A stretch of 58,623 nucleotides of DNA, filler included, from Dirinaria sp. TL-2023a (lineage: Eukaryota): the NCBI GenBank assembly GCA_051941275.1. It is 5 parts of 5 records of this genome, joined end to end, with 100 filler letters (N's around TTAATTAATTAA, not from the genome) between each part and the next. Parts side by side here need not be neighbours in the genome. Positions count along the whole stretch, not along the records: positions 35,275 to 46,901 come from JAVEBF010000830.1; 4 more parts are not named here. One strand, 5' to 3'. Under the pieces are notes generated by a model that worked only from the letters and a program-made list of their open reading frames with translations, was not told the DNA's origin and ran no database searches. The stretch's first letter is position 1, and each line of letters begins with the position of its first letter. This document shows positions 1 to 58,623 of the stretch, in pieces. Position numbers and translations under genes: made by a program.

Positions 1-638
1 GACAGTGTGTATGGGTGAGCATATAATGCCCCATCGGCACCACCTTTGACTTCCACAATTGCTTCATCGCCTGCTGATTATCGCACTCGATATCGCACTG
101 CGGAAGCGCTTTCCCACCCACCCACTCCAGGTATCGGCCGCCTTCACAATACTAGTATCGCCTCATTCTTTCACCTGGTTTGATGCAATGCCAGAGACGA
201 CCTGGCGTAGCCAAAATTATGCCCATCAATGGGGTGATGGATGATGTAGGTACCAAAGCAATGTTTCGAAGAGATCTAATTACATACTTGCATGCTGGCG
301 ACCAAAGCCCAGTAATTTGAACTTTTCACTGTACAAGACAATCAAAACACCGCTGAACCGTCCATATCATGGAATACAAGGGTGGAACCGGAAAGCGTTC
401 CAACATAAGAAAGCTGTGCCGAGCATCCATATGCAAAACAATAAACAACATGTCCTTTGGACTCCTACAGTCCAAGCATTGTCCGCGGTGTCAAGTCTTC
501 CCAAAAAAACCCCCTCATGCAACTCCGAAGATGCAGTTACCGGCGCCGATGATCAACTAGCCCATTATTCCCCCCTCGCACATCTTTTGTTCTGCATTCG
601 ATTATCCCATGCCCGTCCCACCACATCCACCTCATATC

Positions 639-1298
639 CTAGCGGACTGGGCCGACAGGGCCAATCCACGGAATCGGGTCCACGTGAACCGAAGGGACAG
701 CCGGTACATCGATGCTGAGCCAATCACTGGTTGTAGCCGGCGACGGCGCCGACACCGGGGTCGGAACAACCTTGTTGGTCTTACTGATGACGCAGTCTGG
801 CGGCATGGTGTAGACGCCAGTCAGGGTGCCTGAAGTCGTGATTTCTCCGATGCTGACTGACACGGCGGGAACCGAGACTGCAGGAACAGAGACGGCTGGT
901 ACCGACACGGTAGGCTTCGGATGCTTCCCATCGAAGGGCCACACTCGTTTGTGGACGACACCGTCGGTGTAAGTAGCGCTGAAAGGTCCCCAGCCAACGG
1001 TGTGGACGGTCGAGGTTGGGACGGGAATGTCAGAGAGGGTCATGACCCAGCCTGGCCCGTACGTCACAGTCCGGGTGTACACGCTGCCGCTGTACGTTGT
1101 TGCTCGGTGAGTGGGCACCGGAGGTGGTGACGCGAGCGGTGTGACGATTGGGCTGAATGTGGGATGACAAGCAGGCGCCGTGGGTACGACGAGGGCGCTT
1201 GATGGTACAGCTGCCGGATTTGGTTCTGCGACTGGGGCAGCGGACACAAGAGATGCCAGACCCGCGGCCCAAAGGCTATAGACCAAGAGAGGAGACAT
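639..1298 (-). CDS. Small secreted Pro/Thr/Val/Ser-rich protein (219 aa), intronless
   Basis: ATG at 1298. Signal-peptide-like MSPLLVYSLWAAGLASLVSA, then APVAEPNPAAVP, an internal KR, three VSVPA repeats; TAG at 639-641. Confidence 0.75.
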   Translation of the reverse strand: MSPLLVYSLWAAGLASLVSAAPVAEPNPAAVPSSALVVPTAPACHPTFSPIVTPLASPPPVPTHRATTYSGSVYTRTVTYGPGWVMTLSDIPVPTSTVHTVGWGPFSATYTDGVVHKRVWPFDGKHPKPTVSVPAVSVPAVSVPAVSVSIGEITTSGTLTGVYTMPPDCVISKTNKVVPTPVSAPSPATTSDWLSIDVPAVPSVHVDPIPWIGPVGPVR

Positions 1299-3307
1299 GT
1301 TCCTATGGTGCAAATACTACCTTGTTGCGACTTGACGAGTGGTATTGGGAACAAGGGAGACCGCAATGGTACGAGTCAATAGCGAGCGACCTGCGGGGAA
1401 AGAAAATTGCACCTCAAACTGAATCTGAAGACGACCAAAGAGAGCTCATGCAATACTTATACATCTAAGCGCCTACATAGTGAATTGCAGGATGGGTTGA
1501 ATGGGTGAGGCCTGTCCGCAGGCGAAGGGTGCTCAGCAACAATCCTTACAGCACTTTCTAGTCGTACAATCTTGAAACCGAGGTAGATGCCCACAACAAT
1601 GGCTACAAATGTAGCAATGTAAGCTTGCCCTACCCTTGCTCTTCTGGATTTCTACGGCGATCCTTTTCGGACAAGCCACACCCAAAATACTCGAGCACGC
1701 AAGCTACAGTCTGCTGCTGCCGAGGCTGCCCCAGAAAATTAAACCTGAGGCTCTTCTACTGCTGCTGATGCAGGATTCTGACCTGCGAGTGCTTGACCCC
1801 ATCCGAGGCTTGTAGCTTATATCGTCTGTTACAGCGGATTTTTAGCCCCTGCCATCTCTCTAACAATCTCGGAATAGAGGCTGAGTCAATGTCAGGATCG
1901 GTCGTGCTCAAAGGTTCAAAAGTCCCGTCTAGTTAACAAGCAAGAGGCGCCGGAAACTCTGCTGTGAGCGTTGCACATGCCACGCAACAGCTCCCAGACA
2001 GTGGCATAATATCATCAGTCCAGAAGGAAAGGAAGGAAGCAAGAAATGGTGATTCTGCGAGACGGCAAGTTATGGCAAAGGTTTGAGGGGAAGCAGCAGA
2101 AAGGTATGCACAGCGTACACAACAGCACATTGCCCTGCCTTACAGGACAGTAGTAGTGAAATAAGGTAAGATCCCTTAGGTAAGGTATGATTGGGCAAGG
2201 TACCAGCCGAGGCACACCTGAAACTTGGGCCTCGCAGTCTCTGGTGCTGAGGCTGAACAAAGCTCCAGCGATCGCCAGTAGTGCCAGGGGGGCGCCCGGC
2301 TTGCTCAATTGCTCTTCCAGCTAGCGCTATTCTTATCTGAAGGTACCAACATAGCGTTCTACAGTACAAGCCTCGTCACTGCGAATTATATTATAATTAG
2401 CCTGTTACTTCAGCTTTCAATAAATTGCATCGCATCCACGTCTTGCTCCTTACAACGACCTGACGAGGAGAAATGATGAAGGTCTATTCGACCATCTACG
2501 TCAGTGCTCTACTCATCGATATTCAGTAGTAGCATAGTCAAGCACTGATCTCGACTTAAGTCCGGGCGATCGCAATCGTACTTATGGTGGCTGCTGGTTG
2601 GATTGTTTTCGTACAGAGCCAGATCAAGCTACCGGATCTATAGGTAAGTTGGACCGCGAGAAGGTTGAATTGACCATGCCAATATGCTCATAAAGTTCTA
2701 TAGCAGCGCGGCTCCGCAAGCTACTCACAACTCCGTCTAAAGACGTTCCATCAAAAATGTCCGAGTACTTTACCCTTCGATATGGCGCGACGGAAAATCA
2801 AGACAATGCTTGCCCCTTTCTTCAACGGGAGCCGTACACTTACTTGATTCTTACTTCATTTAATCTGTCGAGGTAGAAGTCGCATCAGCAGGACTTGTTC
2901 CAACGTTGCTTGGATCAACCTCTCGAGCCGTTTCTCAGAGTAGTCCCGTCTCTGCTCTCTTGGAATGAGAGGTTCGTTGTTTGAGTAGTTTGCTTTGAGA
3001 TCTTTATGACAAATGTGAAACGACAGTCCTTTGAATTTTCCCGTCGTTGACCTGAACCCCCGGGCGTGTTGATTAATCGCCCTTCATCGTTCAATTATCG
3101 CTGTTTGTGGAGAAACAGCTAGAGATATCACACGATGCCAGCCACGAGGCGACTCCGAGGAATTTGAGCATAATTGCAACGAAACGGTTGGATCAACAAA
3201 GGCCCGTCGTAGTCGCCACTACGCCTAATAATCGTGGTCGACTGCCTTTTTTGTTCTTTCCGGGACAAGTCAAACTGTGTCGTCGAATGAGAAAAAGTCT
3301 ATTCTCA

Positions 3308-5360
3308 TCACTTCAGAGGCGAATTCTCTTTTGGAAATCCAACGCGTCGATTACTCGGCATGGGGGTTCGAACCCAAGAAGTTCGTGGACTGGGATAAAC
3401 TGGAGTCGGCGGGAGGGTCCGATTAAGATCGACCATTTTTCCTCGAAATGGAGCACAGCTAACCCTGCAATACTTGCTGATAGGGGGAGAAACATTGCCG
3501 TTACTCATCCGGTTGTCACGAGCCTTCTTGATGTTTATGTAAGCATTGTATTTGCGATTGTGACTCTTTTTGCCGCGTCGCGGGGTCCAAGGCTTACGAG
3601 GGCGAGACATTATTTCGTGGGTTACAGGTTGATCGGGTAGCTCCACGACTTCAATGTTCGTTAACTCAGCCCTCTTATCTTTAGAGTCGCAGCCATACCA
3701 GGACCTTGGTTGAGTAAATGCTGTACCATCAAGCTCCTGTTTCTCGAACACATAATGTATCTGCGATTTCTCCACGCTCGGGCCCCTTCCTTTATTCGTC
3801 TGTGATCGCAATCTCCGTAAAAGCAAGCCGAGCCCAATCAAAATGAGCACAACGGCTGCTATAGTCCCTGCTATTGTTCCGGCTAAGGCTGTCTGAGACA
3901 GCCCATGATGCGAGAAGTGCGTTTGTGTAGGCGCAGGAGCGATAGGTGGGTTTATTGGGGGGCTACTGGTCGGTGTAGCGGCAGCAATAGGAATTAAGGA
4001 CGCTTGGGTGGCATTGCTGTGCCTGGCTTGGGAAACAGAAAAGTTTGAATGCTCGTAGTTCGTTATTAGATACCTGATGACTGTTATTCATACCACTGCT
4101 CTCTCACATTAGTAGATTACTTACGCATCTTGCAAGAAAGTACGACCAAGGGCGTACTGCGAATCGTTCTGAGCAGGTCGGAGGGGGAAGTACTGCACGG
4201 TGTCGGCTTCAAAATAAAATGGGAAGGCGGCTGTGAGATTGAAACTTGAGTATGGCATGACGATATCAACCGTCGGTCCCCCAGAGTTGGAGTCTCCAAT
4301 GGTCAACGTTACGTTTGGGTTGACCGCTGTCATGTTACTATGTGTTTGGGAATCAATCAGGTACAGTCGCGAATAGTTGTCCCACTTCAGATTGAACGTG
4401 TTCGCGAACGCATCGCAGACCTCTGGAGGAAGGTATAAAAACGGTATAGTGGAATCGATAAAGGCCAGCGTTGGGGTTGATAGCAAGGGGATAATCGATC
4501 CATTTGAACTGGTAGTGCTGATGGCGTTCAAGCCCACAACCAAATCGCGCGATGAATCTGGAGCGAGCGAGAAGGATACGTCATTGGGCTCGAATTGTGA
4601 CGCATCGTATCCTCCAAATGTCAAGCTTCCGAAAGAATTGCCTTTTGCACAAAATTCTATCAGCCTCCGAGTAGGAACATTTCCCGAAAAGTATCTAGCT
4701 TACGGTAATGTGCACCTGCAGTATAGCTCCACGAAAGACTCGGTATCAGATTTTGTGTTTTCAAACTCGCTAAGAAGCTCGGATGCGAATGATTATTGAG
4801 TGTAGTGAAGTTAGTCGGCTGGTTACTTAGGCCGAAAAACCCAGTATAGAACATGTTTGAACTGATGGCAGCCACCACCTGTGCTTCCAGGGTCGCATAT
4901 TTGGTCGTGTTTGATGCACCCAAAGAAACAGTGTCGAGCCCGAAGTGGCCAGTAACATCATCGTAATTGGAGTCGAGGTTCGTTTCGAGGACCAGCCCGT
5001 AGTTACCTTCTTCGTGCCAGGTACTGGAGCCGTTGACATTCACGATGCCGCCACGTTTCAAGGTACAATTATCCGCTGTATAATCACTTGGCTCGCAACC
5101 GATGGGAGCGACAACCCACGTCTGGGTGCTGGCAGAGGAGGGGAGGACATAGGAAAGCGTGGGTGGGGTACCGGTTCGCAGAGCGAAGGAAGACCAGAGG
5201 CCATTGTCACCGATCCTGAAGCGTTGAAAATGTCAGCATCAAGAGGTACAAGCTCTCAGTCAGCTATTCACCGGATCGGAGTAAAGGTGAAAGGGAAGTC
5301 AAGACGTAAGACGTACCACTGCCCCGAAGGTTGCCAGGAAATCGGAGCAGCCAAAGACAT
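3308..5360 (-). CDS. Pepsin-family (A1) aspartic-peptidase-like protein with C-terminal TM helix and cytosolic tail; 4 exons (5360-5317, 5215-4704, 4641-4125, 4073-3308)
   Basis: Spliced translation gives WIGDNGLWSSFALRTGTP...GHFGLDTVSLG...SLSWSYTAGAHY...SLTFGGYD...FIDSTIPFLYLP...ALGRTFLQDAYLITNYE, then TM GTIAGTIAAVVLILIGLGLLL-RR. GT..AG introns keep the frame. Start codon uncertain (no signal peptide seen). Confidence 0.85.
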
Positions 5361-6432
5361 CTTCGGCTTCCCGGCAGAACAATTAATCCAGCCGGTCCTC
5401 AAAGTACCCACAAGCGCGGTATATGCAGGTACTCGGACTAGTCGCGCGCTTACACTCGTACCTGGAAGTACTCACTATCACCACAGTCGACCTTCGACGG
5501 AGGCCATGGAAGGAGGGAACGCAGAGCTCCCTATACATATGCTGGGAAATTATCAGTGTGTCGCCTTCTCACATCTCCATTCGCCTTCGAGAGAAACCTC
5601 CATTGACTTCTACGAGCGCAATTTCCCAATGTTCCGATATTCATGTTTCATCATCAAATCCCCCTGCACACGCCGCGAGGCACAGTACTCTCAAAACGAG
5701 GCTGTACAAATGCCCAACAACCTGCAGCCGTTTCCTTTTATTCCGAGAGGTACGGCTCAGGAACCGTTCGTGTTTCTTCATGTTCTCGACGGGGCCTCCG
5801 TCCAACCAGGCGTCCCTCTTGGCTATCACCAAGGGAGCTGATTCGCTCAATGCTATCATATGCGGCCCCCAGAGTGTCTACAATATCTCTTCGCGCTCTA
5901 AATCTTCTTATACGGCAGCGTGAGCTTCGGTAGTGACAGGTGCAAACCCTGTTTCTGGCCCCGAATTGCCGGTTCTAGCTCCACTAACCAACGCATGACC
6001 TCCGGCGATATCAAGCCCCTGGATCATCTTAACCTCTTTTCAGAGCGCTTTTAATAACCACGGTATTACTATCTATCGTATCAAAATGCCTGCCTCATCT
6101 CCCGAGATTGAGGGGCATGAGGCATCCGGCTGTACCGCATGCGTAATTCTCCTGGTACTATATAGCTAGTGGATTGTCTTCCTATGGCATGACAGGAGCT
6201 TTCATTCTCAATCACTGCCATTCTCTCTACGTGTAAGTCTGCGCCGGCCTTGTTGGCTGCGCAGAAGCCGTCCCATTTTCGTGCAGCGTGCCACGATGTC
6301 ATTCCTTCCTGCCTCACTCAGAGTCGCTCTCTTTTTTGTCTTTTACGCTTGCAGAAGTACCTTCCGCTCCTCTAGAACTACAGAGTTAAAATACTGATAC
6401 GCATTGAAGCATCCCAAGCCCCTGAGATCATC

Positions 6433-7293
6433 ATGAGCGATGGAGCCGCCGTGGCTACGACGACTGTATTAGGAGGAGTAACCAGTGCAAGTGATGGGGT
6501 CGTCGTCCCGATCGCTCCGTTGTCAGGCGGGCTTGTAATGGAGACGACAGAATACCCGGCCGCAAGCTCTGCTCCTGTGACTGCTCCTCCTGTAACTGCC
6601 GCCCCTCCTGGTGCTTCCGCAGCTGCCCTCGCGCCGGGCAATCCGAATCCGGACTGCCAGCGATGCTCAATCTACTTCGAGTACGTCAACGTTTATTACT
6701 GGCCCACCGAGAACACGAACAATACTGCCTGTCTCTCCGGAGTCACAGATCAGCCCGCCACTGCTCTTCCCTCTGGTCTTACTCCGTAAGTCTCGAGGCA
6801 CGTATCCAGATGAAAACTAGGTGCTAAGTAATGGTCAAGCGTGTCTCCGAGTGCCTACCTTGTCTTCCCCACCATCAGTGCCGGCAATGCGTGCACTCGC
6901 GTCGGCAATATATATTACTCGCAAACCATGTCATTCGCTCCGGGCGCGCTTTCCACGGTGGTTGGCACGTCTGGAGTCGTCCAACCTTTCAATTTCGCAG
7001 ATCTACCCTGCCCACCGCCAGCCGTGGCATCAGCCGACAGTTGGTTCTACAACCCCACATACAACCCAGGTCGTGCCTATTCTCCGATGGTTGCTCCACC
7101 TCAGGAGATCTTCGACCTAGATCCGGCCTTTCAAGATTGCGTTGCAGCCGTATATCAGGGGTTTGACCCGCCGCATCCTCTTCCACCATCGCACGGCCTT
7201 TATGGACCTGGTGGTGGGAATCGAAGGAAGAGAAGCGGCCCTGCTCACTTGGTCCCAAAAGGCCCTGTGCAGACACCGGCACCACGCTTGTAA
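6433..7293 (+). CDS. Uncharacterised Cys-containing fungal protein; 2 exons (6433-6785, 6840-7293)
   Basis: Two ORFs joined in frame by a 54-nt GTAAGT..GCTAAG..AAG intron. Motifs CQRCSIYFEYVNVYYWP, SPSAYLVF, FNFADLPCPPP, DLDPAFQDC, GFDPP resemble a recurrent uncharacterised ascomycete domain (recalled, not searched). Confidence 0.75.
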
Positions 7294-9500
7294 GATATTC
7301 AAGAACAAAGGCGTACGTGGCTTGCAATTTTCACAGTTCTTCGCTAGGGTTGGGACGTACTCGTTCAATGATTGAGGTTTACGATAGGGTCTCTATGCGC
7401 AATATGTACTTTCCATGTTCATGATTTCGACGAACCTTGTCAGGCTTGTCTTCTTTGGGAAGAACCTCCTACGAACTAGCTCAGTGTATGTTTGAAGGTC
7501 GATTGTGTAGCTGTTTTCAAATCAGAGACTCGTGCCAGAATCTGAACGAATCTAACGATATTAACCCTACTGCTTCACTATAAACATAAATCCACCTTTG
7601 TCTAGGCTCTATCCCGTACGATCAGCAAGCAAGACGCTCACGACAACTTTTGATGGTACTTCATCGCTTCTCGCTAGATCATCAACTCGGATGGTTCACG
7701 AAGAATCGTCGATTAGTGTGCCAAGCAATATCCGGCACGATGTAAGACAAGGGGTTGTTGGTTCTCCACCTCACAAATAAATTGGATGTTGGCATTTCAA
7801 ATCCGCATCAGCAGGTGACTTCGAGCAGTCACAATTGCCGTATCGTAGCCGGCCAACTCCCAGAAGGCAGCCATGGGCACAGGGAAAGCCGACCCCTCTT
7901 CCTTTCATAGCAGATGATAGGGTGTATTCTGCAAAAGAGAAGCCGTATGCAGATTGAAAATGCAAATTTCCAAATCTTCAAGACTTCCTGGCATTTTCAT
8001 AACCGAAGCAACCATCAAGTGGACAGATAACAAGAGCAGTCTCCCCAAAACCTCAATCAATTCTACATATCCATCACCCCGCAAATTTCGCATTGATCAT
8101 CCCCAAAATTCCTCCGATAAGAAAAAAACATCGTGAAACCCGCGCCTTGCGGCGTTGTACACGCTAGGAAAATACTCGTACCACCATTATTCATGACAAG
8201 AAAGCTGTGCTTTATCAAGCATTGCACCGCACGATCCCAATTGGGGATTTACATGCGATTCATCTCCGGGGTGGGCGATCTGGCCTTTTGAGTAGCGAGG
8301 ATTTGGCGAGTTGGGGGTGAGGTCGTTTTTGGGGGTCGCGGAGGGGAGATAGGGATTGTTTCTGGGTTTTGAATCTCACGTTTTGGGGGTTTGGCTTTTA
8401 GAGCGGTGATAAGGAGGTTTTGAGTTCTGGATGTATTAGAGGGTGGAAGAAGAGGAGATACTCTCTCTATGTAAGGAATGCACATCAATAGAGACCAAAG
8501 GCCCCGATACTACAGTTTTTGGCAATAACGGCGCTGTAACGAGAAGGGTTACGCTTCGATAAATCAATCATGGGGTTTAAAGTGAGAGTAGATAAAGATA
8601 CCTAGACTTTGCTTGAATATGGCCAGCGGAGGCTTTAGCCCAGTATATTCAGACCGATATATCTCGATCTTATACATGACGAACCCGAAAGACAAGTGCA
8701 AAAAGACATATTCACAATCCAAATTGCACGTCTGCCCCCGGGGCAAATTGTCAGGCATGATATGGGAATGCGGTGATAGGATGCATTGGGAATTCCTCTC
8801 TAACGTCTTAATATGCTTACGTGTATTTAGGGGCCAAATCCCCCTCGCAATTTCGTTCCTCGTGTCATCAGTATTGGTCTTTCTGGCCTTGGGTAGAGAC
8901 CAAAGTCGTCGCATGTCCTTTTTTTTTTTTGTCTTTTTCTCCACAATACATCAAGTACCTCATCCTCGATGGTGCGCACTCTAGATAATCTGGCCTCGCT
9001 GAGGGGATGATAATGATTAGTCAGCCGCAGCAGGGTCTTGGCGGCAGCGGAAGTGGCTGGAGCCGATTTTCCACTTCCTCCACCCCCCGTCGACCTTTCA
9101 ACATCTCCGTGTACATTACGAGGTCTACCACTGCGATCATGGGAAACAATTGGAGATTGTGGTCCTTCTAAACGGTCTCAGGGTTTCCTATTTACCCTCA
9201 CTGCGACGAATATTAACCAGGGAAGGTGGCTGTAGCGCCATGATCTCTAAGACTCCAACACCTACACAAAACCCGATTGAAACAGAGCCTTGGTACAAGC
9301 ACGACATTTTTTTGATCTCAATATACGCAATTTTTTCAATTAATAGGCTACCTTCTAAAATAACAGAAAGGCTGCTCACAATCCACCGAGGTACAAGCCA
9401 TCCTTTGACGATCCGATATCATGATACCTCGTCCGCGCATTAAAATAACAGGCTGTAAAAAGCAAGTCTAAGAGCTCCATTGCTTCCGAAACAGCTTGTA

Positions 9501-10130
9501 TCATACATACAGCCATCTACTTGCTTGTAACAGCTGCGCGAACTGGAGCCAAGCCGCCGTTACAGCGACGCCTAAGTCCACCTTCCCTACAGAGAGTCCC
9601 GCCACACACCCCACAAGAAGTCCCATCATTGCTATGGCACAAATCTCGAGTCCTTTTTGGAGCTTCTCGTATGGCGCGCGGAAAACAATGACCTTTGAGC
9701 CAACAATTACTGATCTGGAAGGTAAGAGACTGATGGTGTAGTCTTCTCTTTTGTGAGGATCTGAAGACAACGAGGGTAAAACCGAGGGTCGATTAAAGGT
9801 CGCGATGAGAAATGGAGACCTTGAATAATGACGAGTAATGACTTCGATCCGTTGTGGTTTCGGCAGGACCGCTTCCACTGTGGCCACGCCAACCTCAATG
9901 ACTGACAGATACAGAAGAACTCGCAGCCTCCACTTCTCCGAGGCGTGATCACAGAGACAAGTTCGGATCTCATTTGCGGCATCAAGAGTAAGGACCGCAG
10001 TCCTCGGTTTCATGTTGATTAGGTTGATGGTATTGTCAGAATTGCGGATTGCCAAAGTCCAGATCTGTGCTCCTATCTCTGCTGGGCCGACGGGCTCGGA
10101 TTGATGCCACTGACATTCAATGTTGTTCAT
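9501..10130 (-). CDS. Hypothetical protein with C-terminal hydrophobic hairpin
   Basis: Open frame of about 209 codons from ATG 10130 ending ICAIAMMGLLVGCVAGLSVGKVDLGVAVTAAWLQFAQLLQASRWLYV (two TM-like segments). No family recognised. Confidence 0.4.
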   Translation of the reverse strand: MNNIECQWHQSEPVGPAEIGAQIWTLAIRNSDNTINLINMKPRTAVLTLDAANEIRTCLCDHASEKWRLRVLLYLSVIEVGVATVEAVLPKPQRIEVITRHYSRSPFLIATFNRPSVLPSLSSDPHKREDYTISLLPSRSVIVGSKVIVFRAPYEKLQKGLEICAIAMMGLLVGCVAGLSVGKVDLGVAVTAAWLQFAQLLQASRWLYV

Positions 10131-11679
10131 TGGGCTTAGTGGCCTATGGATCACTTGAAATCGTTAGGCTAGGACCAGGGGGGGTGAAGGGAAAACAAGA
10201 AGGCGTGCAGGGGTACTCTCCGCCGTTATTGCTTCGATATAGAAGTCGGAGAACAAAGTCGGGAGTTAAGCATGTGATTTGTTTCGTTAGGCCAACCTGA
10301 AGATTGCGATTCCGAAGAGTTCAAGCCTGGCAACGAAGTGTATTATATATCACTCTACTGCGAACCGCAGTCTTCGGAGAATCATTGCAAGCTACCTATC
10401 ATCGCAGGGAGCCAATTGCACACAAGCGAGGCAGAACGGTCGCGCACACCGTCAGAACTAAACTGATTTTGCACTAGTTGGCACTAGGCGAGTTGCAGCG
10501 AAAGAATGCCGCACTGCATGAAACCGTAAGACACTGCATGAGACTACGAAAATCTGCGATTCTGCCGCATTATATTTCTGCGCTGCGCTTTTCAAATTCC
10601 GCTTCAACGTTACAGACAATTTATTCCTAGTTCTTCTTCAGTAAGCTAGCCCTTGCGATATTTCCTCATCGGAATCTATCTATCTTTGAATTATCGAGAA
10701 CCTCCAAAGCGCAAATCCTCCAATTCTACTCTCTCAACTAAAACCTCTCTCCTCTTTCCTCTCAAAAAATAAAAGTAAAATTAAAAAAAAATCAGTAACA
10801 CATCCTCCACTCCCCCTATACACCAGTAAAAAATAGGTTCCCTTTTTCATAGTATAGTACATAAGAGACAGAACCCCGGCACAGGCGAACTTCCCAAAAA
10901 AAAAAAAAAAAAAAAAAAAAAACAAAAAGAATAGATATCAAAACCAGCACGAACATGACTATTCTCTTTCGTGTATTTAGAAATCCGTTTCTCGACTTGG
11001 AAATTTGAAGGTTTGTGATGTAGAATATGCAAAGTATCGAGTATCCTGTGTAAAAACTCATCAGAAAATCCTGAGCGTCGCATTTCTTGCTCTCCCCTGA
11101 TATCTCATACATACTTGACTATTGAGCAACCCAAAATCTACCGCATACCATACTGAAAGAATTTCTCCCCTCTTTTTTAGTCTTCTAGATCTTGAGCTAT
11201 CCCCCCTTCGCTGAAGGTGTTTCATACAGCATTTTAATCGCTCCTTCAGATATCTTAGTAATTTGATAGTTGCTGATCCCAATCGTTTCTTCGGTAAATG
11301 CCACTATTTGGGAGAGTGAAAAGCGTACTACTTAGCTCCCACCTTTTTCTTTCCCTAAGTCAACTCTCATCTTTATAGAGAGGAATGCAAAAGAAAAATC
11401 CCAACTCCAACTCCAGACCATAGCCCTTCATTTGCATACCATACCATAAATCCCATCTTCCTTTCTCGAATCTAATCTAACCCAAAACTCCAACAGTCGA
11501 AAATTAACTCAAAACCCGCGTCTTACGGAAAGAAAAAAAAGGTATAGAGTGTCGAAATAATGAGCCAATGCGAGCGAGTATGTAAGAATCTGGGGGGTTT
11601 GGGGGGTTTTGGGGAAGGTGGCTGAAGTGTTGATAAAGATAGATAGGTAGTGCTATGTAAACGTGGTACAGGCTTAAGG

Positions 11680-11779
11680 NNNNNNNNNNNNNNNNNNNNN
11701 NNNNNNNNNNNNNNNNNNNNNNNTTAATTAATTAANNNNNNNNNNNNNNNNNNNNNNNNNNNNNNNNNNNNNNNNNNNN
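11680..11779. other. Artificial contig linker N44-TTAATTAATTAA-N44
   Basis: Palindromic 12-mer with stops in all six frames, flanked by 44 N each side; identical in all four occurrences. Confidence 0.98.
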
Positions 11780-12801
11780 CACCCAAAGCAGAATTTTCTT
11801 TCTCACCTCCTACCAAGTCTAACTCTCTAAAGAAGGAAAGGAAGAAGAAAAAAAAAAAAGAAAAAGAAAAAAAGGAGGCGCTTTCTTCGCAACGCCCCTC
11901 CGATTTATGACCATTATATATATACCCCCAAATCCAAAAGAGAGTAGAGCCTCAGCCTTTTCAACTCTCCCAGAAAAGAAACAAAAGCTTTCTACGATCA
12001 CGATCATGGAAAGATACAAGTCCCCATGGCTGCAGCGTATAGATGTAGATTCCGAATGGAGTTTTAGATATAGGGTGTGGGAGGTAGATAAGTGTTGGTA
12101 TGGTGTTTGTCGATGTGTGTACGGGGGGACATCATCGAGGTTTTTCATACGGCTTGGGGTGCGGTTGGAGGATGAATGAGTAAAGTAGCTGTCCAGAGTT
12201 CATGAGGGTTAATTTTTCAGTTTTTTTTCTCTTCTGTTCTTTTAATTTTATTTTATTTCTTTACCTTTTTCTTTTCTTTTTCTTTTCTACACAATTTACA
12301 GTTCATTCAATCAATAATCCGCTGGCAGGCGCTTAACTTGCGCAACTACCTTACCTTATCAATAGATTAGACGATTAGCTACCTAAGGTAAGGTAAGCTC
12401 CGACGGCTCGGTTCTAGATGATAACAAGCCGTTGCCCTTAGAAGAAAGGTACCTATGACTCGGCACAGTACAGGGCACTCTGTGGACTTTAATTGGTCGG
12501 TCGACCGCAGATGCTCGGTGTCCCCTAGCCTGGTTTACCTTATGGGACGCTGCCGCAATATGTACGATTGTGTCATGCGCATGCAGGACCGGATCATTAC
12601 TTCAGGATTTAAAGTTTTTTCTTCGATGGATACTTAGCTAGCTAGAGAGGATAGAGTGGTATCTTCCTACTCCTTCTTCAATAGAGGAAATCAAAAATCA
12701 AGAAAGTCGATGATGGCGAGTCCACCTATCTCTACGATATTTCTATCCTAAAAAGCACGTTTTCCATCTCTCAAATCTTTTACTCACGAAAAGTAATCAA
12801 G

Positions 12802-14474
12802 ATGGAAAAGCGCCCAGGCCAGCACGATAAAGAGGAAGAAACAACCTCAAACCACGGATCCTCCTCCAAACACGACGACGCAAGCGAGGGCATAAAATTG
12901 ATCCCGCAACCGACCGACGACCCGGCAGATCCGCTCAACTGGTCTACAGCTAAAAAGCTGGCGACGCTGTTCATCGTGACGCTGGCCGGCTTCATCGGGC
13001 TCGCTCAGACGGTGGCGGCGAACTCGGGCTATTTCGTGCAGGCGGAGCTGTATGGCAAGACGGCTGTGCAGCTTTCTTATGGGGTTAGCCGTTTTCTCAT
13101 TCCATAACTTCTTTTTCCTTTGTTTGAGAACCAAAAAAAAAAAAAAAAAAAGGCAGTGGATTTTGACGAGCTGACGAGCAGACTTCCTCCGGGATCGTGG
13201 GTCTGGCGGTAGGTCCTCTGGTCTGGGCCCCGATCGCACAGCGCGTGGGGCGAACGTCGTGTATCTTCTGGGGGATGCTGGGGACCTTGATCTGCGGGAC
13301 GTGGTCTGCGGTGATGACCCACAAGGGCGATTACGACGACTTCGTCGTCTCCCGCTTCTTCGCGGCTTTCTTTGGCTCCGTCGCCTCGGCGATTGGTGCG
13401 GGGACCATCGTAGATATCTTCTTCCTCCATCAGCGTGGCAAAGCATTCATGTTCTACCTCGCCACTTTGAATCTCGGTACGGTTCTCGCGCCAACTGTGA
13501 GCGGCTACATCGTGGGGAACGTAGAATGGCCCGTGCAAATCTGGTGGACTGTCGGAGTCGAAGGCCTCACTGCTATGCTCACTCTTTTCTTCTTGGAGGA
13601 GACTGGTTTCCCGCGAGAGAATGGACATCTGCCGACACAACAATCCGTCAACGATCGCCCTCACTCTTACATCTCAAACCGCGTCGCAACGTTCCTCCCT
13701 GGCACCAAAATTGTTCCAAATTCTGACGGAGCAAGACCATCGCCTTTCACATCGATTCAAATAGGCCTCTGTCCCCTCACACTCTTAGCCGGCCTTCTAT
13801 TAACCGTGGACTATGGCTGGCTGATTGCGCAAAATACGCTCATCGCCGTGTTCTTGCAGAACCCGCCCTCCGAAGGCGGCTACGGCTTCACACCGGCCCA
13901 GAACGCCTCGTTCAACTTCGCGCAATGGATCGGCGTCATCCTTGCCATCGCGTACGGCTACTTTGTCAACGACCGCCTGCCGATCTGGATCTGCCACCGC
14001 ATTGGAGGAGGCACGTGGAGGCTCGAGTACCGACTCTATCCCGCGTTGCTGCCCGGCATTGTGCTGCTGCCTGCCGCCATGGGACTCTTTGGTGCGTGCT
14101 TGCAGTATCATCTGCATTACATAGTGCTGGCTCTATCAAGCCTTCTGGTCAATCTGACTGTAAACGCGGTGACGTCTGTGGTGACGAATTATGTGGCCGA
14201 GTCGTTTAGCGGGTTCGCAAGCGAGACGGCGACGATTTTGAATTTTTATAGGCTTCTTTTGGGGCTGTTGGTACCGTTTTTTGTCGATCCGTGGGAGCAG
14301 AAAGTTACCGTGGGATGGATGTTTGGGATGATGGCTTTCTTTTCCTTGGCATGTTCGACCATCTTGCTCGTTTTTATTTGGTATGGGCCTACAATACGGG
14401 AACTTTCGGCGAGGACGTCCATGGGAAAAGAAGAAGGGTTGGCACTGAAGAAAGAGCGCGCTACAGATGGTTGA
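12802..14474 (+). CDS. Major facilitator superfamily transporter (DHA1/HOL1-like); 2 exons (12802-13083, 13182-14474)
   Basis: LIPQPTDDPADPLNWS..KK N-terminal motif, GPLVWAPIAQRVGR, DIFFLHQRGK, FFLEETGF, EYRL, many hydrophobic segments. Intron GTTAGC..GCTGAC..CAG contains a poly-A run. Confidence 0.93.
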
Positions 14475-14990
14475 TTGCGTCCTCCTTTAAGCTGCATTGA
14501 AAAGAAGTATCTTTAATGCAATCTCATTAACCTGACCAGAAGGTAGCGCAGGACCAACACTATGAGACATAGCTTTCTTATATGGTTCCTGCGGCCAGGT
14601 GTCGCAGGTGCTGACCATCCTGAAATGGGTTAAAACGATTTCAGAGGTGGGATTCGCTGTGGATATACGCAAGATGTTGTCTTAGAACACTAACTGTATT
14701 CTTCGCAGCTTGATTCTTATAATTGTGTACTGAAGGATGCAACTTTATGCGACGGCGGGGTCTTAGAGATCGACAGCTAGATACTAGATCCCAACTTGCT
14801 ATAATCGGTCAATTAGTCTACCAATGATGACGTGCAGATACCATCACTCACCTGATACTGATTGTCTGGCTCAGCCAGCATCCTTTAGCTCAGCAGCATT
14901 CGCCCTTCAGCAGCATTAGTCATATACAATACATTGATCTCCAAGTTTGAAAAATGTAGGTAGGTTTCATGAGATCTTGTTATCCAGCAT

Positions 14991-16398
14991 TTAGAGAATC
15001 TCAATAGATGGGCCGATTACGGCCATGGAGTTGACATGAGAGTCCCAGCTGTCCAATGAATGAATTTGCTCATCGCATGTTGTCGAAATAGACTCTAATG
15101 GCTTCTCGGTTGGTTCCGAAAGGGAGCTGGCGCCTATATCGAGGCGTGGCCTGCGGGCAGGGATTCTCCCCTGATTTCTCGATGGCCGGTAGCTTTGACA
15201 GCGCAAGCATCCACTCCTAAAGCTGCAATGGTGACGATGGACAACGAGGTTGTAGATGGGACGTAATATTGGCAGACATGCTGAGACAATGCCTATCGAG
15301 TTTTCGACGTATGCCCAAATGCCCGGATCGACAAGAGCCCCTACACTCAATTAGCCTGCTAAGGGACCTAAGGGCGTTTTTAGGGGTCATACACGTTGCA
15401 TCGATTGAATTGAGACTCGGGAGTGTGGTTACACGGTAAATACTACCGATGCACACGCTAGAGCAAAGCATTAGGCCACTGTTCTGTCTGAATCCCAGGA
15501 AGACTCACAATCCGCCGAGAAGAAATATGCCCATGATCTGAATCTTCCATCTTCTTTCTATCTGGAGATACGAGACTGCATGCGTAGGAAGTAATAGAGT
15601 TGCAACGTCTGTTGCGACATTGACGGCGCCAATTATGATGGCCGCGAGAGCCAGATCGACACACGATCCTGGCACTGAAATGTTCCAACCTGCGTTGACC
15701 GGCCGGCATCGAAATATAGGTATCAATATTCCCGCTATAGTATAACATGTCACGAGGGTCCCTAGTATCCACACTGCGAGCCTGATGTATCTCTGCGATC
15801 CAAAAAGGCGCCAATACAAGCAGAGGACAGAATACTTGACAGCCGCTGTCCCAGCTACGTATAAGACTTCAACGGATATCACAATCTATCTAGATGGTCA
15901 ACGCCGAGCGTTTCCATTGGCAGTTGATTGATGATGAATAGCCCAACGGGAACGTACCTTGGCAAATTCGGAAGGGTGTTTAAGAAGTACTACATGCCTG
16001 CCGGCGCCGATCTTGATGGCTGTCCACGAGATAATGCTAAGCAATGCTGAAGTCTTGAGGAGATACTTCTTAACATACCCAGTATATCCACCGTCAACCC
16101 GCCAATGAGAATCGCCTAGCGCAAGAATTGGTCAGCTGTTTTTCAAAGGCGTAAGCTGAGCAAACAGGTCGCACTGCCGAGTTCCAAAGCCAGAGGATCT
16201 TACCAGGGCGATAAGCACCCAATAGTCATCAGCCTGCACCGAAGCTTTACTCACGCGTCGAGATACAAACCGGAGGACAGTAGCAACGACCGCAAGGCTG
16301 GTGCAGATGCTAAGAGAAACAATGAACGAGGTTCGTCGGTCATCACTTATGTGCTGCAGCTCGTAGCGAATCTCCGCTGGGGTTATTTGGTATAGCAT
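14991..16398 (-). CDS. PTH11-like integral membrane protein (fungal rhodopsin-like domain, no CFEM), multi-exon
   Basis: VLRFVSRR..ADDYW, GAGRH, KYSVLCLYWRLF, CRPVNAGWN..C, NVATD..LLP, ENSIGIVSACLPILRP; five GT-AG introns. Confidence 0.9.
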
Positions 16399-17877
16399 CG
16401 CGCCAGCAGGAATTTTTAGAGAATACTATCGTGAGGTAACAACGCTGCCTTCTTGATTGCTGTCTTCCATACTGCGGAACGTTTGCACAGCAATTGAAAC
16501 GACCTGCAGCTTTGCCGCCATCACAAAGAAGTGCCGTGCATATCGTCAAGACTCAAGCTGCTAATGAACCGACACGGGATCTGCGGTTAACGTTGGAGGA
16601 TATGCATCCTGTTCATGCTCTGAAGCAGATAAATTGTACTATCATCTGCAGCTGCATTCGACGAAACATGCCTTCGAAGGAAGCTCTCGCCTGACGCCCC
16701 ACCCCACGCCCAAGAAACCCAATGGTGGGAAGATGGTGTTTGCTGCTCGAGATGCGGCAAGTGCAGTGTGGTCCAGGACCTGCCATGTTGTGAGACCTCA
16801 ACATATGAATGGTCCGCGAAAGAGCACAGGCGGCTTGCGGCTGCATGGTTTCTTTTCCAAGAATAACCCGATCTTCGACGAGTATGGCACACTTGCTACC
16901 TTATCTGTATGAATAATGTGGCTATAGTCGAGATCCTTGCAGACTGTGAAACACCGGTCGCCCGTCAGTGCCACGGGGAAGCGACACAGGTGAGCCAGAA
17001 TTTCGGCAGTAGTAAGCTTTGCCAGTCTCATAATGGATGAAATGGTGTGGCGTAGACAACAACATCGATTTGTCGTGAGGGATACGTAATTGACAAAATC
17101 CTTCGTTCCCATGCGCTCTGGTGCTGGAATTGTGCTCGATTATGGGCCATGGCACTTCAAGATGCGGCCCGCCTCGATGGGCCTACGATTACGAGCCGAC
17201 CAGAGCGATTCTCACACAGATGCACAAATATAGCTTACACCTGTATGTAAATGAAGGATCAAGTTCAGTGTCAAAAGTTGACTGGAGCACCTCACCAGCA
17301 GCTGAAAGCCTACCAGCGACCTTAAGACGCATCGAATTCAATTAATTTTAGGGTTCTGTGACTAACCCTAAGGTCAGAGTCCTCCCTTATCTAATGTACA
17401 TGTAGGTAAGGTACCTTAGTATCAGGGCACAGCGGAGGGCATGAGGGCAGCCATGGCCCAAACTAGTGCCATTTGCTCTTGCCGTACCGCTAGCCTCTGG
17501 GTGTCTGTCGCAGATAGAATGTGCTATTTGAAGCTCTTCGTCCTTTCAAGAGCGGAACATAGAATTCTAAAGGTGGGGCGGGTGCAAAGGGCACGGGAGA
17601 CTTTTATGTGTCAGTATTATTGCCTCAGACATTTGCACGACGCCCAAATCGCCCCAGCTAATCAAAAGAATGTTTGCGAGAATCTGTTCAGTCTGGAGAT
17701 TATTCATTGATGTTGTGTACATGATTCACGTAGGCTTGGTGTGGGGTACAACAAAGCCGGAGTCTGAGTGCTGGGGCAGGTCGGATGCAAGCAACTTAAA
17801 CACCAGTGCCATACAGCTTTGGGCTCTATTGTGGATAGTCTTATGGATAGTGGTCTATTTATCGGAAATTCTTTTAT

Positions 17878-19760
17878 TCAGTCCTTTTCAAGCCGTACTG
17901 CAGAGTTGCTTTCCACGAAATTGAGATCAACTTTGTGCCCCAATAGCTCTCGTATGTTTTTCACGCCGTACCTGTTCTCTCATTAGCAGATGCAAACATG
18001 CAGCAGTCGGGCAGATATACTTGATCATGGTCGGCCTCTCCAAACTGAGTCCCCAGCCGTAGACCCTCATGTCCTTCGGCAACCCCATCGGTTCTAACAT
18101 CTCAGGCCTGAACATGCCGCTATTGCCGATCTCAACCCATTTGCCAAGGCCCCCGTGATATCCGAAAATCTCCATACTTGGCTCTGTGTAGGGGTTGTAC
18201 GCGGGCTTAAAGCGCAAGCGGTGTATCCCCATCTTGGCAAAAAAGACCTCCATGAAGCCTATCAAACCACCAAGCGTCAAATCCCAGTCGGCGATCACCC
18301 CTTCAACTTGGTGAAACTCAGCGAGGTGGGTGGCGTCTACGGTCTCATTCCGGAATACTCGGTCAATGGAGAAGTATCGCGCAGGACGAGGATTGGCAGC
18401 AAGCTTATACAGCATGTACGTCGAGGTCGCCGTGGTATGCGTGCGAAGTACGAGCCGCAATGACTCCTCCTCTTTCCAAGGATAGCGATAACCTATAGAG
18501 CCATACTTGCCATGTTCGTGCACCTCACGGACATTATCCCAATACTGCTGCGGGCCTGGCGCCCCTTCAGTGTGGGTTTTGGTTTGCGGAATCGAGCCAT
18601 TGGCAAGGTCATCTAGACCTGGGACGTCTCCTCGAGGCTTGTCTGCTTTTCCGGGATCGGAAATAAAAAACGTGTCTTGCATATCGCGAGCAGGGTGTTG
18701 TTGGGGTACAAAGAGGGCATCGAAGTTCCAGAAACCGGTTTCCACATAGCTGAAAATCGTCAGACGACCCTTGTAGACGATCTGGAGACTTACCAATTGG
18801 TAGGCATTTCCTCAAACCCCATTTCGAAGAAGATCTGTCTGAATTCGTGGCGTACTTTGTTCACTAAATACCCACGGTTGTCAGTGTCTCTGAACAGTCC
18901 GCCGCGAATTTGGGTTGTGGGGGTGATATACGGGGATGTAGCGCTCCACTTTCTGCCAGGGCACCTTTGGCGTTGAAGTTGTACGGCTTGAGCTGGACCG
19001 TCTTCCAGGAACCACTGGAGCAATCAGCGAGGGCTGTGAGAGATCAAGACGCATTACCTTGCCAGCATATCGGCTGTGAGGTCTGTCTCTTCCTTGACAA
19101 AGTCTTTTGCAAATTTTGGCCCCTTGCTAATCTCGAAGATCGAGACTTTTTGCATAGTAATTAATTTCCGCTTGCGTAGGTCACTCAGCACCTTCTGGTC
19201 AGGATACGATCGGGTTTGTTGTATGGTTTGCAGCTGTTCTTGACTTGTGTCTGTAATGGCATCTGTCTGAAGATTGTTAATAGCCAAGTCTTCTCCATAG
19301 AGCCTAGACTGACGGACGTTTGCCCTTAACAGGTCTTTATCCTTCACTATCCACCGCTCTTTCATGGCTTTTCCTTGGCCAACTTTGGCGCTCTCTTTCC
19401 CAACGATACCCTAAATATTGTCAACATAGGTATACTCACGCTAATGCCCGAATGAGCTAGCGTACAGTAGATCCCACGTACTGGCAAGTCGGCAATCTTA
19501 AGCCCTTCAACCGCTCTCTGTACAGCTTCGAAAACCTTGGCTTCGTGGCTGCCATGAGCAGCAATTCCTTCGGCTTCGGGTGTTAAAACGGCCTCTTCTC
19601 GGTCTATCTTCCGATATGTAACCATCTCGCGCGACCCAAGTCGGTCAAGAGCGCTCTTGACAGTTGTTGAGGGTATTGAAGGGAAAGCATCTGCGCTGAC
19701 GACGGGGGCATCGCTCTGAGACAGAGCATGGAGAATCTGGGAGGTAAGATCGGTCGCCAT
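17878..19760 (-). CDS. FRS2: Cytosolic phenylalanyl-tRNA synthetase alpha subunit, multi-exon
   Basis: [112 protein letters not shown]; last exon ends RLEKD-TGA at 17878. Confidence 0.97.
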
Positions 19761-20162
19761 GGTGGTTCAGAGTAGTGCACTAGCCGACAGCTCGGCTCTG
19801 AATGACAGATGACAGAGAATGAAAGGCAATCCACATGCCCTGGGGCTTTCAAAGCTGATCAATAGTACTGTAGTGAGCGCTCGAAAAGCATTCGGGGTAA
19901 AGTTCCTGCCAAGCCGGGATCTAATCTTATCTTGATCCTCGGGCGCAAAAGTGGCCAGATCTTTGTACATGTGGATTACTCCGATTACTCCGAAGTATTT
20001 CCAGCTGCAACAAAGAATCCCCCGAATCTCCTTCATCGCTTTGGGTGATGCCTACAGTCTTTCCACTTTGCGCATGTTCATTTGCCTGATCGCAGTACAT
20101 TCCTTCTTTGACCTTTCATCAAAGCGCACCTATGCCCTCAATGTGCGAGCTGTATTTTGGTA
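19761..20162. promoter_or_regulatory. Putative bidirectional promoter between FRS2 and MNL1
   Basis: Head-to-head start codons separated by 402 bp; no specific sites identified. Confidence 0.5.
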
Positions 20163-23100
20163 ATGCCCTTACAATGTCATCTTCCGCCAAAGGTTCTCCT
20201 AAGAAACCTCATACCATGTCTTGCAATCGTCGTCTTATGGATCACTGGCAGTTTTGGCATGAGCAGTCAAGAAATCCAAGAGCTAAGGTATGCTTCGTCA
20301 AATGTGTATGATTACTTGTGCGATCGGATTGCTGATTTGCACTAGGTTGGAGGCTGAACATATGTTCTACCATGGATACGACAATTACATAAAGCATGCT
20401 TTCCCAGAAGACGAACTTCGGCCTCTGACGTGTAAACCGCTAACGAGAGACCGTTCGAACCCTTTACATTATGAAATCAACGACGCTCTGGGCAACTACT
20501 CCCTGACGTTGATCGATAGTCTCTCGACCCTTGCCATCCTTGCTTCGTCTCCGTCAGCGGACGCCAAGAAGAGAGGGAAGGCCTTAAGCTACTTCCAAAC
20601 GGCAGTTGGAGCTTTGGTGGAACAATATGGCGATGGTGGAGACGGACCAAATGGCCGGGGTCTTCGGGCAACGGGTTTCGATCTCGACAGTAAAGTTCAG
20701 GTCTTTGAGACCGTGATCCGCGGTGTCGGTGGGCTTCTGAGTGCACATCAGTTCGCGGTCGGAGACTTACCCATCGGGGGATACAGTCCCAGAAAGGGGC
20801 AGCAGCAAAGGCACGTTGAGGTTCGTGTTAAATGGCCCAACGGTTTCGTCTACGATGGACAGCTACTGCGCCTTGCCCTCGACCTTGCCACTAGGCTTCT
20901 ACCTGCTTTTAATACGCCGACTGGCATTCCTTATCCTAGGGTGAATCTGAGGTATGGAGTGCCCTTCTATGTCAATTCACCTATGAATTATGAGGATGAG
21001 GGTGAAGATGGGATTTGCCAACCAGCTCAGCAATCGAGTTCCGAGGCTACCGAGACATGTAGCGCAGGTGCTGGTAGCCTCATACTGGAGTTCAGCACTC
21101 TAAGTCGCCTCACTGACATGCATGTGTTTGAGGAAGTCGCTAAGCGCGCCTTCTGGGCTATATGGGACCGACGAAGCACGATTGGCCTGATCGGGTCAGG
21201 CATTGATGCCGAGAGCGGGCTCTGGACAAGTCCGTACACTGGGATTGGAGCAGGTATCGACTCCTTCTTCGAGTATGCGGCGAAGTCCTACATTCTGCTT
21301 TCGGGCGCTTCAAAGATAAACGAGTCAGGTGTATATAGTACACCGTCACCGACGACTCCGAGTGTAGTGACCGCGCCCGCTGACCAGGAAAGTGCGGAGA
21401 GCTTCTTGCGGGTATGGCAAGAAGCGCATACCGCCATCACTCGACACTTGCGTCGTGGCAAGAACTATATTCACCCACACTACATTCAAGCTGATCTCTA
21501 TACTGGCGCAGCCCGGGGATTCTGGTTCGACAGTTTGAGTGCTTTCTACCCTGGACTTCTGGCTTTGATGGGCAATGTGGACGAGGCCATCGAATCCCAC
21601 CTTCTGTTGACTGCGGTTTGGACACGCTATTCAGCATTGCCCGAAAGATGGTCTGTATCGTCGGGTAGTGTTGAAGGTGGTCTCAACTGGTGGGGAGGGA
21701 GACCTGAATTTATCGAATCTACTTATCATCTCTACCGAGCAACGGGGGACCCCTGGTATCTTCGTGTTGGTGAAATGGTACTACGCGATATCAAGCGACG
21801 GTGCTGGACCAAGTGTGGTTGGGCTGGCATCCAGGATGTGCGCACTGGTGAGCGCAGTGATCGGATGGAAAGCTTCTTCCTCGGCGAGACTACAAAGTAC
21901 CTGCTCCTGTTGTTCGATCCCGAGCATCCCTTGAACAAGCTCGATGCTCCTTTCGTATTCAGTACAGAAGGCCATCCTCTGATCATTCCCCGCAACGCGA
22001 GATCGCACTCGAAGCCTTCCGCAGAAGGCTCTGTCATCAAAGAAGCCGACTTGGGCTCGTGTCCCATTGCGCCACCGAAGCTCCCCTTCAGCATGTCAAC
22101 CGTTGCTGCGAGAGGCGACATCTTCCACGCAGCGAACCTTGCTCGCTTACATCTCATGCCAACGCCCAACAACATTGACTCTCCTCTGGTCGAGTATTCG
22201 AGCGACCACCCGAGCATCTCCATCTCCGACATTCGTTCTCCGTCCAATTACACCTACTTCCCGTGGACCCTTCCTCCGGAACTTATCCCCCACAATGCGG
22301 CTTGTACGAAAATCGTGTCCCGCCCAACCTTTGATATCACCTTTCCTACGGATCCTAGCGTGGTTCTTAACCCTGGTATGCTGCAGCGCGTACTGAATGG
22401 CATCCTCGTCCACTCCATGAGCGGTCTGCGCATGAACATGATCCAGGACGTGCCTCCTAGTCCCGACGATCACGAGGACAAAGACCTCTTCCGCATCCAA
22501 GCCGTCAACAACATCCTCCTTGGAAAGGACGAAAAGGTCTTCCTCCCGAACGAAATAGTCTCCAGCGTCCTGAACGCGCAGGACCCGAATTTCCAGCGAG
22601 TACGTGAAACCTCCATGTTGGATCTGGTCATAGACGTTAAATCTCCCGATCCAGCCTCCTCATCGTCAGAGCCCAACTCCACCACCTCCACCATGACCCC
22701 ATCTTCAACCGCCTCCCTCATCTTCTCCGAATCCCCACGAAACGACGTCAACTGCGTTTCGGAACCCGACTCTTCGCCCATTCGCCTAGCCTTCAATTCC
22801 CTCCTCCAGCACGTCAACGCCCTCATCCACGACCCCAACCCTCCCCAGCCGCAAAACCACCCCCCTTCAAACCGCCTCTACCTCCCCGCCATCACCCCGA
22901 GCGGCGCCGGCGCCGCCCCATTGCCCGACGTGGCCGAAGCCCTCGGGCCATCCCCGCACGGCGGCGCCCGCGGCTCCCTCATCTGGGACAGAATCTACCT
23001 TGGAGACGAAAACTGCGCGACCGCGCTGCCGGCGCACGTGGTGCGGGAGCACCAGATCCTCGTGCTGCGCCGCGGGGGGTGCTCCTTTTCGCAGAAGCTG

Positions 23101-23394
23101 CACAACATCCCGACGTACGCGCCGTCGAAGACGTCGCTGCAATTGGTCGTCGTGGTCTCCTTTGAAGACGAGGACGGCGCGGGGCTTCCCCCCGGTTGGC
23201 TGATCCGGCCGCTGTTGGAGAAGGTCCAGATGACGCCCAAGGGGCTGGCGAGGAGGAACCCGATCCCGATGGTGCTGGTTGGTGGTGGGCACGAGACGTG
23301 GGATGCGCTCACGAGGGCCATAGCTGTGGGCATCAAGCGGCGGTGGAAGGTGCTGGCGCAGGGGATCGGGGTGGGGAATCTGATTATTACGTAG
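20163..23394 (+). CDS. MNL1: GH47 ER-degradation-enhancing alpha-mannosidase-like protein (EDEM/Htm1) with C-terminal PA-like domain; 2 exons (20163-20287, 20346-23394)
   Basis: Hydrophobic N-terminus; HMFYHGYDNY..HAFPEDELRP, LIDSLSTL, VFETVIRGVGGLLSAH, GIGAGIDSFFEY, RPEFIESTY, MESFFLGETTKY, FSTEGHP; PA-type LVLRRGGCSFSQK. Confidence 0.95.
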
Positions 23395-23445
23395 GAAAAT
23401 CTCAATGATATTTTTTTTTTTTTTAGCACGAAGGAGTTTGTAAGG

Positions 23446-23545
23446 NNNNNNNNNNNNNNNNNNNNNNNNNNNNNNNNNNNNNNNNNNNNTTAATTAATTA
23501 ANNNNNNNNNNNNNNNNNNNNNNNNNNNNNNNNNNNNNNNNNNNN
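23446..23545. other. Artificial contig linker N44-TTAATTAATTAA-N44
   Basis: Same 100-nt linker. Confidence 0.98.
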
Positions 23546-23576
23546 TGGTGCGTAGTCTGGATGTTGTCTAATTTAC

Positions 23577-23714
23577 CATGCTAATAATAAGGATTTTGGG
23601 AGTGGTCACGTTCTGGTAGCTCTGTCTGGGAACAAGATAAGGTGCGTCATTCGGACTTGCAATAGCAGTTGCTAGGATTGACCACAGAATGGCGACAGAG
23701 TTGAAGACACCCAT
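23577..23714 (-). CDS. First exon of a probable purine nucleoside permease (NUP family); rest of gene lies beyond the contig end
   Basis: Signal peptide MGVFNSVAILWSILATAIA then PKILIISM followed by a GTAAAT donor. PK(V/I)xIISMF is the recalled N-terminal motif of fungal NUP proteins. Confidence 0.6.
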
Positions 23715-25418
23715 GACTAAGTAGCGTTCCAGATCAAAGATTGCCTGCTTGACAGTCCTCGTACAACAAACTACTGATCTACAAATAGAATGCCGATTCG
23801 TTCCGGTAATGAAAACATCAGAGGCATTCGAACGCTCAAAATGCATTTTTGAGATTCATGACTGCCATAATGCGCTTTCAGCGGTTGGCGTGCTAGTAAA
23901 GCGTTTACCGATAAACAATGGGTGGATCGCTTGGGATTCGCTCCAGACATTTTAATTGGCGGGATTGCTCGTTCCATGGTTGTTAATGTGCGGGTAAAGT
24001 CTCCGACGTGGTACTGACACACATGCAGACCGTGCTCACCGCTGCCTGGAAATATGAGCGGTCGGCTCCACTGACTGTAGGAATCATACAGAGTGGATCT
24101 CTGCGTGTACATCCAACAAAGTTTGATTTCTGTTGAATAGCTTCTCTACCTGCGAAGAGTGGACGTGTAAAATACACCAACCCTTTTCATGAAGATCGTG
24201 ATGGATGGTAAACTACTTATATGGATATTAGTAGACCTCCTCCCAATACCTCTGTAGAGATTTGTGTACGGAGCGGAGTATCATATGCTGCCTTGAATCG
24301 GCCTCGGTATCAAGCTTTAGGACTTCGGGACGACAAGCACAGGCAGCCAAGCGTCCATAGCAACCGGGCGTTTTGGATCTTCATGTTCGTTTCATGCAAT
24401 GCAGCTCCGTTGGCCAGGAGTACCTACATAAGCGGGTTAGAGGTGACATCATGGGCTCCATAAGGTGACGGATCATTGCTCAGGGCTGAAAGAAAAGCAA
24501 ACACAATTTGCGCTTGCATGATGCAAGGTCCGAAGAGGGAATGGATGACGCCCGTTAGCCCCAAACCATGTTTAACGGTGAAGATATTCCTGTTCACGTG
24601 GAGATTGTCAGGCTTTCTCTTCTATGGAAAAGGGCTGTCGCTGCAGTGAGCGTCAACGGAGCCTTTGCACTTTTGAGTGGTTGACGGAGATAGGGAGGAA
24701 ATTATTGGAGTCGTAAGATACGTCTTCGATGTCGTCGGGCAAACGATCAGGCGTGGGGGCGGAAAAACGCGGAACCGGCTCCGTGTAACCTTATTCCGAG
24801 CCCTAATTGGACCTGGCCCCCGGTTTCTGCTTACGTACTCCGTACAGTACTTTAGTAGATAAAGAAACCTTTAAAGCCCGTGCGGATATATTCGTCCGGC
24901 AGGATTCGGCGGTTCCTCATTGCGGCAGGAGTACACTTCTCGCCCGAGGAGGATCTCTTTGTAGAGGGCGAAAGGCCTTCGTAATAACTCGCGTCTGACA
25001 AATGGCAACGAGCTGCTTCCAAGCAAAGTAATTGGGGGGCGATGTGGGTGAGTAGAAGCTAGGACATCAAGTCAAGTTCCTGGCTCTCCTACGCGCGCCG
25101 ACCAGCGGCTATGCTGAAAGAAGGGTGCAGGCGCCGAGTACGTGGTCTGTGGGTGGATGAACCTTTTGCGAAAGCGACCGGCAATGGCCCCTTAGATTAA
25201 ATGATCGGATATGTGAGTGATCGTTGAAATGCAACGATCAGCCCAGCTGCCGGGCTAGAAACTAGAATGGGCCCAGCAAACGCACTGCTGGTTATGCATA
25301 CCTACATAAGAGCCATTGACGAGGCTCAGACTGCTTAATTGATAAAATACTTCCATTTGCTCTCCGATACAGATACGCAAATGCTTTGCTTTGTTTTTCA
25401 ATAGTAGATCCCTTGAAA

Positions 25419-26710
25419 ATGGCGGTACCGGACCCTGCGCCTTATAATGACCGAGGATACATACTTATTATAATCGCGGTAATCACGTTGGTTTCGGCGC
25501 TGTCTTTACTCTGCTCAAGGTTCTGTGTCCGTACGAAGATAACAAAAAATCCTGGTTGGGATGATCTTTTCATCGTTCTTGCCGTGGTAGGGAAATACCA
25601 AGCCATCTCCGAGATATATACTCGCTAACAAGAAGGCAAGATGACAGCCGTGGTCGCAGTAGGCATGGGAATGACTGCAGTACATTATGGCCTTGGACGA
25701 CACATCGAAGTCTTGCCGCCAGAGCACATCAGCACAGTGATCAAATGGGACTTCGTCCAATCACTTCCTTTGGGACTTGCTGCCATGTTCACCAAGATAT
25801 CCGTCTTTTTCTTCTTGCGCCGTCTCTTTCTGACCACGCAAACGAAGTGGACCTGGAACTGGACCCTGCACTTTATCAATGCCGTTAATATTGCAGCGAA
25901 TCTAGCTTCTGCTAGCACGGTGCTACCCCAATGCAGTCCTATCAAGAAGCTCTGGGATCCTACCGTGCCTGGTAGTTGCTGGTCTCCCGATACCCAAAGG
26001 GCAATTGGGATATTCCAAGGAGGTGATCTTCTAGCGGAAAGGAAAAGCTTGCCAGCAGCTCCAACTAATCTTCAAGCCTAGTAACGTCTGCCTTTTGCGA
26101 TTTCGCCTTTTCATTTCTTCCAATAGTTTTCCTGTGGAATGTGCACATCAGCTTCAGGATCAAACTTGGTATTTGTTCTCTGATGGGGTTAGGCTTCTTG
26201 TCGGTCTCCCTCTCCTAATATCTGAAAATAAATATTTAACATCTCGACCTTAGCACGGCAGCATGCGCTGTTGTAAGAACGGTGGTGGCAAACACGGAAG
26301 ATTATAACGACTTCACCTGTAAGTTGCTACCCGAGTGGAGATTGCACACACCTTACCAGGGTTTCTAGACAGCGACTTAGTTTGGAATATCTGGATTTAG
26401 TGAGTTATCCGCCTACAAACAATTTTTCCCCTCTTGCATTGAATGGCCTGATTGATCTGAGAACAGCCTGGAAACCATGCTTGGTATTGTTGCAGCTTGC
26501 TTACCAACAGTTCGGCCCTTCTTCAAAACGCAGTTCATCAAAAGGTACTCGAGCAAATACTGTTCGAGCGAATTTTTCAGCCGTAGACACGTCACCAGGG
26601 GCAGGATACACCAGGACCAACATGGGTTCATCTTTTCCAGCGTACCCCGCGAAACGCCAGGGTCTTCTGCGACCAAGGGCAGTGAGAGCAAGATCGCTAT
26701 GTTGGTGTGA
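25419..26710 (+). CDS. PTH11-like integral membrane protein (no CFEM), multi-exon
   Basis: SRFCVR..GWDDLFI, YGLGRH, TKISVFFFLRRLF, QCSPIKKLWDPTVPGSC, DFAFSFLP, ETMLGIVAACLPTVRP; five GT-AG introns keep the frame. Confidence 0.9.
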
Positions 26711-27273
26711 TGCAGCAAAATTTACGTAGCGCCGATCATGGCTTAATGTGGAAGGAATGTTCTGCCTCGGGCGACAATCGAGTGTCGGAACGGTGTAACG
26801 AATATGGGGCCACGATTAGTAATGAGTAATGAAAGGGGGCATGTAACCGGCCATACATAGCGCTTAAATGGGGTGTCATCCTCGCTGCCTCGTTGTATGT
26901 CCATAGTGTGATATGCAAATCAAATAAAACATATATATTTTGACCCATATAAATGGATTTCATGATCTTTGCAACCTCTCGCACCCCTCTTGGAGTTCTA
27001 CACTTGAGTTGAACACGTGAATCATAGGTGGCCTACCTATGTACTTCCAGGCTGTTAAATTTCTGAGAAGCAATGAACCTACAAGGCGAGGATGCTGTGC
27101 TTCATGAGAAACGAGCTCTGTTATGCATGGGGAACTTTCATTAATCCTTTTGCAGGCCCTTGTTGAAATCCCCTATTCTCGAAGACGCAGCGCGTCAGCG
27201 TGACCAGTCTCCTGGAAGCTCAATCAGGGAGGGAGGCTGAGATGAGCTACGCCCTGGTTTGCATCTTTACAGA

Positions 27274-27782
27274 TTACGACTGCATGACATTTGGCATATA
27301 ATGAACATTATTATGCCCATGAACCCGGTCACGGAGCACATAAAAGCGAATGCGGAGAATGCAGCAAGTGTAGCGATTGCGGTGTAGCGATTGCGGTGTT
27401 TGATGTCTTAGGCGGAGACCAAACAGAAATTCCAGAAAAGGAGGGGAAAAGTATAGTAAAGGCAAACGAGATTTGCGACTGGAATAACGGAAGAGGGAAA
27501 GAAAGATGAGGAGAAATTTACATAACCCACCTGGTTCTTACCAGATATTTTTTGGAAGGCGAGAGACTTACCCTTAGAACTCCGAACGGGCACGGCGGCG
27601 AATATTCCGCTTTTACTGCTGGTTATTGCAGTTTCTTTTGTGACATGAGTGCAAATGTGCGACTTGTGTTCAGAAGTTTGGTTTATGCTAAGGAAAGCGT
27701 CGTCTCTTGTACTTGCTCGCCTGCTTTCCAGCTTAAATCTAGCTGTGCGTTGAACAGGAAGCCAATTTCGACAGAACTATAG
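27274..27782 (+). pseudogene. Possible pseudogene fragment (14-nt duplication frameshift plus in-frame TGA)
   Basis: Removing one copy of tandem GTGTAGCGATTGCG (27368-27395) and reading through TGA 27507-27509 joins three short frames into about 165 codons. No family recognised. Confidence 0.3.
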
Positions 27783-28855
27783 AAATGACCCAGCCTCAAC
27801 GATGTTCTGGAGGGGAAGCTCCCCGAGGGTAGCGGCATTGGCAAGATTGCAACGCTATGAAGACTTAAAAAGTCTTTGAAACATCTGGGTAGGTGAAGCA
27901 GTATGTGTGGGCGGCAGTGCCTCGAAGGTGACTTAGACGAAGTTAGACCATTTTATGAGCGCTCAGATTTGAGTGTCCTAAATTTAGGTGTCTGAGAAAT
28001 TAGGCTCAGAGGAATCATATGCATTTATGCATCGTAACACTGTGATGTAAAATGATATCTTCTCAGAAGTAAACGTATTAGCAACTACTTCGCTGAGGAG
28101 CAAGTGCTTATCAGATCAACTTTGATCATCATGCACTAGCTTATCAAAATTAGTCGCAATTAATATCATTATTGACCAGGTACCTTATGTACCTAGGCCA
28201 GCATGGTCATTGCTAAGGGGGACCGATCGCTCGTAAAGCATCTTCGAATAAGCTCAAGTCCAACAGGTCTCCCTTCCGCCTTCTTCTACGTTGCAGCAAA
28301 CATCCCCAAGGTCTGCTCGGATTACCGTGTTCAGAATTCTAAGCTCATACAATCGTTTTATTGATGACGTGCTCCGAGCGGTCAGGAGATAGCCTGTTGA
28401 AAGCATACCCGCTCAGGCATGCAAATTACAAGTAGGGACCCTTTCGGGCCTCTTTGGCGCACTGTTTTATGAGAGATCCATGGTATTGGAAAGTTTAAAA
28501 AAGTGGTTCAACCATAATTACTCGAAGAAACGATAATACATCAATGGTAGACGACATACTGAGCCACTGCAGCAGATTGTAGCATCCATTCTTTTGTCTG
28601 CCTTATTGTTCAATGCTCGCGCAAATTTATCGCTGTAATGTCACCACATATTCGACCGAGCTTGGAACATCTTGGAGGAGCCCACATGATTTTGATTTGT
28701 ATATCTCCTCAATCTGGGCCTCGGAATTATGAAGATATTTTGGAGTTTCAGTAACGTTATCGGCTTCTACGCATATAAATCTCCGAGGTCAGCGGCCAAC
28801 CTCTAGATGATTTCGTAGCGAAATATGTTCTTAACTGCATAAATGCAGCGCTTAC

Positions 28856-29215
28856 CTACCTTGATCTTGAACGTCCTTCACTTTTGGAGTGGAAAGCCAC
28901 CTTCTTCTGCAGTCTATGCGTTTTTTCTGATTTGTGTGCAGGCCATCCGCGGATTTCTTGCGCAATGATACTGTCGATATGGACCGTATCGAAGTTGCGC
29001 CATATCAAAGTCTTTCTGAGAGCGACCAGACCTTCCATGGCCTTTGCTTGAGCCAAGGAGCGGTCTTGGGCCCGGATTTGAGGCAGACTTCCGATTTTGT
29101 CGCCGATGAGAGTCTTGAGGTCGCGAGCTTCTGGTTCAGGCAGCTCGGGCAGAATTTGGAGCAGCGCTTCCGTCTCGGCGATGTAAGCTTGGAAGGAGGA
29201 GTCGTTGGATGTCAT
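28856..29215 (-). CDS. Hypothetical protein (possibly first exon of a longer gene)
   Basis: ATG-initiated helical-looking ORF MTSNDSSFQAYIAETEALLQILPELP... ending at GTAGGTAAGC donor-like sequence. Confidence 0.4.
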   Translation of the reverse strand: MTSNDSSFQAYIAETEALLQILPELPEPEARDLKTLIGDKIGSLPQIRAQDRSLAQAKAMEGLVALRKTLIWRNFDTVHIDSIIAQEIRGWPAHKSEKTHRLQKKVAFHSKSEGRSRSR

Positions 29216-30422
29216 GATGGAAGTTAATGATCAATTAGCGGAGGGTCGTTGTGTGACGCAGTCGTCAGAATGTAAGTGTGATTCTTGGGCAACGACTCTC
29301 CTTATGATAAAAGGTAGTTGTGGTACTTGACCGGCTCGTTAGAATGTACGTGTGATCCTGGCTCCAAACTTCGTACTGCTCCTTCTTGTGGTTGAGCGCT
29401 ATACGCGGTGATTCTTGCATGAACCGACTGTATGGGGGCGAAGAATGGTCTGGGAGCGGCATTTCGAATGTTACCCAAATCTCAAATAATAGTATTGTTT
29501 GACTGAAGGTGATATAGACTGGGCGTTAGATATGACTGTTGGGATAAAACCAGGTTGCGTCAGATATTGACGGAGGGTGAAACGAAATGAATTTATTATT
29601 ATGAATGCAGGATCGTCGACCCATTGACATAAATGTAGTTTTGTCGAATGACTCCGCTACTGGCATTGCAATTGGCTTTGTTATGAATGAAGGATTTGTG
29701 CTCATCATCTTCTCACATGGTTGCTAACTTTCCCATCCAATTGTACAATGATTGTCTTACAGCATCAAATGAGCTGTACTCAAAAGCTAGAAGACGCTCA
29801 GCCATTGCTGCACCACAGTATCGCGTTGACTGCGAAAGGGTGTCACCCCAACTAATACAATACCTTAAGGTATGCAATTCGTAGGCGCCATCAAGAAACG
29901 CCCTTACTCCCTCGACTGTGTGATCTGCCCCTGCATCATCGGAAGCTGAGCACGCGCTACTACTGCACGTGAATCGGCCTTCCCCAAAACCACCTAGAAC
30001 ACCCGAAGCCCTCCACCAGTAAGCAAGCGACGTCGACCCCGCAGTCAGCACTTCAGGCCCCTTGGGCGCTTACATCCCAGCTTCATACATCGATTGGCGC
30101 TCCTTCGAGGGGGGGCCTTGCAGTCTTGCACCGTTTCCGATGGAAGGAGAAGCTGCACCTCGACATTATTCCAGACAAGGTCGGATGTGCTGCCGCGGCG
30201 TCAAGGCGGTTTGTGCGACGACACTTCAGACGTCTCCTGCTGGCTTTTCTCGCCAGCTCTCTCCTTCCTCCACTTCCAAGACTCGAGGATCCATTACAAG
30301 TCCATTCGGAGTCTGAGTCGACTGAAGAGAGAAAAAAGAGTGTCGCAGTCCTCTGTCCGATCCAGCAAAACACTTAAAGTATCGAGGCCAGCTCAGCTCA
30401 GTTCAGCTCAGCTACCGCCAGG

Positions 30423-31478
30423 ATGGGAATTCTATCCTGCTTCTCCTCCATCCCCCGCCAATGGCGGACCCCAAAGACGATAATCGGGCTCTTCGTCTTG
30501 GAACTGTGCATCTCGATCGCAACCCTCGCACTGTACGGCATCGCGCAACCAGACCTATACCGCACCAAATTGTGGCAGGAAGGGTCGCTGCACGGGTGGA
30601 ACTCGTCCCCGAGCGAAATCATCTACGCCTACGCCAACTACCGGCCCATTTCCACGCCGCTGCCCTGGTCGTCCTGGATCACCAAGTTCAATGTCGTGAT
30701 CGCCGTGCTGTCGCTGTTTCTGCTGCTGGTCAAGGGCATCATGTTCATCACCCATGTCTTCTACCCGCTGCTGTCGGTGCTCGTGCATGCCCTGCTCGTG
30801 GCCTTGTACGCTGTGAGTATCCATGCGCAGACGGCGAGCGATATGAGTGATCCGGAACATCCGCAACACGGGGCGCCATGGTACATTACCAGGGGCTGCG
30901 GGGCGCCGGTGTCAGAGGCGTTGGTGGGGTATTGCAAGCAGGCGAAGGCGGTGCTTGCCGTGACGGTGCTATTGTGGTACGTCTACTCATTTTACCTAAT
31001 CTTCCATCTTACCACGAGGCGGATTTTTTGGGATTTGGACGTGGTAGCATGTGTCAACCCTTAATTGTCTTGCTTCTCCCAATGAATACGCAAGCAAACT
31101 AACCCCTCTTCCAACAGCGCCCTCTTCACAGCCTACCTCCTCCTCTCCCTCTTCTCCCTCTACCCAACACGCTCCTTCCGCGCCTCGCGCTCTTCCAAGA
31201 TCGATGAAGCGGACGAAGAAGCAGCCCGCCCGTGGGAAATGGGTCAAGTCCCCCCACCGCCCACGATCTCGGGGGGATTGAAGAGTCCCACGACGCCGAG
31301 GACTATGGCATTTCAGACGCTGAGCGGGGACCGGTTCAAGGGGAAGGGGAAGAAGAAGGCTGAAGCGGGGACCCTGGGCATCGGCTTGGGTGCAGGTGGG
31401 GATGGGGAAAGGCCGCCGTTGAGGCATCATATCAGTATGGGCGATGAGAGGAGGGAGGGGATGGGGAGGATGGCTTGA
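30423..31478 (+). CDS. Conserved fungal multi-pass membrane protein (4-TM, MARVEL-like topology); 2 exons (30423-30976, 31118-31478)
   Basis: LFVLEL..LALYGIAQPDLYRTKLWQEG..GWNS.P..IYAYANY, DMSDPEHP..PWYIT..C...YCKQAK, tail SPTTPRTMAF. Intron GTACGT..ACTAAC..CAG; strong codon bias. Confidence 0.85.
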
Positions 31479-32510
31479 GCCCTGTGCGAAGGGTGATTTT
31501 GAGGGTTGTATGGCATCGGTGGCCGGGAGAAGAAAGAAGGCGGTAAGCTGCGTGGCTGCACGATTGGGCGGGCTGTTGGATACAGTGTCTTTCCTATATA
31601 CGTTATATTCCTCATCTCGAAGGTTTAGGATTCTATCTATTAGATAATCAACATATCCCGTATACTGTGGTCGATGCTCCTATAGTTGTGTCAGATGCGC
31701 AAGATAATCAGCATTAATGTCAATGCCTCGTCAAAGCGAATCAATATCAAGCAGAAGCTTTTATTTACGCAGTGAGAAAATTTAGCGCAGATGTTAGCCT
31801 CTTGGTTTCCGATTCTCTGCATGTCCCACAGCACCCTCTTATTAAAGGTGATTCTCTTCGTGATCGCTCGTGAAGTTAGGGGAGGGAAAGACTGATTGTA
31901 TTGGTATATGATATGTCCAGTAACGAGAATTCCAAACAGCAGTTTCCATCTCATGGCTGAATTTGGGTGGGAGAGTTTTCCATTGCTCATCTGACCATCG
32001 ATGTGGAGTCAAGTTCCTCCGCATAAATGTGATATGAAGAAATGTGGGTGTTGCTTGCTTCTGGCATTGCAGCCATCCGGCTATAGTAATGTGGTACTCT
32101 TGGATACCTTCCAATTCGTCTTGACTACGTTCCAATAACGCATGCTGCCGTTCTCGTTATCTATAGAATGGCTTTGATTGGGTCTATCTCCATCTCCTTG
32201 GCTATCGACAACAGCTGCCTTTCCCGGTCAGATCACTGATGCCCACTGAGTAACGCTCGGCCAGGTGTCGAAATGATTGGAGAGTCTTCCATGTCGGACG
32301 TCGCTTCTGAACATGACGCATCACAGAGCTCATTCTCTACGACCAGGGGTGTTAGCTCAGAACAGCTTAGCAGTGAGACTGCTTCGATTCCATCTGTTGC
32401 TGCACTGATCCTGGGTATCTTCTCCTGAACACCTCTATCAGTCTGCTGATGTTTGCCTGCTGCAGTAGGTTTGCCACTTCCGATAAAGTTTCTTCCTCGG
32501 CACGACCTTT

Positions 32511-33474
32511 TCACGACTTATAATAACCTTCTATAGCATCCATATGAGGATTGAGACTTTCCCTCAATGCCTGTGACTCTGGCCCGATTTTCTCGCTTTT
32601 AGCATCTTCCACTGAAACCAGTCTTGACGCAAAAGAAGTTTCATCAGAATCTTCAGCTCCCACCAAAGTACGGTATTTTTGGGATTGGTACATGATATAC
32701 GACGGGCTTTCTCCTTTGGAGAAGTTTGGCTTTGACATTTCGAGAACTTTGCCAACGACGACAGTCGTATCACCAACCTCGAGGCGGTGTTGAACTTGCA
32801 AGTCACAGCGAATCCACCACCGGATGCCGCGAAGTGGCCTAGGAACACCGGTCCTTTGATCAATGATCTCGTAGATGATGTTTGCCTTTTTCCCCGGCTT
32901 AGCGAAACTAGAGGCTACCGTCACAAGACTGGGAGCCAGGACCAAAAACTTTCCAGTAAGCAAAATCTGATCATAGGTCCGGGACGGGCGTCTGACGTTG
33001 AATGATATGAAGGGTTCAGGCTTAAGTGTAACAGGTGTGAATGATCCAATAAGCATGCCACAAGGTTCATCATTTCGACTTGGAAGAAGCTGAAAATCTG
33101 GCAATACGATCATGAGACATTGGGGAAAGGCACGCATCCGCGAGCGGAATCTTGTCGAATTGGATTCGTTTTCCATAGTGAGCGGTTTCGACTCAGTATT
33201 TTCTTTTTCCGCCTCAGTAGATTGTTTTTCCACACGCGGGTATACCCTTCGTATGTAGTTTTTGGGGCCAAGATACTCCACGGGCCGCCAGGATCTTGCT
33301 GCCGATGATTAGCTTCTGTGGGAGCTAGTATCTGTGAGACTACGCACGTTCTACTGTATCTTCCTCGAGGTTTAATTGACTCGAAAGTTGAGAGAACGAT
33401 CTTTGGGATCTAATAGACTTACATGCCCGCCAGACCAGGACAGCCTGACCTGGCAACCTAGAGTGAAGTCTCAT
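32511..33474 (-). CDS. Flavin-reductase-like domain protein, probably mitochondrial; 2 exons (33474-33348, 33298-32511)
   Basis: Arg/Ser-rich presequence-like N-terminus; FRSRMRAFPQ, GMLIGSFTPVTLKPEPFISFNVRRPSRT, WIRC..EVGDTTVVVGKV, IMYQSQKYR follow the flavin reductase pattern. Confidence 0.8.
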
Positions 33475-33737
33475 ATTGATCAGTGAAAACGCCTTGAACA
33501 GATCATAGGACCTATATAACCAATTGATAGACTTCAAGATTGGAAGTGAAGGGTTGGTCTTTCTACCAGAGTATCCTACGCAGTACTCAATGGCCGTAAG
33601 CGGTTTAGTGTAAAGAGGTACCTAATGCACACGCCAAATACCTAAGGTGCTTACTACCTAAGGTACAGTATGTACTTTACTTACAACATCCAAGACCTTG
33701 CCTCCGTACATACTGCACTCGTCACCGATTGTCCACA

Positions 33738-34223
33738 ATGGCTTTCTGCTCGAATTGTCGCAGCCGTGTCAATAATATAAGTCGTTCATTCCCATTAGTC
33801 AATGCGCACCAAATTCGCCAGGCGTCCCTGCTTCGCCGCCCAAAACGCCCATATACTTTTACTCAGCTGGTGGCCCTCTCTGACGGTAGCACTTACACCC
33901 AACGTACGACTTCGCCTTCCGCATTACAGAAGTCGACAAAAGACACTCGGAATGCACCGCTCTGGAATCCTTCCAGCCAGAAGGTGCTAGGCCTAGAGGC
34001 CGACGAAGCTGGCCGGCTACGCGCATTCAGAGAAAAATTCGGGAGAGGGTGGGATGCTGAACGGATGCAGGACGAAGATAAAGATGCTGCAGAAGGACAA
34101 GAGGTGGATAATTTGATGGACCTCATAGGAAGTTATGCGCAGGAGGCGGAGGCGGAGGGAACCGTTCAGGGCGTCACAGAGGAAAAAGTAGAGGCTGGCA
34201 AAGACACTAAAAGAACGAAATGA
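33738..34223 (+). CDS. MRPL36: Mitochondrial large-subunit ribosomal protein bL31m (L36)
   Basis: RRPKRPYTFTQLVALSDGSTYTQRTTSP...KDTRNAPLWNPS...DEAGRLRAFREKFGRGWD; divergent from the flavin-reductase-like gene. Confidence 0.92.
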   Translation: MAFCSNCRSRVNNISRSFPLVNAHQIRQASLLRRPKRPYTFTQLVALSDGSTYTQRTTSPSALQKSTKDTRNAPLWNPSSQKVLGLEADEAGRLRAFREKFGRGWDAERMQDEDKDAAEGQEVDNLMDLIGSYAQEAEAEGTVQGVTEEKVEAGKDTKRTK

Positions 34224-35174
34224 ATTGCACCTTCCCGTCTTCCCAGCACACCAACTCATGCTGGATCTCCAAGGACAACGCCGCGATGAGGATCGTTTAC
34301 CGCGCATGTCTGAGCCGCATCGCCTTACCATACGAAAAACTATCAGCCTAGTATGGACAACATACCTCTACCCCACAATCAACGTCGAATCTCGCCAAGT
34401 CCAAACCTAATAGAAAGACAAAAGCGACTCTGAGTAGTAGCAGTTAGTGGTGGCCAACGGAGTGCGGCACATTCCTCAAATTGTATTGCCGATTGGTCAT
34501 TGAAACCGCCGCCTCTGGTTTATGAGTCGTACAGACTTTATCGAGCACTTCTTCCCCCTTCACGTAAGCTGGATGCTTCGCTAGCTTCTACTCTACACGC
34601 GAAGTTCCGAGTTCGAGATCCATGAGAACAGCTGCTAGCGAGTGGCGACACCGAGCCGCTGAATTCGTTCAAACGACTGCATGTGCTTCCGAGAACAAGA
34701 TATATTCACCAATCATATGCACACTCTTTGAATAGCCTCAGCTCCGAATCAATCTTGATACATCAAGTGCTCCATGACTTGCTACGACGAGCTGAGGGAA
34801 ATAAGACGTATAACCGCAGCACTCCTCGTTCTCTCAAGGTCATCTCCTAGATCTAGACAAAGTCCACACCAACAAAACTCTAGACAAAGATCATGAATCA
34901 CCGGTTAATTAGATAGCGTTCGCACCGCATATTACAGTATTCAAGACCTGATACTCAATCACTTCGCATCCTGACCGAGCTCAGACTCACGTTTCTCATA
35001 GTAATAATTAATCTTGTTACAAGACTCCAAAATCTCTTACTCGCGAGGCATACCCACCGTTAGTTAGTTCATCCAGATCTAAATCCCCAACCCTTCAAAA
35101 CCGTGTATCAGAAATCATCAGCATTTTACTCACAAATGTCATGGCTCACACCAGTCACCATATCCACATAATCC

Positions 35175-35274
35175 NNNNNNNNNNNNNNNNNNNNNNNNNN
35201 NNNNNNNNNNNNNNNNNNTTAATTAATTAANNNNNNNNNNNNNNNNNNNNNNNNNNNNNNNNNNNNNNNNNNNN
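35175..35274. other. Artificial contig linker N44-TTAATTAATTAA-N44
   Basis: Same 100-nt linker. Confidence 0.98.
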
Positions 35275-35356
35275 CCCCCGTATCGTTCGGCATGACGCCC
35301 GACGCATCCGCCGTTTACTGACGCGCCCTCCCGGCGTGAGGCGGGGTCTTTAATAG

Positions 35357-35752
35357 GTCATTGGTCTGGTGCGAGCGTTGAGGTCCACGTTACCCGTTCA
35401 CGGGATCTCGATCAATGCCGTTGCGCCCGCGGCGACGATGACGAACTTACTCCCGATGGATCTCGCGAGGCCGCTCATGGCTGCTGGGTTGCCGGTCAGC
35501 GATGCGCACATGGTCGGGCTCGCAGTCGTGTATTCCGCGGTTGCGAAGCAGCAGCGGTTCGTGGAGCCGTACGGTAAAGATGACGGCGTCGAGAAGCAGG
35601 GTAGATGGAACGGGCGAACGATATTGACGCTGGGGGAAGATTATACGGAGATGGAGGAGCCGATTGCGGATTTGAGGCCCACGTGGTTTGGGTGGAAGAA
35701 TACTTCGCTCACTCGTCGGCAACAGGCTACTGCTGATTTTAGAGAACTGTGA
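35357..35752 (+). CDS. prx4: Short-chain dehydrogenase/reductase, last exon only (prx4-like)
   Basis: After TAG acceptor: [92 protein letters not shown]. Closely resembles the recalled Penicillium prx4 C-terminus. Contig begins inside the preceding intron. Confidence 0.8.
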
Positions 35753-36233
35753 CCTAGGTAGGCAAGTGGTTCGCTTTCGTATAGATCATGTGAAAGGTCG
35801 ATTTTTGTCCAAGAGGTGTGAAGCCTATCTGCATGTCGTCTGTAAGTTGTGACTGACGAATATGATGTTTTATCGTTTGCTTGACAGAGACCTGAAAGTC
35901 TTTTTGGAGGGTAATTTTGGTAAAGAGGATGACTTACCAATATCAATGATTAGAGCTCGTTCCAGCTCTAGCATTTGAGTGATTGGAGGCAGTAAAAAAA
36001 GGCACAGATGACGAGTCCCAGGGTCCCATGACTATGAACGTACACACCTTAGTATATAATGTAGTAAATACATTCTTGACCCTTCGTACATTTCCATGTA
36101 TCTAGAAATGGCGAACGCCCGCCCCAAAATCCTTAACATTCAACTCACCTCCCGAAAACGACCTTCGCGAATATCGACATCCTTGTGACTCGAAACCGAA
36201 TTATATTCACTTGCCACTGTCATAACTATAGTC

Positions 36234-37974
36234 TTACAGTTTGAATCCTCCAGGGAGCAAATGCTGGAATACACCATCCGGGTCTGCAATGTCCTTAGCA
36301 ACCCCGTATGTAGCGTCAAGATAACCGATGACTTACCATATTTCTTGGCAATTGCCTTCAGTTTTGGGTAATTCGCCCCATCGCCGTACTTGGGAAACAC
36401 GTTTTTGGTCTGGAAAGGTGCGGCATCGTTGATCCAAACAGAGTCATAGTACAAGCCTCTAGTTTTTGCCCTCTGATCCAGAGTGTCGACTGCGTACTCG
36501 ATAAATTTATTTACGGTAGCATCGTCCTTGGCATCTTCCCAATTTGCGCCATAGAGCACAGCTGTTTAAGTCATTAGCCGTCATGACTAAATCTTCTGAA
36601 CGAGCTAAATAGGGAAAGGCTAGTCTCGACCCACAATTAATGCCGCTGTCATTTGGATTATGAAGACCAATTGCATCTCCACCGGCAGCCTGCGCAGCTT
36701 TGATCATGGCTGACGTGAATGTCTGGTAAGTGTTTGTGACCTGTAAGCCCCTCACGGATTTCAATTGGGGCGAGGCGGCTACGCAATCAAACAAGGTGGT
36801 GTTGATCAAGCGCACAGCTTCAGCGCTTGATTTGGTCGCTGTTGAGGAGAATAGTTGCCTGAACCACGCGATTAGGAGCTGCCGCAGGAGAGGATATATT
36901 ATTTCAGCTCACCTGAGATTTCCGACGCGGAAATTTGCTGGGTTGGTGTCATTATGTAGTCCGTTGATAGTGTTGCTAAGCCTAAGGTCTGAAAACGTTG
37001 CGGGAATCTTGGTGAAGTTGCTCAGCGACGCTGGGTTAGGGTCGGGACCTTTGTGCATGTAAATTGAGTATATCGAGACTTCTCCGCTAGTTGCGTTGAT
37101 GAGAATCGACGGATCGCTATGCGCATAAGGGTCACTGGAGCCACCTTGGGCTACGGTATAACTGGCATACGCTTCGACGATATCATTGAGAGCTGAAGCA
37201 CTATAAAGTGCTGAGCCGCCCCACATTTGCTTGAGCGACCAGGTCTTCATGTCAAACCTCGTAACGATCCCAAAATTACTTGAGCCTCCTTTCAAGGCCC
37301 ACCAAATGTCCGAGTTGGTCTGAGAGTTGGCATTGACGATAGTGCCATTAGCTAGAACAATCTCGTAGTTGATAATGCTACTTGCGCCCCATCCATACTC
37401 AGAGCTGAAGTAACTGAAGCCGCCACCGAGCAGCAAGCCCGACACGCCTACAGCCCCAAACCGTCCTCCGGCTACGGCGAGATTGTCGTTTGCAAGAAAA
37501 TCATAGACAGGTGACCACCTAAGACCGGCGCCAATCTGGACGACACTCTTCCCTTGAGAGTATCTCAGACTTGTCAAACGTTCGGTTGAGACAAGAACTT
37601 CGTTGGCGAGACCATTTGCTCCGGGAACTGGCATGTGTCCACCACTTCGTAATGCGAACGGGTGTTGATATTTGCGAAGTATAGCGAGGCCATTCGCTAT
37701 CTGTTGGGCAGAGATAGGTTCAAAAATGCAAGCGGGAACCACTTGGCAAGTTTCCGACCAAGGCACTAAACATATTTGAGACTTTCGTTCTCATTCGCGT
37801 TAGTGTAGCGGACTTACCGACAGTCTCATTAGCAAATGAAGAATCTGTAGCAAAAAAGGTCACAGATGGGAACTTTGCCTCTAACTCTTGACAAGCATTG
37901 GCCTGCACGCTGGCACCCGAAACTATTGAGAAAAATGAGAGTAAAACGGACAGAACACAAATTTTGTAGACCAT
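36234..37974 (-). CDS. prx3: Secreted FAD-linked oxidoreductase (FAD_binding_4/BBE-like; prx3-like), 5 exons
   Basis: Signal peptide; [15 protein letters not shown] (covalent-FAD His motif), [59 protein letters not shown]. The prx3 symbol rests mainly on position beside ari1. Confidence 0.85.
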
Positions 37975-38626
37975 GATGGCGATCGTAACAGAATTCAGGT
38001 GGCGGCTTATTGCTCAACGATCAGAAACTTCTGCTTAGCGGCGAAAGCTTTTCATTTATAGCCGTAAAAGAATGCTACACACCATGATCGGAGAATTTCG
38101 TTCCCACGGGTTTGGTTCCTGCATATTGCATGCTGTGTGCCTTGCAGGAGGCACGCGAGCGTAAGCATGGCACTCCTTCTTCGCCTATGCACAGCCTATG
38201 CACCGCCTACGTAACTATCGGCAGTGATATCCGTACCGTTTCTTAGGCCTCGACATGGAGGATTCTCCCAATTAGGCTGGTGACCGAAGCGTATTGAGTG
38301 ATGACTCCACTGATGTAACATAAGTCTGCAACCGCAGGCCTCAAGTCCATGTGGCACAGATCCGGGCATTGTCCTAACAGGGTTATCAGTTGCCTTCCCA
38401 AAGGTTCACTCTCGGACTTACCTGATAGAGATCGAGTATTTCGTACGTACGTCATGTAATCCGCGACTGAGCGTTATAAAACTATCGGGCTAGGGTCTTA
38501 AGAGAAGGCGTTTACCACGCGGTAATAGAAATAAACCCCGGGTGGAAAAAAGGCCCGCAGCGGCAAAAGTCGGCATTCTTAACTTTGCTTCACTTGTTTA
38601 GACTTTTCCTGGCAAGGTTGATCGAT
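37975..38626. promoter_or_regulatory. Putative bidirectional promoter between the FAD oxidase and aristolochene synthase
   Basis: Head-to-head ATGs separated by 652 bp; TATAAA at 38475; repeated AACTATCGG at 38213 and 38480. Confidence 0.55.
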
Positions 38627-39803
38627 ATGGCTACAGCGACGGCAACTTATTCCCACCTACTGGACGGATTTGGCAATTATCCAAGCGTTGGTACTTTCAA
38701 AGCTTCAGAGTCCCTTCCCCTAGACTCCAACAATGAGGTCGACCACGCACCAACTGCCTGGAAGTTTTCGTGCCATCCTAGACTCCAAGAGGTTCAAAAA
38801 GAAGTAGACGGATATTTCTTAAAAAATTGGAAATGGTCGAGTGAGAAAGTAAAGAAAGTGTTCCTGAATGCAAAGTTCTCGGAGGTTACTTGCCTCTACT
38901 TTCCGTTAGCACTTGATGATAGAATCCATTTCGCGTGCCGGCTTTTGACGGTGTTGTTCCTGATTGATGGCAAGTACTCCGAGTCCGACACCTGCTCTCA
39001 CATTAACGAGAACATAGATCAGCTCGAAGACATGTCTTTCGCGGACGGCGAAGCATACAATGCAAAGCTCATTCCGATTTCACGGGGGGATGTTCTTCCA
39101 AATCGTACGCAGCATACTTTACTTGCAACAAAGAACACCACTAACAGGGATCAACAGGTTCCAAGCCGGAAGAGTTCATACTGTACGACCTTTGGGAGAG
39201 CATGCGCGCTCACGATCGTGAGCTTGCGGAAGAAGTATTGGAGCCTACATTTACCTTTATGCGATCTCAAACAGACAGAGCCCGCTTGACCATCAAAGAA
39301 CTGGGAAATTACCTCATCTACCGCGAGAGGGACGTCGGGAAAGCGTAAGTTTTAAGAATTGCGTTCCTTGTTGCACCGCTCATGTCATCAACAGCCTGCT
39401 CTCAGCGTTGATGCGTTTTTCCATGGGAACCAGGATTGCGGCAGACGAACTTGAAGGTATGAAAGCTTTGGAAGCCAATTGCTCGAAGCAGCTCTCTGTG
39501 GTCAACGATATTTACAGCTTCGAGAAAGAAGAAAGGGCATCACGAACAGGGCATCAAGAAGGTGCATATCTTTGCTCCGCTGTCAAAATCCTGGCTGCGG
39601 AGACCAACCTTGGAGTCACGGCCACGAAACGTGTACTTTGGACGATGGTGCGCGAGTGGGAGAGTACTCATGACCAGCTAGTCGCAGACAAGCTACAAGC
39701 TTCTGAGGGATGTTCCGAAGCAGCCAAATTATACATGAAGGGTTTGGAATATCAAATGAGTGGCAACGAACAATGGAGCAAGACCACGCTCAGATACCGA
39801 TGA
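38627..39803 (+). CDS. ari1: Aristolochene synthase (class I sesquiterpene cyclase); 4 exons (38627-38969, 39018-39104, 39158-39344, 39395-39803)
   Basis: CHPR..EVDGYFL.NW, AKFSEVTCLYFPLALDDRIHFACRLLTVLFLID-DQLED (Asp-rich motif), KPEEFILYDLWESMRAHD, YRERDVGKALLSALMRFSMG, NSE motif NDIYSFEKE, MKGLEYQMSGNEQWSKTTLRY. Long stretches match recalled P. roqueforti Ari1. Confidence 0.95.
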
Positions 39804-40783
39804 ATCGAGCAGCGGAGTTTCAATCTCTGCATCATGCCCGGCACCTGCTGTAACGCGAAGTTGTGGCAGGAAATGGGAAACTTGGAGGTTAGTCAGAACG
39901 GCCAATGATAGTGTAGATAGTATACTCATAGACCAGCTAGAGTAGAAGCCATAGAATCAATAAGGTAGCTTTGGCAGCACCCTGCAAGTTCATGGGATCG
40001 TCAGCTGAGAGGTCGCAACGGAACCTAAGGTACAGCTGCAGCTGAGGTACCTTGGGTACCTTATCTTACTGCAGGTAAGATACCTCAAAGTGCCATAGGT
40101 ACCTTACCTACTTGACCTTATGACCGTTTCTTCTGAAAAACCCGGCAGTCGAACCAATCGAAATGTATTGTATCGGCTAAATCTCGGTAATTGCCCTGAC
40201 CTCCCTGAGTCTTAGGGAGGCTCGGAGGTACCTTATGTTAGGTAGGCTGGTAGGCAGCCTGCAGCCCGTCCTCTAACTCTTGCAGAACGCCACCCGGAAG
40301 GGATCCATGTGAGCAGATAGGTACCTTAGAGTGCCGCATACCTGACATCACTCATCGCTGTCGGACGTCGCTCCAAAATACAAATGCGACAAGGAAGTAC
40401 GGTAGTAGTACAGACGTTTTTGAACATCAAACGTTCTTTCAGCTGTGACGAAGCCATTAGTAAGATGCGTCACACCTACGAATGACAATGCATCTCTCCA
40501 CCGGGTGCTTTCCTATTCTAGCGATTTGCAGCTGTTCCTTCCCGTAATGTTGCACTCAGGAGGCAACAACAGTATTGTCGGATCGGAAATATCCATAAGT
40601 CCGACATGTCCGACATGTCCCACATGGCGATGTGCTTGTGGCCTCAAACCACTGTCTTTTGTTTGGGCCGATGCCGATGGGCTGTAAAAATTGTTGATCT
40701 GATAACCTTGCAACATTCCACACTGACCCCTCACGATACCATCTTTCATTTTGACCTTGTTGGTATCAAAAAACTATCTCAAA

Positions 40784-41851
40784 ATGGCCTTCACTACAGC
40801 TCATCAGAACAAGGCAAAGCCAGGACCCTATACACAAGCCCATCTCAATCAGAATGGCCCAGGCGATGCTCGTCCAACGGGTCTCCAAATTGTCGAAGAC
40901 AACGGCCTGATAGGCAAACTCACCGACAAAGTATGCCCATCTCAAATCCGTCTTGTTGACCCGCTTTTTTGACGACTCAAGGTCTTCTTCATCACCGGAT
41001 GCTCAGGCGGAATCGCCGTGGAAACTGCACGGGCTATGGCCGCAACAGGTGCCCGCTGCTTCCTCGGAACGCGTGATCTGAAGAAAGGCGAAGCAGCCTT
41101 GAAAGACGTCCTCGAGCCAGGCCGCGTGGAGCTCATCCAGATAGACGTTGGCTCCCTCGACAGCGTGAGGGGGGCAGCAAAGACGTTCCTCTCCAAGTCA
41201 TCCACCCTTAACGTGCTCATCAACAATGCAGCCATCATGGCCTGTCCAGAGGCTAGATCTGTCGATGGCTTTGAGTCGCAGCTTGCAGTCAATTACCTAG
41301 GCCATTTCCTGCTCTTCAAGCTTCTCGAACCAACTTTACTCAAATCCTCCACCCCAACCTTCAACTCCCGCGTCGTCAACGTTGCATCAGCCGGCCACCA
41401 TACATCAGGCATCCACTTCGACAACATCAACCTCGAGGGCGAGTACGAGCCTTGGACGGCCTACGGTCAGAGCAAAACAGCCACAATCTACATGACCAAC
41501 GAGATTGAGCGCAAGTACGGCAAGCAGGGTTTGCACGGCTTGTCTCTCATGCCTGGCGGTATCGCGACTGAGCTGCAGCGATACGTGCCCGATGACTTGA
41601 AAAAGGCCTGGTCAGCTGGAGAAGCGGTACAAAAATTCTGGAAGAGCACAGCGCAGGGTGCTGCCACGACCATGGTTGCGGCGATTGGTAAGGAATGGGA
41701 AGGTAAAGGTGGTGTGTACTTGGAGGACTGCCAGGAGGCCATACCAACACCGCCTGGGGGGGAAATGTCGATCGGAGTTGCTGCACATGCTTTTGATCCG
41801 GAAAAGGAGACGAAGCTGTGGGATGTAGCGACTAAGATGGTGGGGCTCTAG
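40784..41851 (+). CDS. prx1: Short-chain dehydrogenase/reductase (WWOX/retinol-dehydrogenase-like; prx1-like); 2 exons (40784-40930, 40982-41851)
   Basis: YTQAHLNQNGPGDARPTGLQI, TGCSGGIA, NNAAIMACPE..DGFESQLAVNYLGHF, catalytic YGQSK, QGAATT..GKEWEGKGGVYLEDCQEA, HAFDPEKETKLW. Confidence 0.85.
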
Positions 41852-44405
41852 GCTTGTAGGTTTGTCCGTGCATTTTGTTCATTTAGTAGGACTAAGTGAG
41901 AGGACGGTGCTTTCTGCCTGATGCTCTTGCTCCTGAGCTTCGACTCTCCTGCATAAAGTAGAAATCTGCGGAACAACCTACCTAGGCAGTAGGTAGTCAA
42001 AGAGAACTAAAGAAAAACCGATGTCTATCGTTCTCCTTTGCCGCGAGAGCATACTATACCGGATTGAGAAGTAGCTGGAGGTAAGTAGCCTCCCAATTAT
42101 TGCAACGCTCTATGAATGTGCTATGTGATCGGGCTAGGTCATCTTCGTCATAATAACGTCCATTCGATGTCTCTCCAGAATGAATGCGAAGACATTTTGT
42201 CGTCATCCTTTAGAACCTACACCTGTATAACAGTGTCATGCTAAGGAGGCCTGCATGATGTATGAGCGTAGAACCAGCTGTGGCTGGTTCATTACTGAAT
42301 GGCACGTTTTTGCTGGGCGTTCAGAGCCACACGTTCGGACTTGCAAGGATCTTGATGCACGATACTCGGCTTGCAAGCCTTGCCGTCGACGCCATTTGCT
42401 GCTGTATTTCATGTTTCGAGTAGATTGAATAATGCCTTTCAGGAACCCCGGTAGTCTCGTCACTGCTGCCTTGTATCAGTGAGCTTGGTCTGCTATTAGA
42501 CGAGGCGACTTTTAGAGCCAATTCGATTTGCTCCTAGTGGTAGGGAGTTGAAGGTGGGCTGTTGGGAAGCCGGGACGGGGTCGAAGCACGTGGCAACTAT
42601 CGAGAGCTACACCAGTTGCGGCCGAATTCATATACATCTACAATTTTAGTGTTCTTTCCAAGCTCACTTAAAGCTCCGCATCATGGTGGTTAGGAAGGAG
42701 GGAAAGCTAGCGTACTAACGGCCTTTGCAGCTGGCTGTTGGATAGCACTACCTTAGGTTACTATATTATTTTGCTTCTACCCCACGCGTTGATCGAGGCC
42801 AACGCGTAGGCGTCGCGACGTCTTAGTCTTCACATCGCCGCAAACAAAGGTTGTTTCAGCTTATAATTCCTCAACAATCCAGAGCCTAGCAACCTCGCTG
42901 TCGTAGCTCTTCGCTTCGTTGCACGATATGCGGTCCCACAACACCTTTCCTTCGTTGGGTGCTTTGTGGAATCATAACACTGGCGTTTTGTGAAAGCGCA
43001 ATCCACGATCGATAATGTGTTCCATGCTCTTGCATGTCTTCCCTATAATATTATTCCTAGAAGTATCAGCTTTCTGACCAAGGATATGGTCAGATTGAAG
43101 TGTTCGGTTATTTTTGATTTCTTTCATGAGGACTATGGCCTCGAGATGACGTGGCCCGGTGAACCAACGATGCCCATAACTTGTAAGGCAGGGATCGGCA
43201 GAATCAGTGCTTTCTGATTATCAAAAGCGGTGACTGCTATGTTGCCACTCATTATTGATGGACCGCGCCCTCAAAGCATGAAGCTTAGCGTCTTCAAGCG
43301 GACCGGAATGGGTAGTAGAAGGTATATGGAAGCATAGGAAACATGTTCGGCTGTCTTCTAGTATTCGCCGATCTGTCGTACATTGATACTCTGGACTCCT
43401 CCGCCTTCCGCGTCCATCTTGGCACTCCTGAGTGAGGAGCATTAAAAAGTAAGATTAAACAACAACCGGAGCCTTGGTCACTTGGCGAATGCCCAGTGTA
43501 TCAGAAGGCTATTCAGCAGAATCGCCCTTGGGTGCATGTAAGTGACCTTAGAAAGTGATTCAGCCATCAAGTTGGAGTTTTCTGTCGAGATTCATCGAGT
43601 GTTGCGCGATCGGAGCGTGGCTGAAGCCCATCGTCTTGGCATTATTTGAGAGTAAGAGTAATAGCTTACCGTTCACGCGTAAAGTTAATAGTTCAGTAGT
43701 AAGGTAACTAATATTCCAGGGACTTTGCGCGATTTCTGATTAGCAGCTCTAAGCTTGGTTTAGGTGCGGAGAATTCGAATGAAAGCGTTCTAAATCTTTG
43801 ACTTGGCATTGCTATTGGAGATTATTCTCCTAGCGGCCTAGACCACTCATTTACGAAGTGTCTTCTCAGGGTCGACTAGTGTATGAACTTTACCTTATAG
43901 TGGCCAGGAGGCCCATGACCCCAAGTGATTTCCACCACACAAAACACTAGGCGATTCTGGAAAGAACCGTATGAAATTTCACGTGTTAGTTCTGCCATCA
44001 GATTATCAGAAGCCAGCAGCCCTCGTTAGACAGGTACCAGCTGCAATAGCGCCAGCCCGTCGCCACTAGTCAACCCTACGGCCAACATTTAGCAACGCAC
44101 GGCAAGCAACGCACCGTACGCACGGCCATGTGTTCCTGCAAACTAAAGTATTTTGTCTGGGGAAGACGGGAAGCATGTGCTATGCGTTGCTTCCGAAGCG
44201 AAGTCGAGACTCGCGCGGCTGCTCTTGGCTTCCACGGCATATCAAAGCTGTGATTGACCATTTATTATCCTTCGTTTTCCACTTGCGCCAGGTCACGAAG
44301 CGCGGCCTAATTGCTCCCTGAAGGCCTCAACATTAACTGCATCGCTGCCTTTTCAAATTCGATCAAGTCTTTGACGCATCCAGTGCTGTAGCTGCTCGAC
44401 CAGCG

Positions 44406-45726
44406 ATGCATCCATCAGCAGAAGTCATCGCGAGTTGGCCAGCGCCGAACTTTAAGGACCCGGTAACGCGAGGCTCAGCGCTCACTGTCGTTAATGTCAT
44501 CTTCATAACTCTTGTAGTCCTCGTTGCTGGGTTGCGGTTCTACACGAGGTTGCGCATTACCAAGAGCTTTGGTCTGGATGACTGGATCATTGCCATTTCT
44601 CTGGTACGATCATCAACTTCACCCTATCGTCCAACAATAATTCGAATCTCTCTAGGTCCCTACTTTTGCGCTTACTTGTGTTGTACTCGTGGCTGATAAT
44701 AATTTTGGATGGAACCGTCATTCGTGGGATCTTCATCCAGAGAGGGGCCCACCAGGCTATAAGCTGTGCATCACTGCACAGATCCTGTTCTTCTGGGCAG
44801 CGACATTGAACAAGATATCTCTCCTCTGCTTCTACCATCGGCTCACCGGCCCCTGCACCCCGAAATGGTATAAATTCAGCATTTTCGGTGGAATCATCTT
44901 CCAGATCACAATGGTTTTGGCGTATTTCATTGTGGCTCTCCTGGCTTGTCGGTAAGTATATCCTTGGTTTGATTGCTCTTTGGCTAATCACAAGGTATAT
45001 AGGCCCCTCAAAGCATTTTGGGAACCTCTTGCGACTTATCATTACACCTGCATCGACGAAGGGAAGTTGATGCTCTCCTTTAGCATCATAACGATATTCC
45101 TGGACTTCATTATCTTACTCCTGCCAATACCCATTGTATGGAAGTTGCAGCTCTCTCGCAAGCAGCGCCTGGCTATCCTGTCCCTTTTTGGTGCTGGTAT
45201 AATTGTTTGCATCGCTGGCATTGTCCACGCATACTTCGTTAATCTCGCACTTGTAAAATCTTATGACGAGACGTGGACCGGGTAAGCGGGAGTCCGTTAA
45301 GCTCAGGAGTGGTGTCAGCTAATATTGTGCTAGGTGGCCACTTTGGATTTGCTCTGCAGTAGAAGTCGATCTGGGCATCGTAGGTACATGAAGACATCGG
45401 ACATGGACACTGTTGATCTCTTGTAGCTTTGCGTCTCAGTCCCCGCAGTTCGACCGCTCCTCGCGATATATTTCCCCCGTCTACTAGAGTCTACGCGACC
45501 ACGCGCGAGGCCCATAAAGGAGTGGTATGATTCAAACGAAATTTCTCCTCCGGCATCAACGCCTGGAAAAGGTAGTGTATCAGCGCCCAGGAAAGGAAGC
45601 GTGCCAGAGCTTCGAGGAACCGAATACTTTGCTGGGGAGAAAGCTGAGGGCACCAAAGACCTTGAGACAGGATTAGCCGATAAGGTGAAGGTGGGAAACA
45701 CCACCCACGACATGGTGTACACGTAA
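44406..45726 (+). CDS. PTH11-like integral membrane protein (no CFEM), 5 exons
   Basis: SWPAPNFKDPVTRG, LRFYTRL..GLDDW, GWNRHSWD, KISLLCFYHRL, CRPLKAFW, DFIILLLPIP, VEVDLGILCVSVPAVRP; TAA at 45724-45726. Confidence 0.9.
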
Positions 45727-46409
45727 GTGCTCGCATGTGGGCGAAAGCCACCGAGGTCGATGAGGTAACAGGCGCTATGAGGTGGGTGTGGTGGGTTCAA
45801 GGAAGGGGGAAAAGTCAAATGTCATAAGTAGGAATTAGTAGGAATTGTGATAATTGTTCATATTATTGAGGAAACAAAAAGACCTGCCCCGTACCTCAAC
45901 CGGTCACTCCGCTGGAATACGTTTTCGATAGTCTTATTATTGAGCGATCGACCCAATTTATGCGCTGGCTATACCTGCAAATCTCCAAATTGAGGTGTGA
46001 TTTAGCAACAACCCGGTCGACCGCAAAATGCAGGCTATGCAGCCCTATCGGCCCCACAAAGCATAAGGCAAAGCTTGAATGCATCAAGAAACATGTGGGA
46101 CACCCGACCTGATCGCTTACTCGATGCATTATTCGACGTTTCACATCTGACTTTGGTAGGTTGAATTGGTAGGTAATTTTTACCTGCAGCTCCTTGGCGT
46201 CCGAGGCGTTCTCGGGGTCTTGGCGGCTGTCTTGGCGGCTGTCTTGGCTTAACACCGGCTCGGGGCGACTTCAGTGCTCGATCACTGACCGCAGCTATTG
46301 AAAGGGTGATACCAAGTTGTGTGTATTCGTATCTCACTAGAGATAGGCCAATGTGCACGCTTTATCTACGTGGGACTTAAAGGCCCTTTGGAAAGGTACG
46401 ACTGGACCG

Positions 46410-46901
46410 ATGGCTGCTCCAGCCTCCTACATCGTACTCCTCAGTCCTCCACTCGCAACGCCGCAGCACATCCAAGAGATTGCGGGTCTGCCTCAGACTC
46501 CTGCAGCCAGGCCTGTCGATGAAGAAGAGTCAGACGACGAGGAACCAGAGGTGAAAGAGAATATCGGAGATAAGATCACCAGCTGTTGCATTGTCGACAG
46601 TCCGACCAAAGATGCCATCTCCAAATGGGCTCAAGCTACAGGCCAAAGGATCAAACCAATGATCCCCATCATCCCAACCGAGTCTGCTTCAACCGCAAAT
46701 GCACTTCGGACCAGATACCCTATGCCCTACTTCCTCTACGGCGACATGGCCTCACCTCATTTCCTTGCCAACGTGCTGGATCTCGATCCAGCTCCGACCT
46801 TACAACATGCAACGATTGATAATTATTGCATCAGGGCGTGGGGCAAGCGTCAAGCGCTCATCCAGGGCTCTCAGAGCTCAACAGCCGACGGGCAGGTGTA
46901 C
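46410..46901 (+). CDS. Gamma-glutamylcyclotransferase/AIG2-like domain protein, truncated at the contig end
   Basis: YFLYGDMASP..LANVLDLDPAPTLQHATIDNY..RAWG..AL resembles the YFFYGTL...L.PA.I.GY..K.WG.YPAL pattern. Confidence 0.65.
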
Positions 46902-47001
46902 NNNNNNNNNNNNNNNNNNNNNNNNNNNNNNNNNNNNNNNNNNNNTTAATTAATTAANNNNNNNNNNNNNNNNNNNNNNNNNNNNNNNNNNNNNNNNNNN
47001 N
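46902..47001. other. Artificial contig linker N44-TTAATTAATTAA-N44
   Basis: Same 100-nt linker. Confidence 0.98.
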
Positions 47002-49090
47002 CTGCTGCTGCTGCTGCTGCTACCGATGATGGGAGAGTAGGGGGAGGGGGAGGGGCAGGACTGGCGTACAGATTGAGCAGAGAGCGGATATACGCCTTGT
47101 CCGCTCGGGGCACGGGATCGCCCTCGTTGATGAAGCTGAGGAACAGGCTTTTCCGCACGCGCTCCGTGGTGGGTTTCGTGAGCGGCAGCAGGCTGACAGG
47201 CGGAGCGCCGAAGGTGAGGCAGTGGATCCGCTTGAAGCAGTTCGTGAGTAAGGTCAGCTCTGAGGAGATGCTGGTCGAGTGCATGTGGGCGTAGAGCAGT
47301 GAGGCGACGGCGCCGCCTGCTGAGTGGCCCGTTATGAGGAGGGAGGAGGTGCTGCGCGAGGGGTTCTCTTCTAGGAGTTGTCGCAGTCGAGAGGAGACGA
47401 GAGGGAGCATTCGTCGTGCGACGGTTAGGAATCCGGAGTGGCAGAGGTTGCCTGGGTCATCCTGCATAGGGTTTCGTTAGAGGTAGTTTGATGATTTTAA
47501 CTGATTTAATGTGAGGAAATAGTACATGGTTTGAGGACTGAGGGGGAAGGAGTAGCTATATCGCTTGCAGAAAAATGGGATCGCTCGAAAAATATCTTGA
47601 GATGGCATATTACTCATTCAGATATTGTCCCCCGAACTCATTATGACTTGAAGATCTGACAGGGGGCATACGCTGGTCAATTCGACTCAGCATCCGGCCC
47701 TCATGAATGTGTCAAATCGTAAAAGCATCTTAAAAAAGGATCGGGGATCTGCACTGTACGGATACGCTTCTGCCTTAGGGCATAGTAGCAGCGCTTTTCG
47801 AAATAAAAGAAAGCATGACGAACTGGCAAAATATTTGTTCGGTGCATGAATAACACATCTCACAGTATCACTTACCAGGAAATCGTCGGGTGACACCGGC
47901 GCAGACTTCAGGTTGACCGCCCAATCCATGAATGTTTGACTTCCTCTGATGGCAAAGACGATGGTGTTCATGTCGTCGATCGGAACAGATTTAATGACCA
48001 TGGCCTTGGTTCCCATCCTCAGGTTAGCGCCAACATGGTCCTCTTTTTCTTTGCCCGCAGGTTTGGTGTAGACCCGCTGAGAAAACTGCGCCGCAAGGCA
48101 AAGCAAAGGATAAGATGGCATGTACCTAAGTATATCATCAGCACCAATCACTTTCTCCAAGTAACATTGCAAGCGTACAATTTCAATTCGGGGAGATTCC
48201 ATGGCAACCTGGAGTTGGCATAAAGGTTTGCTTTCCTGAAGTAGTTGGTGCCAATGATCCTCGACGTGATGGCTCTGTTGGCATTTTGGGAAATCTGCCG
48301 GCTTGCAGAACCCCACCCACCACGAAGACCTGCTGAGGGCGGCTCGTAGATATCTTGACAAGGTCAGTAAATTTTGGTTTGCAGTTCACTGCGAAAACCT
48401 ACCAAGCTCCTTCTCATTACCGCTGAAGGATTCGCCATCGATGGAAGTGAGGACCGCGTCAAGCTTGGAAGATATCAAGTCCTCTATCTCATGGGTTGGG
48501 TTGAGCTCGCCCGATTGTTCTTCGGGGCATTGAGGTTCAAGGCTTGCTGCACGGATGGGCCTGTTGGCTAGGCATTTCGATAGATCGGAGCATGAAGTCC
48601 CATCACGCATACGCTCAAGGGACCATTGCCGGTTCGCAGCTGGGGCTGGAGCAAGGGTTTGCGGTGCGGGCAAAAGAGGGAGTTTTGGAGGTCTGGGGGG
48701 CAGTCCATTGGCGGCGAGTGGTTTTCGGAGGATGTCCTTCGATGCTACTGGGACAATTGGATAAGGAGGCGGTGGATCTTGCGGCAACGCAAGAGCAGTC
48801 TGGGGTCGCGACGAGTCGAGGTGCTGCTGATTCTTTGACAAAGGAGGAGTGGTGACAGTAGCAGTAGCAGTAGCAGTAGCAGTAGCAGTAGCAATAGCAG
48901 TAGGAGTAACAGGAAGAGAGGGGGATCGATGGGATCCCTCGGGTTTGGCTTTGGCGGGAGGATTGCGGGGCGATTTCCTCTTTGGGCTTTTGGTGTGCTT
49001 GGTTTTCTTAACCAGCATCATCCGAGAATCAGCGGCTTCGAATAAGAGCCAGCTCATCTCGTGATCGCGTGTCCCGCTTTTCGCAGGCAT
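47002..49090 (-). CDS. Class-3 lipase-like protein with Pro-rich N-terminus, at least 4 exons, 3' end truncated
   Basis: ISSKLDAVLTSIDGESFSG, NYFRKANLYANSRLP, IVFAIRGSQTFMDWAVN, CHSGFL, nucleophile motif ITGHSAGGAVA, TFGAPP, NEGDPVPRA. Start could be 49090, 49057 or 49021. Confidence 0.9.
48856..48903. repeat. Hexanucleotide microsatellite (CAGTAG)x8 with one CAATAG variant, encoding a Thr-Ala repeat in the lipase
   Basis: Directly visible tandem repeat. Confidence 0.9.
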
Positions 49091-50630
49091 CGTGAAGATC
49101 TCGCGAGCCCCAAAACGACTGCGAAGGAGAGAAGCATCAAATCGATGGAGTTGATATCTTGTTGTGTGATGCGTGTCGATCCACGCACAGCCTCGCTAGT
49201 CTGCCCATGGCCACAGGGCGCCTATTTCTGGCTACCGGTGTCTTCTCTGCAATGTCTTATGTGTATGTGTGAATACACTGCTCTATCAGCTTTCCAACGC
49301 AGAGTAATTCGATGCTATTGGCAAAGCCAACCATGTCCATTTTCGCAGCCGAAAGTCTCGAATGCGACGGGAAGCAGATACCCTGCAGTAGCCTGCGCAA
49401 CGGGCCACCCGCCGCCCAATGAGTCCATCGTCAGCACCTAAATTTGAGGACGCACTGACGTTGGGGGAACGTACAGCGCAGCATCCTGCCATGTCAAAAT
49501 ACGACTCATTCGCTCGTGCCTCCTCTTTTCATATCTCTCTCTCTGCAGCAGGCCTCAGTTCCATCTTTGCGCCCTCAGTTCTGTCCAATTGCGAGCTATG
49601 GCCGGTAATGCTGCCATAAGCTGTTCTGCCCTGGAAGTCTTTTTGGGCCACCAATTTGGTACCTTCGCATAGTCTCACGTGCACTCCAATCATCACAGAA
49701 CATAAGAAGCATGAGCGCAAGCTCTACTCACATTCTCAGTGTTTGCGACTTCGCTGCTAAGTTGTGTAAATCCTGAGGAAAAGAAAAAAGCCCACGAGAG
49801 TGATGTTGGTAATGCTAAACCTGGAGAATTGAAGCCTGAGAGTGAGGAAGAGAATCAAGACAGCAATGAAGAATATCCGCAACAATGGCCATCCCAGATA
49901 GAATACGAAATGATTCTCTGATTTCGCCAGGTGCTCCCTTTCATGTGTTGCAGAAACTCTAACAACGCACAAAGCAACGAGATAGAAACAGCCCATGTTT
50001 TAGTGGATGAACCTCCAATGGACAAGACCACAGATCTTTACATATCCATTAATCCTCTCACAAGCTCATGACGCATGATAATATGTGTGAGAGGAGAAAT
50101 AGACCCTGCAGATTGAGACCGATCACCCGAGCTCGCGAAAGCGTTATCTGTAACTCGAGACTTTCTTCACTATACAAGAGTTCAATTTAGCAGAAGCATT
50201 GACCTCGGGAAAGGATCGTTGACACGACAGGATATACAAGTAGCCTTTACAGACAACGGGGCCATGGCCAAAGCCTGACATGACCCATTGAATGAAAACA
50301 TGTACGAGCAAACTCGAGATGCCCCATCCCGAAGGCGAGCTGCCATACGGTTTACTGCCTGCTCCATAGAATATTGATATGCTGTGTATTGACGTGGGGA
50401 ACCAGCAAGATACTGGAAAAATACTGATCTTAGCCATGTCTTTGACCGTGTCAGCGATAGATGGCGAACAAAACACATGGCTTTCCAGCAACCTGGCTGT
50501 CATAAGGTCCTTGAAGCCAGAGTCTAGAAACGTACAACGCCGATCCAACAAAGTCTGCTCCCAAACATGACCCTGAATGTAGGGATGAATCAGATCCCGA
50601 AAGCCTGAACGCGAACACCTTCATACGATT

Positions 50631-53579
50631 TCATGTCTTCGTCTGTTTCCTAGCTGTCCCGATGTGGGTATTATGCACCTATCACCCGTGTTAGCTGGTT
50701 CGTCTATCTCACATCCGATATATCACCCGTTTCTTACCTTGGTTGCAAATTTCAAGCTCGTTAATGTCTCGTTGAGGTGTGCTTGAAGAGGGCTGATCAT
50801 GACGAACATGAGCGTCTTTGAGTTGCCCCCCAGCGACATTTGCAATAAATGTGTCAACTGCTTGGATTGTCAGGCACATTGGTCGTAGGGCACAACGATT
50901 GACTCTAGCACCACCCAGGGTAATGCTCACCTTGCTGTTTCTGTATGGTACGTGGCCCCCCTCCTTGCCCTGGCCCAGTGCTCCAATAACGTCTCCGAGG
51001 CAACTCAAGCTTTTGTTGATGCTCTGCGTTTCCTTTAATCGCTCACCGGTTGCTCCACTGTGGCTCAACCTCTCGCTGCCAGCAAGGTCCACAAGGTTTA
51101 AAGTGCCTTCGCTTTTCTCGCCAGTCACACTATTTTCGCCATTCAGTCTGAGTATGAAGACTGAATGACTTCGTGAAGAACGCTCGTTGGCTTTGGTGGC
51201 AGCCACCGACCGATTCGCCATTGCGCGCTGAAGTATGTTTTCAACCTTGTCCGGGGCGTCAAGCTCGACTACTGTAGCGCCGGTGATCGTGGTCTTACAC
51301 CTCTGCATGTCGTGCCGTATCTCATGCTTCTTCTTGTCGAGTTCGTCAGACTTTCCAAGCAGGTCATTGAGATTCTCATTGTAAACCTCCACAAATGATC
51401 CTTCCATGCAATATCTCCAGCCCTTTTCTTCAAGCGATTTGGCTGTATCGTAGATCTGGTGAACCGCTCTTGGAATCATACCGTCCTCAGCTGACATGGT
51501 GAAGGTTTTGCCGCTGCCCGTCTGCCCATAACAGAAGATGCACACATTGTATCCGTCGAGAGCGCTTTGCACCAGCTGACTGATCTCGTCAAAGACATCA
51601 GCATTTACAGAGCTTGGGCTGAACACACGGTCAAAACAGAATGCGTTCGTTTTTGTCGTAACACTCCCGAGGCTGCTCTTCTCAGGCTGGCCCAATACTT
51701 CTACCTCTTTTGAGTCGCTTTCACGATCAGGGTATTTGATTTTGGCAGCTTCCGAGTCAGCCTCGAGCGGCGGACGAACTCGGCAGAACACCCTGATGTT
51801 TCCCTTCAGCTCTTGCACTTGGTTGTGCAATTTCCTCCTCAACGTTTCCTCAATTCTCAGCTTTTCGTTCGCTTCGGCGGCACTTCTGATCGCGTTTTGC
51901 ATCCGCATTTCCAGATCAGCAAAGGCCTGCGATTGACTTTTGTTATCCGACTCGAGAAAGGCGATATGGGCTCGGAGACTGCTCATGCTTGTCTCGAGCT
52001 TAAGGGCATTAGCCGCCGCTTCGGACAACTGGCTGCGTAAGTCGTTATTCAGAAGTCGCTCTCGCCTCACGTCTGCTTGCACTTGGTTTAGTTCCTCCTG
52101 GACTGATTCTACAAGTCTTCTCTGCTTTTCAACTTCCATTTCAGCATTCCTCTGTGTCATTGCGCCTTCGCTAGTTAAGGATTCAACTTCCTTTTGGCGG
52201 CGGACTCTTTCATCTTCAAGAGCATGCTCCCACTGGCGTTTCATATCTTGAGACTCTTCCTGGTATTTCATGACTTTGAGACGGAGTTCTTCGTTCTTCT
52301 CCCGCTCTTTGTCCTCAAGATCACGCCTATGCTGCCGATGCAGATCGTCAAGCGTGATATGGTGATACCTTTTGGAGTCTTCTAGTGATACCGAAGAAGA
52401 GATAAGTTGAGCCTTCGCAATTTCTAGGTTTGTTTGTAGCGTGCTGTTGCTTGACTGGAGCTGCTCTTTGGCTGTATTAAGTTCTTGGACTTATTTTGAT
52501 AACAGTTTAGCAACGGACCTCATGAGACTAGCATCGTACTGGACTTACTTCTTGCTTTGTAATCAGCGATCGTATCCTTCAAGCTATTGCTATCTGTGGT
52601 AGCGCTCTCGATTCTCTCTTTAAATTCCGAGCATATCGATTCGACTTCTTCGAGACGGGCATCGGCATCCCAGGCTGCTTCAGTGTTAGAATCTCGTGTG
52701 AGGAACCGCTTGGAAGGTTTCACAGATTTCCTGGGAGTCTTGGTGGGGCTTGGAGTTTTGACTAGGGATGGAACGCTCTGAACGAGCTTTGGGATCTGCG
52801 AAGGCGTCGAAGGAGCCTCTGATGGTGGTCTCAAAGCCAGTTTCGGCTCTTCCCCATTGAGATTCAATTGGCGCATTGCAGTGACTAAGGACGCATCGCG
52901 GTGAGGCACCGGATGTGGTCTGCTCTCCCAGCCTGAGCAATAGCTCATTCCAGAGTCATAGCTAACATTCCTTTGCCTCTGCAACGGCCTTTTGGGGGTT
53001 TCGTTTGCGTCCAAGAAGAATTGGGGCATACCCTTTCGGCTTCCTACGAAGCGTCCTGCAGAATGCGTGTCCATCGCTGTTGCGCTTCGAGACGGGTTGT
53101 GCAGAGGCCTCTGAACTCTCGGGTTGCCAATAGCACTTTGCGGTCGAGAGTACTGCGACGAGGGTGCGGAGCCGACGCTACTACCGTAAGAGCTGTTCGA
53201 GACATTCCGCAAGGAGCTGGCTGAAGGTGGTCGGATCGAGGATACCGAAGATGAAGCCGAGGTCTGTCGAGAGACGGTGCTCGAGGATTTCGCTTTCGCA
53301 CCTGCATTGGGGACTCTGGAGCCTGGGGCTACCGGAGCTGGTCTCAGGGGTTCCCCGGCGCGTTCCGCCAGCGTCTTGCGTTTCTTATTGTCAGGCGGTG
53401 GGGGCATTGCTGAAGATCGCGCATTGGTAGCGGACGCAGACATTTCATGGAGCTTTGCCGGTGATGCGGATGGTATTCGACTTGGCGGCCGCAGTTGAGA
53501 GGGATGCTGGTGCACAGTGTCAGCGGTCGTTACATTGTGAAGGACAGAAGCGTACAAAATTTTCGTTAGTCGTGTCCAT
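50631..53579 (-). CDS. KAR3: Kinesin-14 (C-terminal motor) KlpA/Kar3, 5 exons
   Basis: KRKTLAERAGE tail motif, coiled coil, RRKLHNQVQELKGNIRVFCRVRP, P-loop GQTGSGKT, NERSSRSH, LVDLAGSER, HVPYRNSKLT, FATKVHNTHIG; micro first exon MDTTNENF (53579-53556). Confidence 0.96.
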
Positions 53580-54062
53580 GATTCGATAGCATTGGCGAAC
53601 TGATCAATAGTCTCTACAGCTAGCAAGATCAGAAGTCCGAAGGTGCTCTGAAGGTGCTCTGAAGCTCGTTGCTCGCCAGCTTGAGTGTTTGGGGATCTGC
53701 GTAAACATTGGTTCGGGCTGGCCAAGAGCCAAGCTGCATGGATCATGGATGTCAAGGAACTACGGGCCGAGGGAGCCGGCCGGTCCGAAGGGTCTCGATC
53801 ACATGTCAGACTCTAAGGGTCATCCAAATGTCAGCCTCCGGCTTGTACCACGGTAACCTGGGACATGGCACCAAGTATCTTTTGGTACATGTACACGTAC
53901 ACTGGGCCTTGACAAATGCCTCCCTCTCCCTGTGGCTTTTTCATGGCGGCTCCTTCTCATGAATCACCCAATCCATAGTATGCTTTTTCTACAGTTCAAG
54001 CCAAATACCCAAACCATCAGCCAACCCGGTACTTGTTCACAATCACTAAGACGAAGCAGAGC

Positions 54063-55145
54063 ATGGAGAAGTACTCGCAGTTCAGAGATCGAGGTAGGAC
54101 TTTCCAGGTATCAGATCCCTAGGGTATCGCAGTGACTGATATCTCGGTTTTAGGTTCTGGCATTGCGCCATTCTTTCCAATACACAAGCAAGCTTCAGGA
54201 ATATACTGGCCCATTCACTCTTTTCTGTTCTTGATTCGATTACCCATTCTCCTCACAGTGACTCTGAGCTACTTCATCATACTGCAATGGTTGCCTATTC
54301 GATCGTTGGGCAAAAAGGCGTCGTTGTGGGTGATTCTTGGTGTACCGAGCATATGGTGGATTGATCTCCAGATCGATGGGGTGAAAAAGGGGTAACGACC
54401 GCCTCATGCTGTGCGACTTGAGACCTAGCGCTGATTGCGGCTCTCTATCAGCTCCCTGGCCAAACACCACAAACTGCGGCTTCCTCAACCAGGCTCCATC
54501 ATCGCGTCGTCCCATACCTCTCCTATTGATGCGCTGTATCTTGCCGCTATCTTCGACCCTATCTTTACAGCATCATACCCATCAACCCGTCTTGTCCATC
54601 GCATATCCCTGTTTCAAGCAATTTTTCGTGCTTTCCAGTATCCTCAATACGAGCCACCCACGAAAGACAAACTTGTTGACCTACAGACCTTACTACGCAG
54701 GTATCCTAATCGTGTCATTGCCGTGTTTCCAGAATGCACTACGACGAATGGGAGAGCTATTCTTCCATTCAGCGGCTCCCTCTTGACAGCTCCTGCCGAC
54801 GCGAAGATCTTTCCAATCAGTTTACGATACACCCCTTCAGACATCAGCACCCCAATCGCCAATTCTTACCTGACCTTTTTATGGAACCTATTAAGCAACC
54901 CTACACATTGCATCCGCGTGAGAATAGCGGAGAGCGTCCATAACACTACTCAGTCGGACGACACCGCGAGTAGCACTGACACGTTGCTTGAGTCTAGCGA
55001 AGGAGACTCCAATAAACTTGCGGAGAAGAAATTGCTGGATAAAACGGCGGAAGCCCTAGCGCGACTAGGAAGAGTCAGAAGAGTCGGCTTAGGAGTCGCA
55101 GAGAAGATTGCGTTCCTTCAAGCATGGTCAAGACACCGCCGGTGA
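54063..55145 (+). CDS. LOA1: Lysophosphatidic acid acyltransferase (Loa1/Vps66), 3 exons
   Basis: MEKYSQFRDRGSGIAPF, WWIDLQIDGVKKG, IASSHTSPIDALYLAAIFDP, VFPECTTTNGRAIL, SLRYTP, LARLGRVRRVGLG. Confidence 0.92.
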
Positions 55146-56192
55146 GCTATCATCTGTCACTCGCATATTGTATGCCTTTCAGGTCGAATACCTTCCAAGC
55201 CACAGTAAAGGAAGCTTGGATATGACCGCCTAATGATTGCAACGCCTGAAGATCGAAGATGCAATGCTACGCTAAGAAAGCTCCACCTTCAGCCAAGCTG
55301 GCGTGACGGAAATCGAACCATATGAGAACAGCGATACCCATTTCTTCCTCAACTAAATCCATTCTGATTCTCAGCGCAACCGAGTTTGACTGTTCACCGA
55401 CATTGTAGACAGGCTTACGCCACTCAGATCGCCGCAAGACCTGAGCAAGCCAGCTAGGCCGTAAATGTCAAGGTCCGCTTGCTAAGCATCCAGTTTTGAT
55501 GGCATTCTGGATGAGGCGTAAGGTCAAATTAGCGTTGCGGATGCCCGATTGCGAGTTTGAAATGGCTGCCACAGTAGACGTTCAGGTGTTGGAGTATCGG
55601 GGCTAGCACCTCCTTCTTTCGGTAAGGGTTGGGAATGTTAAATAGTTGATTCTGTGACCTCCATGCATCGCAGCAGAATCCTAAGGGTCAGCGCGTTATT
55701 TGCAGCCTTTTTTTTGGGACGTGCAATGAGAGCATGGTGATTGAAATGCATAGGCCTATGTTACTCCGATGCTTTGGCACTTGACTTTGAACTTGACTCT
55801 TGCGACTTGACGTTGAGAAACGGTCTCGGCTTGCCGTTAACCTAGACTGGTGGAGATACCAAGAAGCCCAAGCAACGCTCAAAAGCATACACTACTTTAC
55901 CTAAAGTACCTTGCATGCCATACCTTAACCGTAGATCCCCTACTAGATGAACCGGATGCCATCTGGTTACTCCAGACAATTGATTCCTGTTTCGAGTCTA
56001 GGGTTCAAACAGGGTTTTCATTGAGAGGCAGCTTTGAGAGTCAAAGAACCGCATATCTAAAGACTAAACACTTCAAAGCCTTGACATCTTTATTGATCAA
56101 TGGCTACATCTTTGCAATCCAGCCTTGAAGCCTAGTCCACACTGACCGCAACCTGAAGTCATTTCAGCGACAGAGCAGCTACTTGAGCGCAA

Positions 56193-58401
56193 ATGGCTGG
56201 ACGTTTTGTCCGATCGTCCAAATATCGTGCGTAAGCTTGGACTCCTGACAGTATTGCATCCTTGAACTAATGCGTCATTGGTAGGACACGTTTTTGGGAG
56301 GCCAACAAGGAAGGTGTGACTGATGCGCACGAACATCAGTACCGTCAAAGCGCTGAACTGCCAATAGGAGCAATGCTACGATAACATCCGTATATCAAAG
56401 AATGCTTGGGATACAAATCTCGTCAAAGTAGCTCTCGCCCATCGCCGTCTTCGGAAAGCACACGACTAACATACACAGGCGAATCCTAAGTATATCTCTG
56501 TCAATTGGGAAGCTGGGGGTGGCGGCGCATTCGCAGTCATACCACTCAATGAGACTGGACGGTTACCGGAGCATGTGCCACTATTTCGAGGACACACAGC
56601 TGTAGTACTAGATACGGATTGGTAAGAGTAACGCTGGGTGAGAAATCTACTTTGCCAGCTTACGCAAGCGTAGGAGCCCATTCAACGATTCTCTCCTAGC
56701 TTCAGGTTCCGAGGATGGGAAGGTAGGAGAGGCACAATTCGATCAACTGGTTGCTTATGCTTACAAATTAAGGCTTTTATATGGAAAGTCCCAGAAGGCT
56801 TTTCTACGCGGACAGAAGAGGGTGAAGAGCCAAAAGATGTAGCGTCGGTACGAAAACTTAGTGGCCACTCCAGGTAATGCGCGCCGCCTATACGATGTAT
56901 ATCGACTGACAGAGCTCCCAGAAAAGTTGGCCATGTTCTTTTCAATCCGGCCGCTGAAAATGTCCTTGCTACATCGTCCGGCGACTACAGCGTCAGAGTC
57001 TGGGACGTCGAAGCCGGATCATCACGACTTACGCTTAAACATGCTGAAGTCATCCAATCACTTTCTTGGAGCGCGAATGGCTCCCTACTGGTAACCACTT
57101 CGCGCGACAAGAAGCTACGGATATGGGACGTCCGGCAAGAGAAACCGGCACACGTTGTGCCTGGGCATGCTGGCGCAAAGAACAGCCGAGTCACGTGGAT
57201 GGGCGAGCATGATCGAATAGCTACTACAGGCTTCTCCAAGATGAGCGACCGACAGCTAGGCCTCTGGGATATCAGGAATCCTTCGGAGCCCTCCGGCGGC
57301 TTTCAGATGCTTGATTCCATATCCGGAGTCTGCATGCCTTTCTGGGACGATGGCACGCAGTGTCTCTATCTGGCAGGGAAAGGGGACGGAAACATCCGTT
57401 ACTTCGAGTACGAGCATGACAAGTTCGAGTATCTCTCTGAATACAAATCAGCAGATCCGCAACGTGGTATTGCTTTCCTGCCAAAACGAGGAGTGAACAC
57501 GCACGAAAACGAAGTGATGCGTGCCTTCAAGACCGTCAATGATTCCTATGTCGAACCAATTGCCTTTATCGTTCCACGGCGCGCAGAAGTTTTCCAAGAA
57601 GATATTTACCCACCGACATTCGGCATCAAGCCCGCTATGACCGCTGGTGAATGGTTTGAGGGCGAAGAACGCTTACCACCGAAGATCGACCTCGCAAGCC
57701 TTTACGCAGGGGAAGAGCCAGCAGAAGTCCCAGCTCACTACAAACCGACCGTAGCAGCAGACCCACCGCCACCCAAAGCCTCATCCCCCATCAAGCAAGC
57801 AGCACAACCAGTATCAGAAGCTGTACCACCGCCATCAGCGCTGAAAGGGCCACCACCATCAATGAAGGAGCAAACCAGTTCCATCAAAGACCTAGCCTCC
57901 AAGTACGACGACCAAGACGATGACGAAGAAGACGCTGAAGACGACACGTCCTCTTTTGAAGAAGTCTCTAAACCCATCGAGCGGCACGCCCCCAGGTCCA
58001 TCGAGAAACCCGGAGGACCGACTGCTTCCTCCAAAGGCCCCTTTCCCACACAGCCGTCGGCGCCGCAGGCGCAACCGCAAGTCACACATCTTCCAGTAAC
58101 CGAGCCGACGCGATCGCCAACTGCGGGGATCACATCAACTCTGAAATCTCCTCCTCCACCTCCTACGTCTACCTCCTCCTCTTCGGCTCCGGGGGGTGAT
58201 CCCATGCAGGGGTATCTGAAAGATATCAAGAGCCTGCTCGAGCAGCAGAACGCGAGCATGGTGGCGCAGAGCGAGAAAATCGCCGCCCTGACGAGGGAGG
58301 TGGACACGTTGAAAGTAGCGCTGGGCGAGAAAGGGGAGAAGGATGAGCGGATCAAGGCGCTGGAACGGGAAGTGCAGGGCTTGAAAGCGGGGGGTTTGTA
58401 G
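56193..58401 (+). CDS. CRN1: Coronin (WD-repeat actin-binding protein), 7 exons
   Basis: MAGRFVRSSKYRHVFG, NAWDTNL, NPKYISVNWEAGGGGAFAV, GHTAVVLD, TGFSKMSDRQLGLWD, YLAGKGDGNIRYFE, PRRAEVFQEDIYPP, Pro-rich linker, C-terminal coiled coil. Confidence 0.97.
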
Positions 58402-58623
58402 GCCTTGGTGGAGATTCATGTGGGGGGAAGGGTTTGTTATGTTATGGATCTTTTGGGTAGGGAAAAAAAACTATTTTCCCGGGAGGGGTAAGAGATTGGT
58501 TGGGAGCCCTTCTTCTTCTTTTTTTTTCTTTTTTTTTTTTTTGAGATATCATAATTCTCATTAAAGACGGAATGAAATAGAAGAGGTGCTCAAAGTAATG
58601 GTGCATGCTGCTGTGGTTCAGTC

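Follow-up and report, generated by a model that had tools for sequence, protein, structure and literature searches.

A probable eremophilane gene cluster related to Penicillium prx1-prx2-prx3 on a contig assigned to the lichen-forming fungus Dirinaria

Introduction

The nearest known counterparts of the locus examined here are the PR-toxin (prx/prt) clusters of Penicillium roqueforti and P. rubens, which resemble it in three protein families and, going by the gene order given in PMC10144355, in the arrangement of those families. Heterologous expression has been reported to assign side-chain alcohol oxidation to the Prx3-type FAD enzyme and the 8-oxo step to a P450 acting with a "common SDR" (short-chain dehydrogenase/reductase) (PMC10686045, PMC13736955, PMC13647387). 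Across the descriptions of these pathways, the common SDR is Prx4/PrL2/AoL1/IsaB/Emp4, and the "common P450" acting at C-8 is PrL9/AoL4/IsaC/Emp9. PMC10686045 attributes the 8-oxo group to this pair and reports that omission of HrL4 halts side-chain oxidation; PMC13647387 gives the roles of IsaA, IsaC, and IsaB; and PMC13736955 describes a core of Emp2, Emp9, and Emp4, the oxidation of eremofortin C by Emp3, and the key modifiers of group A (PR-toxin), namely, the P450 Emp6, the isomerase Emp7, and the acetyltransferase Emp8. These assignments supersede the enzyme roles given in the original prediction for this DNA, which are dated.

We also compared the locus with the sporogen AO-1/deoxyphomenone clusters (Aspergillus oryzae aoTc-aoL4, Isaria felina isa, and Hansfordia DPH). 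These likewise combine an aristolochene synthase with the 8-ketone common SDR (PMC10686045, PMC13647387, PMC11980549), but, as described, they are without a Prx3-type FAD oxidase or a Prx1-type SDR, unlike the Dirinaria locus. In the hypoxylan A cluster of Hypoxylon rickii (hrTc-hrL8), the FAD-dependent dehydrogenase HrL4 is described as oxidizing the side chain beyond the alcohol (PMC10686045, PMC13736955), which is the role that we propose for the Dirinaria oxidase, a likeness of described role only; that cluster differs by the presence of an aromatase P450 together with an additional SDR. Among lichen fungi, a 2021 study mentions, in one sentence and without gene-level detail, a terpene cluster resembling PR-toxin genes at 62% identity in a lecanoromycete metagenome-assembled genome (MAG) from Alectoria sarmentosa (PMC8355462). 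Cultured lichen mycobionts are reported to yield eremophilanes (PMC12113121), and in the literature searched, petasol, sporogen AO-1, and the related compounds from mycobiont cultures have no link to genes.

Results and discussion

The window that we analyzed, a stretch of 58,623 nucleotides, consists of five short contigs with runs of N between them. The locus (35357 to 41851) lies on contig 4 (35275 to 46901; 11,627 bp) and comprises the last exon of an SDR, an FAD-linked oxidase on the minus strand, and an aristolochene synthase and a second SDR on the plus strand. The four genes are neighbors at this place, as originally predicted, and their visible parts are free of frameshifts and internal stops. 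The proteins of the three complete genes are already public as "hypothetical proteins" labeled by source as "MAG ... [Dirinaria sp. TL-2023a]," and the oxidase-cyclase-SDR run carries the consecutive locus tags Q9191_005428, Q9191_005429, and Q9191_005430. Given this label and the placement of Dirinaria in the Lecanoromycetes (Caliciales), a lichen-forming group, the earlier guess at a lichen-type host was right. We put at roughly 0.75 the probability that the locus is the prx1-side half of a lichen lecanoromycete eremophilane cluster and an old, divergent sister of the prx1-prx2-prx3(-prx4) core. Its features are as follows.

35275 to 35356, plus strand: start of contig 4, probable 3′ intron part of the truncated SDR gene (read by eye)
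35357 to 35752, plus strand: last exon of an SDR at the prx4 position (open reading frame of 131 codons plus stop)
36234 to 37974, minus strand: FAD-linked oxidase, Prx3 orthologue, 502 aa, intact, five exons (37974-37818, 37765-36913, 36858-36635, 36561-36337, and 36283-36234, the last including the stop) (Pfam, exon map, and tree)
37975 to 38626, no strand: divergent intergenic region of 652 bp between the oxidase and cyclase start codons (from coordinates)
38627 to 39803, plus strand: aristolochene synthase, ari1/prx2 orthologue, 341 aa when spliced, intact, four exons (38627-38969, 39018-39104, 39158-39344, and 39395-39803) (gene model)
38970 to 39017, plus strand: cyclase intron 1, GC-AG (GCAAGT...ATAG), 48 nt, in frame and stop-free (gene model)
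40784 to 41851, plus strand: SDR, Prx1 orthologue, 338 aa, intact, two exons (40784-40930 and 40982-41851) with a GT-AG intron of 51 nt (Pfam and tree)
41852 to 46901, no strand: flank past the prx1 side (Pfam on ORFs)
41852 to 44336, no strand: ORF-poor gap of 2.5 kb (ORF scan)
about 44337 to 45282, plus strand: three-exon gene for a membrane protein with a Fung_rhodopsin domain (Pfam)

Three complete genes are collinear orthologues of the prx core

Matches, gene order, and trees agree that the cyclase, the oxidase, and the second SDR are collinear orthologues of prx2/ari1, prx3, and prx1. Among the matches listed, the best named ones are Penicillium Prx2, Prx3, and Prx1, and in P. rubens the consecutive tags N7525_001919, 001920, and 001921 are prx3, prx2, and prx1. 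Adjacent tags are also found for the cyclase and oxidase in Drepanopeziza and Monosporascus and for the cyclase and SDR in P. cf. viridicatum. As had been anticipated, the locus is similar to that of P. roqueforti without being the same locus: Ari1 and Prx1 are 72% and 68% identical to the P. roqueforti proteins, and Prx3 is 61% identical to that of P. chrysogenum. The cyclase active-site residues and one intron position are common to the Penicillium cluster; this intron follows ...DVGKA, where a P. chrysogenum model retains 17 residues.

Trees were quick searches with SH-aLRT as the sole support, built from hand-picked rows: 49 rows for Ari1 (46 of 120 listed proteins), 47 for the SDR (44 of 120), and 33 for Prx3 (32 of 119 others). 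In all three, the contig 4 protein and a tight Prx clade form a joint clade with an SH-aLRT value of 100. Identities among the non-lichen PR-type proteins are 85 to 92% for Ari1 and 79 to 91% for Prx1 across four classes, and 70 to 86% for Prx3 across three, whereas Dirinaria shares 70 to 75% (Ari1), 65 to 68% (Prx1), and 56 to 62% (Prx3) with this tight clade. The Dirinaria locus thus diverges from the Penicillium prx cluster far more than the PR-type clusters of the four non-lichen classes diverge among themselves. Serving as a deep-branching outgroup for the PR-toxin-type genes, it highlights how similar the non-lichen Ari1 copies are and could help to root and date their spread.

In the PDB, the cyclase best matches the aristolochene synthase of P. 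roqueforti (1DI1/1DGP; E values of 2e-46 to 1.7e-66 per exon), followed by the A. terreus enzyme. Full-length identity is highest to a Protoblastenia MAG protein (78%, against the 72% to PRX2_PENRF), and the cyclase falls with PRX2_PENRF in an 11-row clade (SH-aLRT, 100). Using the position list and residue numbers that we take to define the aristolochene synthase active site, we found conservation at 14 of the 14 positions checked, including the DDxxE and N/S/E motifs. Once the GC-AG intron is removed, DDQLE aligns with P. roqueforti D115-D116-E119, and the residues are identical at N244, S248, E252, Y92, F112, F178, W334, R200, K206, R340, and Y341. Introns 2 and 3 have GT-AG boundaries. The deposited model (P0001; 357 aa) retains intron 1 as 16 extra residues within DDxxE, an insert that is missing from the aligned Protoblastenia, Penicillium, and Nemania cyclases. 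The enzyme would therefore look active only if the GC-AG intron is spliced out, and its catalysis is a prediction. Our model would thus correct the deposited one, in which the retained intron disrupts the metal-binding motif.

The oxidase is a 100% match to deposited Q9191_005428 (P0121) of Dirinaria sp. TL-2023a. It has a hydrophobic leader at its N terminus and a Pfam FAD_binding_4 domain (PF01565; E value of 1.5e-20, 73.7 bits, cutoff 26.4), and its four introns (52, 54, 73, and 53 nt) are all GT-AG. The alignment with P. chrysogenum "FAD-dependent monooxygenase prx3" (P0123), to which the 61% identity given above refers, is full length and runs end to end. The oxidase RSGGH aligns with RTQGH of Prx3, with the His of R-x-x-G-H, presumably the residue of flavin attachment, in register. 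In the 33-row tree, the oxidase is sister to the Prx3 clade (SH-aLRT, 100). The region between the oxidase and cyclase start codons is presumed to be their shared promoter.

The second SDR is a 100% match to deposited Q9191_005430 (P0361), matches Pfam adh_short (E value of 5e-25, 88.5 bits), and aligns over its full length with P. roqueforti "Short-chain dehydrogenase/reductase prx1" (P0499). A general lichen SDR from Xylographa is 64% identical to it, against 65 to 68% for Prx1 proteins, so that only the tree separates the two; there, it lies in a 26-row Prx1 clade (SH-aLRT, 100) that is distinct from the general lichen SDR paralogues. Ten metagenome SDRs of 76 to 94% identity, 7 of them compared at full length, group with it. 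Measured against what we take to be the classical SDR motifs (TGxxxGxG, NNAG, and S...YxxxK), it retains YGQSK and the upstream Ser; the other motifs read TGCSGGIA, with Ala for the last Gly, which one relative keeps, and NNAA for NNAG.

The flank beyond this gene showed no tailoring-enzyme domains in a Pfam search of 52 ORFs with a minimum length of 45 aa, in which only Fung_rhodopsin rose above noise. The cluster therefore ends on this side, and prx1 stands at the cluster edge in both Dirinaria and Penicillium.

A truncated SDR occupies the prx4 position

The contig begins within the first SDR gene. Positions 35275 to 35356 hold a TACTGAC branch-like site and then an ...TTTAATAG acceptor abutting the exon, and probably represent the 3′ end of one of its introns. 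Full-length relatives align only from their residue 170 to 237 onward, so the N-terminal two-thirds, including the catalytic YxxxK, lies off the contig; tblastn with these relatives found no match upstream of 35357, and the exon alone gave no Pfam domain match. Among 1.84 billion representatives, 111 matched at an E value of ≤0.001. In the 19 of these 111 that were looked up, the top matches are an ENA protein (67%) and, as the best named one, A. oryzae RIB40 BAE64655.1 (65%), and neither Penicillium nor prx4 appears as a name. The SDR portion of Colletotrichum SDR-cyclase fused models is 52 to 62% identical to it; members of this small subfamily adjoin cyclases in Colletotrichum and share a contig with one in Ophiobolus. 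The prx4 label is thus only positional, together with membership in this small SDR subfamily. By analogy with the described clusters, the protein is a candidate for the common SDR that forms the 8-oxo group.

Predicted pathway

By homology and conserved catalytic residues, the cyclase would convert farnesyl diphosphate to aristolochene. An off-contig P450 would then hydroxylate C-8. Should the truncated SDR be the common SDR, it may oxidize the C-8 alcohol to the 8-ketone, 7-epi-neopetasone, as the papers on related clusters suggest. Another off-contig P450 would form a side-chain (C-12/13) alcohol, which the secreted-type FAD oxidase may take to an aldehyde or acid, as in accounts of Prx3/HrL4-type enzymes. 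The predicted end product is a side-chain-oxidized eremophilane. Unlike the Penicillium prx cluster, this locus sits in a lichen fungus and has no group A enzymes visible on its contig: Pfam found no P450, acetyltransferase, or isomerase on the 11.6 kb of contig 4. Since Emp6/7/8-type enzymes are not found there, we do not file the locus as PR-toxin type by product, and it is no proof that a lichen produces PR toxin.

Fungal sesquiterpene clusters of this family are already known, and the locus is a new but fairly ordinary addition to them. The description of the pathway as undescribed holds in that the deposited proteins are unnamed; it fails in that the proteins are deposited and that both a lichen PR-toxin-like cluster and mycobiont eremophilanes are in print. 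What the locus offers is a concrete candidate for eremophilane biosynthesis in lichen fungi.

Alternative explanations

Any oxidized eremophilane needs at least one P450, and tblastn with a fused model of a cyclase and a P450 gave no P450 match across the entire window. The locus could thus be a remnant, a decaying or partial cluster that no longer yields an eremophilane. The 5 kb past prx1 without a P450 or other tailoring gene, the contig end that cuts the first SDR, and the reliance of the cyclase on a noncanonical GC donor are in keeping with this, as is the model of one relative (P0245/P0366), in which an initial oxidase portion (74% identical to its Dirinaria counterpart) is joined straight to the SDR (88%), so that the gene arrangement in that relative must differ. 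However, the three complete genes run through 341, 502, and 338 codons without a stop or frameshift, the catalytic residues checked are kept, and the Penicillium P450s lie past prx4 (PMC10144355, Table 3), which is where contig 4 stops. We consider decay unlikely and favor the prx1-side half of an eremophilane cluster.

The original prediction also raised horizontal acquisition. The distribution is patchy, with the cyclases of Villophora, Lignoscripta, Lecanoromycetidae sp., Peltula, Bathelium, and Pyrenula falling in other clades of the 49-row tree; a between-class move of a related eremophilane cluster has been proposed (PMC11980549); and the high cross-class identity of non-lichen PR-type proteins implies that this cluster family either moves or is unusually constrained. 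The Dirinaria copies, however, are the long-branched sister to the tight PR-type clade in all three trees, at 56 to 75% identity, and this divergent sister position indicates no recent donor among the sampled fungi, so that a recent acquisition is not supported. Moreover, the Dirinaria and Protoblastenia cyclases, from different orders, are 22% apart, above the spread among the four non-lichen classes, a gap that fits long residence in the Lecanoromycetidae. A lichen-plus-Penicillium clade, as expected from the species tree, was not rejected by the Ari1 data (AU P = 0.203, for a group named post hoc). On balance, arrival in the lichen fungus by transfer seems improbable to us. We can only tentatively suggest a wider scenario, in which a prx-core sister lineage in the Lecanoromycetidae is old, vertically inherited, widespread, and the genetic basis of the mycobiont eremophilanes, while the closely similar PR-type clusters of Penicillium, Xylariales, Hypocreales, Pleosporales, and Helotiales are young and were spread by horizontal transfer.

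The least probable alternative is that contig 4 came from an endolichenic or lichenicolous fungus in the thallus and was mis-binned into the Dirinaria genome: the source is labeled a MAG, the contig is short, Xylariaceae such as Nemania carry a PR-type cluster and are a reported source of endolichenic isolates (PMC11820368), and the Nemania cyclase, at 75% identity, is only 3 points behind that of Protoblastenia, but all three complete genes are long-branched and separate from the tight clade in which Nemania, Penicillium, and the other fungi group, and the closest cyclase among the matches listed is from a second lichen MAG of a different order. Contig 4 is not outlying in GC content (0.495, against 0.484 to 0.509 for the other contigs) or tetranucleotide profile (correlations of 0.81 to 0.86, against 0.83 to 0.88 among the other contigs), by itself a weak argument against mis-binning for an 11.6-kb contig in a metagenome bin. 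Also against mis-binning, other public assemblies carry the 94% identical SDR on contigs measuring 107,661 and 21,424 bp.

Gene models of contig 4

We regard the locus on contig 4 (window 35275-46901) as a new, divergent member of a known cluster type, related to the PR-toxin cluster of Penicillium. Gene models were built from stop-to-stop open reading frames (ORFs), Pfam matches, and reading of the DNA, and they comprise four genes:

35357-35752, + strand: terminal exon, 131 codons, of a truncated short-chain dehydrogenase/reductase (SDR), from its ORF and DNA reading
36234-37974, - strand: FAD-linked oxidase, five exons (37974-37818, 37765-36913, 36858-36635, 36561-36337, 36283-36234) and four GT-AG introns
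38627-39803, + strand: sesquiterpene cyclase, 341 aa, exons 38627-38969, 39018-39104, 39158-39344, and 39395-39803
40784-41851, + strand: second SDR, exons 40784-40930 and 40982-41851

The oxidase and second SDR models are identical to the deposited Dirinaria proteins P0121 (502 aa) and P0361. The truncated SDR exon is preceded by a TACTGAC stretch resembling a branch site and by a TAG acceptor, so contig 4 seems to begin within an intron. Full-length relatives match this protein only from their residue 170-237 on, and its cofactor-binding part and YxxxK stretch lie outside the contig.

The cyclase model differs from the deposited protein P0001 (357 aa) at intron 1 (38970-39017), a stop-free, in-frame stretch of 48 nt that starts with GCAAGT and ends with ATAG. 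In P0001 this stretch is translated, and its 16 residues separate the two aspartates of DDxxE. The insert is missing from the Protoblastenia, Penicillium, and Nemania proteins, and the spliced 341-aa model agrees with all homologues. We reject a true coding insert, which would split DDxxE and has no counterpart in any aligned homologue, and infer a GC-AG intron instead.

Three proteins match Ari1, Prx3, and Prx1

Structural searches with the three longer cyclase pieces each placed the P. roqueforti aristolochene synthase first (E values of 2e-46, 1.4e-30, and 1.7e-66); the A. terreus enzyme came next. All 14 positions that we take to form the active site of the P. roqueforti enzyme are identical in the Dirinaria cyclase. 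A search of a 5.8-billion-protein collection with the last cyclase exon returned 163 proteins at E≤1e-10 from 657 candidates. After the window's own protein, the closest was from a Protoblastenia rupestris metagenome-assembled genome (MAG), at 84% identity over the last exon and 78% over the full length. Cyclases of Nemania diffusa, Xylariaceae sp., Penicillium cf. viridicatum, Stachybotrys chartarum, Periconia digitata, Monosporascus, and Drepanopeziza followed at 72 to 78% over the last exon, together with a fragment cluster that includes PRX2_PENRF and P. rubens prx2. The remaining matches among those listed were at or below 68%.

The oxidase query returned 906 proteins at E≤1e-20 from 6451 candidates; its top matches came from the same organisms as those of the cyclase and from P. 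chrysogenum (P0123, annotated as FAD-dependent monooxygenase prx3). For the second SDR (5369 proteins at E≤1e-20 from 6977 candidates), the best matches were metagenome proteins graded from 94 to 74% identity (P0241-P0252), which form a clade with the window's SDR. These were followed by 340-aa proteins at 68 to 70%, whose 90% cluster holds the P. roqueforti and P. rubens proteins named short-chain dehydrogenase/reductase prx1. The public contigs bearing this P0241-P0252 series reach 107,661 bases (for the 94% relative) and 2,072,925 bases (for an 83% relative). In a metagenome scan with the Prx1-type SDR, 80 loci were kept, the best of them 54% identical, and an 88%-identical JGI relative was not among them.

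Orthology of the oxidase, cyclase, and second SDR to prx3, prx2/ari1, and prx1, as originally predicted, is thus upheld: the prx proteins are the best named matches, and they form joint clades with the window proteins at 100 SH-aLRT. A general lichen SDR, at 64%, is almost as similar to the Prx1-type SDR as Prx1 is. Full-length identities to the P. roqueforti proteins were 72% for Ari1 and 68% for Prx1, and identity to P. chrysogenum Prx3 was 61%; at only 61 to 72%, the locus cannot be the P. roqueforti cluster itself. In its second exon (40982-41851), the Prx1-type SDR reads TGCSGGIA and NNAA versus TGSSGGIG and NNAG in Penicillium. NNAA is common to the two relatives aligned with it (P0243 and P0252), and the Gly-to-Ala change of the first cofactor motif is not present in both.

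Gene order and the truncated SDR

The locus tags of the Dirinaria oxidase, cyclase, and SDR are consecutive (Q9191_005428, 005429, and 005430), as are those of P. rubens prx3, prx2, and prx1 (N7525_001919, 001920, and 001921). The oxidase also adjoins the cyclase in Drepanopeziza (L3040_007996/7997) and Monosporascus (DL768_002043/2044), and the cyclase adjoins the SDR in P. cf. viridicatum (N7449_005922/5923). A P. chrysogenum cyclase model contains 17 extra residues after ...DVGKA, which indicates that Penicillium has an intron at the position of the third Dirinaria intron. In P. roqueforti, the order given in the excerpted text of PMC10144355 is prx1, prx2, prx3, prx4, P450s, a beta-barrel protein, an acetyltransferase, a P450, a regulator, and a P450. 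The genes in the window keep this order, and the sequence breaks off on the prx4 side at the point where the P450s would start.

The ENA/Logan models P0245/P0366 join some 105 residues of a Prx3-type oxidase (74% identical to that of Dirinaria) directly to a Prx1-type SDR (88%). In the window, the cyclase separates the oxidase from the SDR and the two are on different strands, so this relative has either another arrangement or a mis-assembly. The fusion is a hint that some relatives have undergone rearrangement or decay.

By its position, the truncated first SDR is a candidate Prx4. Its family is small: of 1.84 billion searched, 111 representatives matched at E≤0.001. The named relatives among 19 of these 111 were from Aspergillus oryzae (65%), Elsinoe, Bombardia, Ophiobolus, Xylaria acuta, Alternaria, Cytospora, and Colletotrichum simmondsii; none of the 19 had a Penicillium origin or the name prx4. 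In the ESM Atlas, the truncated SDR matched only generic adh_short clusters. It also matches, at 52 to 62%, the SDR part of three Colletotrichum models in which an SDR is fused to an aristolochene-synthase-like cyclase, and the Ophiobolus relative and the cyclase homologue of that species lie on contigs of equal length. The Colletotrichum fusions and the Ophiobolus contig indicate that this SDR subfamily accompanies such cyclases.

Predicted enzyme roles

Excerpts of PMC10686045 and PMC13647387, which draw on heterologous expression, describe all aristolochene-derived pathways as beginning with the cyclase, a common P450 for C-8 hydroxylation, and a common SDR that forms the 8-ketone. In sections of a 2026 survey (PMC13736955), this core is named Emp2/9/4 and leads to 7-epi-neopetasone, and clusters are sorted by the P450s of the following steps. 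There, a late position is given to the Prx3-type FAD enzyme, which is thought to oxidize eremofortin C to PR toxin. Its Hypoxylon counterpart is required to oxidize a side-chain alcohol further (PMC10686045, in excerpt). From its positional name, PrL2 of PMC10686045 would correspond to prx4.

By homology, the Dirinaria set would supply the cyclase, a side-chain alcohol oxidase, and a Prx1-type SDR, and the truncated SDR would probably form the 8-ketone. With an oxidase of this type, the product would be expected to carry an oxidized isopropenyl side chain. Since no oxygenase is encoded in the window, the four visible genes are insufficient to run the pathway.

Host and evolutionary history

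Eight runs of 44 N's split the 58,623-base window into five pieces. The pieces are near equal in length and descend from 11,679 to 11,622 bases, and the N runs surround the short linker TTAATTAATTAA. The window is therefore a chain of short contigs rather than one locus, and adjacency across the spacers is meaningless. A lichen-type host had been guessed from the DNA, and this was borne out by the source label of the proteins, a MAG of the lecanoromycete Dirinaria sp. TL-2023a; the Dirinaria genome is a metagenome bin, in which the cyclase, oxidase, and second SDR are deposited as "MAG: hypothetical protein" with tags of the Q9191_00542x series. In a taxonomy look-up, Dirinaria belongs to the Lecanoromycetes, order Caliciales, and Protoblastenia to the Lecanoromycetes, order Lecanorales. 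Contig 4 is no compositional outlier, a comparison that is weak for 11-kb pieces: its GC content is 0.495 versus 0.484 to 0.509 for the other contigs, and its tetranucleotide correlations with those four are 0.81 to 0.86 versus 0.83 to 0.88 among them. The other contigs carry housekeeping genes for PheRS alpha, a GH47 mannosidase, a kinesin, and a WD40/coronin-type protein.

Three quick IQ-TREE trees were made with SH-aLRT support only and hand-picked rows; fragments without a name, fused models, and a large number of other named rows were not included.

Table. Tree composition and pairwise identities. Class labels were looked up for eight taxa and assigned by us for the other rows.
Ari1 (cyclase): 49 rows (46 of 120 listed, two Penicillium cluster members, the present cyclase model); 85-92% among non-lichen genera of four classes; Dirinaria to them, 70-75%
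Prx1 (second SDR): 47 rows (44 of 120 listed, two Prx1, the window protein); 79-91% among non-lichen genera of four classes; Dirinaria to them, 65-68%
Prx3 (oxidase): 33 rows (32 of 119 other rows, the window protein); mostly 76-86% among non-lichen fungi of three classes, with one pair at 70-71% and one within-genus pair at 95%; Dirinaria to them, 56-62%

The four-class set for Ari1 and Prx1 consists of Penicillium, Xylariales, Stachybotrys, Periconia, and Drepanopeziza/Hymenoscyphus; three of these classes, without Periconia, are represented for Prx3. The PR-type proteins of the three families are P0003-P0010, P0123-P0130, and P0255-P0272.

In all three trees, the window protein and the Prx proteins share a long stem with 100 SH-aLRT. 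Within that group, Penicillium, Xylariales, Stachybotrys, and Drepanopeziza form a very tight clade to which the window protein is sister. Periconia joins this tight clade in the cyclase and SDR trees; its oxidase was not found among the oxidase matches. Protoblastenia groups with the window protein in the cyclase tree, where the two cyclases differ by 22%, and ten metagenome proteins do so in the SDR tree. An AU test on the cyclase data did not reject a clade of lichen and Penicillium proteins (p 0.203), a group named after the tree had been seen.

The original prediction allowed for horizontal acquisition. Tree placement and pairwise identities rule out that any of the lineages sampled was a recent donor to Dirinaria. 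The pattern fits either ancient transfer or long residence in lichen fungi. The non-lichen copies are far closer to one another than the lichen copies are to any of them, which suggests recent spread among non-lichen fungi.

The chemistry of the lineage has precedent, as excerpts of the review PMC12113121 name mycobiont cultures of Sarcographa tricosa and Graphis as sources of eremophilanes such as petasol and sporogen AO-1, and excerpts of PMC8355462 report a terpene cluster similar to PR-toxin genes in a lecanoromycete MAG from Alectoria sarmentosa. Among titles and the opening lines of abstracts, we found no gene-level description linking lichens with PR toxin or aristolochene, and a search for Dirinaria sesquiterpenes gave only unrelated matches. 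The words "lichen" and "Lecanoromycetes" are absent from the main text of a 371-cluster eremophilane survey, whose supplements may list lichen genomes.

Flank beyond the second SDR

Pfam searches of the 52 ORFs of at least 45 aa in 41849-46901 revealed no P450, acyltransferase, or other tailoring family, and a tblastn search with a cyclase-P450 fused protein matched only the cyclase. The 2.5-kb stretch that separates the next gene from the edge of the cluster (41852-44336; GC content, 0.478) contains no ORF of at least 90 aa and no Pfam match, and its RIP-like indices are unremarkable. Above noise, the sole Pfam family among these 52 ORFs is that of a three-exon gene with a Fung_rhodopsin domain. 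Two genes for membrane proteins with this domain (PF20684) lie on different contigs, at 44337-45282, the first gene past the cluster, and at 25629-26078.
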